From the NCBI RefSeq assembly GCF_001194135.2, contig NC_068984.1, positions 37,512,044-37,569,584 of the forward strand: a stretch of DNA of 57,541 nucleotides, written 5' to 3'. Below the pieces are notes generated by a model. It saw only the letters and a program-made list of their open reading frames with translations. It searched no databases and was not told where the DNA came from. Both the position numbers and the translations under genes were made by a program. Source of the stretch: Octopus bimaculoides. Its lineage: Eukaryota. Shown here piece by piece: positions 1 to 57,541 of the stretch (position 1 is its first letter; each line of letters opens with the position of its first letter).

Positions 1-705
1 AGGATGATAAAGGAGGTTTACAAAAGTATATATATATATATATATATATTTATTTATTTATTTATATACTTAGTACATATATAAAGAGAGAGAGATGTAT
101 GTATTATATATGTACTTTTGATCTACTTTGATTCAGTTTCGGATTTTCTTGACGAGTGGTTTATTTTATTTTTGAGTTAATTTTTGATTTTTGCTTTTCT
201 TTTTTTAACAGATGGTGATATGTGATTCCTAATTAAGCGTGGTGTAAGTTGGCGAAGGAAGCAGGTATTTGGGAAGAGTGGAATAGAGGAGGATACAAGA
301 ACAGTATAGTTTTGTAGAATATGAGACGGCAGAAAGGTAAAGAGAAGAAATTCATTTTGGTTTGCTGTGATATTTTTATTATCGTACTCTGTACACTTAG
401 TATTTGGTATCAAGACTGAATTTATTCCATTAGGTACTGAGATAGAAGCTGTCTTTTAATTTTATTTCATATCTTGTAATATTTCTCTATGCAAATACGA
501 ACTACATTTCGTACAGAAAAGAGATACGATGGATTGTTTCAACATATATGATTCGTTATTCTTTTAATATTTCAAATTTGTAAACTGCATACAAGCAATA
601 GATATTCATTAATGCCAAATTCTACGGTAATTAATCCAACTACTAAACTCATCCTAATTTTGATTTTAAAGTAGAAATAAGACACGGCTACTATCAGTAC
701 ACTCA

Positions 706-753
<48 letters not shown>

Positions 754-881
754 TGTGTGTGTGTATTTGCATATATGTGTGTATGTTTGTGTACACATAT
801 ATGATGTATCTATGCATATATACATATATATATGTGAATATATATACATTTATATATGTACATGTATATATATTTATACAT

Positions 882-1518
882 AGGCGCAGGAGTGGCAGTG
901 TGGTAAGTAGCTTGCTTACCAACCACATGGTTCCGGGTTCAGTCCCACTGCGTGGCACCTTGGACAAGTGTTTTCTACTATAGCCGTGTACCAAAAACCT
1001 TGTGAGTGACGGAAACTGAAAAAAGCCTGTCGTGTGTATATATATATATATNNNNNNNNNNNNNNNNNNNNNNNNNNNNNNNNNNNNNNNNNNNNNNNNN
1101 NNNNNNNNNNNNNNNNNNNNNNNNNNNNNNNNNNNNNNNNNNNNNNNNNNNNNNNNNNNNNNNNNNNNNNNNNNNNNNNNNNNNNNNNNNNNNNNNNNNN
1201 NNNNNNNNNNNNNNNNNNNNNNNNNNNNNNNNNNNNNNNNNNNNNNNNNNNNNNNNNNNNNNNNNNNNNNNNNNNNNNNNNNNNNNNNNNNNNNNNNNNN
1301 NNNNNNNNNNNNNNNNNNNNNNNNNNNNNNNNNNNNNNNNNNNNATGCTGGTGTGTTTACGTCCCCGTAACTTAGCGGTTCGGCAAAAAGAAAGGATGGA
1401 ATAAGTACTAGGCTTACAAAGAATAAGCCCTGGGGTAGATTTGCTTGACTAAAGGCGGTGCTCCAGCATGGCCGCAGTCAAATGACTGAAACAAGTAAAA
1501 GAATAAAAGAAAAGAATA
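882..1518 (+). mobile_element. tRNA-derived SINE family A (head 882-1035, internal microsatellite/N-gap, 3' half 1345-1518)
   Basis: Head has A-box TGGCAGTGTGG, B-box-like GGTTCAGTCCC and CORE-like CACCTTGGACAAGTG. The 3' half matches the copy at 12625-13025 and ends CCAGCATGGCCGCAGTCAAATGACTGAAACAAG plus an A-rich tail. Confidence 0.85.
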
Positions 1519-3524
1519 CATAAAAATATAAATATGTATATGTGCAAACACGCACACACATACACGCACAGAAAATAGACGTGTGTGTACTTGTAGGTGC
1601 GCGCGCGCGCGTGTAAGTGATTCAGTAAGTCAGATTTATCTAGCTAGCTAGATAGAGAGAGAGAGGGGGGAGAGAGAAAGAGAGAGAGAGGGAGAGAAAG
1701 AGAGAGAGAGAGAGAGAGGGAGAGAGAAAGAGAGAGAGGGAGAGAGAAATAGAGAGAGAGAATTAGCAAAAAGGACAATGGCAGAGGCGGGGTGGGGATG
1801 AGAAGAAGAATGGGAATGAAAGAAAAAGATGGGGAAAGGAAGCTGAAAGATAAAACGATACTTGAAATTACCACAAAAGTCTCCAAACTGCAAATTGGCG
1901 CCCAAAATGGCATGTCTGAAAGAGCTGCAAGTTCTAACATTGTTATGAAGTTATTAATGAATGTAACAAATTGACAAAAAGTGAAATGTGAATAGACGCA
2001 ATAGAAATTTTACTTCCTCCTCTTTATACGCTTCATCCTCTTGCTTTCCCTCTCACTTCATTTTTTAATGACACCACCACCCGTTTTCTTTTGCCGTCCA
2101 TTATAAATTTTTTTCTCTCTTTTCTACTGAAATGTGTTGTATTTGTGTTTTTTTTTTTCTTTTATTTCTTCTACTTCTTTTGTCTAGAGGGCTTAGACAA
2201 GTATTTTACACTACTTTTCCTTTTCGGCTCGAATTTCTTTCATAAGCTGATACGTAGTCAATAATACAATGCCAAACGAGTACTGGCTTCAGAATATCTA
2301 TGTCTACCCAAGAACCCGACACCTTACATTGACTTAACACATACGGCCTCATTGAAAGTGTGGCAGAATTACCGATCACCATCCAAACAGTGCCAAAATC
2401 TATACCAATCAAATTTGTGAGTGTGTACGACTGTGTATGATGCTAATATATGTATGTATGANNNNNNNNNNNNNNNNNNNNNNNNNNNNNNNNNNNNNNN
2501 NNNNNNNNNNNNNNNNNNNNNNNNNNNNNNNNNNNNNNNNNNNNNNNNNNNNNNNNNNNNNNNNNNNNNNNNNNNNNNNNNNNNNNNNNNNNNNNNNNNN
2601 NNNNNNNNNNNNNNNNNNNNNNNNNNNNNNNNNNNNNNNNNNNNNNNNNNNNNNNNNNNNNNNNNNNNNNNNNNNNNNNNNNNNNNNNNNNNNNNNNNNN
2701 NNNNNNNNNNNNNNNNNNNNNNNNNNNNNNNNNNNNNNNNNNNNNNNNNNNNNNNNNNNNNNNNNNNNNNNNNNNNNNNNNNNNNNNNNNNNNNNNNNNN
2801 NNNNNNNNNNNNNNNNNNNNNNNNNNNNNNNNNNNNNNNNNNNNNNNNNNNNNNNNNNNNNNNNNNNNNNNNNNNNNNNNNNNNNNNNNNNNNNNNNNNN
2901 NNNNNNNNNNNNNNNNNNNNNNNNNNNNNNNNNNNNNNNNNNNNTATATATATATATATATATATATGGGAGGGTGTATATGTGTGCGTGTGCATGCGTG
3001 TGAGGGGTGTATGTGTGCGTATGTTTTGTGTGTATGAATAGCCAACATTCCTGGAAAGTCTTGGTTATGTTTATATGGTTGTTCCTATATTTCATAAGTG
3101 TAGGTCAAAAGTTTCATGTTAAAAGCGGGAAAATTGCTTTCTTTTCCATATATATATATGCGACCATAAATTTTCTCCATGGGAGGCGAAATATCGCGGC
3201 CTAGTCTAAATTTATTTTGAAGTTAGAATCATTAAAGAGAGCATAGAGTTCTTGCAATTGTAGCTATTTCAACGTCGTTAGATGGTGCTCAGCTGTAGTC
3301 TTAACAGAATAATATATGCTGTGTCTGTAAATTGCATAAATCTGAATGCAGATGGGGAGTTAATCCTTCGAAAATACTATGCCTTTTTTTTACAATAATT
3401 GTAAGACAAATATTATATAAAATAACCTTAGAGAAAATGTGGGAAGTTATTGTGTTCAAGAAAGTATGTGTTTGTGTGCCTCCAAACAAACGTACATAAA
3501 CATAAATGCATATGTGTCTGTGTG

Positions 3525-3580
<56 letters not shown>

Positions 3581-4151
3581 GACGTCTGTGTGTGTGTGCG
3601 TATGTGTGTGTGTAGATATATATATTTATATATATACATATTCATATGTATATATATACATAAATATGTGTACATACACATTCACAGATACACATGCATA
3701 CACACTGACTCATACATACACAAACACACACATATACATATACATATGTATATGTATACATATATACACAAATACATACATCAGATAGCCTCACATACAT
3801 ACGCAGAGTATACCCTTATACATTGCTTCATGCACATACATGCCCGTACACACGCATGTACATGCACCCAATAGCTTTATACGCACTCATACACACTCAC
3901 ACGCGCCTCCATACCTGAATATACACATAGATACGATAGGTTCATAGACATAGACACATTAGCTTTATAAACACACACATGTTCTTGCTCTTACACATAT
4001 GCCAAGTCAGCGTTGCTGCCGTACCACCCATGTTTCAAGTATTCTTCCTCTTCCGGTCATTTCAGCATGCGGTAACCATCTTATTCAGACACGTCTGCTC
4101 GTTTCTCTCTTTATCTATCCTGTCCGCAAAACAGTATATGCTCGAAATGTA

Positions 4152-4700
4152 ATATTAACTGTGGAACTCGAAGCAATCCAATGAAACTACACAAAGAAAA
4201 TCGTCTCAATGCAACGTATCAGCAACTGGGAAACACTGAAATAATTAAAACTCTTCTCTCTAGAACAAAAGCAGGAAAGATATGCAATGATATACATCTG
4301 GAAAATCCTGGAAGGCCTTGTACCAAACTTTGGCATTGAAAGTTACGCAAACAGCAGTACGGGGGTCTACAGCATAATGATAAAGATCCCAGCATCTCCA
4401 TCAAAATACAGAACCAGATACTGCAACGGTTTTGGTTTCAAGGACCCACAGCTCTCCAATATCCTTCTAAAATGCCTGAAAGGTGTGGATGTCAGCAAAA
4501 CTAGATCTCCTCCTGTCAAGGGTTCCAGATGACCCCACCTCGCGGCAAGAAACACAGATGAGGGCAGCAGCATCAAACCCCCTCATTCACCAAATGCCAC
4601 ATATCAGAGGCGGTTTCAAATAATGAAGTAGTACAGTCAACGGTGATGCCCCAGCATGGCCGCAGCTTTGAAGCTGAAACAATTTAAATATTTTAAAGAT
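4152..4700 (+). mobile_element. 5'-truncated CR1/L2-group LINE, ORF2 C-terminus plus 3' UTR (degenerate)
   Basis: Translates to LTVELEAIQ*NYTKKIVSMQRISNWETLK*LKLFSLEQKQERYAMIYIWKILEGLVPN, matching the post-RT LxLxSLExRR..IY.WKIL.G motif. Contains stops and frameshifts. Confidence 0.7.
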
Positions 4701-4864
4701 TATGTATGCATGTATGTATGCATCGATGTGACTCTATCCTTTACTTGTTCTTCTCTCCCCACTCTCTCTATCTCTCTCCCTTTCGTTTCTCCTCCTCATC
4801 GTTTTCTTTCTATCTGTCCCTCTCTCTCTCTCCCTCTTCCTCCTTTACTCTCTCTCTCTCTCTC

Positions 4865-5316
4865 TCGTTACTCACACGTGCCCATCGTCCATCCTTCCTT
4901 TCCTTACGTGATCTTGTCCTTCAATCTCTTGCGCAGTTCGAACGCATTTGTACCTGTCTCCTCTCTTTTCTCTTATCAAAGAAACTTCTTCAAGCGTTCA
5001 CCATTTTTACCTCGTCTGTGCCTAACGGCCCTTCTTGTTTGTATTCGTTCCGTTTGGTTTGTTATATGTCCTGTTTTTGTTACCAACTTTGACCCTCCGC
5101 AAATCCCTTTTTTTTTTTCGGTTCACTGGTGCAACTGCCTTCAAAGTCTTATCTTGTTTGCATGCTGAAAATAAGAAGTAGAAAGACAGCCAACAACTGA
5201 TGAAGAGTCGTTTTTATATGTTACTTATTTTGTTTTCCATTCGTTTCTCTTTTTTTTGTGTACCCAACATTATTTTCGCATTTTATGTTTGTTTACGTTT
5301 TTGTAACGTCCTGTAC
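4865..5316 (+). mobile_element. Repeat family F copy (ORF-less, Penelope pLTR-like); reverse-complement homolog of 50717-51300
   Basis: Colinear similarity to the reverse complement of 50717-51140 (e.g. TGTTTTTGTTACCAACTTTGACCC, CAGCC.ACAACTGATGAAG, ACGTCCTGTAC). Confidence 0.75.
5148..5208 (+). ncRNA. Degenerate copy of the putative permuted hammerhead ribozyme
   Basis: CTTA-TC-TTGTT ... ATAAG ... AACAA-CTGATGA-A-GAGT, in the same order and with the same 15-nt linker as 50816-50878. Confidence 0.45.
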
Positions 5317-5364
5317 TGATATATGCATAGCTATATGCATATATATATATATATATATATACAC

Positions 5365-5412
<48 letters not shown>

Positions 5413-5498
5413 CGTGAGAGAGTTAGGGGTTGGGGGTACAACCCACTAAGGGATAGTATCTATCCAGTATACTGCTGATATATATATATATATCATTT

Positions 5499-5568
5499 TA
5501 CATGTCTACACCAATATGCATGCTACACATTACACAATGTGTAGCAAGCATAGTGGAGTAGACATGTA
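5499..5568. other. 70-bp near-perfect hairpin
   Basis: Arms TACATGTCTACACCAATATGCATGCTACACATT / AATGTGTAGCAAGCATAGTGGAGTAGACATGTA: 33 bp, 3 mismatches, 4-nt loop ACAC. Confidence 0.85.
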
Positions 5569-6187
5569 TAATAATTTATTATACACTGAAATTATTACAT
5601 GATGAAGGCTGCGAAACGGCCGTAATCTTACGGATATCAAGTGGTTAAATAAATATATTCACCTCTCATATCTCCTGACGTTTTATGTTCTCTCTCTGTC
5701 TCTCTCTCTCTCTCTCTTTCTGCCTCTCTCTTTCTGTTTCTCTCCCTCTCACACATACACACTCACATACACACACACACACACACACGCACAAACACAC
5801 ACACAAATATGGCTTCACAGTAATGTTTTTGCTAAAAGCAGAAAGACTATGTAGCTGACAACCGGAGGGTTGGGATATCGATCTGCTTGTCATTTCACTT
5901 CGACTTTGATTTATCTATTGTAAAGAAGTGTAAATCTGTCTAGATGTTTGAGGTTACTAATGGGGCAGTGTAGATTTAATAAACTAAAGCTAAGCTTAAA
6001 AAGAGCTTACATTAATATGCTTGTACGAAGTAAGTTAACTTTGCTGTCACCAAAATGTAGCATACTACTACACATTTCTCTGGCAAGATTTATACTCCAA
6101 AAGCAAAATTCTTTTTTTTTTAAATGAAATGTAAGGTAATAGGAATAAACATATTCCATCCCAGTTTTCAACTACAGTTTCAACTTA

Positions 6188-6320
6188 TAGCTCTATATTT
6201 AAGAGATGAGGAGTTACGTACATTATTTACATTATTTGCATATGCCCGTGGGCACATGGCGTAGTGGTTAAGAGTGCGGTCTACTAACCCCAAGATTCCG
6301 AGTTCGATTCCAAGGAGCGA

Positions 6321-6371
<51 letters not shown>

Positions 6372-6517
6372 CATCGAAAAATACCTTGGGAATGAGAACC
6401 CAGGTTAGAAATTTCACCAAGACACCTAATGAAGGCTGGAGGTTATATCAGCCTAAACGTTGTGTTAACAACAAGATGAGGACAAATATCCGTTAAATGT
6501 AAATAATGTAAATAATG
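6188..6517 (+). mobile_element. Chimeric non-autonomous element: inverted end copy + tRNA head + (TAA)n + hammerhead-like tail, flanked by a 15-bp direct repeat
   Basis: Direct repeat TACAGTTTCAACTTA at 6173-6187 and 6518-6532. A-box TGGCGTAGTGG and B-box GAGTTCGATTCC. GTACATTATTTACATTATTT (~6218-6237) is inverted relative to ~6501-6520. Confidence 0.75.
6422..6465 (+). ncRNA. Minimal type I hammerhead ribozyme relic (two core substitutions)
   Basis: ACAC-CTAATGA-A-GGCTG(gaggttatat)CAGCC-TAAA-CG-TT-GTGT. Stems I and II are intact; the core deviates from CUGAUGA and GAAA. Confidence 0.6.
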
Positions 6518-6979
6518 TACAGTTTCAACTTAGGTCCGAAGCCAGCATCCAAAAGTTGATAGAGATAGGAAATGTGTTTCGAAAACTCTGAGAGCGGGGC
6601 TTGATACACGTAGAAGACTACTAAAAGACTAATAAAAGTGAAATTAGAAACATTCAAGTCAACAAATGGAAAATTATTATTGCTTTAAAACAACATAAAG
6701 GTAAAGAAAGTTGTTTTTTTTATACAAAATTGTTTAAAAAAAAGAAAAGTAAGGTAATAGGCATAAACATATTCCATTCCAGTTAACTATGAAATTTTTA
6801 TAACAAGCACAACTCAAAAAAGAATTCAGAAAAGTGAAAACGAAAAATGTGAAATAAAACTATTGTGCAAGATTTGAGTGTTGAAGTAAGCCAATGCAAA
6901 AGCGCACATTCTCAGTGGTTGCGGAGAATTCTCTATGTGTTAAATAATTTGGCAGTTGTGCGCATTTCCTTTTCCAGAC

Positions 6980-7790
6980 TAAATGGATTTATATTTATTC
7001 TCATGAACAATAAACATTGTCCCATCTACTTGATTCTAAAGACTTTTGGCCAATGAAATTCTGAAACTTGCAAAATTGAAAAGATACCTTGAGACAAAGC
7101 ATTCTTCCTATATCGATAAATATGTACAGTTCTTCGTAAGGCTATTGGAATCATAAGAAGAAGAAAGACAGTCACTTGAAACTTGAATGACAATTACTCG
7201 GTTCAAAATGAAGTATTTAAGAACATCTTATGAAGTTTCTTACTCAGACGCAAATTCTAGCATTGAGGAAGAACATTTCCCAACGGCAATTAGAATGAAT
7301 AAAATTGTTTCCGGTCAAAAATCAGTTAACGAATTAAAAAAAAATTCCTGTCAAATAATATTACGCGAAGACAAGTCTTGGACGTTTATAATGACCAACT
7401 CGGGCAACTTATTGGAAATATCAAAGCAAGTTCAAGATTTGCAATTCAGCTGGACAAATTGACTGACATTAAAAACTTGGCACAGCTACTAGCATATGTC
7501 AGATATAGTTAAAATAACAGGATTCATTAAGATTTACGATTTTGTCGATCGTTAGACAGACGTGCAAACAAGCAAAGCGATTTTTCAGAAGATATATTTG
7601 TGTAGGGTGGTGAAGTAGGTTTACTATAGAATAACTGAGTTGAAGAGTGCACAAATAGTTGCATTTCAATTTAGAGCAATATACCTTCTATTATTAGTGG
7701 ACAAGAAAATTTCTTTAGATGTGAATGTGTTTGAACAAAGATACAGTTAAAGTTATCAACTTCATTAAAATCCCCGAAATGATGAGAAGC
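6980..7790 (+). pseudogene. hAT (Buster/Charlie-like) transposase relic
   Basis: Frameshifted translation gives LANEILKLAKLKRYLETKH, FAIQLDKLTDIKNLAQLLAYVRY and DTVKVINFIK, motifs typical of ZBED5/SCAND3-type hAT transposases. Confidence 0.8.
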
Positions 7791-7917
7791 AATGTGGATC
7801 TCGGAGGGGTTTGAACTCATAACGAAGAAACAACGCAAAGCATTTCTTCTGATGCTTTAGCTATTCTGCTCATCCGCCATAGTAATAATAATTCTTTTTA
7901 ATTTTGGCACAAGGCTA

Positions 7918-8035
7918 ACAATTTTAGGGAGGGAAAAAAGTTGATTATATCATCCCTGGTACTTGACTGGTATCTATTTTTCTGACTCCAGAAAGAAGGA
8001 AAGCAAACATGGCCTCGGCGGTATTTGAGCTCAAA
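7918..8035 (-). mobile_element. SINE family B fragment
   Basis: Reverse complement TTGAGCTCAAATACCGCCGAGGCCATGTTTGCTTTCC..ATACCAGTCAAGTACCAGGG resembles 27352-27567. Confidence 0.65.
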
Positions 8036-8109
8036 AAGTGGAGGGTCGAAAAAACTGTCCCAAGGAATTTTATCAGACACCTAAATGAATCTACCACCTC
8101 GCCGCAATT

Positions 8110-9050
8110 TTAATGGCTTCAAATTGTGACATCTGGCCAGCACTTCTGAGTAGAAGGTCTCATTTTATACGATGCTTATATACTACAACATCAGTACGGT
8201 GAGCCTAATTCTTCGCCGCGATTTTAAAAACCAGGTTAATACTTTGATATACATTAGCACCAGTCGATGGAGCAGACGCGCTTTGCACATATCAGCAAGA
8301 ACCATTATTTCTTCCTCAACACCGAGTAGATGTGATGGTACTGCTACTGGTAACCTGATTGATCTTGTGACATTGGGAACGAATTGTTTCTGCTTGCTAC
8401 CGGCCCAGTGATTTTGCTCTTAAAACATCGGTAGCCCATTTGAAGCTTGCTACTGTTGATATTACCTCTACCTTCACCTACCAATCTCTGACTTTTCTGC
8501 GTTTCTCTTCTTCTAAACAGAAAGCACTCAAGCAGCCTTTACTCCCTTTCCCATTAGTCTCATTGGTTTTGTCTTCAACCGCTTAATAGGATACAATTCC
8601 GAGACAGCTTTGTGGTCCTTGCTTCTTATTAACTATTCAGAAACCAAGCGAACTCGTGTTGCCACTGGTCATCTCTACGCCCACATTATTGCACAAAGAT
8701 GATTCAACCCACAGGACAGGATCCGAATATTCCTGAAATCCATTTACTGTGAGGGGCGAACATTTAGAAAGCGTATGGCGCATCATCTGCGTGTCTTATA
8801 GATTTATTCTCGGTTTTAAAATGCAGACACGCCATCATATGCCCTAACAGACACACGTTCAGCACACACTTGCCAGTGTCTTCCTCAATTCTTCGTTTCA
8901 AGATCATATGAAAAACTCTGCAATTTTTAATGAGTGGTTTGTCATCTTTCACCTATCCTTTCGGGTATAAATCCATCAGAGAAGGAAGTTTTTTGTAATA
9001 TACCACACCCACAACACTCCTTTTATTTGAAGTGGCTCCAGTCGAACCTC
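8110..9050 (-). pseudogene. Highly degenerate piggyBac-like transposase relic
   Basis: Scattered motifs in the expected order across frames: PHSKWISGIFG (~KPHKWGIKIF), GEGRG, WAGSKQKQ and LADM...YIKVLTWFL. No TIRs found. Confidence 0.45.
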
Positions 9051-9274
9051 AGTTTCTCTCACAACATTAGCAACTGATGGAATGGTATAGTTTTCTTGCT
9101 AGTAGTAATAGTGTACTGTCGACTTTTCTTTACATCCTTCAGGGGATAATTAAATATGTTACCAGTTAAAATTTTATAAAATTTCGAGAGAACGAAAACT
9201 GATTCTGTTTAGAATATTTCGAAGAACACACATAAAGCTACAAATAATAGCAAGTAGATGTTGGGTTGAAAAAT

Positions 9275-9340
9275 CCGCACATGGAACTCGAACCCCCATC
9301 TTCTGTAGACATGGCAGATATTCTGCCATTCTACCAGAGC
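9275..9340 (-). pseudogene. tRNA-like fragment (pseudo-tRNA or SINE head)
   Basis: GCTCTGGTAGAATGGCAG...GGGGGTTCGAGTTCC has A- and B-box-like motifs but no complete cloverleaf. Confidence 0.45.
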
Positions 9341-9518
9341 AATTCTTCGAATTTCTCAATCCAAAAGTGGTTTTAAACCTAGTGTATTTACCTATTATTA
9401 TCTATAGCCTTATATCTGTACTTCGAGATAAAAAAAAAAATTAGTTCAACGTTTTCTCGAAAGTTTATGAATTTGTCAAGACGTCACTAGCACATGCAAA
9501 CACACACAAGCACACGCG

Positions 9519-9586
<68 letters not shown>

Positions 9587-9589
<3 letters not shown>

Positions 9590-9785
9590 AGAATTCACAA
9601 CAAAAAACAGAAGAAGAAGACAGGTGGTGTAGACAACAAACAGATGTATTAGTTTAACGCTCGGGAAGTGAAAAGGTCTTTAACGTTTCGAGCCTATGCT
9701 CTTCTACAGAAAGGAACACAGAAAGAAACAAGGAAAGAAAATAAAGAATGTGCAGTGGCTAGCCATCTATCATGGCGAATGCCGA
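9587..9785 (-). mobile_element. Penelope pLTR-like repeat (family G) with hammerhead motif
   Basis: Homologous to 21715-21870, contains the HHR-like motif at 9678-9713 and abuts (TA)n. Confidence 0.6.
9678..9713 (-). ncRNA. Minimal type I hammerhead, CUGUAGA core variant
   Basis: CTTT-CTGTAGA-A-GAGC(atag)GCTC-GAAA-CG-TT-AAAG. Stems I and II are perfect; palindrome AACGTT at stem III. Confidence 0.65.
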
Positions 9786-9875
9786 TATATATATAAGCGT
9801 GTGTGTGTGTGTGTGTACGCGCGCGTGCGTGCTTATGCATATACTCACAGAATCAGAGATAGGTATATCTATCGC

Positions 9876-9876
<1 letters not shown>

Positions 9877-9950
<74 letters not shown>

Positions 9951-10010
9951 TTCTGTTTAGAATATTTCGATAGATAGATAGATAGATAGATATTCTGTTT
10001 AGAATATTTC

Positions 10011-10088
<78 letters not shown>
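9877..10088. repeat. (GATA)n microsatellite with two 21-bp foreign inserts
   Basis: GATA array interrupted at 9950-9970 and 9992-10012 by ATTCTGTTTAGAATATTTCGA. Confidence 0.95.
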
Positions 10089-10089
<1 letters not shown>

Positions 10090-10270
10090 GTGCATGCATA
10101 GATGTATATGCATATGTTTTTGAGCGTGTGTATGGTCAGGTTCCAATTACACATATATTTGTTTAGCTTATGAAGTCCAGTGTATACTTTCACAATTCCC
10201 AGTGGAGCACTTCGTTAGCTTGACAAATCAACAAACCACCATCACCGTTTCAAGCATCATCATCATCAAC

Positions 10271-10302
<32 letters not shown>

Positions 10303-10639
10303 CATGCTCTGAGCATCATCGTCTCGTCTTCCTGTATCAATCAATAATCAATCAGGGATTTCTATAGGTTTTTGTTTTTCGAGGGGATGGCGGATTCGGT
10401 TTCGAACTGGTTTTAGTAGAATTTTTTGTTGTTTTATGAGGTTTTTTTTTGTTTTCTTCTTTGCTTTTATAAGCCACTTTATAGATTGCTATATTATACT
10501 TTCCAGCAAATAACAAACATATGTGTGCACATACACCTTTGTGTGTATATAGTATGTGTGTGTGCGTGCGTGTGTGCGTGCGTGTGTGCGTGCGTGTGTG
10601 CGTGTGTGTGTGCCTGTATGTGTGTCTGTCTGTCTGTGC

Positions 10640-10692
<53 letters not shown>

Positions 10693-12048
10693 GTGCGTTT
10701 ATGAATGTGCTGGGAGGGCTGGCTGTTTTTCTGATTTTTTTTCCCTTTTTAGTGATGTCTGCTTCTAGTCTCGTTCATACTTCGTCAATGTCAGCAGAAT
10801 CAGTTGGCGGCCATATTAAGACTGGCACAAATTAACGATGTTATATCGAGCGCCTTCCTTCTTCAGCCAAATGTCTTCATTGATTTCAGCAACAAGAATT
10901 TTCTAACGCTTTTGTCGCTGTTTCTACTTCTTTCCTTTTTTTAATTTTTGTTTTGTAAATTTTGAGTGAATGATTGTTTTATTTATGTTATGTATGTTTT
11001 TATTGTTCTTTTTGTTGTTATTTTACTATACTTTATTTTTGTGCTGTTATTTTGGTTGATGGTGGTGGTGATGATTTTTTTTATAACAGACGGAGAATTA
11101 ACATTGCTTCCACCAAATTGTTACAACCAAACGATAATCAATAGCTTATCAATCATAGACAAGTTTAGTTAACAAGCACACGTGCATACGAGGAAACACA
11201 CACATACACATAAACACACTCACACACATACACATAAACACACTCACACACATACATAAGAACACAAACACTAGTACATATACATACACAGACGCAAAAC
11301 GCCCAAACACACACAATATATATATATTCATATACATACATATATACATATAATTTTATTCAATAGGAACAGGGTATATACAGATGTGTGTGTGCGTGTG
11401 CGTGTGTGCACAGACATGCACAGTCACAGAGTCATGCATGCATACATATAGCTGATGTTCGTAATTTGTGAATGCCGTAAGAACAAAATGTAAACTCCTT
11501 GCGAATCAAGTTGGTTATATCACCATTTCAATTCCCATAGATTTGGCTGCTAATTCTAGCAGTTGAAGCAACCTTGTTAAGCTAACTCGTTGGTTCGTGG
11601 ACTCCTAAATTGCTACAATCATTTTCCTTTCCACCCATTTCAACAGTGGATTGTAAAAGATTATGGTTAAAAAATATACCACCCTTCGCTACCTCTGTTT
11701 CTTGTTCTGTCTTTTGTATGCTTTCATTTTTAGGTTGTTAGAGTGTTTATTTGAAGTAGATTTGGTAACTATTTCTAACAGACAGAGTACCTACGCAGAA
11801 ATTCATTTCTTACATTGAGAATCATTTTGTGTGAATTTTTTCGTCTATTTGTATGTCTACTTGCGTTTTGTTCACACCAGTGACCTGTTTATTTGATGTT
11901 CGTACTAATGAAATTCTTAAGAGTTCAAGATTGTTAAATAGTCAGTCCAGTACTGATTAAATTCATTAATTGTATCGATACACATAATTAATCGATATCC
12001 ATTATCTCATTCCGATACAAGCTTACGAATACGTGCCTGTATTGAATA

Positions 12049-12113
<65 letters not shown>

Positions 12114-12624
12114 TGTGTGTGTGTGTATGTGTGCATATAGTCCTCATGTGTACGAGTATGCGTGTGACTCTGTGTGTGTGTGTCTGTCTCTCTGTCTATC
12201 TGTCTGTGTGTGTGTGCTTGCGCACTTATCTACAGCTCTTCCACCATTTCCTCATTCAACACATTTACCTGCATCAAAATTACTCGTGCTAAACGCAACC
12301 GTTTAATAAAAATTGTATATTTTTGATTTCTTTTACGAAATTTTGTTTCTTTTGTGAGTTATATGTAAACACAACCTGAGTCTGTTCAGTAATCTGTAAA
12401 ATAATATAACCGATGTGTTACATCGAAAACGAAGTCAGTTTCACAAAATGAGGTATTTAGTAAAAATACGCTCAAATACTAACACAGCAACATTTCTGTA
12501 CATTAAAAACTAACAAGTCATTTGACTTGTTATAAATAGATAGACATATCGTCCATTAGCCCTATCTGGAAGCTCTCTTGTATTAGAAAAATTACATCAT
12601 ATATATATATATATACGTACATAT

Positions 12625-13025
12625 TCTATTATTGTTTTATTTGTTTCAGTCATTTGACTATGGCCATGCTGAAACACAGTCTTGAAGAGTTTTAGTCGAA
12701 CAAATCGACCCAAAGACTTATTTTTTTAAGCTTAGTACTTATTCTATCGGTCTCTTTTTGCCGAACAGCTTAAGTTACGAGTACGAAAACACGCCAACCC
12801 CGGCGTCAAGTGGTGATGAGGAGACAAGCAAAGACATAAAGATATGTATATGTATATATAAGTATGGGCTTCTTTCTATTTCCGTCTACCAAATCCACTC
12901 ACAAGGCTTTGGTCGGCCGGAGGCTATAGTAGAAGACACCTGCCCAAGGTCCTACGCAGTGGGACAGAACCCGGAACCATATGGTTGAGAAACAAGCTTC
13001 TTAATACACAGTCACGTCTGCGCTT
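12625..13025 (-). mobile_element. Full-length SINE family A (~400 bp)
   Basis: The reverse complement runs tRNA-like head, CCTTGGGCAGGTGTCTTCT, short TA/TG tract, 3' half, A-rich tail. Confidence 0.9.
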
Positions 13026-13052
13026 ATCTATACATGCATACATATATATATA

Positions 13053-13705
13053 TTTCATATAAAATTAGTGTACATTTATACACAAAAGAGGTGACCCCTA
13101 ACAGGACACCTTACATGCTAAAAGAAACAGTCAAAGTCCAAACCACGGTTAAGAGTAATTTCGAAGAGGAGGAAAAATATAAACATTTTCAATAGTTACC
13201 ACTTGTACCTAGGTTTCGAACATTAATGAACAAATAAAATAATTCGTTATCCGTTTTCTTCATCAACAAGGGCACTAATAACGTACAATTATGGGGCAAG
13301 TAAAGAGCACATGTTTCATCATTATACATTATAATTTTTCAAATCCACCGCGCAAGCGCAGTTATAGCCGGCAGCAAATAACCAATTTATGTGCCGACTT
13401 ACTTCAAAATTACTAAAATCATATTAAGAAAATATAAGGTAGAAGACTTAGAGAAATGTTCTACCAGTGGCTAGCATGCATAATATAGTCAATAGAGAGC
13501 ATATTTTTCATATAAAATTAGTGTACATTTATACACAAAAGAGGTGACCCCCTAACAGGACCCCTTACATGCTAAGAGGAACAGTCAAAGTCCAAACTAC
13601 GGTTAAGAGCAATTTCGAAGGGGATGAAAAATATAAAGATTTTCAATAGATACCACTTGTACCTGGGGTTCGAACATTAATGAACAAATAAAATGATTTG
13701 TTATC
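13053..13705 (-). repeat. Partial tandem repeat (~200-bp direct repeats, ~454-bp period) with hammerhead motif; retrozyme/pLTR-like
   Basis: 13053-13251 closely matches 13506-13705. HHR-like motif at 13202-13270 on the minus strand; its 3' half recurs at ~13656-13675. Confidence 0.8.
13202..13270 (-). ncRNA. Type I hammerhead-like motif with long loop II (C3U)
   Basis: CTTG-TTGATGA-A-GAA...TTC-GAAA-CCTAGG-TA-CAAG. Stem I is a perfect 4 bp; stem III palindrome ACCTAGGT. Confidence 0.5.
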
Positions 13706-13749
13706 TATCTATCTATCTATCTATCTATTTATCTCTCTCTCTCTCTCTT

Positions 13750-13792
<43 letters not shown>

Positions 13793-14099
13793 TTATTAAT
13801 ATATCTAAGTCTCTCTNNNNNNNNNNNNNNNNNNNNNNNNNNNNNNNNNNNNNNNNNNNNNNNNNNNNNNNNNNNNNNNNNNNNNNNNNNNNNNNNNNNN
13901 NNNNNNNNNNNNNNNNNNNNNNNNNNNNNNNNNNNNNNNNNNNNNNNNNNNNNNNNNNNNNNNNNNNNNNNNNNNNNNNNNNTATATATATATATGCTTG
14001 GAAATGGATGCGTAGTGTTCGATCATGTAATAATATAAATAATATATATATATATATATATATGATAAATGTATGTATTTGTATACTATGTATGCTTAT

Positions 14100-15160
14100 C
14101 ATCCTATTTCTTCCTACCTAACACTTTTTCCAATGTTGATACCTTCATATCTCCATATGTTTTCTATAGTTGATGTGAATGTAGAAGTGTTGCATGTATC
14201 TCCTAGCTTTCTTGTCTTTCTATTGTGTGTGGTATGTTGCTGAGTGTGAAGTTTAATTGAATTTCTTGAACCTTTCTTTTATGTCGCTGGTAAGAAAACA
14301 ATGGATTTAGCACGCATTACTTAAAGTAGGTTATTTTCGAGTCATGTTTCTAGATAACTGATTTGGGTTGCAGTAGTTGTGCAAGTATGACATGTCTAGT
14401 AAATTGTGTGAGTTTAGTTATCCGAGGCTGGATATTATTTCTGCTGCGTGTAGGGCTGCTGTGTTGTGTTTATAATTTTCATAGATTTTATCAGCTTGGC
14501 TATTTCTGTTGTGTAATTTGGATTCTATTGTGACGACTAGAGATGTCTGATGAGTGGAATAATGGGTACATCCGAACAGTTCCTCTGTGCAGAACGAATA
14601 GTAGAATGAAATCCAGTACGTTACTCTTTTCGGAAAATTGAATCAAACTTTTGAGAATGATGTTTATGGATACAACATAAATTTGCTAAGCTGATAGATG
14701 TATAACTAACCAACGTATTTTTGGTCGTTTTGGGATTGTTTTCTTTCTAAGGAAAGTGTTGAGTATTTTCTGTATAAGTGATTAGCAATGAATGGTGTCT
14801 AGTTGTCTTCTAATGGTAGGTAGGATGGAATGTGTATTTCAATTTTACTTTTTGTTGAATTTATACCTATGCTTGTATAAGATTTTGCGAGAAATTTGGC
14901 GGTTAAGTTTAATGACCTGAGTCTGTAGTAAATCAGAAATAAGAATGCTTGGATAACAAATGTATAAGTCGATCGCTTTAAGATTGTTGAAAATTTGCGT
15001 ATGAAGGTATATGTGATGCCGCTTCAGGTAAGCGTTCATTTTGCTTTAAAACTGTAATGATTTAGTCAGATTCTCAAGAATTGGTAATGTTGGTATGATA
15101 GATGGGAGATTGTAAAGGCAATAATTATTTCAAGCCTTATTGAAGTAAATTAGAGTAAAT
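14100..15160 (-). mobile_element. Possible old LINE ORF2 relic (APE end plus linker)
   Basis: Minus frame ...HTQIFNNLKAIDLYIC...ISDL...RYKFNKK*N...KTIPKRPKIRW loosely resembles I/Jockey-group post-endonuclease sequence. Many stops. Confidence 0.3.
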
Positions 15161-15686
15161 ATATTCCAATAAAGGAAAAATATTTAATGACCATTATTTA
15201 CACCTTGTCTTATATATATGCATATATATATATACACACTCACATAGAGGCACCACACACACTCATAGACAAATATACATATACACACACACAGATACAC
15301 ATATATCCATACGCACATCCACAAACACATACACACTAATAACAGCAACAACGTACACACACCCTTGTCATCACGCCCCTCACACACTCTCACATACCAG
15401 ACTCACATCCTACCACACACCACACACACCCCGCGCACACCCGCGCACGCACATACACGCGCACACACGTACACGCACATTCGAGTGCGCACGTGCGCAC
15501 ATATGCACACACGTACACACACACCACAAACATATACGTGGGCACGCACGCACACACGTACACACACACATGCACGCCTGCACACATACTCATGCGCACG
15601 CACACATAATACCCACACCCTTGGCTACACCAACGCACTCACATACACTCCACCTCACCCTTCTTTCCCTCTCACGAACGCACACA

Positions 15687-15727
<41 letters not shown>

Positions 15728-16202
15728 ATGGTAGCAGGTGGTGAAATTACGAGTTTTGAAAAGATATCTATTATTTGAAACTTCCATTTCATAGATTTTG
15801 GAGACTGTTTTTTTTGGTGCATTGTTACTTTCAGAAATTTATTCATTGTGTTAGTCTACACCATTCTAAAACCATTTTTGTTGGATTTTCATCATTTTTC
15901 CGGCTTTCCAACCATAAACCGCTTGTCTTAGTTTCTACCTTATACCCGGGAAATGGCGATTCATGTGGGAAAATTGAAGATCTGGTTACAACTTGAAGTA
16001 TATTTAATGACTTCTTAGAGTACACATGGGTGACCTTTTTTCGAGAAGAGGGTCACATGAAACATTGCTCATCATCACGCAGGCTGCACTACTTAAAATT
16101 TCAAAGCATTTTTTTTCGTTAAGGCGTATCATTCTGAAAGCCCCGCAGTTTGCCCATAAATGTCTTACGGGCTCTTTCATTGACTGACCAATATCGGGTT
16201 AG

Positions 16203-16375
16203 TGAGGTCAGGTCAGGTATGGAGAGCATGTGCCTTTACAGCATGTTAATGCATCCACCATTTGTTGATACTTGCTCGGGTTGTTCCGGCCTACCCTCCG
16301 AGCAGTGTCCCAGTCAATCCTCATCTCTGCAAGATACTTCTACATCCGCTGTGATCCTGTGGTATGTGGCTGACC
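16203..16375 (-). mobile_element. RTE LINE 3' end with (CCTGA)n-type tail
   Basis: GQPHTTGSQRM*KYLAEMRIDWDTARRV...DALTCCKGTCSP followed by ACCTGACCTGACC. Confidence 0.65.
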
Positions 16376-16720
16376 AATATGAGCCGTCAATCCTCGAAGA
16401 AGAAAACCTGATAAGCAGGAGCCAAATCGGAAGTTCGAGCAACATGAATAAGCAGTTTGATCCAGTAGACAGGGAAGAGTTCTAGAAGATTCTGAAGCTG
16501 CGAGATTTACCGTCCAGACCGGTTGGGCTGATAGCAGCCTTGCATACTGGAAGTGTGCGCACAGTTCGTATTGGGAGCTCAATATCTGACTTTTCCCCAC
16601 TTAGATCACGGGTCTGTCAGAGTTATGTTTTGGCTGCCACTCGGGTTAATGACCATGGACTGAATAGTTGGCCGGATGGTGGCTCGATCGGATTGAGGAG
16701 CACTCATAATTGAAACTAGT
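16372..16720 (+). mobile_element. RTE LINE reverse-transcriptase fragment
   Basis: KQFDPVDREEF*KILKLRDLP...SRVCQSYVLAAT resembles KAFDSVDR...SGVRQGCVLAP. Confidence 0.7.
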
Positions 16721-17260
16721 TCCTATTTCATCGGATTAGTGTTAAATAATAAATTATAAGATTAAACTTGTGCATACATTTGAGTTTCAAGACAATACGT
16801 GAAAAGCATTTTTTTTTTTACTGCTTCAAGATTACTACTTTACCGTTTTGTAAGGCAAGTAATCTAATTATCATAACCACAATTGTGAAGTATAATCAGC
16901 GTTTTCTGGACTAATTAATAACTAAAATCAAAAGCATGAAGCCACAATCATGATTTAGATTAGAAATTGTGGTTTCAAAGTAGCAATCCATATTTGGTGT
17001 TTTTCATCGACTTCGGTTCATATTGGGTTGTCAGATACGTACATTTGTTTCTTATTTTCAACTAGGCACTCCATCGTCATTTGTCCAAAATTTACTCAAA
17101 TTTTGTAAACGGTTAACACAAGTTGTGGAGAAAGAATAGAGCAACAAACCAAAAACATAAAACACTAAGATAAAAGTATTTTTCGTGTTAATTCAGATAA
17201 CATAGGAATGGATTAAAATAAATAGGAAGAATATGTATAATTCTATGTATGCTTGCCTTT

Positions 17261-17475
17261 GTGTCTATGTTTGTCCTCCTATCACGGCTTCACAATCAGC
17301 GTTGGTGTGTTTACGTCCCCGTAACCTAGCGGTTCAGCAAAAGAGACCTATAGAATAAGTACTAGGTTTTAAAAAAATAAGACCAGGAGTTGATTTGTTC
17401 GACTAAAACTCTTCAAGGCAGTGCTCTAGCACGGCCGCAGTCAAATAAGTGAAACAAGTAAGAGAATAATAGAAT
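17261..17475 (+). mobile_element. SINE family A 3' half
   Basis: GGTGTGTTTACGTCCCCGTAAC...GCACGGCCGCAGTCAAAT..GAAACAAGTAA. Confidence 0.85.
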
Positions 17476-17501
17476 AAACATACTTATCTAACAACACTAT
17501 A

Positions 17502-18750
17502 TATTGGGTCATCCCATAAATAATGCGGTTTTTATACTTTTATTTTTCAAAATTAAGATAAACAAAGTTCATTTTTAATCTATAATATACTCTCCTTCAT
17601 TTTCTACAATGCTCTTCCATCTACTTGGTAGACTTGCAAGACTTCTCTTCCAAAATTCACTTATCCATGACAAAAAATACTCCTCGTCTATGGAATTCAT
17701 ATTTTCTCCGTCCAAAATATTTTGAAGACTACGGAATAAATGATAATGAGATGAGTCAATGTCCGGTGAATATGGTGGGTGAGGTATCGTTTTCCATTCA
17801 AACTGCTCCAGCCTTTGGAATGTCATCCTCGTCGTATGTGGATGAACATTATCGTGATGGAAGAACAGCTTTTGTTTTGAAACCAAAGATGGTTGTTTTA
17901 CTTCTAGCGCTTACTTAAGCCACTCAAACTGCCTGCAGTAGATCTCCTTGTTATCGTTTGATTTGGGTCTAAAATTTCAAAGTAGACTAAACCTTTCATA
18001 TCCCACCAAGCATATAATAACACCCTTACGTGGGTGAAAACCTTCTTTAAATGGGGTGCCGGTGTTTCTTCTTTCCATACCCACTGTCTTTGGCGCTTGA
18101 CCTTTTTAAATGGAACCCATATCTAGTCACCAGTTACTATTCGGTCAAAAAAAGGTTCATTCATGAGACGTGACAGCAAAAAGGAGCACACATTCACTCT
18201 CTGCGAGCGATTAGACAGAGAGCTTGTGAGGAACCCACTGACCCAATTTTCTGACTTTTCTGATGGCACGCAGGTGTCGATGAATGGCTGAATGACCAAA
18301 TCCAAGCCTCTCTGCTAGTTACTCGACAGTTACGGTGGGATTTTGTTCCACCAGCCTTTGCAGGACGTCCTCGTCAAGCTCTACAAATCTTCCAGGTCGA
18401 GGCTCGTCTTCTAGGCTGTAGTTTCCGGCTCGGAATTTCTGGAACCACCGTTGACACTAGCTTGCGCCTATTGTCCGATCCGCATATACTGCATTAATAT
18501 TCCTCGCACTTTCTGTTGCATTGTTGCCTTTACTGAACTCATAAAGCAAAATATGCCGAATATGCAACTTTGTCACTTCTATTATAGCTTTGAAAAAATA
18601 ACTGTTAAAATAAAACTGCACTCTTCAAAACGTGCACTAAGAATAAGGGTTTAAGTTAGTACCTGCTTTTATAGCAAGTTGATGCAGGTAGTTTATCCCG
18701 TCCCTCTCATGCAATTGAAAATCCCGCATTATTTATGGGATGACCCAATA
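17502..18750 (-). mobile_element. Full-length mariner transposon (1249 bp), dead transposase
   Basis: Perfect 27-bp TIRs TATTGGGTCATCCCATAAATAATGCGG with TA on both flanks. Motifs RWFQKFRAGNYSLEDEPRPGR, RIVTGD, HHDNVHPH and HPPYSPDI; stops and frameshifts present. Confidence 0.95.
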
Positions 18751-19745
18751 TATGCTAAGCAGATAGTTATAGTAACTACATTAAATGAAGCAAACAAGAC
18801 AAGGTTATAATTATATGATGAGTGTGAAAACAATTAGTCAATTACTAATGTGTTAAATATTTCGGCAATTGCAGGAAACAACTCTGGAGATGTTTCGGTC
18901 TTATCGTTACATCATCAGCGAAGCAGAGGGTTCACAATACTTCCCAAAGTAGCTCACTGGAGTGTCAATAAGTAAATGTACATTATACTGCACTGGTTTG
19001 GCGGAAAATAGAATTGCTTAAAAATCTAATAGTACAGAGGCTCCAACTGCACACGTACTTTTGTTTGTTTTCGTTCTTTACATAATTTGTTTTGTTTCTG
19101 TTTTTTGTTGGTTTTTTATTCTTCCTTACAGATAATTATGTCGGTCGTTTGTTGCGTGTTTGCATTCGGCGTAGATTGGATTTGAATCTTCAATAGACAC
19201 TTCAGCAGATACAAATATACGCACACACGCGCGTACACACACCAGCGCACTCATACACGAACATACACACATACACATACACACGTACACATATGTATGT
19301 ATATGGATACATGTGTGCGTATGCATTTATGTATGTATGCACATATGTATCTACACATATATGAATGAATGCTCGTATGTACGTAGTATATATATATGTA
19401 TGTATCTCTTTACGTGTGTGTGTATGTGTGTGTGTGTGTGTGTGTGTGATCTCTTATTTGAATATATTTACATAAATTTTGTTTTGTTGAAATTCCATCT
19501 TGTAAACATTGCTTTTTTTATTAAAGATACCTTAAGTCTATTGTAAATACGAAAACAAATTGTATTTGCTTCAACTTTATCCACTAACACGCTGTAATTA
19601 CATTGTGCTCTAATGATATTCTCCACAATCACTTCCTGACTCGAGAAAATAGTTAAAATGATGAAATTTTCCCTATACGTGTGTACGTGTGTGCATGTCT
19701 TTATAAGTGTACATACACACACATGCACACAAGATATACACACAC

Positions 19746-19794
<49 letters not shown>

Positions 19795-19797
<3 letters not shown>

Positions 19798-19945
19798 AAG
19801 TGAGCACATAAGTGCAAAAGCAAAACACGGTGGAAACAATAGTACTCGAATACCAAAGGTAGAGTAATATAGATTTTATTAGAACTGCAAAATTATCACA
19901 GAACTGTAACTCAGAGTTTCACGCTCCTGTTCGTCGGCCAGTTGT
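19795..19945 (-). mobile_element. Penelope pLTR-like fragment with hammerhead motif
   Basis: Minus strand: HHR-like motif 19902-19943, then AATAAA, ending at (TA)n. Confidence 0.5.
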
Positions 19946-20134
19946 GATGAATATATATCTATATATTCATAAGTACACATATATATGTGAGCGTGGATGC
20001 ATATGTGCGCGCATAAATCTGTGTGTATGTTTGTGCATGTGTGTGTACCTGCCTGCATGCACTTATGTATATATTCGTCAAAATACATTGAGAAAATGAA
20101 TTCTGTAGAAGGTAGCAAGTAGAGTGCTCGATAT

Positions 20135-20436
20135 AACTGGATTTTTCACGATGACAATGCACTCAGTCACCGAGCTCTCCTCACTCGTTAGTTTCTCGCC
20201 AAAAACAACAAGGTTCGCCTCCGCACCCACCCTGTTTAGCACCTGCGGAATTCCAGTCTCTTCCACAAGATGAAAATGCAGCTCAAAGTACGCCGTTTTA
20301 ATGTTGTCGAGATCAAGATCGAATCGCAGAAGATCCTCGACTTGCTTACGGAAAACAACTTCCATGCCGAATTCCAAAACTGGCAAGAACGCTGAGACCG
20401 GTGACAATTTCGAAGGAGTTGATGTTAAAACTAGGT
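20135..20436 (+). mobile_element. Mariner transposase 3' fragment (same family as 21907-22760)
   Basis: NWIFHDDNALSHRALLTR*FLAKNN matches the minus-strand copy. Confidence 0.85.
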
Positions 20437-20454
20437 AATATATATATTTATATG

Positions 20455-20660
20455 TGTGTGTGTCTCTGTTTGTCTTCTCATCACCTCTTGACAACCGGTG
20501 TTGGTATGTTTATGTTCCTGAAACTTAACACTTCGGCAAAAGACCAATAGAATACATACCAAGCTTAAAAAATAAGTACTGGAATCGATTCATTCGACTA
20601 AAAACTTCAAGGTAGTGCCCCAGCATGGCCGCAGTCTAATGACTGAAACAGGTAAAAGAT
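20455..20660 (+). mobile_element. SINE family A 3' half
   Basis: CTTGACAACCGGTGTTGGT...GCCCCAGCATGGCCGCAGTCTAATGACTGAAACAGG. Confidence 0.85.
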
Positions 20661-20737
20661 ATATATATATACTTACATATATATACATATAAATAAATAT
20701 ATATTTATATATTTATATATTCACACACATACACACA

Positions 20738-20834
20738 CAGGGTGGTGGTAAAGTTTGGATACACACTCATTTTCAATCTGCGAAAGGAAAAAGAATATTA
20801 ATATTTCAGGTATCCAGATTTTATAGCCACCCTA
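20738..20834. mobile_element. Short Tc1/mariner-type MITE (~97 bp)
   Basis: Imperfect ~25-bp TIRs CAGGGTGGTGGTAAAGTTTGGATAC / GTATCCAGATTTTATAGCCACCCT. Confidence 0.5.
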
Positions 20835-20868
20835 TGTAGATACATCTACTATATATATGTGTGTAGGA

Positions 20869-20929
<61 letters not shown>

Positions 20930-21500
20930 TGTCCAAATTGTCGGGAAAACTTCTCCAAACAGAAATATATAAAAATGTGTATAACTAATATAACTATCAA
21001 CTGATAAAGAATTCATTTTCTAAATGTATTTTGAGGAATAAACTATATTTACTGCTCCCGATATTGCTCTAGCCGTATTTTTTGATGGACTCCGGTGAGT
21101 AAACTTCCACTGAATATAACTTAGTCGAATATCTATTAAGATTCCTTCATTTTAGCTTCTTTTTTTTTTATCTCGTGACGTGACTGTTGATAGTATATTT
21201 AATCTGGATAAAATTGTGTGGCCTGTTATTCCAGCCGGGCTCGTTGGACTGTTTACAGAGTAAGCTTGATCGTGGATACATGGTTTCGTGTCCCGGTGGT
21301 ATTGATATATACATATTTTTTTTAATAGATTTATGCTGCACAACGTTTAACATACGTGCGCGCGCGCACATACAAAGACATACACAGGAACAAACCCATA
21401 TACACATACAATATTTTCTAGTGAAACAAAACCGAAGAGTTTTATCTGGTGACTCGAGTTTCACGCACTGAAACAATGTACGTGAATGCATATATGTATG

Positions 21501-21553
21501 TATTCTTTTATTCTTTTATTCGTTTCAGTCATTTGATTGCGACCATACTGGAG
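21501..21553 (-). mobile_element. SINE family A 3' tail fragment
   Basis: TTCTTTTATTCGTTTCAGTCATTTGATTGCGACCATACTGGAG is the reverse complement of the family A tail. Confidence 0.7.
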
Positions 21554-21714
21554 TAGTTGGAAAGCAAAAGCTTTATCACACAGCTACGTGTACATCTATC
21601 GACATTTTCACAGGCGCAAACACACCTAGACATACATACACACAACACACACACACACATATCCGTTTTGTTCTTTAGCTTGTTTGTTTCTTAGTTTGTT
21701 TGTTTGTTTGTTTG

Positions 21715-21870
21715 CTTTTCTTTCTCCATCTGTTTTCTCTCCTCTTTACTTTCTGTAGAAGAGCGTAGGCTCAAAACAGCAAAGACTTCTTCGATTTTCC
21801 CGAACGTCAAACTAATACGACTTGTTTGCCATTCCTGCACCTGTCTCTTGCTTTTGTATAATTTTGTACC
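21715..21870 (+). mobile_element. Family G pLTR-like copy with hammerhead relic at 21749-21784
   Basis: CTTT-CTGTAGA-A-GAGC(gtag)GCTC-AAAA-CAGC-AAAG; downstream sequence colinear with the reverse complement of 9587-9680. Confidence 0.6.
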
Positions 21871-21906
21871 ATATGTATATATATATTTGTATGTGTGTGA
21901 TTGTAG

Positions 21907-22760
21907 TACGATGTGGTATCAAAAGGTTCCCGGACTAGTTGATAAAAAATAACTTATTTACCTAAGTTTTAACATCACCTCCTTCGAAATAGTCACCTTG
22001 CGTAACAAAAAACCGGTCCCAACATTCCTGTCACTTTTGGAATTCGGCCTGGAAGTCGTTTTCCGCATGCAAGTCGAGGACATTCTGTGATTCGCTCTGG
22101 ATCTCGACAATTGTGTTAAAACGGTGACCTTTGGGCTACATTTTCATTTTGGAGAAGAGATGGAAGTCTGCAAATAAGGCAGATGCAGAAGCGATACCAT
22201 GTTGTTTTGGGCGAGAAACTGACGAGTGAGAAGAACTCGGTGACAGGGTGCATTGTCGTCGTGAAGAATCCAATTCTTTGCGCTCCACAGATCCGGTGTC
22301 TTTCGCCGTATGTCCTCCCTCAAGGGCTTCAAAATGTCGAAGTAGAAATCTCGATCGACGGACCCATACAACAGACCAACAACATCAGTAATGTCGTTGA
22401 TTTTCCTCTGACGATCCTCTTGCACAGGCTGATGAATTTTCTTCACATTTCCGGAGGTGACGCTTGTGGCAAGTCTTCCAGATCGCTCATCGTCTTCCAG
22501 GGATGTTCTTCCTCTTCTGAAGCGCCCGTGTCACTCGAAACATTGCATATGACCCATTACCTCTTCGCCCTAAGCTTGCCGGAGCATGCTCAATGTCTCT
22601 ATAGCAGACTTCCCATGTTTAACGTAAAACTTAACGTTGGCTCTTTGTTCCTGTCCATGACAAAATCGCACGCTGCAACATACACATGATCACAAAAGCA
22701 CAAATGTCACAACTTGCGAAGTAAACACGGTGATGTCACTCGCTCTCTGCCTCATATGAA
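21907..22760 (-). mobile_element. Internally deleted mariner element
   Basis: One TIR-like end TACGATGTGGTATCAAAAGGTTCCCGGACT. Translation includes RRKTPDLWSAKNWILHDDNAPCH; the N-terminal part is joined directly to DRDFYFDIL, so the central region is missing. Confidence 0.85.
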
Positions 22761-23465
22761 TATTATCTATAATAAATGAAGCGTGTGCTCATGTAGGTGC
22801 GTATATGTAATTATAGGAGAATAGACTCAATACATTGAAATAAGTTAGAATTTGTGAGAGTGCTTTTCAAGTCGATTGATAAATAAAAATATGAGACATG
22901 GAAAGCACTTACATAGATGTATGTGTGTATACATGCGTGTGTGTGTATGTGTATGTGTATGTGAGGGGGGTGTCTGCGCGCAAGTTTGTAGGTGCGCATG
23001 TGTATTTGTATGTTTGTATGAGAATATGTTTGTGTATGTGAGAGTGTGCTTTCCTTGGAGGTGATTCATAAGATAGCAACATAAACTGAAAAATGGAGAC
23101 GCGTATACATGCGGGTTTAAGTATATTTATTTGAGTAGATTTTTTTGTTCATACATATAAGTGTATATGTATATGTATTCTAGACACACATATACATACA
23201 CACACACTCACGCACGCACATATATATATATATATATATACATGCCTGTGTAAACAAACTGCGCTCAGATGTATATATATATATANNNNNNNNNNNNNNN
23301 NNNNNNNNNNNNNNNNNNNNNNNNNNNNNNNNNNNNNNNNNNNNNNNNNNNNNNNNNNNNNNNNNNNNNNNNNNNNNNNNNNNNNNNNNNNNNNNNNNNN
23401 NNNNNNNNNNNNNNNNNNNNNNNNNNNNNNNNNNNNNNNNNNNNNNNNNNNNNNNNNNNNNNNNN

Positions 23466-23537
<72 letters not shown>

Positions 23538-24149
23538 ATATATTGTCTATCTGTCCGAATGTTTTATTGTCCTGTATTGCGTTTTTGTTCCATTTTATAT
23601 ATAACATATATATACATATATATACTTACATAGATACATACATATATATATATATACATATACATATAAAGTTAGAAAATGAGAAATGGTAACTTTCGGT
23701 TTCGGGTCGAATGAGGGCATAACTGAAATCAGTTCTTACGCCAGGCAATGTCAACGGTCTTGTTGGACTTCACTGCAAAGACATAATTCTTACTAACGAG
23801 AATTAAATCTGTTCATTGTCAGAAGTATTATAAACGAGCTGTTAATTGGGCAATGCGACGGTCTTAAACTGGTGATGTCAATATAGCAGATTATTGATTT
23901 AGTAAATCAAATGTGAAAGGTTAACTATTGCTTTCATATTTGAAAGATACATCTGAGATCAGATCAGATCTGAGCAGTGGAATAATAATGATTGGTTGGA
24001 ACAAATACGTCGCCTTTTTCAACAGACAATCTATTTCAATTTGCTTGATGCGTATATATATGGGTGTGTGTATGTGTGTTTGTGTGTGTATGTAATTTAC
24101 ATCTATATATATATGTATATATATGTATATATATATATATGTATGTATA

Positions 24150-24249
<100 letters not shown>

Positions 24250-24904
24250 TGTACTTCTATACATACATACCCATACTACACACATACACACACACACACA
24301 CATGTGTGTCTGGCTTTCAGATTTTGACGTAGACGAAACAGCAAGTCGGTTGCTTTGGATCTGTAACGCTCAGTTTCGAATTTTAAAAAGCAAATTTTAT
24401 AGCAGAGGTATATTGTGCACTTATATTTGCTGTTAGTTGTCTCTGAGTGAGTATGAACGTATGTATGCATGTATGTATGCATGTATGTATGTATGTATGT
24501 ATGTATGTATGTATGTATGACGAGTACGCAAAAATTCCGGGATGGTGTCCGGCGTGCTGAAAGCCCACTGGGAGTGAGGCACCCCTCAGCTTTTGTTGAA
24601 TCATGTCTCTAGGAGACGGTCACTCTGATATAAAACCAGTTATGCAGAGAAAAGCACTGGACATTTGGGGGATCTTTGGTTTGTGCTAGAGATCACGGCG
24701 CTCCCACATACCTGTCAATAAAATGGAGAGGGTCTATGAGGTGTTGTGCAAGCCTTATTGGACCTAAAATTCTGCGTAGGCATTGCCAACCTCTGCTCGA
24801 TATGTGCATTTTTTCCCCTATATATATTTATCTTAATTTTAGTAGATATTTTCTTCAATTTTAGTATATATTTATATATCTTTAGTATATTTTTATTTTA
24901 TTTT

Positions 24905-27042
24905 TTATTCGGAAGTCCTGCGGCGATGGGAAGGTGGTGAAGCATGCAGACCTGACGAGTTGGAAGCATGTAGTCAGCGACCTGCACGTAGGCGGCCCAT
25001 GCTAGATATAAAGTCGTCTCCTTGTCGCCCAAGACAGCGGTAGGATTCGGTTGCTGTATGGGTGTCTGAGCAGCTACATTTGGAGAGGGCACTGCTCACC
25101 CGGTGGCGGGGGAGGTTCTAGAAAAGGTGAACCAAAAATTACCTGTCTTTCCATATCTGGTCAGTTTAGCGCGACTGACGGATGTCCACCCTGCGCTCGA
25201 AAAGCAAAGTCTTTTATTTATAAAATCTGGGCGCAACTTAAACATTTCATGTTGGAATGTGCGTTCTCTGTTGGACAACAAGAGTGATTGTAGGCCTGAA
25301 AGACGCACTGCACTTGTTGCTCGCGAGCTGAACCGTTATAATATTGATATATATATCTGCACTCTCAGAAACTCGTATAGAAGGTGATGGTCAGCTTGAG
25401 GAAGTAGGAGGTGGATACACCTTTTTTTGGAAGGGAAGGCAGAAGGAGGAGCGCAGACAGGCTGGTGTTGGTTTTACAGTTCGATCTGATATCCTTAAGA
25501 AGTTGGAAGAGCTCCCTGTTCCTATAAATGAACGTCTAATGACTCTACGGTTGCACTTGAAAGGTAGGCGGTTTGCTACTCTAATAAGTGCCTATGCACC
25601 TACTTTGACTAGCTGTAATGAAGATAAAACAATCCTTTATACCCAGGTGAGAGCCATACTTAGAAAAATCCCCAATTCTGATAAAGTCACTCTACTGGGG
25701 GATTTCAATGCCAGGGATGGAACAGACTGGCAAACATGGAAGTTTCTAGGACGTTTTGGAGTATGGAAAATGAATAGCAATGGTCTCGTGTTACAATAGC
25801 TTTGCGAAGAACATGGACTTTACATCGCAAGCACTCATTTTATGCACAAAGGTGATCACACAACAACGGGGATTATGTCATCAACCGCAAGCGCGACATC
25901 TATGACATTTGTAATGTCAAGTTCTTTCATGGATCGGAATGCTGGACAGACCACAGTCTGGTGCGAGCAAAGTTCCGGATGATGATTAGAGTGAGAGAGA
26001 GGAGAGGACCAGTCAGCATTCCTCGGCGTCTAAATGTCCACAAGATATATGATCTTGTGGTGAGGAAAGAGATTCAGACTTGATTGTCCAGCATTGAAAA
26101 TACTGCAGCATGGGAAGATTTTCGAGACCAGGTTCTTCGATGTGCAGCTGAAACACTGGGATATGCTACTGCCAGACACAGATACTGGTTTGATGAAAAT
26201 GATGCTGAAGTTCAGCGATTATTGGTGGTAAAGCGCCATGCCCACAATGTATTGCTACACAGAGAACTGTCTACTGTGCAGCGAAGTCTAGCACTTGCCC
26301 ACTATAACAGTATAAAATCATTACTGCAGCGATCTCTCGGGAAGATGCAGAGCACTTGGTGGGAGGATCTCGCTCGTGATGTTCAGGCTGCTGCTGATGC
26401 AAATGACAGCAAGAAGCTTTACCATCTTATGAAGCGAGCTTATGGACCTAAGAGCTCCACATCAGCTCCTTTGCTTTCCAAGGAGTCTTCCACTCTGTTT
26501 AGTAAATCAACAGAAATCACAGGTCGCTGGATCGAACACTTCTCTGAACTCCTAAACCATGAGTCAGCTGTGAATGAAACAGTGACTGATACTATGCAAC
26601 AAAGACCTATTATTGGCTCCTTAAACTCCTCGCCCTCAATAGATGAAGTAACGACATCAATAAGTTAACTGAATCTTGGTAGGGCACCTGGAAAGGATGG
26701 AATTTGTGCTGAGGTCTTGCTATTTGGTGGTAATTATATCACACAGTCCCTTCATGAACTTATTAATGCAGTCTGGAGGGATGGTGCAATGCCTAAGGAC
26801 TGGAAGGATGCAATTATTCTTCCTCTATATAAAGGAAAAGGAGCCAGAACAATGTGTGGTAACTACAGAGGTTTTGCTCTACTATCAGCTGCTGGCAAGG
26901 TTCTGGCAAATATTCTTCTTACCCGTCTGAATGGGTGACTCGTAAATGATGTCCTATCTGAATCTCAATGTGGCTTCCGATCTGGTAGAGGGACAATGGA
27001 TATGATTTTCACAGCATGACAGATGCAGGAGAAGTGCAAAGG
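24905..27042 (+). mobile_element. RTE-clade LINE: 5' UTR, APE endonuclease and N-terminal RT; 3'-truncated, inactive
   Basis: ISCWNVRSL, ALSETR, LISAYAPT, LLGDFNAR, TDHSLV, RAPGKDGI, NYRGFALLSAAGKVLA and ESQCGFRSGRGTMDMIF. In-frame stops; frameshift at a TA expansion ~25346-25356. Confidence 0.95.
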
Positions 27043-27351
27043 GGAACGAGACTCTTTGTTTTACAGCCTTACCACCGACCAGGTGACAGGTAAAAATAAA
27101 CTCTCAAGATGAGAAATACATACATATATATATTTATGTATGGAGAATGACCACAAAGAGGTCGAAACCTTATTGTCCAGTGGTCTCGTGGCTGGAAAAT
27201 GGTAGGGTTCACCCCACACCCGTTACTTGCAATATATATATTGGATGCTTGCTGCATCGAATAACCAGCTGCATGAGGCTTCCTTCTGGGCTTAAGAAAA
27301 GCAGTAGCGTCGGTCTTGCGGAACAGCCATGTTTAGATGGCGATAGATATT

Positions 27352-27567
27352 CTTTTCTACTCTAGGTATAAGGCCCGAAATTTTTAGGGAAGGGGCCAGT
27401 CGATTAGATCGACTCCCAGTACGCAACTGGTGCTTAATTTATCGACCTCGAATGGAGGAAAAGCAAAATCGACCTCGGCGGAATTTGAACTCAGAACGTA
27501 AAGACAGGTGAAATACCGCTAAGCCTTTCACCCGGCATGCTAACGTTTCTGCTAGCTCGCCACCTTC
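27352..27567 (-). mobile_element. Full-length SINE family B with 17-bp TSD
   Basis: Head GGCGAGCTAGCAGAAACGTTAGC, B-box GAGTTCAAATTCC. TSD AGATGGCGATAGATATT (27335-27351) / AGGTGGCAATAGATATT (27568-27584); the site is single-copy in the sister unit. Confidence 0.9.
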
Positions 27568-27731
27568 AGGTGGCAATAGATATTGCTTCTCAATGTGGTT
27601 CCTGCTTTCGTCTCTTGTAGAGATTTCCGAACTCACTAATTTGCATGTTGCAAGATCAGTGACAGTGTGTCACTATTTTTCTATATATTGCGAGCTGGAA
27701 TGAATTAACGTTATCGCTAGCAGACGAGAAT

Positions 27732-27780
27732 CCACCACCGAGGATGACTACAAAGTGGTCGAAACTGTATGGTCTGGTGG
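27732..27780 (+). ncRNA. Type I hammerhead ribozyme (U4C), GUC cleavage triplet
   Basis: CCACCA-CCGAGGA-T-GACTAC(aaa)GTGGTC-GAAA-CTGTATGG-TC-TGGTGG. Stem I is a perfect 6 bp; stem II is 6 bp with one GU. Confidence 0.7.
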
Positions 27781-28007
27781 TCTTTGTGGCTGGAAGATGG
27801 TAGGAATTCAATCCTCTACATGCAATATATATCGGATGCAGATTGCATCGAATAACCAGTTGGAGGAGGCATCCTCCTGGGCTTAAGAAAGGCAATACCG
27901 TCGGTCCCTGTGGAGCAGCCATGTTTAGGTGGCGATAGGTATTGCTTCTTAGTGTGGTTGCTGGTTTCGACTCTCATAGAGATTTTCTAACTGGCTAATT
28001 CGCTTGT

Positions 28008-28045
<38 letters not shown>

Positions 28046-28862
28046 NNNNNNNNNNNNNNNNNNNNNNNNNNNNNNNNNNNNNNNNNNNNNNNNNNNNNNN
28101 NNNNNNNNNNNNNNNNNNNNNNNNNNNNNNNNNNNNNNNNNNNNNNNNNNNNNNNNNNNNNNNNNNNNNNNNNNNNNNNNNNNNNNNNNNNNNNNNNNNN
28201 NNNNNNNNNNNNNNNNNNNNNNNNNNNNNNNNNNNNNNNNNNNNNNNNNNNNNNNNNNNNNNNNNNNNNNNNNNNNNNNNNNNNNNNNNNNNNNNNNNNN
28301 NNNNNNNNNNNNNNNNNNNNNNNNNNNNNNNNNNNNNNNNNNNNNNNNNNNNNNNNNNNNNNNNNNNNNNNNNNNNNNNNNNNNNNNNNNNNNNNNNNNN
28401 NNNNNNNNNNNNNNNNNNNNNNNNNNNNNNNNNNNNNNNNNNNNNNNNNNNNNNNNNNNNNNNNNNNNNNNNNNNNNNNNNNNNNNNNNNNNNNNNNNNN
28501 NNNNNNNNNNNNNNNNNNNNNNNNNNNNNNNNNNNNNNNNNNNNNNNNNNNNNNNNNNNNNNNNNNNNNNNNNNNNNNNNNNNNNNNNNNNNNNNNNNNN
28601 NNNNNNNNNNNNNNNNNNNNNNNNNNNNNNNNNNNNNNNNNNNNNNNNNNNNNNNNNNNNNNNNNNNNNNNNNNNNNNNNNNNNNNNNNNNNNNNNNNNN
28701 NNNNNNNNNNNNNNNNNNNNNNNNNNNNNNNNNNNNNNNNNNNNNNNNNNNNNNNNNNNNNNNNNNNNNNNNNNNNNNNNNNNNNNNNNNNNNNNNNNNN
28801 NNNNNNNNNNNNNNNNNNNNNNNNNNNNNNNNNNNNNNNNNNNNNNNNNNNNNNNNNNNNNN
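28046..28862. other. Assembly gap (N run) flanked by (TA)n, truncating the hammerhead tandem array
   Basis: N run in the sequence. Confidence 0.99.
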
Positions 28863-28907
<45 letters not shown>

Positions 28908-29584
28908 TTCTCTCTCTTTCTATCTACCTATCTTCGTTTCCCTCTCTTTTTTACGTAATTCGATACTAACCACTGAACAATTTCCAGAAACTCATTACTG
29001 AAAGTTCTCCACCAAAAAAGGTTTGAATGTGTGGAACAGAGACATTTTCTCCAATACTTGAAAATAATAGTTATTTTCCAGATCTTAACGGTCCATGCAG
29101 CCATTACGATACCGGAAACAACATGTCTAGTTTGGAGAGCTGCCATGCTTATTATTCATGCGACTGATATAACAAGTATTTGTAGTTGGCATAGTTGTAG
29201 TTGTAACTGTGACTGTGATGATGGTTGCTTAGATGTTTTATGGTAAAATTCCGTTCGTATGAACATTACATAGAATACTAATACAAAAGGTATTTTATGT
29301 CGTAAATCAATCCAAGGACAGTTTTTGCCTACCATTCAAACCTGAGCTCCAACCTACAGAAGTAAGTCTAATAACTTGACAACAGAGTAGGTTTGGGGAA
29401 ATGAACTCCCGTCAATTATGTTACTGCATATTCGTTTATTTACTTTATTTGGTCATATTTCTTCATTCTTTAATTTTATTTCTCCATTTCTTCTTCAGTC
29501 TTTCTTCATCTCTTGAAAATAATGATACTTTTTTTTCCTCGTTGCCTTTTCGTTTTGCGACTTACTTTCGATTTCTCAACGTCT

Positions 29585-29690
<106 letters not shown>

Positions 29691-30126
29691 TTTGTATTAA
29701 TATTAGTATTATTACTTACCATTCAGAGCTGAGTTACACATAAGCATTATCATGTTCTCTCATCCGCAGCTTATGTAACGACAATAAAGAAATTATTATT
29801 TTTCTCCTACTTCTCGAATTTCTAAAAGGGTGAGTGACTGTGGCGACGATATGGTTAGAATGAATGGAGCTACTCTAAGCATGCGCTTCTAGGTCGTAGA
29901 ACAGCAAGAATGCGCTTAACCTTGATAGTGAAGGTGATCTTGAATCAATCAAGTACTCTGATGAAGACCTTCCTGTGTCAGTAAGACCTTATCATTCATA
30001 TGCAATGTATACTTTTTTATTTTGTTCCATCTCTATTACTTCAATTTCATATCCCTTTCAGCCGATGTCCCTGTGTAAAATAAAAGAAATCATCATCATC
30101 ATCATCATCATCATCGTCATCATCAT

Positions 30127-30195
30127 TAAGACGTCGAACTGGCAGAATCGTTAGCACGCAGGACAAAATGCTTAACGGCATTTCGTCCGTCTTTA
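30127..30195 (+). mobile_element. SINE family B head fragment
   Basis: GAACTGGCAGAATCGTTAGCACGCAGGACAAAATGCTTAACGGCATTTCGTCC. Confidence 0.8.
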
Positions 30196-31000
30196 GTTCA
30201 GTGGGCCCTTTTAAGTCTCCTTTCTGAAGCCATTGCCAGGATCTATTCCAATCAATCGCATTTTTATTTTTCAAGAACTGACTGTGCATTTTCTTGTCCT
30301 GCCAAATTTTCTTCATCTACTCTCTCTGGTCTTTCTTAAATTGCGTTGGATCTACGGTTTCATTCACTTTTAAGATTCCCTGTATTTTCACTGCTTCAAC
30401 CATTTTTCTTTATTCCCCTTCACATACCAAGCCAGGCTATTCTCCTCTTCCCCTACACAATCTTCTCACACACCAATCTCCGTCCTCCTTCTTTCCTCTT
30501 TACATACAATCTTGACACATCACTCTTGGTGTGTAGTTCCTTGTTCTTTGTCATTAATTTACGTGTTCTCCGGTCTATCTCTTGTAATTCATGCTTCTTC
30601 CAAGATACTATTCCTGCCTCATATCTCATCAAAGCAACCGCCCACGTGTTAATTGCTCTAATCTTATAGCTGCCATTTAGCTTCGATTGGAGCACAAACC
30701 GAGTTCCCCTCAAATACACTTTCTTGTACATTGCTTTCATCTTGTGTTCATTCATCTTATCTCTGTCAATGATACCCAGGTACTTATATCCTTCTTCCCT
30801 GACTTCCTTTATAGGTTCACCACTTTCCCGCTTGATCCCATGGCTTTTACTAATCCCCCCCCCTTTTTGAGAATCATTACACCAAGTTTCTCGATCCCAA
30901 ATTCCATGCCAATATCTTTGCTAATCATCTGCACAGTTGCCGTCATAATCTTGAATTTTTTTTCAGCCTTAGCGAATAGCTTTAGGTCATCCATAAGCCA

Positions 31001-31003
<3 letters not shown>
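30196..31003 (-). mobile_element. R4/Dong-clade LINE RT C-terminal fragment, 5' end at (TAA)n
   Basis: LMDDLKLF, DIGMEFGIEK, YKYLG, KIRAINTWAV, SRLYVKRKEGG and WQWLQKGDLK. Confidence 0.85.
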
Positions 31004-31066
<63 letters not shown>

Positions 31067-31080
31067 CATTATTATTATTA

Positions 31081-31135
<55 letters not shown>

Positions 31136-31150
31136 CATCATCATTATTAT
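31004..31150. repeat. (ATT)n microsatellite
   Basis: Direct reading of the sequence. Confidence 0.95.
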
Positions 31151-31399
31151 TAGTAGTAGTCTTTGATCTGACCTTGTTGCTTTGTTATTATAAGCTATCT
31201 CTTTCATTCAAGTACACAGTATGTTGATGTGAGTGTTGTTGGAACGAGTCAGACAATTCTGCAATCCTCTTTCAATTAAAAATTAATGTCAAGTGTAACA
31301 TATGAAGATCACTGTTTTAGCGGAGTGGACACAGTTGCTCAAGGTTGGAATAGGACTTAACGTAAACAATAAGTACAAGAGATATTCGTATGTAATTAG

Positions 31400-31437
31400 A
31401 CTGTTGTTGTTTTCGTTGTTCCTGCTGCTTCTGCTGC

Positions 31438-31518
<81 letters not shown>

Positions 31519-31705
31519 GCCGCATGTCGGCTCAAATCGCTGATATAATATCTAATAAGATTTAATAACAACAGCAGCAACGACGTTCAAGCTGTGACCA
31601 TCCAGTTTTATTATATATCCGGGACTACGTTATTTAAAGCGCCCTTTTCTACAACAATAGGATATGATATAAAAAAAAGATTTGGCTGCTATTTCTAGCA
31701 GGTTG
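31400..31705 (-). mobile_element. Repeat family E with (CAA)n tail
   Basis: Minus strand CCTGCTAGAAATAGCAGCCAAATC...GGCTAAACAACAAC. Related to 38265-38600 (+) and a 24-bp piece near 11530-11553. Confidence 0.6.
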
Positions 31706-34700
31706 AGCAAACAAACAGATTTATTTTCCCATTAGCTCGAGAAAGCTTGATAATCTACATCGTTATTGAAGTTGGCTTTTAACCACATGAGGATAGAACA
31801 CCGTCAATGTTTTACCAAATATAAGTTTATGACTGAATCTTTGAGACGTGGCAGTTATTTCCTGCTTTAACTTGGTCATTGTTTGGTTTAGGACTAGACA
31901 TTTTCTTTTCTCCTCACACTTTTTTTCCACCATTCTTTCTTTTAACCTATTTGTCTTTGGCACTGTGTGTATTTGTTGTCTGCCTTGCATATGACGCTTG
32001 TATATTACTTCGTATGATACTTCTTTATTCTTTATTTCATTTAAACTCATTCAACAAAATAATAGTCTCTTTCTAAGAGACAAGATTCTTTTTCTCTCCT
32101 TCCATCATCTTTAATTCTATTTATTTTGTTATTGTTGTCATTGTTGTTGTTGCTGTTGTTTTCATTCTGATGTTTTTCTTGTATTTTTTTCTCTCTCTTC
32201 CTTTGTCTGATGGCGTCAACTAAAAGATAACTATTTTGTTTCTCAATGAATGAATCTGATTTTGAATATTTCAGCAATAACGTTACTGATAGTGGCTGTT
32301 TGATGAAAGTTTTATAACTGTTTTTGATGGTTGTTTTATTGATTGAGTTTAAGTATTAATCACTAGTTTGTGTTAGGATATTAGAAATGATTATATTATT
32401 AGTTTCACACACACTGGAATCAAATAACTTTCGCAAAAGGTTAAATTCATGTATTTAATATCTTATTAAAAATTCTGAGCCTAGACCTTTTCTCCTTCGG
32501 AAAATGTTCAAGTACTGCTCTAGTCTTGAACCGTTGATTAAGGTAATTGTTCTTTTATTTATCTTTATTTATTTACTTATTTATTATTTTATTTTTTTGC
32601 AACATCTCAACGGAAGATAACTAAGCTGCTTTTCATTGAATGAATGTGATTTTGAATGTTTGAGCAATAACATTACTTATTGTTAGACGAAAAAGTTTCA
32701 AAATGTCTTTTGTGTATTGATTTCGCGTATTAATTACTTTCAGTGATTATGTTATTACTTTCTGATATTTGTAACGTATTTATCTCACTCTGTCTCTCTT
32801 CCCTTCTTTCTCTCTTCTCTCTTCTCCGTCTTTGTTAGTTGGCATCAACTAAAAGATAACTATAATCTATCTCTCTTATAATATAAGAGCGAGTGGAGTA
32901 AACTAATAAAATGAGTCCAAGTCAATTGAGTTGATAGGGTATCTATAATGATTATGGTTGGTTTAACGGTTTGTGTGTCTGGTAGAGAGTTGTGTCCATT
33001 TTGTAATGACTTAATCAGGAGAGGAAGAGTCGTAACAATAACGCTATTCAGAGCCTCTGAGACTTTTGAAACGAAGTGAGAGCGTTACCCTCAAGCCAAG
33101 ATCCAAGTTCAAAATTGCAATACTTTGAACTTCACTTAAGGCATCTTAGTGGATCGGTGGTGAAGTTAACTAGGGCGACAAACTGAGTGCCACTCAAGTG
33201 CAGTAACAAAGTGCTGCTCAATGAAACTGAACATGAGACAAATAAGTAGCAAAGTGGAATTCTTGAATACACATCTATTCATAAGTTCGTAGATATATAC
33301 CATTTAGTGTACATGATGTGCTGAATAACAGTGCTATGCTATCATAGGCAAAGGGATCTTAGGTAGATAAAGCCTGCCGTTGTAAAAACAACAAGGCTAA
33401 TATATAATTAAAATAGTCTCATTAGCTTGATGAGTTCATTTTAGTTTCTGTGCCTGAAACATGACTGACACTCATGCAAGTGATTTTCTTTAACCAACGT
33501 CAATTAATACCTGTTCTAAAGTGAATTCTAGATGTCTAGATTGAACGCAACTTCGATTTCTGAATATAGCTAATGACACTATAATCTGGAAAGAACAAGT
33601 ATCTATTGGTTGACTTTCCCTCGTGGCAGAACACAGTGACGGGGACTTCGTTGAATGTTACTGTATATGCTCCGTTTCACGCATAAATTTACGACGAGAC
33701 CGAGTTCTACAAACATTAATGGATTTATGAATTTTATGTTCCAAACTAAAAATTTTAAAAAAAGCAAATAAGAAAACACTAAAATCATTAATAAAAATAA
33801 TTATACTTGGATAAAGTTGAGCGCTATCGGGGACTAAATATTTTGCTTAAGTAAACGAACGTTTACTGCCTAGGTTCAACTATATAGTCCCTCATATATA
33901 TGTAAGCGATACAACTTATGTTACCCATGCAGAGTACTCTGAATGTATTTTTCCGCAACGTTCTGACATTTCTCATTGATAAAGTGATAGCTTCATTCCT
34001 TTATTTTTGTTTGTTTCTTTCTTTTATTTTTTTTCTTCTCATTAGCCATTTTATTTTCTCTATGCGTCTCTCTTTCTGTTGTCTGATGAAAGAGAAATTC
34101 TTGGAAAGTTAAGCTATGGGTTAATACCTCCCTTGTTAAACACTTCTCGTGCTGTACAGTACCTTCAATTTTCATGATATTTGCACCATATAAATAATAC
34201 TTACGCGACCTCCTCGACATTCGAGTTCAGAACTCCAACTTCGAACTGTACATTAGATTAGAGACTAAATTGCCTTGTATCATCTTTAAACAGCTCTTTG
34301 CGCGACATTTTATCTTTATATTTCTTCTTCTCCATCCCCGTTTATCCCTTTCTATTTGATATAATTTTACCTTTGCTTCTGTCTTTTCTCCTCACATTTT
34401 CTGTCACTTCTTCGCACCTATTTTCCCAAATCTTTCCCAAACTGCGCACACTTTGTATTCTTTCTACCTTCTTAACACCTCCCATAGAATATCATTTCTA
34501 GTTGGTTTCTAATCTTTGTTCGTGTTGTTATTTCAATCTTCTCGCTCACTCAATCTCTTGATCACTACTGGTTCTCCCTCTATTTTTCTTCTGATGATGG
34601 ACTAGTGTTTGAAAAGTTAAAGCATTTATCTTCTACCTTATTTGTCAAATTTTGCTCCTCATATATTTCCGTTCTGAATTCTCATTGAATTTGCAGCATA

Positions 34701-34748
34701 TATATATATATGTCTGTCTGTATGTATGTACGCATGTATGTATGTATG

Positions 34749-34779
<31 letters not shown>

Positions 34780-35871
34780 GTATGCAGTTAGGTAGATACA
34801 CAATTAGACAGACGGACAGATGCATTCATACACACATATATATGCATATGCACATTTATATACATATATCTGCATTTATATGTACACATATATGTATATA
34901 TTCATAGGTATGCACTTACATGCACATATATATATACATACATGTATATATATTTATATATGTATATACATGCATATATATATATATGTATATATATATA
35001 TNNNNNNNNNNNNNNNNNNNNNNNNNNNNNNNNNNNNNNNNNNNNNNNNNNNNNNNNNNNNNNNNNNNNNNNNNNNNNNNNNNNNNNNNNNNNNNNNNNN
35101 NNNNNNNNNNNNNNNNNNNNNNNNNNNNNNNNNNNNNNNNNNNNNNNNNNNNNNNNNNNNNNNNNNNNNNNNNNNNATATATATATATATATATACGTAT
35201 ATGTATGTATGTATGTATATATATTATAGCTGAGCATTTACTGCTACAATTCACTTTTGTCCTGTCTACAGTGCAATTCATAAGCTACTTAACTGTCCAA
35301 ACAAATAGGTCACTTCCATTAATATGCCTGTCTTAGAATGATGATCCATTTTGAACTCAACATCCTTTCAATACATCGAATCCAGTTGGGATATCTTAGC
35401 ATGATGGACATTAATGTAAATCACCTAGTACTGCACACAGTTAAGTTGCCGGCGAATTCTTACTAACTACCAGGATGCACATAAATGGGGCTTTTCAACC
35501 AATTTATACATGGGACTCTTATTGTATGCTCACCTGATGTATAAACAGCTGTAGACATCTTTTTTTTTTTTTTTGCACATTATCTTTGTTAACAAAAAAG
35601 ACGGAGACCAGCCAGATTAATTTCCATATGCTGGAATTTTTTCGATAATTATGTAACCTCTTCACTTCTTCGGAGCTACTACTTATAAACCCACTATTGC
35701 TATGTGTTAGACAAGTTAGATTCTTCAATTCCAATTTACAACACATGTTTGTTTGCTAGTTCGGTTAATAAATTACTGGTGCATTAATAGTCTTTTGCTT
35801 GAATACTGTACATCACTACAGAATATATTCATACATTTTTGTCCAATACTGACAAAATAAAGAGCAAAGTG

Positions 35872-36189
35872 TAAAGACTCCCTTATGAATGACCATGGGA
35901 TTGCACCTAGAAATTACCCTCCGAGGCACAAGTCCGGGCAAGGTCGTTGATGGAAGACTAACAGTCGTCCATGCATACCAGCGTCCCCTCTCCACACCAC
36001 CAATGTCATCCAAGGGAAAGGCAAAGGCCGATACAACTTGGCACCAGTGATGTCGCAATTCATTTCTACAGCTGAGTAGAAAGGAGCAACGTGAAATAAA
36101 GTATCTTGCTCAAGAACACAGCACACAGCCTGGTCCAAGAATCTCATGATTGTGAGCCTGACGCTTTAACCACTGAGCCATGCGCCTTC
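35872..36189 (-). mobile_element. tRNA-derived SINE (family D)
   Basis: Head GGCGCATGGCTCAGTGGTTAAAGCGTCAGGCTC, CORE-like GTTCTTGAGCAAGATACTT and a unique 3' part. Confidence 0.8.
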
Positions 36190-37469
36190 ATTCACAAACA
36201 GAATAGTAATACAGTATATACAAGCAGAAAGAAACATCTTGCCTTTAGGTGTACAGTATATTCGTACATAGAAAAGATTCATAAACAAGACTAGTTTCTT
36301 TCCTGTGTTGGGATTCAACCGACCATAAAATACTGCTTATTCTTGTCATACTATAGAATCCATACAGGATACTTTGTTATAGTAAAGACGTTAATTGAAG
36401 ATATATATTCATGAGCAACTAAGTTGCTGGAAAATTCAAGCAAAGGAGATGAATAGGTTGTGAAAGTCAACTTTCGGTTAATATATATATGTGAGGGAAA
36501 GTATCAGGTTCTTGATTACTTTTAGCGGATTTTAAGGGACTCCGTGAGATATTAACCGAATCTCAGTTTCTCTGAATTCTTCTGAAAGCACAATAGTCCT
36601 AGTGTAATCTAAATTTGAATAGCTCTACTCTTAAACCCGTTATAAGAGATGTCACTCGCGTTAGATTTAACAGAAGCATGATAAACACTGGATTTTTCAA
36701 GGCATTTATCTTTGACCTAACAAAGATTTGACTAGATAAACAACTTTCTGTGCATGCGTATGGAGATGTACACGTTTGTTAGTCGCATATTCTAATTCTT
36801 ACCTGAAGTCATGTTCACCTCATGTGACAATATAATAAGATTTTCGAAAGGTTTGAACTGTAATAAATCTGGTGCCTTGGTATCCTTTCAAACATCAACA
36901 GAAGAAAAAATAAACAATATTCATTTTTATTTTTGACAAAACGAATAAAGAACAAATTCTGACAGCTATTCGCAAGAATTATGTTTGCGTGTGTGCGTTT
37001 GCATGCGTGCTTCGTATATGCGTGATTTGTGTATGCGTGCTTTGTGTATGTGTGTGTTTTCAGGTGACTAAGCGTGTGACAGATTGTCTGTGAGTATGTC
37101 ACGTCATTGACATTCAAACGTATTCTAGAATCCGAGGAAACATTGGCAGAAAACAGCTAATGAAATTCGCAAAATATAATACGATCATGTGCCCTTGGGA
37201 AGTTGTGAATTCTGACGTATTGAGCTGAAGCACTTCGTTTTAATGAAGTGGATGCATGCTATGTATAAATAACAACAACATCGTACCAACCATATCAAAA
37301 CAACAGCAACATTGAAAAAGTAAAATTAAATCAATAAAAATCTAAAATAAACAGACATGAAAGAGCAAAGAAACATAATTATACAGGAATAAAAAGCAAA
37401 ATGGAGAAACAATTTAAATCTTCAATATTAGGATTAATATAAAGGACGATGGATGTCAGAATTGGTGGA

Positions 37470-38710
37470 GTACCCTGTGGTTTTTAGTTACGTCCCTTTA
37501 CATTTTGAGTTCTTAATCCCACTAAAGTTAACTTTGCCTTTCATCCTTAGGGAATTTATAATATAAAACAATAACATACAAAACAATCAAATACTGGGTT
37601 GATAAAATCGATTACCACGGCTCCTAAAATTTTTGACCTCTTGCCTACTTTTTGAATTAAGATTAAGAAGGTAAAATCGGCTCAATCCTGGGGAAAATGC
37701 TTTGCAGCATTTAACTATGCTACTTTAACTTCTGAGTTCAATATACTCTTGGATTTCATTTTGTCTTTCATTATTCTGGAATCGATAAACTAGCACCAAT
37801 TAAGTACAAAAATCGATGTGATTGATTTTGACCCTCTTACCAAATTTGAGTTCTTTCACCCGTTTTAGAAATCATTACTACCAAAAGCCGGGTAGTAAGG
37901 CCATGGAAAAGAAAAAGCGTAAGAGCGACGGAAAAATTGACATGGTGTAATTTGTTTCAATTGTTTACGTTCTGAGTTCAAATTCTGCTAAGGTCAACTT
38001 GCCTTCCATATCCCTCCGAGGTCGATGAAATAAAGTACTAATCTAGTACAAGATTCGATAGTATCGATTAATCCGAAATATTGGTTATGTATTTATACTA
38101 GAAATAATTACCAAGGGCAATGGATGAAGTAATCGAAAGAGCGGCTCATAAGATACCATGCAGTATATAATTATGTCCATTTTGCATTCTAAGTTCAAAT
38201 ATTATTGTCAACTTTGCCATTCATCCTTGCGGTATTGATTAAGTACCACGAACCATGAAACAGCGAGACAGTCTCTACGAGATCACCCAACCTAGAAGAA
38301 ATAGCAACAGACTAGCCCTTAAATCATAGCCTGTCGTCTTAAAAATGGAAGGACACGATCATTAAAAATGTGGTTTTGCTTTAAACCCTTGTGGGATCGA
38401 TAAAGTACCAAAAAATTAGATCGACCTACAAAAAAATAGCAGCCAAATATTTCTCAAATTATAGCCTATAGAAGGGCACATAGAATTATGTAGTCCCAGA
38501 TAAACTATGTCAGGGAAAGTGAAAGAGTGACCGCGGCTAGAATGTCTTTGATCATGCGTCTATTCGATCAGTACTGATTTAGGGATAAACAACAAGAACA
38601 GCTATATAATGTACCACCAGTCAAGTACTCAGATCAATTAAATCGAATTGAACCTTTAACCCTTTAAAAGTGTTTAGCCTTCTGCCTATGTTAGAAATCA
38701 ATATTAGGAT
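37470..38710 (+). mobile_element. Cluster of ~5-6 old same-orientation SINE B remnants plus a family E remnant
   Basis: Repeated TCTGAGTTCAAAT..GTCAACTTTGCC.TTCATCC..GATAAA..AAGTAC modules at ~37500, 37730, 37970, 38180, 38380 and 38610. Confidence 0.65.
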
Positions 38711-38958
38711 TAAAACATTTCCTAAATTTTGAAAGTGAATCGTTTCACTGAAACTTTACAATCAATTACTTCATGCTTCACGACTTAAGATAACATCCAC
38801 GTTGCAATTTTCGTTTCTGTTTTGTTTGTTATTTAGCAACTTGTTGAAAAATCTTTTATAGCTGCTTTTGATCATTTGCGAAGCCTTGATAGTTTTGATG
38901 GCGAATGATGGCGGTTCCTTTTGTTGCTGTTGTTGTTAGTGTTGTAGTTGCTGTTATT

Positions 38959-39009
<51 letters not shown>

Positions 39010-40127
39010 GGTGGTGGTATTTGTTAGTGGAGTGGTGTCTGGTGGTGGATGGTAGTGTTTTTTTTTTGTTTTCTTTATATTAATTTAATCTGTTATTTTT
39101 TTTTCTGTATTTTTCCCCTTATTTTTAATCTTTGGTTTCTCTTTTTTCACCTGAAAGACTGAGGATCACCTCAACCATTATCTTTAATTTCTGTCTCCAC
39201 CACCACCACCACACTGCCACTACCACCATCACCACCTCTAAATATCTTCTCTCTATCGCCATCCTTCGTATTCTGTTCATCCCACTCTTTTTGTTTTACA
39301 CCCAATAATTCTATCCATCTACTTACTTCTGATTTTATTTCTACACACACACATATTTATGCACACACGCACACAGGTATAAGTACATGTGTATGCACGC
39401 ACGCGCGTGTATGTATGGTATGTATATATCTATCTATTCACNNNNNNNNNNATATATATATATTCATGTATGTATGTATGTATGTATCTTAATATGATTT
39501 TTAAAAATATTGTGTTCTGAGCAGACATCCGCTTTTCTTCCACGCATGTGTCAAACTAAACTGATGTCATTTCCGTCCAAACATATCACATTTTTTTAGT
39601 TTGATCGCGTGTGCCATTCTGATTTCTACACACTCACACCCATACACATACAGAAACATATACACACATTAATAAATTAATGGTAAAAAAATCAGGAGTT
39701 ACGTAATCCCGTTTCTTAACATACAGTATGCCTGCTTTAACGGACCCACGTAACATTAATATATATTAATTTCCTCAACATTCTGAATACGTAATTATTT
39801 GATGAACATTTTCTAAATTAGATGAAAACAACAAGTGGTATCGTCATCAAATTTATTATACGTAATATGTGCTTCATTTCTTCCGTTTCACTTATATAAA
39901 AATTAACTAATTAAGATATGTAAATTGAGCATACAAATACAGACCTATGTACAATATAAATAAATATTTGACAAAACCAGTTATAGAAAATGCTATGGAA
40001 CCTCGTTTCACTTATGAAACTGGAAGGCATGTCAGTGAGCGTGGACTTGAGAAAATAGTGCGGTTTGTTTTCGTATGCTTTGTTGTCGTCAATCATGAAT
40101 ATAACTTCTATTATTATCATCATTGTT

Positions 40128-40300
40128 AAGGCGACGAACTGGCAGAATCGTTAGCACGGCGGGTAAAATGCTCACGTTCAAATTCTGCAGAGGTCAACTT
40201 TGCCTTTCTTCCTCTGAGGGTACGTTAAATTAAGTACCAGTTGAACATTGGGGTCGATGTAATCGACTAGTCCCCTCCGAAATTTTAGACCTTGTGCCTC
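40128..40300 (+). mobile_element. SINE family B (internally deleted)
   Basis: GAACTGGCAGAATCGTTAGC...AAGTACCAG..GGGGTCGATGTAATCGAC. Confidence 0.85.
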
Positions 40301-40324
40301 GCTGTTGCTATTATTGTTGCTGTT

Positions 40325-40510
40325 AAGGTAGCAAGCTGGCAGAATCGTTAGCGAGCTGGGCTAAATGCATAATGGCATTTGATTTGTCTTTACGTTCTGA
40401 GTTCAAATTCCAGCGAGGTGTACTACTTAGCCGTTCGTCACACTGTGGTCGATGTGAAACACTGGAGTTCAACCGTCCCCCTACCCCAAATCTCAGGCCT
40501 TGTGCCAATA
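40325..40510 (+). mobile_element. SINE family B (second tandem copy)
   Basis: AAGCTGGCAGAATCGTTAGC...TTCTGAGTTCAAATTCC...AAATCTCAGGCCTTGTGCC. Confidence 0.8.
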
Positions 40511-41220
40511 GCTTTTTTTTATTTATTTACCAAGGCCTATTCCCCATAGGAGGGAGTAGCCACAACAAGACACACACCAGGCATTCCATTCATTTCCCAG
40601 TTCAAAAGAGGCGAGCTCCGTCCTATTCTCGGGCCAAGGCATAAAAAAGCAACTCCCGATGTCAGCAGCGGGGCCCGACAGCATGTACTGGTTTACCCCC
40701 CGCCGCATCATGCTGGTTCCGTACCCCTTTGAGTAACATCAATTCACAAGCACTCTCCAAGCTTTCCTATCAATAATAAACTCTCTTGCCTCTCTCACTC
40801 CAACACTTCTAACCACCAAAGCCTTCTTCATTCCATCCATCCGCACAAACCGAGGTCTGCCTCTGGTTCTGCTGCCTACTACTTCTGTCTTCATCACCCT
40901 CCTTACCATTTGCTTCTCATCCATCTTTTTCATGTGGCAAACCACCTTAACATTCATCTATCCATTCTGGTACATAGATTTTCTTTCATTCCTGCTCGCC
41001 TTCGCACCTCCTCATTCCTCATCCTGTCCATCCGTGTCACACGAACCATAGCCCTCAAACATCTCATCTCAAACACATCTAGTCGCCTCCTCTTCGCCTC
41101 CTCTTCGCCTCTCTCTCAAACGCCACGTCTTTGCACCATATAACATTGTTGACACAATCATACCCTCATATTTTCGCTTTCATATTCAACCTTTTATCTC
41201 ACAGAATACCTTTCACAATT
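40510..41220 (-). mobile_element. RTE LINE 3' end with UTR and (TAAA)n tail
   Basis: MLYGAKTW, LDVFEMRCLR, RMRNEEVRRR, RGRPRF and AWRVLVN*. Confidence 0.85.
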
Positions 41221-41589
41221 CCAACTGGTGAGTATGAACAGGTTAAGAAAAAGTGGGTAGGAGATGTGGAGGAGGAGTTGGAGGCCTCATATCAAGATAG
41301 ACAGTGCATGACCTTGCAAGTTGAGCCCAATTAGAATCTTTTTCATGTCGAGTAGTTCAAAAGGTCCTTGGATAAGGGTTGTTTAAGGATGTTGAACTCA
41401 TGTTGAGTTGAGGTGAATTATTCAAAATCATCAGTGTCCCCATTGCGATTTCATAGCAAAATGCATCCCTAGACTCAAATTACATTCACGAATTCATCGC
41501 AGATAGGTGCAGCTTCTTTGTCATTTTCTTTTTAAAAGTTGCTTTCTTTTTTCCCTCTTTTTTAAATTTGAAATTTTCTCCTTCAAACA

Positions 41590-42010
41590 CTCATACGCAA
41601 TGGGGACACTGATGATTTTGATTTTGCTTGGGATTGGGCACATGTGTCTGTTGATTGCAGAATATAACTCTTCTATTATTCTTCTTCAACTCAAATTGTT
41701 TTGCCGTATCATGATACATTTTGCGCCATGCAGATTGATCTCGGTAATGACTCATCCAAGATGTCAAGTTAGGATGTAGAGGTTTTAATGATTGCTTCAA
41801 CTTTTCCTTTGCCGCGATATCCTTCTATTTGTCTTCCTTTACCGCGGTATCCTTCCACTTGTCTTCCTTTGCCGCGATATCCTTCTATTTGTTGGCCATG
41901 CAAAAGAATTTTCGGAATGCGATCATCTTTCATTTGAACATATCCTATCCATCTGCACTGAATTCTTAGCAGCATGCTTTGGATACTGGAGATATCACAT
42001 TTTTCTAAGA
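41590..42010 (-). mobile_element. RTE LINE C-terminal fragment with a 30-bp triplication
   Basis: RWIGYVQMKDDRIPKILLHG, RDQSAWR and CPHC; tandem units at 41804-41892. Confidence 0.8.
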
Positions 42011-42296
42011 TTTTGACATTTGATATCCTATCGTGCCATTTTATTTGCAGGCATTGTGCAAATAGAACATGTGAAAAGTTTCAGGTTCCTTTATATGACT
42101 GTAGTGAGGAGTCTATACTTCTGCTCCTATATAAAAAGTACCCAAAATAAAAGATTTGTATTCACTTATTTTAGATTTGAGGGTGACACCGTGTTCATCC
42201 CACAAACGATGGGTAAGTTTTCCAGAACACTTAGATATTCTAACATTGATTTTGTCATACTACTACTACTACAAATAATAATAATAATGATAATGA

Positions 42297-42356
<60 letters not shown>

Positions 42357-43820
42357 CAAAATGTCATAAAAGAGTTAGAACCAGCGGAGAGCTACAAATA
42401 CCTAGGGGTAATTGAAGGGGACAATATCAAGCACTCAGTGATGAGGGAAAGGATCAGAAGAGAATGTTATCGCAGGGTGAGAGCAATACTGAAGACAGAG
42501 CTGAACGCGAGAAACAGGATCGAAGCGATCAATGCTCTAGCCATACCAGTCGTGACTTACAGTTTCAACATCGTTAACTGGTCAATTACTGAAATATGTA
42601 ATGTTGACAGAAAAATACGAAAACTGTTGACAATGCATNNNNNNNNNNNNNNNNNNNNNNNNNNNNNNNNNNNNNNNNNNNNNNNNNNNNNNNNNNNNNN
42701 NNNNNNNNNNNNNNNNNNNNNNNNNNNNNNNNNNNNNNNNNNNNNNNNNNNNNNNNNNNNNNNNNNNNNNNNNNNNNNNNNNNNNNNNNNNNNNNNNNNN
42801 NNNNNNNNNNNNNNNNNNNNNNNNNNNNNNNNNNNNNNNNNNNNNNNNNNNNNNNNNNNNNNNNNNNNNNNNNNNNNNNNNNNNNNNNNNNNNNNNNNNN
42901 NNNNNNNNNNNNNNNNNNNNNNNNNNNNNNNNNNNNNNNNNNNNNNNNNNNNNNNNNNNNNNNNNNNNNNNNNNNNNNNNNNNNNNNNNNNNNNNNNNNN
43001 NNNNNNNNNNNNNNNNNNNNNNNNNNNNNNNNNNNNNNNNNNNNNNNNNNNNNNNNNNNNNNNNNNNNNNNNNNNNNNNNNNNNNNNNNNNNNNNNNNNN
43101 NNNNNNNNNNNNNNNNNNNNNNNNNNNNNNNNNNNNNNNNNNNNNNNNNNNNNNNNNNNNNNNNNNNNNNNNNNNNNNNNNNNNNNNNNNNNNNNNNNNN
43201 NNNNNNNNNNNNNNNNNNNNNNNNNNNNNNNNNNNNNNNNNNNNNNNNNNNNNNNNNNNNNNNNNNNNNNNNNNNNNNNNNNNNNNNNNNNNNNNNNNNN
43301 NNNNNNNNNNNNNNNNNNNNNNNNNNNNNNNNNNNNNNNNNNNNNNNNNNNNNNNNNNNNNNNNNNNNNNNNNNNNNNNNNNNNNNNNNNNNNNNNNNNN
43401 NNNNNNNNNNNNNNNNNNNNNNNNNNNNNNNNNNNNNNNNNNNNNNNNNNNNNNNNNNNNNNNNNNNNNNNNNNNNNNNNNNNNNNNNNNNNNNNNNNNN
43501 NNNNNNNNNNNNNNNNNNNNNNNNNNNNNNNNNAGCTCAGATACCAGGAAACCCCAAAATGGCTGAAGTCCAAAAGATAGTGCTCATGGGAACTGCCCAT
43601 ATCCTACGTAAAATACTGTCTATGTGATCTCAAATTTTAAAGCAAACATAATTTTCTTATGGTTTCTTAAACATTCACTTGAACAAAACTGTACAAATCC
43701 AAATATATGGTACCCTAGGCATAACACCTACATGAACTTCTAACTTGTTGTCTCTTGAGGTCTCTGGGTGAGACTTGGATCCAACTTGTACAAATGCAAA
43801 ACAAAAGTCAAACATAAAAT
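42357..43820 (+). mobile_element. 5'-truncated R4/Dong LINE flanked by (TAA)n on both sides (spans N-gap 42639-43533)
   Basis: YKYLG, RNRIEAINALAIPVVTYSF and DRKIRKLLTMH; after the gap EVQKIVLMGTAHILRKILSM*, then a 3' UTR and (TAA)n. Confidence 0.85.
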
Positions 43821-43894
43821 AATAATAATAATAATAACAACAACAACAACAACAACAATAATGATTATAATAATAACAATAATAATAATAGAAT

Positions 43895-43980
<86 letters not shown>

Positions 43981-44596
43981 TCTATCACTTTCTTTTGAAG
44001 ATTACTTGTTGACATAGTAAAATTCTTCAGCCGAAATCATACTTTCACACACCAATTCAAACAGTAAGCTTGTTTTTCGTTAGATTCAGATTAACGCTTC
44101 TTCTACCTTCTTTGGTTAAATCTTAAATTTACAGGTGGGCAGTGAGAAACGCTGTAGTACGCAGCTTCTCTCGGCGGTCCAAAATCTACCTACCTCACTT
44201 CCGTGTTTACAATCACTCCTAAGCAGTCCTCCTACTCTCCCTGTCAATATGAATGCATTATACTGAACTTGTGTTAAATAGCTTCCTCCCCTCTCTAGTT
44301 GATCTTCCTTTTCTTTTCTTTTTGTCTACTTTTTCTATCTTTCTCTCTATATATATCTCTTCTACTAGCCTTCTTTCTTATTTCATGTTTATTTTATTTA
44401 TTTTATTTTATTTTTTAATATATTTTAATATTCTTTATTTTATTTTTTTATTTTTTTATTTAGTTTTTTTTTTTACTTTCTGCCAATGCTGGGGTGGTGA
44501 GGGGAGTTGAGTGCCCATCACTTATAAAATTCCCCAATGGCCTCTGCAAGACCTGTCCTCTGACAGTCAAGCCCGAATCGTTCGCCAAACCAACAG

Positions 44597-44880
44597 AAGT
44601 GCAGAATAGACAACACTACCGATAGTGACAAATGCAGATGTGTGGTGAGAGGGGTGAAACTGTATGGCTCATCGTTAGCGAATGCCCGAAACTGGCACAA
44701 AGCGAATACAAAAGAACACCTACTAAAATCAGCATTGCTTGGAACTGCAAGAATTCTTCGCAGGGTTCTTGGAGCACGACCAGTAAACAAGTGTCACCAT
44801 AGTCTGCTGGCTGTGGACAGCTAACACTTTCCATCATACCCAGCAAAATAAGCTGTGAGTTTTCATATGATGATGATGAT

Positions 44881-44910
<30 letters not shown>
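44597..44910 (+). mobile_element. R4/Dong 3' fragment, internally deleted
   Basis: CCHC-type knuckle region (KCR.CGERGETVWLIVSECPKLAQSEYKR) joined directly to LLKSALLGTARILRRVL; (TAA)n tail. Confidence 0.8.
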
Positions 44911-44913
<3 letters not shown>

Positions 44914-45120
44914 CTGATGCAATATTAAAGCCCTGATGCAATGCCAGGCAGTGATTACCATGGCTTCTGATCTTAATTGTTTGGAAGTCTTATCATGTGC
45001 ATGTTTTGTCTTGGTGTAAAACATAGGCCACAGCAAATATTTTGCTAAGTGCCACAAATTTGCTTGTCAGTTGCTTCCTGTCAAAATGGACAGGAATGAG
45101 CATCGTCATCATCATCATCA

Positions 45121-45182
<62 letters not shown>

Positions 45183-45184
45183 GT

Positions 45185-45380
45185 GAGGATGCATGGCTTA
45201 GTGGTTAGCGTGTTACACACACGATCGCGAGATCGTGGTTTCAATTCCTACGCAGGGGAGGGGCGTAGCGTTCTTGAACAAAACACTTCATTTCACATTC
45301 CTCTGCGATCACTTCAACAACTGACGCGTGACACACGGTGCTCCTGATCAGGCAACGTCGATTTGATGGAGGGAGTTGGT
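45185..45380 (+). mobile_element. tRNA-derived SINE head (family C/D-like)
   Basis: GCATGGCTTAGTGGTTAGCGTG, GGTTTCAATTCC and GTTCTTGAACAAAACACTT. Confidence 0.7.
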
Positions 45381-45509
45381 TAATGTACAGTCCATGCATT
45401 TGATCACTGTTATCAAGTCATTTGTTCAGGTCGTTCGGCAAAAAGAAAAGTCCTGAATACTCATACGTCGTCTCCGACAGGAGAGTCCATCAATATTATT
45501 AGTAGTAGT

Positions 45510-45831
45510 CAGTGGCGGACTGGCCAGGTTACCAGCTTGCCTGGTGGCAAGTGGACCCCTGCGCCATTAGAATCCATATATGGGAGCCCATGTTAGTATC
45601 TAAGGAGCCCATCCCCTCAAGTTTGAGAATTTTTTATTCACTCCTGGAAGAACGCATTAATTATTTCAGCCTGGCTGTGTCTGTAGACAGTTGAAAAGAA
45701 TAATTTTAATACACACAAAAAAAAAAACAATTAAATGATAGCACTGTAGTTGCGGGTGGGCCCCCTTGTAGTTGCGGGTGGTTTCCCTTAGTCTTCTGGC
45801 AACCAATATTTTTAGACCCAGTCCGCCACTG
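45510..45831. mobile_element. hAT-type MITE (322 bp)
   Basis: Perfect 14-bp TIRs CAGTGGCGGACTGG; 8-bp TSD GTAGTAGT at 45502-45509 and 45832-45839. Confidence 0.85.
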
Positions 45832-45861
<30 letters not shown>

Positions 45862-45862
<1 letters not shown>

Positions 45863-46492
45863 ATCTTGTTCAAAACGGGGGCACCAGTTTTCATTAATGT
45901 TTTACGTAGTGTTTTTGGTACCGAAAGACTTTCAAACTTCGTATACTTATCTATTTTGTGTTATAGAACAGAAAAAAAATTTTGTATTCGGATTTATTTC
46001 ATGTAAAAAATTATCTTATTTCGATAATTTCAACCAATCACAGACAAGTATTCAGCTGTTTACAAGTTACTCCTNNNNNNNNNNNNNNNNNNNNNNNNNN
46101 NNNNNNNNNNNNNNNNNNNNNNNNNNNNNNNNNNNNNNNNNNNNNNNNNNNNNNNNNNNNNNNNNNNNNNNNNNNNNNNNNNNNNATAGAAAGGTTTATT
46201 AGCTACTGCTAATATGCTTCAGCCATTTTTTGATAAGGAAATAATAATTTTATCACCGCCGAGATTCGTTTGTTTACGTAGTCAGCACTTAATCTTTACG
46301 GCTGAATGGACGTCAGTCATTGGTTGAAATTACAGAAATACGACAACTTTAACATGAAATAACTTGCGATGTACGTTTTTTTGTTAAGAAGACTAAGAGA
46401 AAAAGATGTTTTATATGACACATTCTACCAGTGTCCCAAGTTTCAAAGTGTTTCGTTAAGAAAATACTGGTGCCCCCGTTTTGAACAAGATC
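45862..46492. mobile_element. MITE of unknown superfamily with perfect 27-bp TIRs, inserted in (TAG)n
   Basis: GATCTTGTTCAAAACGGGGGCACCAGT at 45862-45888 and its reverse complement at 46466-46492; internal inverted AATTTCAACCAAT motif. Confidence 0.85.
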
Positions 46493-46550
<58 letters not shown>

Positions 46551-47314
46551 ATTCTCCCATTCTAAAACAAATGTCACGTTATACTTATACTTCTTATACA
46601 TCCTATTCTCTTTTCTAATTTCTTCCGTCCCTCCTCCTTTTTTTTTCATTTCGGTCCCTTTTTCTCCTATCTAGTTCTACCTTTCAATTTTCCTTCTCAC
46701 ATAGAAATCTGCCTGTCTTATTATAATTCATCTCTGATTCGTTATTAACGTTTCGTTCTCACTTCTTTTCTATGTGTCTCTGAAGTTTTGTCCGCCTCCA
46801 TATCCGCTCTTCAATTTCTTCTGCCAACTTCTGTTCCTCATCTTGCATCATCTGTTGCTGTCTTTCTCACTCTACCTCCCTCTTCTTTTCTTATGTCAGC
46901 CACTTTCCTCCACAAAATTCTCCATCTGCTGCTCCTTCTAACACACATAATATACACGAGGAGCAACGCACGTGGTTTCATCAGTCACACGCTCACATAC
47001 AGATACCACAACACACATACATGCATGCTCACTGCTCGCTCATGCATTAGATACACAGGTGTGCATTGAGATACACAAGTATTTTCTTTCTTCTATCTTC
47101 ATGTTCTATTTAACCATCCATTTCTCCATCACTCAGTCTGTAATCACGCGCGCGCGCACACGTATACAAGNNNNNNNNNNNNNNNNNNNNNNNNNNNNNN
47201 NNNNNNNNNNNNNNNNNNNNNNNNNNNNNNNNNNNNNNNNNNNNNNNNNNNNNNNNNNNNNNNNNNNNNNNNNNNNNNNNNNNNNNNNNNNNNNNNNNNN
47301 NNNNNNNNNNNNNN

Positions 47315-47363
<49 letters not shown>

Positions 47364-47489
47364 CATATATATATACATATATATATATAAGTATGTCTAT
47401 ATGTATACGTATTGTAATATGTGTGCATGTATGTATATATTGTAATATATACATATTATGATATATATACGTATATATAATGGTACATC

Positions 47490-47566
<77 letters not shown>

Positions 47567-48295
47567 CGTATAGATATATGGGTGTGTGTGTGTATGCATG
47601 TACATGTATGTATATGTACGTATATGTGTGTGTGTATGTATATATATTCTAATATAATATGCATTTGCATGTTTGTAAGAGAGTGTTTCTGTCTATTGCA
47701 TTACATAAAGACTTTTTTAAAAAATCGAGATACACAAACACACACACACATACCCTCATATGCATACGCGATCAAACAACACACAGACATAATTAGGCAT
47801 AGCAACATATCCATACACATACATAGCTACACACATATACACGCATGTGCACGCGCACATACACACAACTCTTTCATGCAAATAATTGAAACAAACACCC
47901 ACGTATAAACTCATGCCAAACGCAAACTGAGTCTCGAACACACGCACACATAGCTTGAGATACGCGTTCACACAAACTCGCATACGTTTGAGCATGTGCT
48001 CTTTCGTAATGATATATATGCATGTGGGTGTGAATGTGAAAATGTGTGCGCGTATGTATGCGTATACATATATATACATACACACATATATGAGTGTGTT
48101 GTGTGTGTGAGTGTGTGTGTATAAGCGCACAATGCTTCATCGCAAAATTAGCATTTAATTCCACCAATAAACACATGCACACTCACATATACATATATAA
48201 TATATATACATGTATATACATATATATATGCATATATACATGCATGCATACATATATATATAGATATATATATATATATATATATNNNNNNNNNN

Positions 48296-48330
<35 letters not shown>

Positions 48331-48522
48331 CATACTTGCATACATTTACATAAATGCTTATATATGCATATACGTGTTTTACATATACATATGTATATAT
48401 ACACACTTATATATAAACACTATGTTATTACATACACATACATATATACGTTTTATCAACCCATTATATATACACATTTCCTAACATCATTAGAAATACG
48501 TGTATACAGTTTTATCACATGA

Positions 48523-48584
<62 letters not shown>

Positions 48585-48917
48585 GTACATGTGTATGTGT
48601 GTGCGCGTGTGTGTGTAATATAAGCATTAAATACATACACACACTGCCTCGCAACATTAAACACTCATATTATAGTAATATATAAATGCATACACATCCC
48701 AATGCATCATTACAAATACATATACACACAAGCGCGTACACATACAGGTACACACTCTACACACAAATATGCATTTTATAATAATAATACAATATGTACG
48801 CATGCTCACTTCATTGCGTGATTACACACGAATATATACATTATTTCGCTTCAAAACATACATACCCACGTTAAAATGTTTATGTATATCTATATGCATA
48901 CACCCTTTCATCGAATC

Positions 48918-48977
<60 letters not shown>

Positions 48978-49073
48978 ATTACACTCACAAACATATGTCA
49001 CCAACATATACTAACAGACCTACGTCATTGACTTATTGCAAATATATACACGTTCTATGACATTAAGAGCGAG

Positions 49074-49074
<1 letters not shown>

Positions 49075-49136
<62 letters not shown>

Positions 49137-49140
49137 AGGA

Positions 49141-49182
<42 letters not shown>

Positions 49183-49223
49183 AAAGAAAGAAAAGAAAGA
49201 AAAAAGAAAGAAAGAAAGAAATA

Positions 49224-49286
<63 letters not shown>

Positions 49287-49317
49287 GAAGAAAGAAAGAA
49301 ATATAGGAAGAAAGAAA

Positions 49318-49362
<45 letters not shown>

Positions 49363-49380
49363 GGAAAGAAAGTAAGAGAG
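49075..49380. repeat. (GAAA)n microsatellite, ~300 bp
   Basis: Direct reading of the sequence. Confidence 0.95.
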
Positions 49381-49772
49381 AGAGAGAGAAGTGTTAGATA
49401 ATATAAACGTGTATCACCCACATGGCTGTTGTATCACATGATCAGGCACAAACTCATACATTCACAACTACATGTACAGATACACACACGAACATATGAA
49501 TATTTGCATTGTTACTTATCTGTACTTAGACGCAAAACAGATAGCTTATTAATCTATCCTCCTATCTAGCTCTCCGTTAAACTATCAAGCTATCTAGCTA
49601 ACAACCAAACAAGCAAGCTAGTTAGATAACGATCAACGTTGTTTACAAGCAAAACTGTCTCTTTATCTTTTTCTCACTGTCTTCTTCCATCAAAAAAAAA
49701 ACAATAATCTCTTCCCACATGTACACAGTGAAAACCAATGAAACACGTGTGTGTATATATACATACGGTGGT

Positions 49773-50154
49773 GGTTGGCACTCCGTCGGTTACGACGACG
49801 AGGGTTCCAGTTGATCCGATCAACGGAACAGCCTGCTCGTGAAATTAACGTACAAGTGGCTGAGCACTCCACAGACACGTGTACCCTTAACATAGTTCTC
49901 GGGGATATTCAGCGTGACACAGTGTGACAAGGCTGACCCTTTCAATTACAGGCACAACAGAAACAGGAAGTAAGAGTGAGAGAAAGTTGTGGTGAAAGAG
50001 TACAGCAGGGTTCGGCACCATCCCCTACCGGAGCCTTGTGGAACTTTAGGTGTTTTCGCTCAATAAACACTCACAACGCCCAGTCTGGGAATCGAAACCG
50101 CGATCCTATGACCGCGAGTCCGCTGCCCTAACCACTGGGCCATTGCGTCTCCAC
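49773..50154 (-). mobile_element. Full-length tRNA-derived SINE (family C)
   Basis: Head GCAATGGCCCAGTGGTTAGGGCAGCGGAC, B-box GTTTCGATTCCC; 3' end GGAACCCTCGTCGTCGTAACCGACGGAGTGCCAACC. Confidence 0.85.
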
Positions 50155-50204
50155 ATATATACATATGCATATGTATATATACACACATGTGTTTTTTAGA
50201 GTTT

Positions 50205-50405
50205 AGCTTTTATTTGTTTCAGCCACTGGAATGCGGCTATGCTGGAGCACCACATTGAAGGGTTTAGTCAAAGAAACTTATCCCGGTACTTATCTTTAAA
50301 GCCTGGTACTTCTATTTGTTCTTTCGCCGAACCGCTAAGATGTGGGGACGTAAACAAACCAATACGAGTAAACAAAACCAAGCGGTGGTGGCTGACAAAC
50401 ATATA
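50205..50405 (-). mobile_element. SINE family A 3' half
   Basis: Reverse complement GTTTACGTCCCCACATCTTAGCGGTTCGGCG...GTGCTCCAGCATAGCCGC..CTGAAACAAATAAAAG. Confidence 0.8.
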
Positions 50406-50412
50406 CACCATT

Positions 50413-50465
<53 letters not shown>

Positions 50466-50532
50466 CACGCACACAAACACACACATATATATATACACAC
50501 ACACATGTGTATGTGTGTTTGTGTGTATATAA

Positions 50533-50597
<65 letters not shown>

Positions 50598-50716
50598 TAG
50601 ATAGATAGATAGATAGATAAAACTTACTTATATAATAATGCAAATAATATATATGCATATATACATACATATATGTACATACGTACATATATATGTATAT
50701 ACATATGCATATATGG

Positions 50717-51300
50717 GTACAGGACGTCATTGAACGTAAACAAGATGAAATACGAACTTTTTTTGCGAACAACGAAAGAAACAAATGGAAAACAAGACAA
50801 GCAGCATAAAGAACGACCCTTCATCAGTTGTCGGCTGTTTTTCTACTCCGTATTTCGAGCAATTCACGACAAGATACGCCTTCGACAAAACAGTTGCTCC
50901 CGCAAAGCAAGTTGAATAAAATTTAAGATTTTACTGGGGGTCAAATTTGGTAACAAAAACAAGACAGTGAAAACAAACAGAAAGGGCTGCTAAGCCTAAA
51001 CGAGGTGGGGTGGCGAACGCTGGAGGAACAAGCTTTGACAGGAGACAGACAAGAATGCGTCTGATCCCTGCAGCTGATCGGAAGGAAAAGAAACTCAAGT
51101 TAGGAAAAGAAAGATGGCCGATGGTCACGTGCGAGCAACAAGAGAGCAAAGGAGGAAGAATGAGGGAGAGAGAGGGAAAGAGAGGGACAGAGAGGGACAG
51201 ACAGAGAACGGTGAAGGGGAGAGGAAAAGAATTAGAGAAAGGATGAGAGAGAAAAAAATGAAAGTGGGAGAAGGGGAGATAAAAAGAATTAGAGAAAGGA
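50717..51300 (-). mobile_element. Repeat family F copy (ORF-less, Penelope pLTR-like)
   Basis: Homolog of 4865-5316; partial inverted copy at 51576-51747. Confidence 0.75.
50816..50878 (-). ncRNA. Putative non-circularly permuted hammerhead ribozyme
   Basis: CGTA-TC-TTGTCG tgaatt GCTC-GAAA-TACG (15 nt) CGACAA-CTGATGA-A-GGGT. All core nucleotides and three pairable stems are present. Confidence 0.6.
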
Positions 51301-51444
51301 AGAGATGGGAAACGAAAGGGGGGATGGAAAGAGAAATAGAAATATAGATAGAAATAGAACAATAAGGGTCGCATCGAAATTATTAAGATAAAACTTACTT
51401 GGAAATGGATGTGTGGCGTTCAATCATATAATAATATAAATAAT

Positions 51445-51511
<67 letters not shown>

Positions 51512-51575
51512 TGCATATATACATACATATATATGTATATAAAATGCATATATGAGTACAGGACGTCATAGAACT

Positions 51576-51747
51576 CATTCTTGTTTGTCTCCTGTCAAAG
51601 CTTGTTCCTCCAGCGTTCGCCACCTCACCTCGTTTAGGCTTAGCAGCCCTTTCTGTTTGTTTTCACTGTCCTGTTTTTGTTACTAACTTTGACCTTCCAC
51701 AAAATCCCAAATTTTATTTAAACTGTTTTGTCGATGCGTATCTTGTC
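51576..51747 (+). mobile_element. Inverted partial copy of family F (reverse complement of 50868-51057)
   Basis: CATTCTTGTTTGTCTCCTGTCAAAGCTTGTTCCTCCAGCGTTCGCCACC... is a near-identical inverted match. Confidence 0.9.
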
Positions 51748-51962
51748 TACAGATCCAAGCCATCACTAGAAAGGAGAAAGCTGATTCGAAGACTACAGAT
51801 CCAAGCCATAACTAGACCTGTCAAAATCTGTAAAACTTTCCAGAAGTTTATCATTTAAATATATATGAGCATGTCTAGACATACAACTATATGCATGACA
51901 TATATACATAAAATAAAACATACAAATCTACACTTATACATGCTTACATACATACATACATA

Positions 51963-52442
51963 CATGATGACTGCCCCCTCGTTATCGAGTATGGCCATTG
52001 CACGAAGCTTAACTTAACGGTGCTGTGATCGAATGTGACTTTTTAGCCCAGCCAAAGATCTACAATGTCTTGCACAGAGTTGGCATCCAAAACCTTTACT
52101 GTCAATAGCTGGCTGTCGTTGTAATTGGGCTCCATGTACCTCTGTGTGTCGTTTAAGTCCTCCTACTGAATCACACTCCCTTCCACATGCCCGACAGACA
52201 TGATTAGTATGATGTATAGCATCATCACCAGCGGCCTGGTAGTCAATCATCAGTCTTGCTTTATGACTACGAAGATGACTCATAAGCCCAGCTTTACTGA
52301 GGCACGGTCTTGCACAGACACTGCATGTCAGTGTCATAGGAAGACCTTTACCATCTGGAAGTGCAACAACAATGCCCTTCCTGACATCCCTCCTTAATTT
52401 CTCATGTGCAGTTCGTGATTTCTCAAAAGTAGTTGTCCCCAT
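51963..52442 (-). mobile_element. RTE LINE 3' end encoding three C2H2 zinc fingers
   Basis: Open 142-aa frame with CSVCARPCLSKAGLMSHLRSH, CRACGRECDSVGGLKRHTEVH and CQLCARHCRSLAGLKSHIRSQH; RTE-like short UTR ending CATCAT. Confidence 0.75.
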
Positions 52443-52589
52443 TTTATGTATATTTTTATAGTTTGCTCATATTTTATGTAAATTTTTATAGTTTTACACA
52501 TATACATACATACATACATACATACATACATACATACATACCTGATGCACAAAAGGGAGATGCGGGAAAGTCATAAAATGAGACTTTGT

Positions 52590-52980
52590 GAATTTCATGT
52601 TAACATAAAGCTGAAGATCAGTGAAAAAGAGAACACCTATGTTGAACTATTGAGAAATCTGGAGTTACTCTACCCAGATTACAAGTTCAGATTTATACTT
52701 GTAATATATATTTATACCTGATATAAGATTTATACCTGAGATATATAAAACACTGCCTAAATACCAATCTTGAGAAATTAGTAGTTTGCAAAACCAGTAC
52801 CCAAGATGCACTTTTAGCTTCGTATCCATTATTATTGGAGCAACAAGATACATACCAACCCGACTGAAGCAAAGTATGGCTGAACTTGGCATCTTGGGAA
52901 AAGAATGCAAATCCTTAATTCATAAGCTACAAATGATCACGATATCTGGGGCTATAAAATCTGCAAGACCTTCTTAAGAG
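52590..52980 (+). mobile_element. RLE-type non-LTR retrotransposon C-terminal fragments (two pieces)
   Basis: EKENTYVELLRNLELLYPDYKF and SIIIGATRYIP...KLQMITISG resemble the end of restriction-like endonuclease domains. Confidence 0.6.
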
Positions 52981-53234
52981 TTAAAGGATGAGGGTTAAAA
53001 CAAGATATTCTTCTTCACAACCTTGCTACCAAGTAGGTAGCCAGTCAAGATTTTCTCTAAATCAAAAAGAGAAAGAGAAGACCTATATTGTTCAGTTATC
53101 AATTACTTGCGAACAACAATAGCTTCGTTGAATGCACCATTCTTCCGTTAATTCTTTTAGGTGCCTCTGTAGCCGCGAACCGAGGCAGACAATGTCTCAG
53201 TCTTCCTACCCTTAACCTATTGGAACATTCAGGA

Positions 53235-53410
53235 TATGACTGCTGGATGGAGAGAAGGCTGTACTAGTGCTAGGCTGCCTCATTTTCAATTACGTTTGCT
53301 GGAACAATACGAAACAAAGCGCTTTGCTCAACGTGCCGCCTTTTTCTGGGAATCGAACCTTCAACCTTACAATCGTGTGCGTAACACCCTAACCACTGGG
53401 TTACGTGCTT
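53235..53410 (-). mobile_element. tRNA-derived SINE head remnant
   Basis: Reverse complement CCCAGTGGTTAGGGTGTTACGCACACGATTGTAAGGTTGAAGGTTCGATTCCCAG. Confidence 0.7.
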
Positions 53411-53614
53411 TTACCATTCATACATTGATTCATTCATAGAACATTCATTAATACATACATAATGCATTCAGACATACGTGTATAATTCATACATATATAC
53501 ATACATACAACCATACATACAAACAACTACACATACATATTTCAATCTTATATACATACACACGCAACTTCATATATATACATATATATATACACATACA
53601 TGAATGTGTGTGTG

Positions 53615-53646
<32 letters not shown>

Positions 53647-53715
53647 CGTGTGTGTGTACACACATACATTCATATATACATGCAATTATATATGTAAATA
53701 TATATATATATAAAT

Positions 53716-53800
<85 letters not shown>

Positions 53801-54272
53801 AATATACAAACATATATACATATACACATGCATACTTTCACACATATATACACATATTCGTATGCGCATAGGCAGACACTTTCCTCTGATACATACATAT
53901 AACCACACAGAATACGTAATGGTGACATTTTCGCAACTATCCAAATTAGTTATTCAATTCATCACGTGAAAACATCTGCTGCGTTATGTGTTTCAATTTA
54001 CGTACTTGTACACACGACCCACCCCCTTTTTAAAACATTAATCCAACACATTGTCATCATCATCGTTATCATCATCATCATCTTCACCGTCGTCATGATC
54101 ATCATTATCATCATCATCATCAGTAGCAGTGGCAACTTTACTGTCACTATAGTAGTTGTTGCAATTGTTTTGTGTTGCTTCCACATACAAAACATCTTTT
54201 GAAACCAATCCTGTTTCTACTTGTCATAACTATTTTGTTTTTCTGTGGGGGGGTTTTTTATGTTTTGTTTGA

Positions 54273-54640
54273 TTTCCTAACGTAAGTTGGATTTTGTCGT
54301 ATATACTTTATTCTTATTTTCTAACGTAAGCTAAATTTTGCTGTTATATATTTTAGATATATTTCTTAACGTAACTTAGCTTTTGTTATATATATTTATG
54401 TTATTTTCTTAAATTAGATTTTGTCATATCTATTTATTGCTTTTTCTAACGTAATTTAGATCTGTTGTATTTAGTTTAGCTATTTCTTAATGTAAGTTAG
54501 CTTTCTTTGTATATATTTTCTGTTACTTTCCGACGTAAATTGGATTTTATCGCATTTAATTACTGTTATTTTCTAACGTATGTTAGATTTTGTCGTATTT
54601 GCTGTTTTATTTACTAATGTGAATTAGATTTTGTATTTAT
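54273..54640. repeat. Degenerate ~42-bp minisatellite, ~9 units
   Basis: Recurring TTTCTAACGTAAGTTAGATTTTGTCGTAT with spacing of about 39-45 bp. Confidence 0.85.
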
Positions 54641-54659
54641 TTACTCTTCCGTCGAAAAC

Positions 54660-54810
54660 AAAGATGTCGTCGTCGTTGTTGTTGTTGTTCTTCTTCTTCT
54701 TCTTCTTCTTCTTCTTCTTCTTGTCGTCGATGTCGTTGTTGTTGTTGCTGTTGCTGCTGTTGCTGCTGCTGCTGTTGTTTTCGTTGTCGTCGACGTCATC
54801 GTCATTGTTA
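54660..54810. repeat. Compound trinucleotide microsatellite (GTC/GTT/CTT/GCT)
   Basis: Direct reading of the sequence. Confidence 0.9.
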
Positions 54811-55169
54811 TAATGACAATAATTGCTCCTATAACTGCAGCTCTACCGACATTATGGCAACAAGGACAACAGCAATAACAAGACCTATATGGAAAATAAT
54901 AGCCAGAAGAACAAGAACAATAACAACTAGAATTTGGACTGGCTCGCATGATGATGACTGTAACACGCTGTCAACAATAGTGATAGTAACCACGAGGAAA
55001 TCACACAACAATGGCCACGAAGGAGTTACTTTTTCTGCGTTGTAAATTGAATAATCCATATGGAACTCGTTATCATGTGGCAAAAATACGGTAACTATAC
55101 GGTTTTACATCAGCTGTTGGGTGGTTATAATCATAATGGTTATAACACTACATCAAAATAAACAAAAAT

Positions 55170-55547
55170 ATTAGGAATAAATATGCAAGTCATGGTTTTG
55201 AGTTTCATTTTAACCGTGCATATGGGGATTTATCGGTTGGCAAAATCAGCAAAGATCAGCGAATAATTTGTTCGCTGATATTATAAACACGGCCATCGGC
55301 TCTTGTTAGATTTATCGGTCTTGGCTTGCTTCTGACTGAAGAGACAGAACATGTTGAAACACCGGTGTCCCAGAATCCCCCCTACGAATGAACCGAGTGT
55401 GTTTATCGTCGTAAAGAAGCTGTTTTCTTGTGATGAACACAACAGCGATTAGCATATTCGCGTTCGAATATGCTGGAACGCATTAAGAATAAATATGCCA
55501 GTCATCGTTTTGAATCTCATTGTTTACTGTGCATGTGACAATTTATT
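55170..55547 (+). repeat. ~1.2 units of a 312-nt hammerhead-containing repeat; retrozyme-like
   Basis: 55170-55235 resembles 55482-55547; HHR at 55330-55375; hairpins at 55255-55279 and 55451-55474. Confidence 0.7.
55330..55375 (+). ncRNA. Type I hammerhead ribozyme with canonical core
   Basis: TTCTGA-CTGAAGA-GACA(gaaca)TGTT-GAAA-CACCGGTG-TC-CCAGAA; 10-bp palindrome ACACCGGTGT at stem III. Confidence 0.75.
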
Positions 55548-55726
55548 AAAAGTATTACAATTAGATACATATTTAGCTTAAGAGAGGCTCTGAAAACATA
55601 ACAAACGGCTTGATGTGAGACATGAACCATGCATTGGAGACGCGACATCTCCATAAATTCTTTGTCGATGAGGAATTTGGTCGTCTTTGATCAGATAAGT
55701 GTGACTAAACCATAGTAGTACGTGTA

Positions 55727-55949
55727 TACAAGAGAGTGCTGAAAAGTTCCTGGTTTTAAGGGCATCGCGAAAGACCTGGTTGGAGGCCCATCTTACCGAG
55801 TTTTTTTAGGGGGGCTTAGAAAAACTGAAGGACAGCTGCAATAAGTGTGTGAATCTGTGAGGGGAATATGTTGAATAAAACCATAATTAACTAATCCCCA
55901 CTGTATTATTTTTTTACCAAAGCCTGGAACTTCGCAGCACCCCCTCGTA
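55727..55949 (+). mobile_element. Mariner deletion derivative (MITE, 223 bp)
   Basis: Imperfect TIRs TACAAGAGAGTGCTGAAAAGTTCCTGG / CCTGGAACTTCGCAGCACCCCCTCGTA; interior encodes GLEKLKDSCNKCVNL*GEYVE*. Confidence 0.8.
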
Positions 55950-56526
55950 ATCGAAAATGGCACATGGCATTTGAAGTATTATTCTTAAGTGCTTACTGCC
56001 TTTTGCATTCTCTAAGACTTATTTCAAAGAAAGTGGAAATGATTTTCTTTAAGTATTCACAAAATTTTCTTTTCTATTGACAAAGATAGGGAAGATTATG
56101 TAACATTCGTAATGTTTCATGAAAAGCGCGAGAAGTAGAATGAAATTGTCACAGATAAAATTAGAAACCGAAGCTAGAATTTCGTATGATGAGAATTTTG
56201 CTCTATATTTCTGTGCAAACATTACTGGCAACCAATTCCATAAAAACTCGGACCACTGACACCAATACCATTTACCAAAACCTCGCCACTACAAATACCT
56301 TTCATTAAATCACCACCACGTCCACTATTACGACTACTACTACTACTGCTACTACTAAAAATAACAATAACACTAACAACACGATTGAGTCTTCTCTTCA
56401 GTAAACCGTTTTTGCTTTGGTTTTACTTTGATACGTCGTTTTATTTTATCGAAATTGCTTTTACAATCAACATGCAATGTTGCTATAACTATTGTTCTCG
56501 ATATTGTTCCTACATACGCAGACAGA

Positions 56527-56567
<41 letters not shown>

Positions 56568-56582
56568 AGGTATGTATATGTG

Positions 56583-56613
<31 letters not shown>

Positions 56614-57421
56614 ATGCGCGCATGTGTGTACACGCGCGCCTGCTCATATCTGTATACAGAATAAGAGAGACAGAGAAGGATGAGAAATAAGGAAAAACGA
56701 AAGAGAATGATAATCAACATGAACAGTAAAGATTCTACAATAAAAGCTACAAAATAAATTCAGCAGAAACAAATAGTAAAATAAAATTAAAAAAATAAAT
56801 TTTTCCAAAAATTAAGCGAAAATAAATTATACAAATAAATTACTCCACCAAGCTAGCTTTGACCTTTACAGTTCCAATCTTGCAATGAACCTAATCACAC
56901 ACTACCTTAAGAAGGAGAAGCATCAATAAGATATCAAAAGAGACCGAGAAAGCTTGATAAAGTGATTGGGGCATTTTTTAATTCGCTTTTTTTTTTTAGA
57001 CAGATTTTAAACTAGAAATCTAACACAGCCAGTGTTGTTTGAAACTTGCATCTTAAATTCAAATGTTAAATGTTCTGCATGTATGTGAGCATGTGTGCAT
57101 GAATGCGGTGATGTGTAAGTACACTATGCATTGTTTATAACAGCGAGCAAAAGAACAAAAAAATCATGTGCGCAACAAATGTGTATATATATATGTGTGT
57201 GTGTATAATATATGTATTATATATGTATTATATATGTATATAATATATATATATACATACTTACATACATATGTATGTGTGTAGGTGCGAGTGTGTTTCT
57301 GTCTGTACGTATTGAATATGTATATTATACATATATATGTATATTACATGTACGTATGTTATATGTTTGCGTGTGCTTGTGTTTGTGCGTGTATGTGTGT
57401 GTTTGTATATCTATATCTATC

Positions 57422-57500
<79 letters not shown>

Positions 57501-57501
57501 T

Positions 57502-57534
<33 letters not shown>

Positions 57535-57541
57535 ATATATA

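What the first reader, a model, noticed from the sequence alone, without database searches (positions are those of the whole stretch)
50816..50878. Candidate non-circularly permuted (pseudoknotted) hammerhead ribozyme in a genomic repeat family
Seen: the minus strand reads CGTA-UC-UUGUCG / ugaauu / GCUC-GAAA-UACG / 15 nt / CGACAA-CUGAUGA-A-GGGU. This supplies a full hammerhead: core CUGAUGA, GAAA, a UC cleavage site, stem I UUGUCG:CGACAA (6 bp), stem III AUACG:CGUAU (5 bp) and stem II GCUC:GGGU. Established: hammerhead types I/II/III are circular permutations of strand order A(core)-B(GAAA)-C(cleavage). Here the order is C-B-A, which no circular permutation gives. From memory (verify), such permutations have been reported only recently from metagenomic RNA searches, and standard descriptors would miss them. 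Inference: an abundant animal Penelope-like repeat encodes a topologically rearranged self-cleaving RNA, with the short linker joining the adjacent ends of stems I and II.
Basis: partly seen in the sequence, partly recalled or inferred. Interest (0 to 1): 0.88.

Follow-up and report, generated by a model that had tools for sequence, protein, structure and literature searches.

The report
Hammerhead-like motif, probably a chance match
One copy of a short octopus retroelement carries all the sequence pieces of a rearranged ("type-SGC") hammerhead ribozyme, but the other copies, the weak helices and the expected chance rate make a coincidence more likely than a working ribozyme.

Summary
Its block order is cleavage Site, then GAAA, then CUGAUGA. 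This is the "type-SGC" non-circular hammerhead permutation published in 2023 (PMC10085705), so the topology is already known.

It lies in the sense strand, about 95-155 nt from the 3' end, of a ~650-bp non-autonomous retroelement in an octopus-like genome.

Evidence for a real ribozyme is thin:
- Only copy A has the full motif. Copy B (~75% identical to A) has lost G12 and the C11.1-G10.1 pair. Copy C lacks the GAAA and CUGAUGA blocks.
- Stem II is 4 bp, two of them G·U.
- The clamp helix that validated SGC ribozymes have, and that was required in the one tested (SGC-3), is absent.
- Competing folds are more stable.
- Two compensatory changes between A and B are not significant (P 0.05-0.14).
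- Equally good matches occur in 0.6% of shuffled windows. That is rare for one window, but implies roughly 10-300 per octopus-sized genome.
- No Penelope-like protein was found in the window.

No further copies could be fetched. I put a biologically maintained ribozyme at about 0.1 and detectable cleavage in vitro at about 0.2.

The parts
50816..50878 (-). Hammerhead-like motif in block order S-G-C (formal match to type SGC)
   Evidence: Read directly. It is the only hit of a six-order descriptor in the window. There is no Rfam hammerhead hit.
50867..50878 (-). Block S: CGUA (stem III 3' strand), U16.1, C17, UUGUCG (stem I 3' strand). Predicted cleavage lies between C50873 and U50872.
   Evidence: The block is conserved in copy C (GCGTATCTTGTC). 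In copy B it reads CTTATCTTGTTT.
50861..50866 (-). 6-nt linker UGAAUU joining the distal ends of stems I and II
   Evidence: Validated SGC ribozymes have about 3 nt here. Only 1 of 6 positions is conserved in copy B.
50849..50860 (-). Block G: GCUC (stem II 3' strand), GAAA, UACG (stem III 5' strand)
   Evidence: Copy B reads GCTGAAAATAAG, so C11.1->G and G12->A in register.
50834..50848 (-). 15-nt spacer GAGUAGAAAAACAGC between blocks G and C. Its AAAACAG (50841-50835) can pair with CUGUUUU (50893-50887), called helix P0 here.
   Evidence: It forms no clamp helix with the 3' flank better than shuffled flanks do.
50816..50833 (-). Block C: CGACAA (stem I 5' strand), CUGAUGA, an extra A, GGGU (stem II 5' strand)
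   Evidence: It is 16/18 identical in copy B. In the RNAalifold consensus it pairs instead with the downstream U-rich CUUGUC... segment.
50722..51375 (-). Copy A of the ~650-bp repeat family, full length. The 3' end is ...ACGTCCTGTAC, followed by TA-rich microsatellite.
   Evidence: blastn, MAFFT and nhmmer.
4694..5315 (+). Copy B, full length and ~75% identical to A. Its degenerate motif lies at 5148-5208, with CTGATGA at 5197-5203.
51569..51747 (+). Copy C: inverted relative to A and 5'-truncated (family positions ~90-316), 89% identical to A. Homology stops 5 nt after the predicted cleavage site, so blocks G and C are absent.
   Evidence: Inverted repeat I5. Alignments.
51529..51573 (-). 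Isolated 3'-terminal fragment of the family (last ~45 nt plus tail), lying directly against the truncated 5' end of inverted copy C
   Evidence: nhmmer hit to model positions 460-505, E=2.7e-6.

Best explanation
The stretch is a fortuitous, descriptor-level match to a type-SGC hammerhead. It lies in the 3' region of one copy of a ~650-bp, T-rich, non-coding retroelement of an octopus-like genome. An A/G-rich patch that happens to contain CUGAUGA and GAAA is embedded in sequence full of TTGTC/TTGTT repeats, and this supplies short complementary strands cheaply. What is shown is that the last ~190 nt of the element are conserved between copies. That this region serves as the module its autonomous partner's reverse transcriptase recognises is my inference, not a tested result. 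The copies are decaying neutrally, largely at CpG sites, and no ribozyme is maintained.
For: (1) Chance is adequate. Matches of equal summed quality occur in 0.58% of shuffled 57.5-kb windows and at 0.1% of this C block with shuffled local flanks. The window holds 24 CUGANGA sites. Scaled to an octopus genome of about 2.7 Gb (size from memory), that gives roughly 10 (every-stem criterion) to about 300 (summed criterion) chance matches. (2) Neither other copy has the motif. In copy B, G12->A and C11.1->G, and the distal stem I pair is broken. Copy C lacks blocks G and C. (3) Core conservation between A and B is 12/13, against 66/85 for the whole region, which is not distinguishable from the background. 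Eight of the 19 substitutions are at CpG. (4) Compensatory changes in the three hammerhead stems give P=0.05, or 0.14 when stratified by CpG. (5) The helices are weak: -3.4, -0.5 and -1.4 kcal/mol when each is imposed alone. The 66-nt MFE of -11.2 kcal/mol pairs UAUC of the cleavage site with GAUG of the core. The 101-nt fold has a z-score of +0.54. (6) The best clamp pairing, -6.4 kcal/mol, is no better than shuffled flanks (mean -6.9). SGC-1 and SGC-2 have adjacent clamps of -7.9 and -15.0, and disrupting the clamp abolished SGC-3 cleavage. (7) RNAalifold on A plus B pairs block C with the downstream U-rich segment instead. (8) Eckert et al. searched all of RefSeq v85 with SGC descriptors and reported no eukaryotic family.
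Against: The match is complete: 13/13 core nucleotides and three stems. It shares with validated SGC-1 and SGC-2 the single extra nucleotide after CUGAUGA. It lies in the sense strand near the 3' end of a retroelement, which is where Penelope-like elements carry hammerheads. Copy B shows true compensatory double changes in stem III (G-C to U-A, both transversions) and in stem I (C-G to U-A). Adding helix P0 gives a third one, with P about 0.01-0.02. Only two copies cover the whole motif, so the family consensus is unknown.
Confidence: 0.72

Rival explanations
1. This is a genuine type-SGC (non-circularly permuted, doubly pseudoknotted) hammerhead ribozyme carried by a non-autonomous retroelement, possibly Penelope-like or Naiad-derived. 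The element's RNA would cleave itself after C50873. The 6-nt linker would hold stems I and II together in place of the usual loop-loop contact or clamp helix. Copies B and C would be dead relics.
For: All core nucleotides and three stems are present in the S-G-C order. The architecture resembles validated SGC-1 and SGC-2, including the 1-nt insertion after CUGAUGA and a similar span of 63 nt against 55-56 nt. The motif is in the sense strand about 95-155 nt from the element's 3' end. There are two compensatory pair changes in copy B. The locus has a partial tandem fragment plus an inverted 5'-truncated copy, and is flanked by TA-rich microsatellite, as described for Penelope-like elements. Naiad elements lack canonical hammerheads, yet some have 'half cores' with the second half 35-50 nt away on either side. 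A lone descriptor match (GCS-1) did cleave in vitro in Eckert et al..
Against: This rests on a single intact copy. G12 and C11.1 are lost in B, and blocks G and C are absent in C. Stem II has two G.U pairs. There is no clamp helix. Competing folds are more stable. Covariation is not significant. The genome-wide chance expectation is high. Full-length copies start at a fixed 5' end rather than at the cleavage site, and cleavage inside a monomeric transcript would separate the body from its 3' end. No Penelope-like protein lies nearby.
Confidence: 0.1
2. The region folds into a different conserved RNA structure. This would be a hairpin made of P0 (CUGUUUU:AAAACAG) and the 'stem III' helix, possibly with its loop pairing to CGACAA as an H-type pseudoknot. 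It would serve as a recognition or priming module for the partner reverse transcriptase. The hammerhead core letters would be incidental.
For: P0 and stem III are nested and both appear in predicted folds. Three compensatory pair changes across P0, stem III and stem I give P about 0.01-0.02 in permutation tests. The spacer and block C are the best conserved part between A and B, at 29/33 positions.
Against: Only two sequences are available. Three pairs are broken in B. The fold energy is no better than for shuffled sequence (z +0.54). RNAalifold prefers another partner for block C. CpG hypermutability inflates apparent compensation.
Confidence: 0.15

Closest known systems
Type-SGC hammerhead ribozymes (HRIMA-1 motif and SGC variants; Eckert, Friedrich, Weinberg & Weinberg 2023, PMC10085705)
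   Same: Same block order (Site, GAAA, CUGAnGA). Same core letters. Three mutually crossing stems. A short linker runs from stem I directly into stem II. One extra nucleotide follows CUGAUGA. Overall size is similar, 63 nt against 55-56 nt.
   Different: The known examples come from metatranscriptomes and were found near hairpin ribozymes. They have Watson-Crick stem II helices of 4-6 bp, a ~3-nt linker, and a 6-8-bp clamp helix between the G-C spacer and the sequence just 3' of block C; that helix was essential in SGC-3. Here stem II is half G.U, the linker is 6 nt, the spacer is 15 nt, no clamp is detectable, and the host is an animal genome repeat.
GCS-1, the single type-GCS candidate from Caballeronia peredens (same paper)
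   Same: It is a lone sequence that fits a permuted-hammerhead descriptor and has no homologues to provide covariation.
   Different: GCS-1 was shown to cleave, incompletely, in vitro. Nothing has been tested here. The authors themselves judged its biological relevance unclear.
Minimal type-I hammerheads of Penelope-like elements and animal retrozymes (Cervera & de la Pena 2014, PMC4209133; Lunse et al. 2017)
   Same: They are carried by a retroelement in the sense strand, in the terminal repeat or 3' region, and are found in invertebrate genomes.
   Different: Those have the canonical order C-G-S with a very short helix III, act as dimers, and are found by Rfam and standard descriptors. No such motif exists here: there is no GAAA downstream of CUGAUGA and no Rfam hit.
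'HHR_core' and 'HHR_half_core' annotations in Naiad Penelope-like elements (Craig et al. 2021, PMC8557442)
   Same: Hammerhead core halves in a retroelement 3' region that do not fit canonical descriptors, with the second half on either side. Naiads show a (TA)n insertion bias, and old Naiad remnants are reported in Octopus.
   Different: No structure or activity was proposed for those cases. I could not show that this family is related to Naiads.

Membership tests
Hammerhead ribozyme (any topology) | Conserved core: CUGANGA, GAAA, and a U16.1-H17 cleavage dinucleotide | tested here: met
   CUGAUGA is at 50827-50821, GAAA at 50856-50853 and UC at 50874-50873 in copy A.
Hammerhead ribozyme (any topology) | Stems I, II and III directly abut the core, including the G10.1-C11.1 and A15.1-U16.1 pairs | tested here: met
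   Stem I has 6 Watson-Crick pairs. Stem III has 4 pairs plus A-U. Stem II has 4 pairs (G-C, G.U, G-C, U.G) after a 1-nt insertion. Stem II is marginal.
Hammerhead ribozyme (any topology) | Core and stems conserved or covarying among homologues | tested here: not met
   Copy B has G12->A and C11.1->G, with 2 pairs broken and 2 compensated. Copy C lacks blocks G and C. Permutation P is 0.05-0.14. Only 2-3 copies were available, so this is weak evidence in both directions.
Hammerhead ribozyme (any topology) | Site-specific self-cleavage that depends on G5, G8 and G12 | not testable with these tools
   This needs in vitro transcription and mapping.
Rfam hammerhead families (types I, II, III, HH9, HH10) | Score against the covariance models | tested here: not met
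   There is no hit at gathering thresholds in the whole window, and none at E<=10 in 50500-51200. This is expected for a non-circular permutation.
Type-SGC hammerhead (Eckert et al. 2023) | Block order S-G-C, with stem I joined directly to stem II by a short linker | tested here: met
   The order is SGC. The linker is 6 nt, against about 3 nt in the published examples.
Type-SGC hammerhead (Eckert et al. 2023) | A helix joining the other sides of stems I and II (G-C spacer pairing with the sequence 3' of block C), required for SGC-3 activity | tested here: not met
   The best pairing is -6.4 kcal/mol, starts 10 nt after stem II, and is no better than shuffled flanks (55.7% of shuffles are at least as good). 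It is not kept in copy B.
Type-SGC hammerhead (Eckert et al. 2023) | Sequence homology to the HRIMA-1 or SGC-variant alignments | not tested
   The alignments are held only as images. Stem I (UUGUCG) differs from the AUGUU of HRIMA-1.
Penelope-like element (autonomous or derived) | RT plus GIY-YIG ORF, or 3'-end identity to such an element | tested here: not met
   Pfam scans of the window's ten best ORFs found only C2H2 fingers and a weak LINE-type endonuclease match. 3'-end identity to an autonomous partner cannot be tested without the genome.
Penelope-like element (autonomous or derived) | Partial tandem (pLTR) plus an adjacent inverted 5'-truncated copy, and a microsatellite target | tested here: inconclusive
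   A 3' fragment lies against an inverted 5'-truncated copy upstream of copy A, and the flanks are TA-rich. LINE-type twin priming with microsatellite tails would look the same.

The most novel reading that the evidence does not exclude
Copy A preserves a working type-SGC hammerhead. That would make this octopus repeat the first non-circularly permuted ribozyme found in a eukaryotic genome and in a retrotransposon. It would also hint that Penelope-like clades said to 'lack' hammerheads, such as Naiads with half cores, carry permuted ones that standard descriptors miss.
Probability: 0.1. Interest if true: 0.75.

Novelty: not a real feature. Interest (0 to 1): 0.25.

Why it matters
If real, it would move non-circular RNA permutations from environmental circular RNAs into animal genomes. 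It would give retroelement biology a new ribozyme topology to search for. It would also mean that hammerhead censuses based on Rfam or three-way-junction descriptors undercount.

As it stands, the finding is mainly a caution. The hammerhead is so simple that, once all six block orders are allowed, complete descriptor matches are expected by chance in every large genome. Eckert et al. accepted candidates only with covariation or cleavage data, and the same standard should apply here.

Tried and rejected
- **Canonical hammerhead in the family.** Rfam gave nothing at gathering thresholds or at E<=10. My descriptor, which also covers the CGS, GSC and SCG orders, found only the SGC hit. There is no GAAA in the ~110 nt downstream of CUGAUGA.
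- **Tandem or dimer reading.** Tandem copies of S-G-C only give its circular permutations G-C-S and C-S-G, never C-G-S, so tandem units cannot produce a canonical hammerhead.
- **Getting more family copies.** All attempts failed.
  - A protein search with the element's open frame found no candidates.
  - Two metagenome scans and one viral scan with conserved 23-24-mers gave 0 hits.
  - The zinc-finger ORF search returned only a UniRef octopus entry with no DNA, so I did not expect the contig look-up route to yield octopus DNA and did not try it.
  - nhmmer with an A+B profile found no further copies in the window.
- **Supplements of the Naiad paper.** They are either not held or carry no hammerhead data.
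- **Clamp helix.** It is no better than shuffled flanks.
- **Copy C ending at the cleavage site.** The idea that its breakpoint marks ribozyme cleavage is rejected, because homology runs 5 nt past the site.
- **Sub-threshold miRNA hits.** The mir-297 and mir-466 hits next to the element fall on TA/CA microsatellite palindromes, well below gathering scores.

Full report
**Observation.**

The minus strand from 50879 to 50814 reads GCGUAUC UUGUCG UGAAUU GCUC GAAA UACG GAGUAGAAAAACAGC CGACAA CUGAUGA A GGGU CG.
- CUGAUGA is at 50827-50821 and GAAA at 50856-50853.
- The cleavage dinucleotide is U50874-C50873.
- Stem I is UUGUCG:CGACAA, 6 Watson-Crick pairs.
- Stem III is CGUAU:AUACG, 4 bp plus the A15.1-U16.1 pair.
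- Stem II is GCUC:GGGU, 4 bp of which two are G·U, with one extra A after CUGAUGA.

The three helices all cross each other, so this is a true non-circular permutation.

**What the topology corresponds to.**

Eckert et al. 2023 (PMC10085705) divide the hammerhead into blocks S (cleavage site), G (GAAA) and C (CUGAnGA). Types I, II and III are CGS, GSC and SCG. They discovered and validated "type SGC" (583 sequences, from metatranscriptomes) and type CSG.

The candidate has order S-G-C, so it belongs to an already published class. I rebuilt the validated SGC-1 and SGC-2 sequences from the paper's oligonucleotide table. My descriptor calls both SGC. Both carry one extra nucleotide after CUGAUGA, as the candidate does.

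They differ from the candidate in several ways.
- Their stem II is 5-6 bp, with at most one G·U pair.
- Their stem I to stem II linker is about 3 nt.
- They have a 6-8-bp clamp helix between the G-C spacer and the sequence immediately 3' of block C. Disrupting that clamp abolished SGC-3 cleavage.

The candidate's best clamp pairing is -6.4 kcal/mol and starts 10 nt after stem II. It is no better than shuffled flanks, which average -6.9 kcal/mol; 56% of shuffles are at least as good. It is also not kept in copy B.

**Context.**

The window looks like animal DNA. GC content is about 35%, microsatellites and N gaps are abundant, and there are LINE fragments. A C2H2 zinc-finger ORF at 52017-52442 (minus strand) is 93% identical, over a third of its length, to an Octopus bimaculoides protein.

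The motif lies in a repeat family of about 650 bp. The window holds these copies:
- Copy A, 51375→50722 on the minus strand, full length.
- Copy B, 4694-5315 on the plus strand, full length and ~75% identical to A.
- Copy C, 51569-51747 on the plus strand, 89% identical to A, inverted and 5'-truncated.
- A ~45-nt 3'-terminal fragment, 51573→51529 on the minus strand.

Copies end in ...ACGTCCTGTAC followed by TA-rich microsatellite. 5' truncation with retention of the 3' end indicates a retroelement whose sense strand is the hammerhead strand. The motif sits about 95-155 nt from that 3' end.

A 3' fragment lying against an inverted 5'-truncated copy, and the TA-rich flanks, fit the architecture described for Penelope-like elements. 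They fit LINE-type twin priming equally well. No RT or GIY-YIG domain was detected in the window. "Penelope-like" therefore remains unproven.

**Is it more than chance?**

In this window the descriptor finds only this site, even with loose thresholds and all six block orders.
- In 8000 dinucleotide-preserving shuffles, loose matches occur 0.16 times per window.
- Matches with at least 12 Watson-Crick pairs and at least 14 total pairs occur in 0.58% of windows.
- Matches at least as good in every stem occur in 0.025% of windows.
- With this C block held fixed and only the local flanks shuffled, the rates are 0.10% and 0.0025%.

The local per-site rate is about four times the global one, because the element is rich in TTGTC/TTGTT repeats that complement GACAA. 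The window has 24 CUGANGA sites.

For one window the match is unlikely. For an octopus genome of about 2.7 Gb (size from memory), roughly 10 to 300 equally good chance matches are expected. This is why Eckert et al. required covariation.

**Family evidence.**

Copy B keeps CUGAUGA and UC. In register, however, it reads GCUGAAAAUAAG, so the invariant G12 becomes A and C11.1 becomes G.

Of the 15 hammerhead pairs, comparing copy A with copy B:
- 10 are unchanged.
- 2 show compensatory double changes: G-C to U-A in stem III and C-G to U-A in stem I.
- 1 changes on one side and stays paired.
- 2 are broken.

Permutation of the observed substitutions gives P=0.05 for at least 2 compensations, or 0.14 when CpG sites are permuted among themselves. 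Eight of the 19 substitutions fall on CpG positions. Adding an extra helix P0 (CUGUUUU 50893-50887 with AAAACAG 50841-50835) gives a third compensation and P of about 0.01-0.02. That is a hint of some RNA structure, not specifically of a hammerhead.

Core conservation is 12/13, which is not distinguishable from the regional 66/85.

Copy C matches through GCGUAUCUUGUC and then diverges completely, so it lacks blocks G and C.

**Energetics.**

Imposed one at a time, the three stems contribute -3.4, -0.5 and -1.4 kcal/mol. The 66-nt minimum-energy fold (-11.2 kcal/mol) extends stem I by pairing UAUC of the cleavage site with GAUG of the core. The 101-nt fold is no more stable than shuffled sequence, with z=+0.54. 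RNAalifold on A plus B keeps the stem III hairpin but pairs block C with the downstream U-rich segment.

**Literature.**

The held library contains no report of a permuted hammerhead in an animal or a retroelement. Eckert et al. searched RefSeq v85 with SGC descriptors and reported no eukaryotic family.

Craig et al. 2021 note that Naiad Penelope-like elements lack canonical hammerheads and insert into (TA)n. Some have "half cores" with the second half 35-50 nt away on either side. Octopus species carry old Naiad remnants. This is a lead for the novel reading, but I could not connect this family to Naiads.

**Verdict.**

The most probable explanation is a coincidental, complete descriptor match in one decaying copy of a non-autonomous retroelement (confidence about 0.72). 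The alternatives are a genuine type-SGC ribozyme (about 0.1) and a different conserved 3' RNA fold (about 0.15). I estimate about 0.2 for detectable site-specific cleavage in vitro, since even the lone GCS-1 match cleaved.

The question is cheaply decidable with the full genome (family consensus and covariation) and a one-day transcription assay. No further copies could be fetched with the tools available here.

Noticed in passing
window 52017-52442 (-): A stand-alone 142-aa ORF with three C2H2 zinc fingers (Pfam zf-C2H2 families). It is followed about 40 nt later by an (ATGT)n tail. It is 93% identical over 31% of its length to an uncharacterised Octopus bimaculoides protein (A0A0L8FMV2). It may be the 3' end of another retroelement. 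It is also the only clue to the organism.
   Followed up: partly
window 25332-26935 (+): LINE-like ORF fragments. There is a weak Exo_endo_phos (APE endonuclease) match at 25332-25796, followed by open frames that look like the start of a reverse transcriptase. The element is degenerate and interrupted.
   Followed up: partly
window 51395-51445 (-) and 13997-14044 (-): A ~48-nt motif (TATTATTTATATTATTATATGATTGAACGCCACACATCCATTTCCA) occurs twice at 90% identity. Both occurrences lie next to N gaps or microsatellites. It is probably the end of another dispersed repeat, and it sits just upstream of copy A.
   Followed up: no
window 51746-51815 (+): Just after copy C's breakpoint there is a 24-nt direct repeat, CTACAGATCCAAGCCAT(C/A)ACTAGA, flanking 22 nt. 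This ~105-nt segment has no other copy in the window. It may be a local duplication or the variant 3' end of a different subfamily.
   Followed up: partly
window 50640-50720 (both strands): Sub-threshold Rfam hits to mir-297, mir-466, mir-568 and others (up to 52 bits against gathering scores of 75-100). They fall on a TA/CA microsatellite palindrome directly 3' of copy A. I read these as low-complexity artefacts, not miRNA genes.
   Followed up: yes
window 17578-17910 (-) and 22147-22530 (-): Open frames that by eye resemble mariner/Tc1-type transposase remnants (for example ...HPPYSPDIDSSHYHLFRSLQ...). Pfam gave no hit at E<=0.01.
   Followed up: partly
whole window: Microsatellites are extremely dense: (TG)n, (TA)n, (TAGA)n, (ATT)n and CT-rich tracts. 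There are 3284 N in several assembly gaps. Most 'ORFs' of 120 aa or more are translations of these repeats.
   Followed up: no
window 50715-50900 (-) / 5124-5318 (+): RNAalifold on copies A and B predicts a long imperfect hairpin. The purine-rich GAGUAGAAAAACAGCCGACAACUGAUGAAGGG segment pairs with the following U-rich segment. Of 40 predicted pairs none is broken, 2 are double changes and 8 are one-sided changes. With only two sequences, RNAalifold favours such structures by construction.
   Followed up: partly
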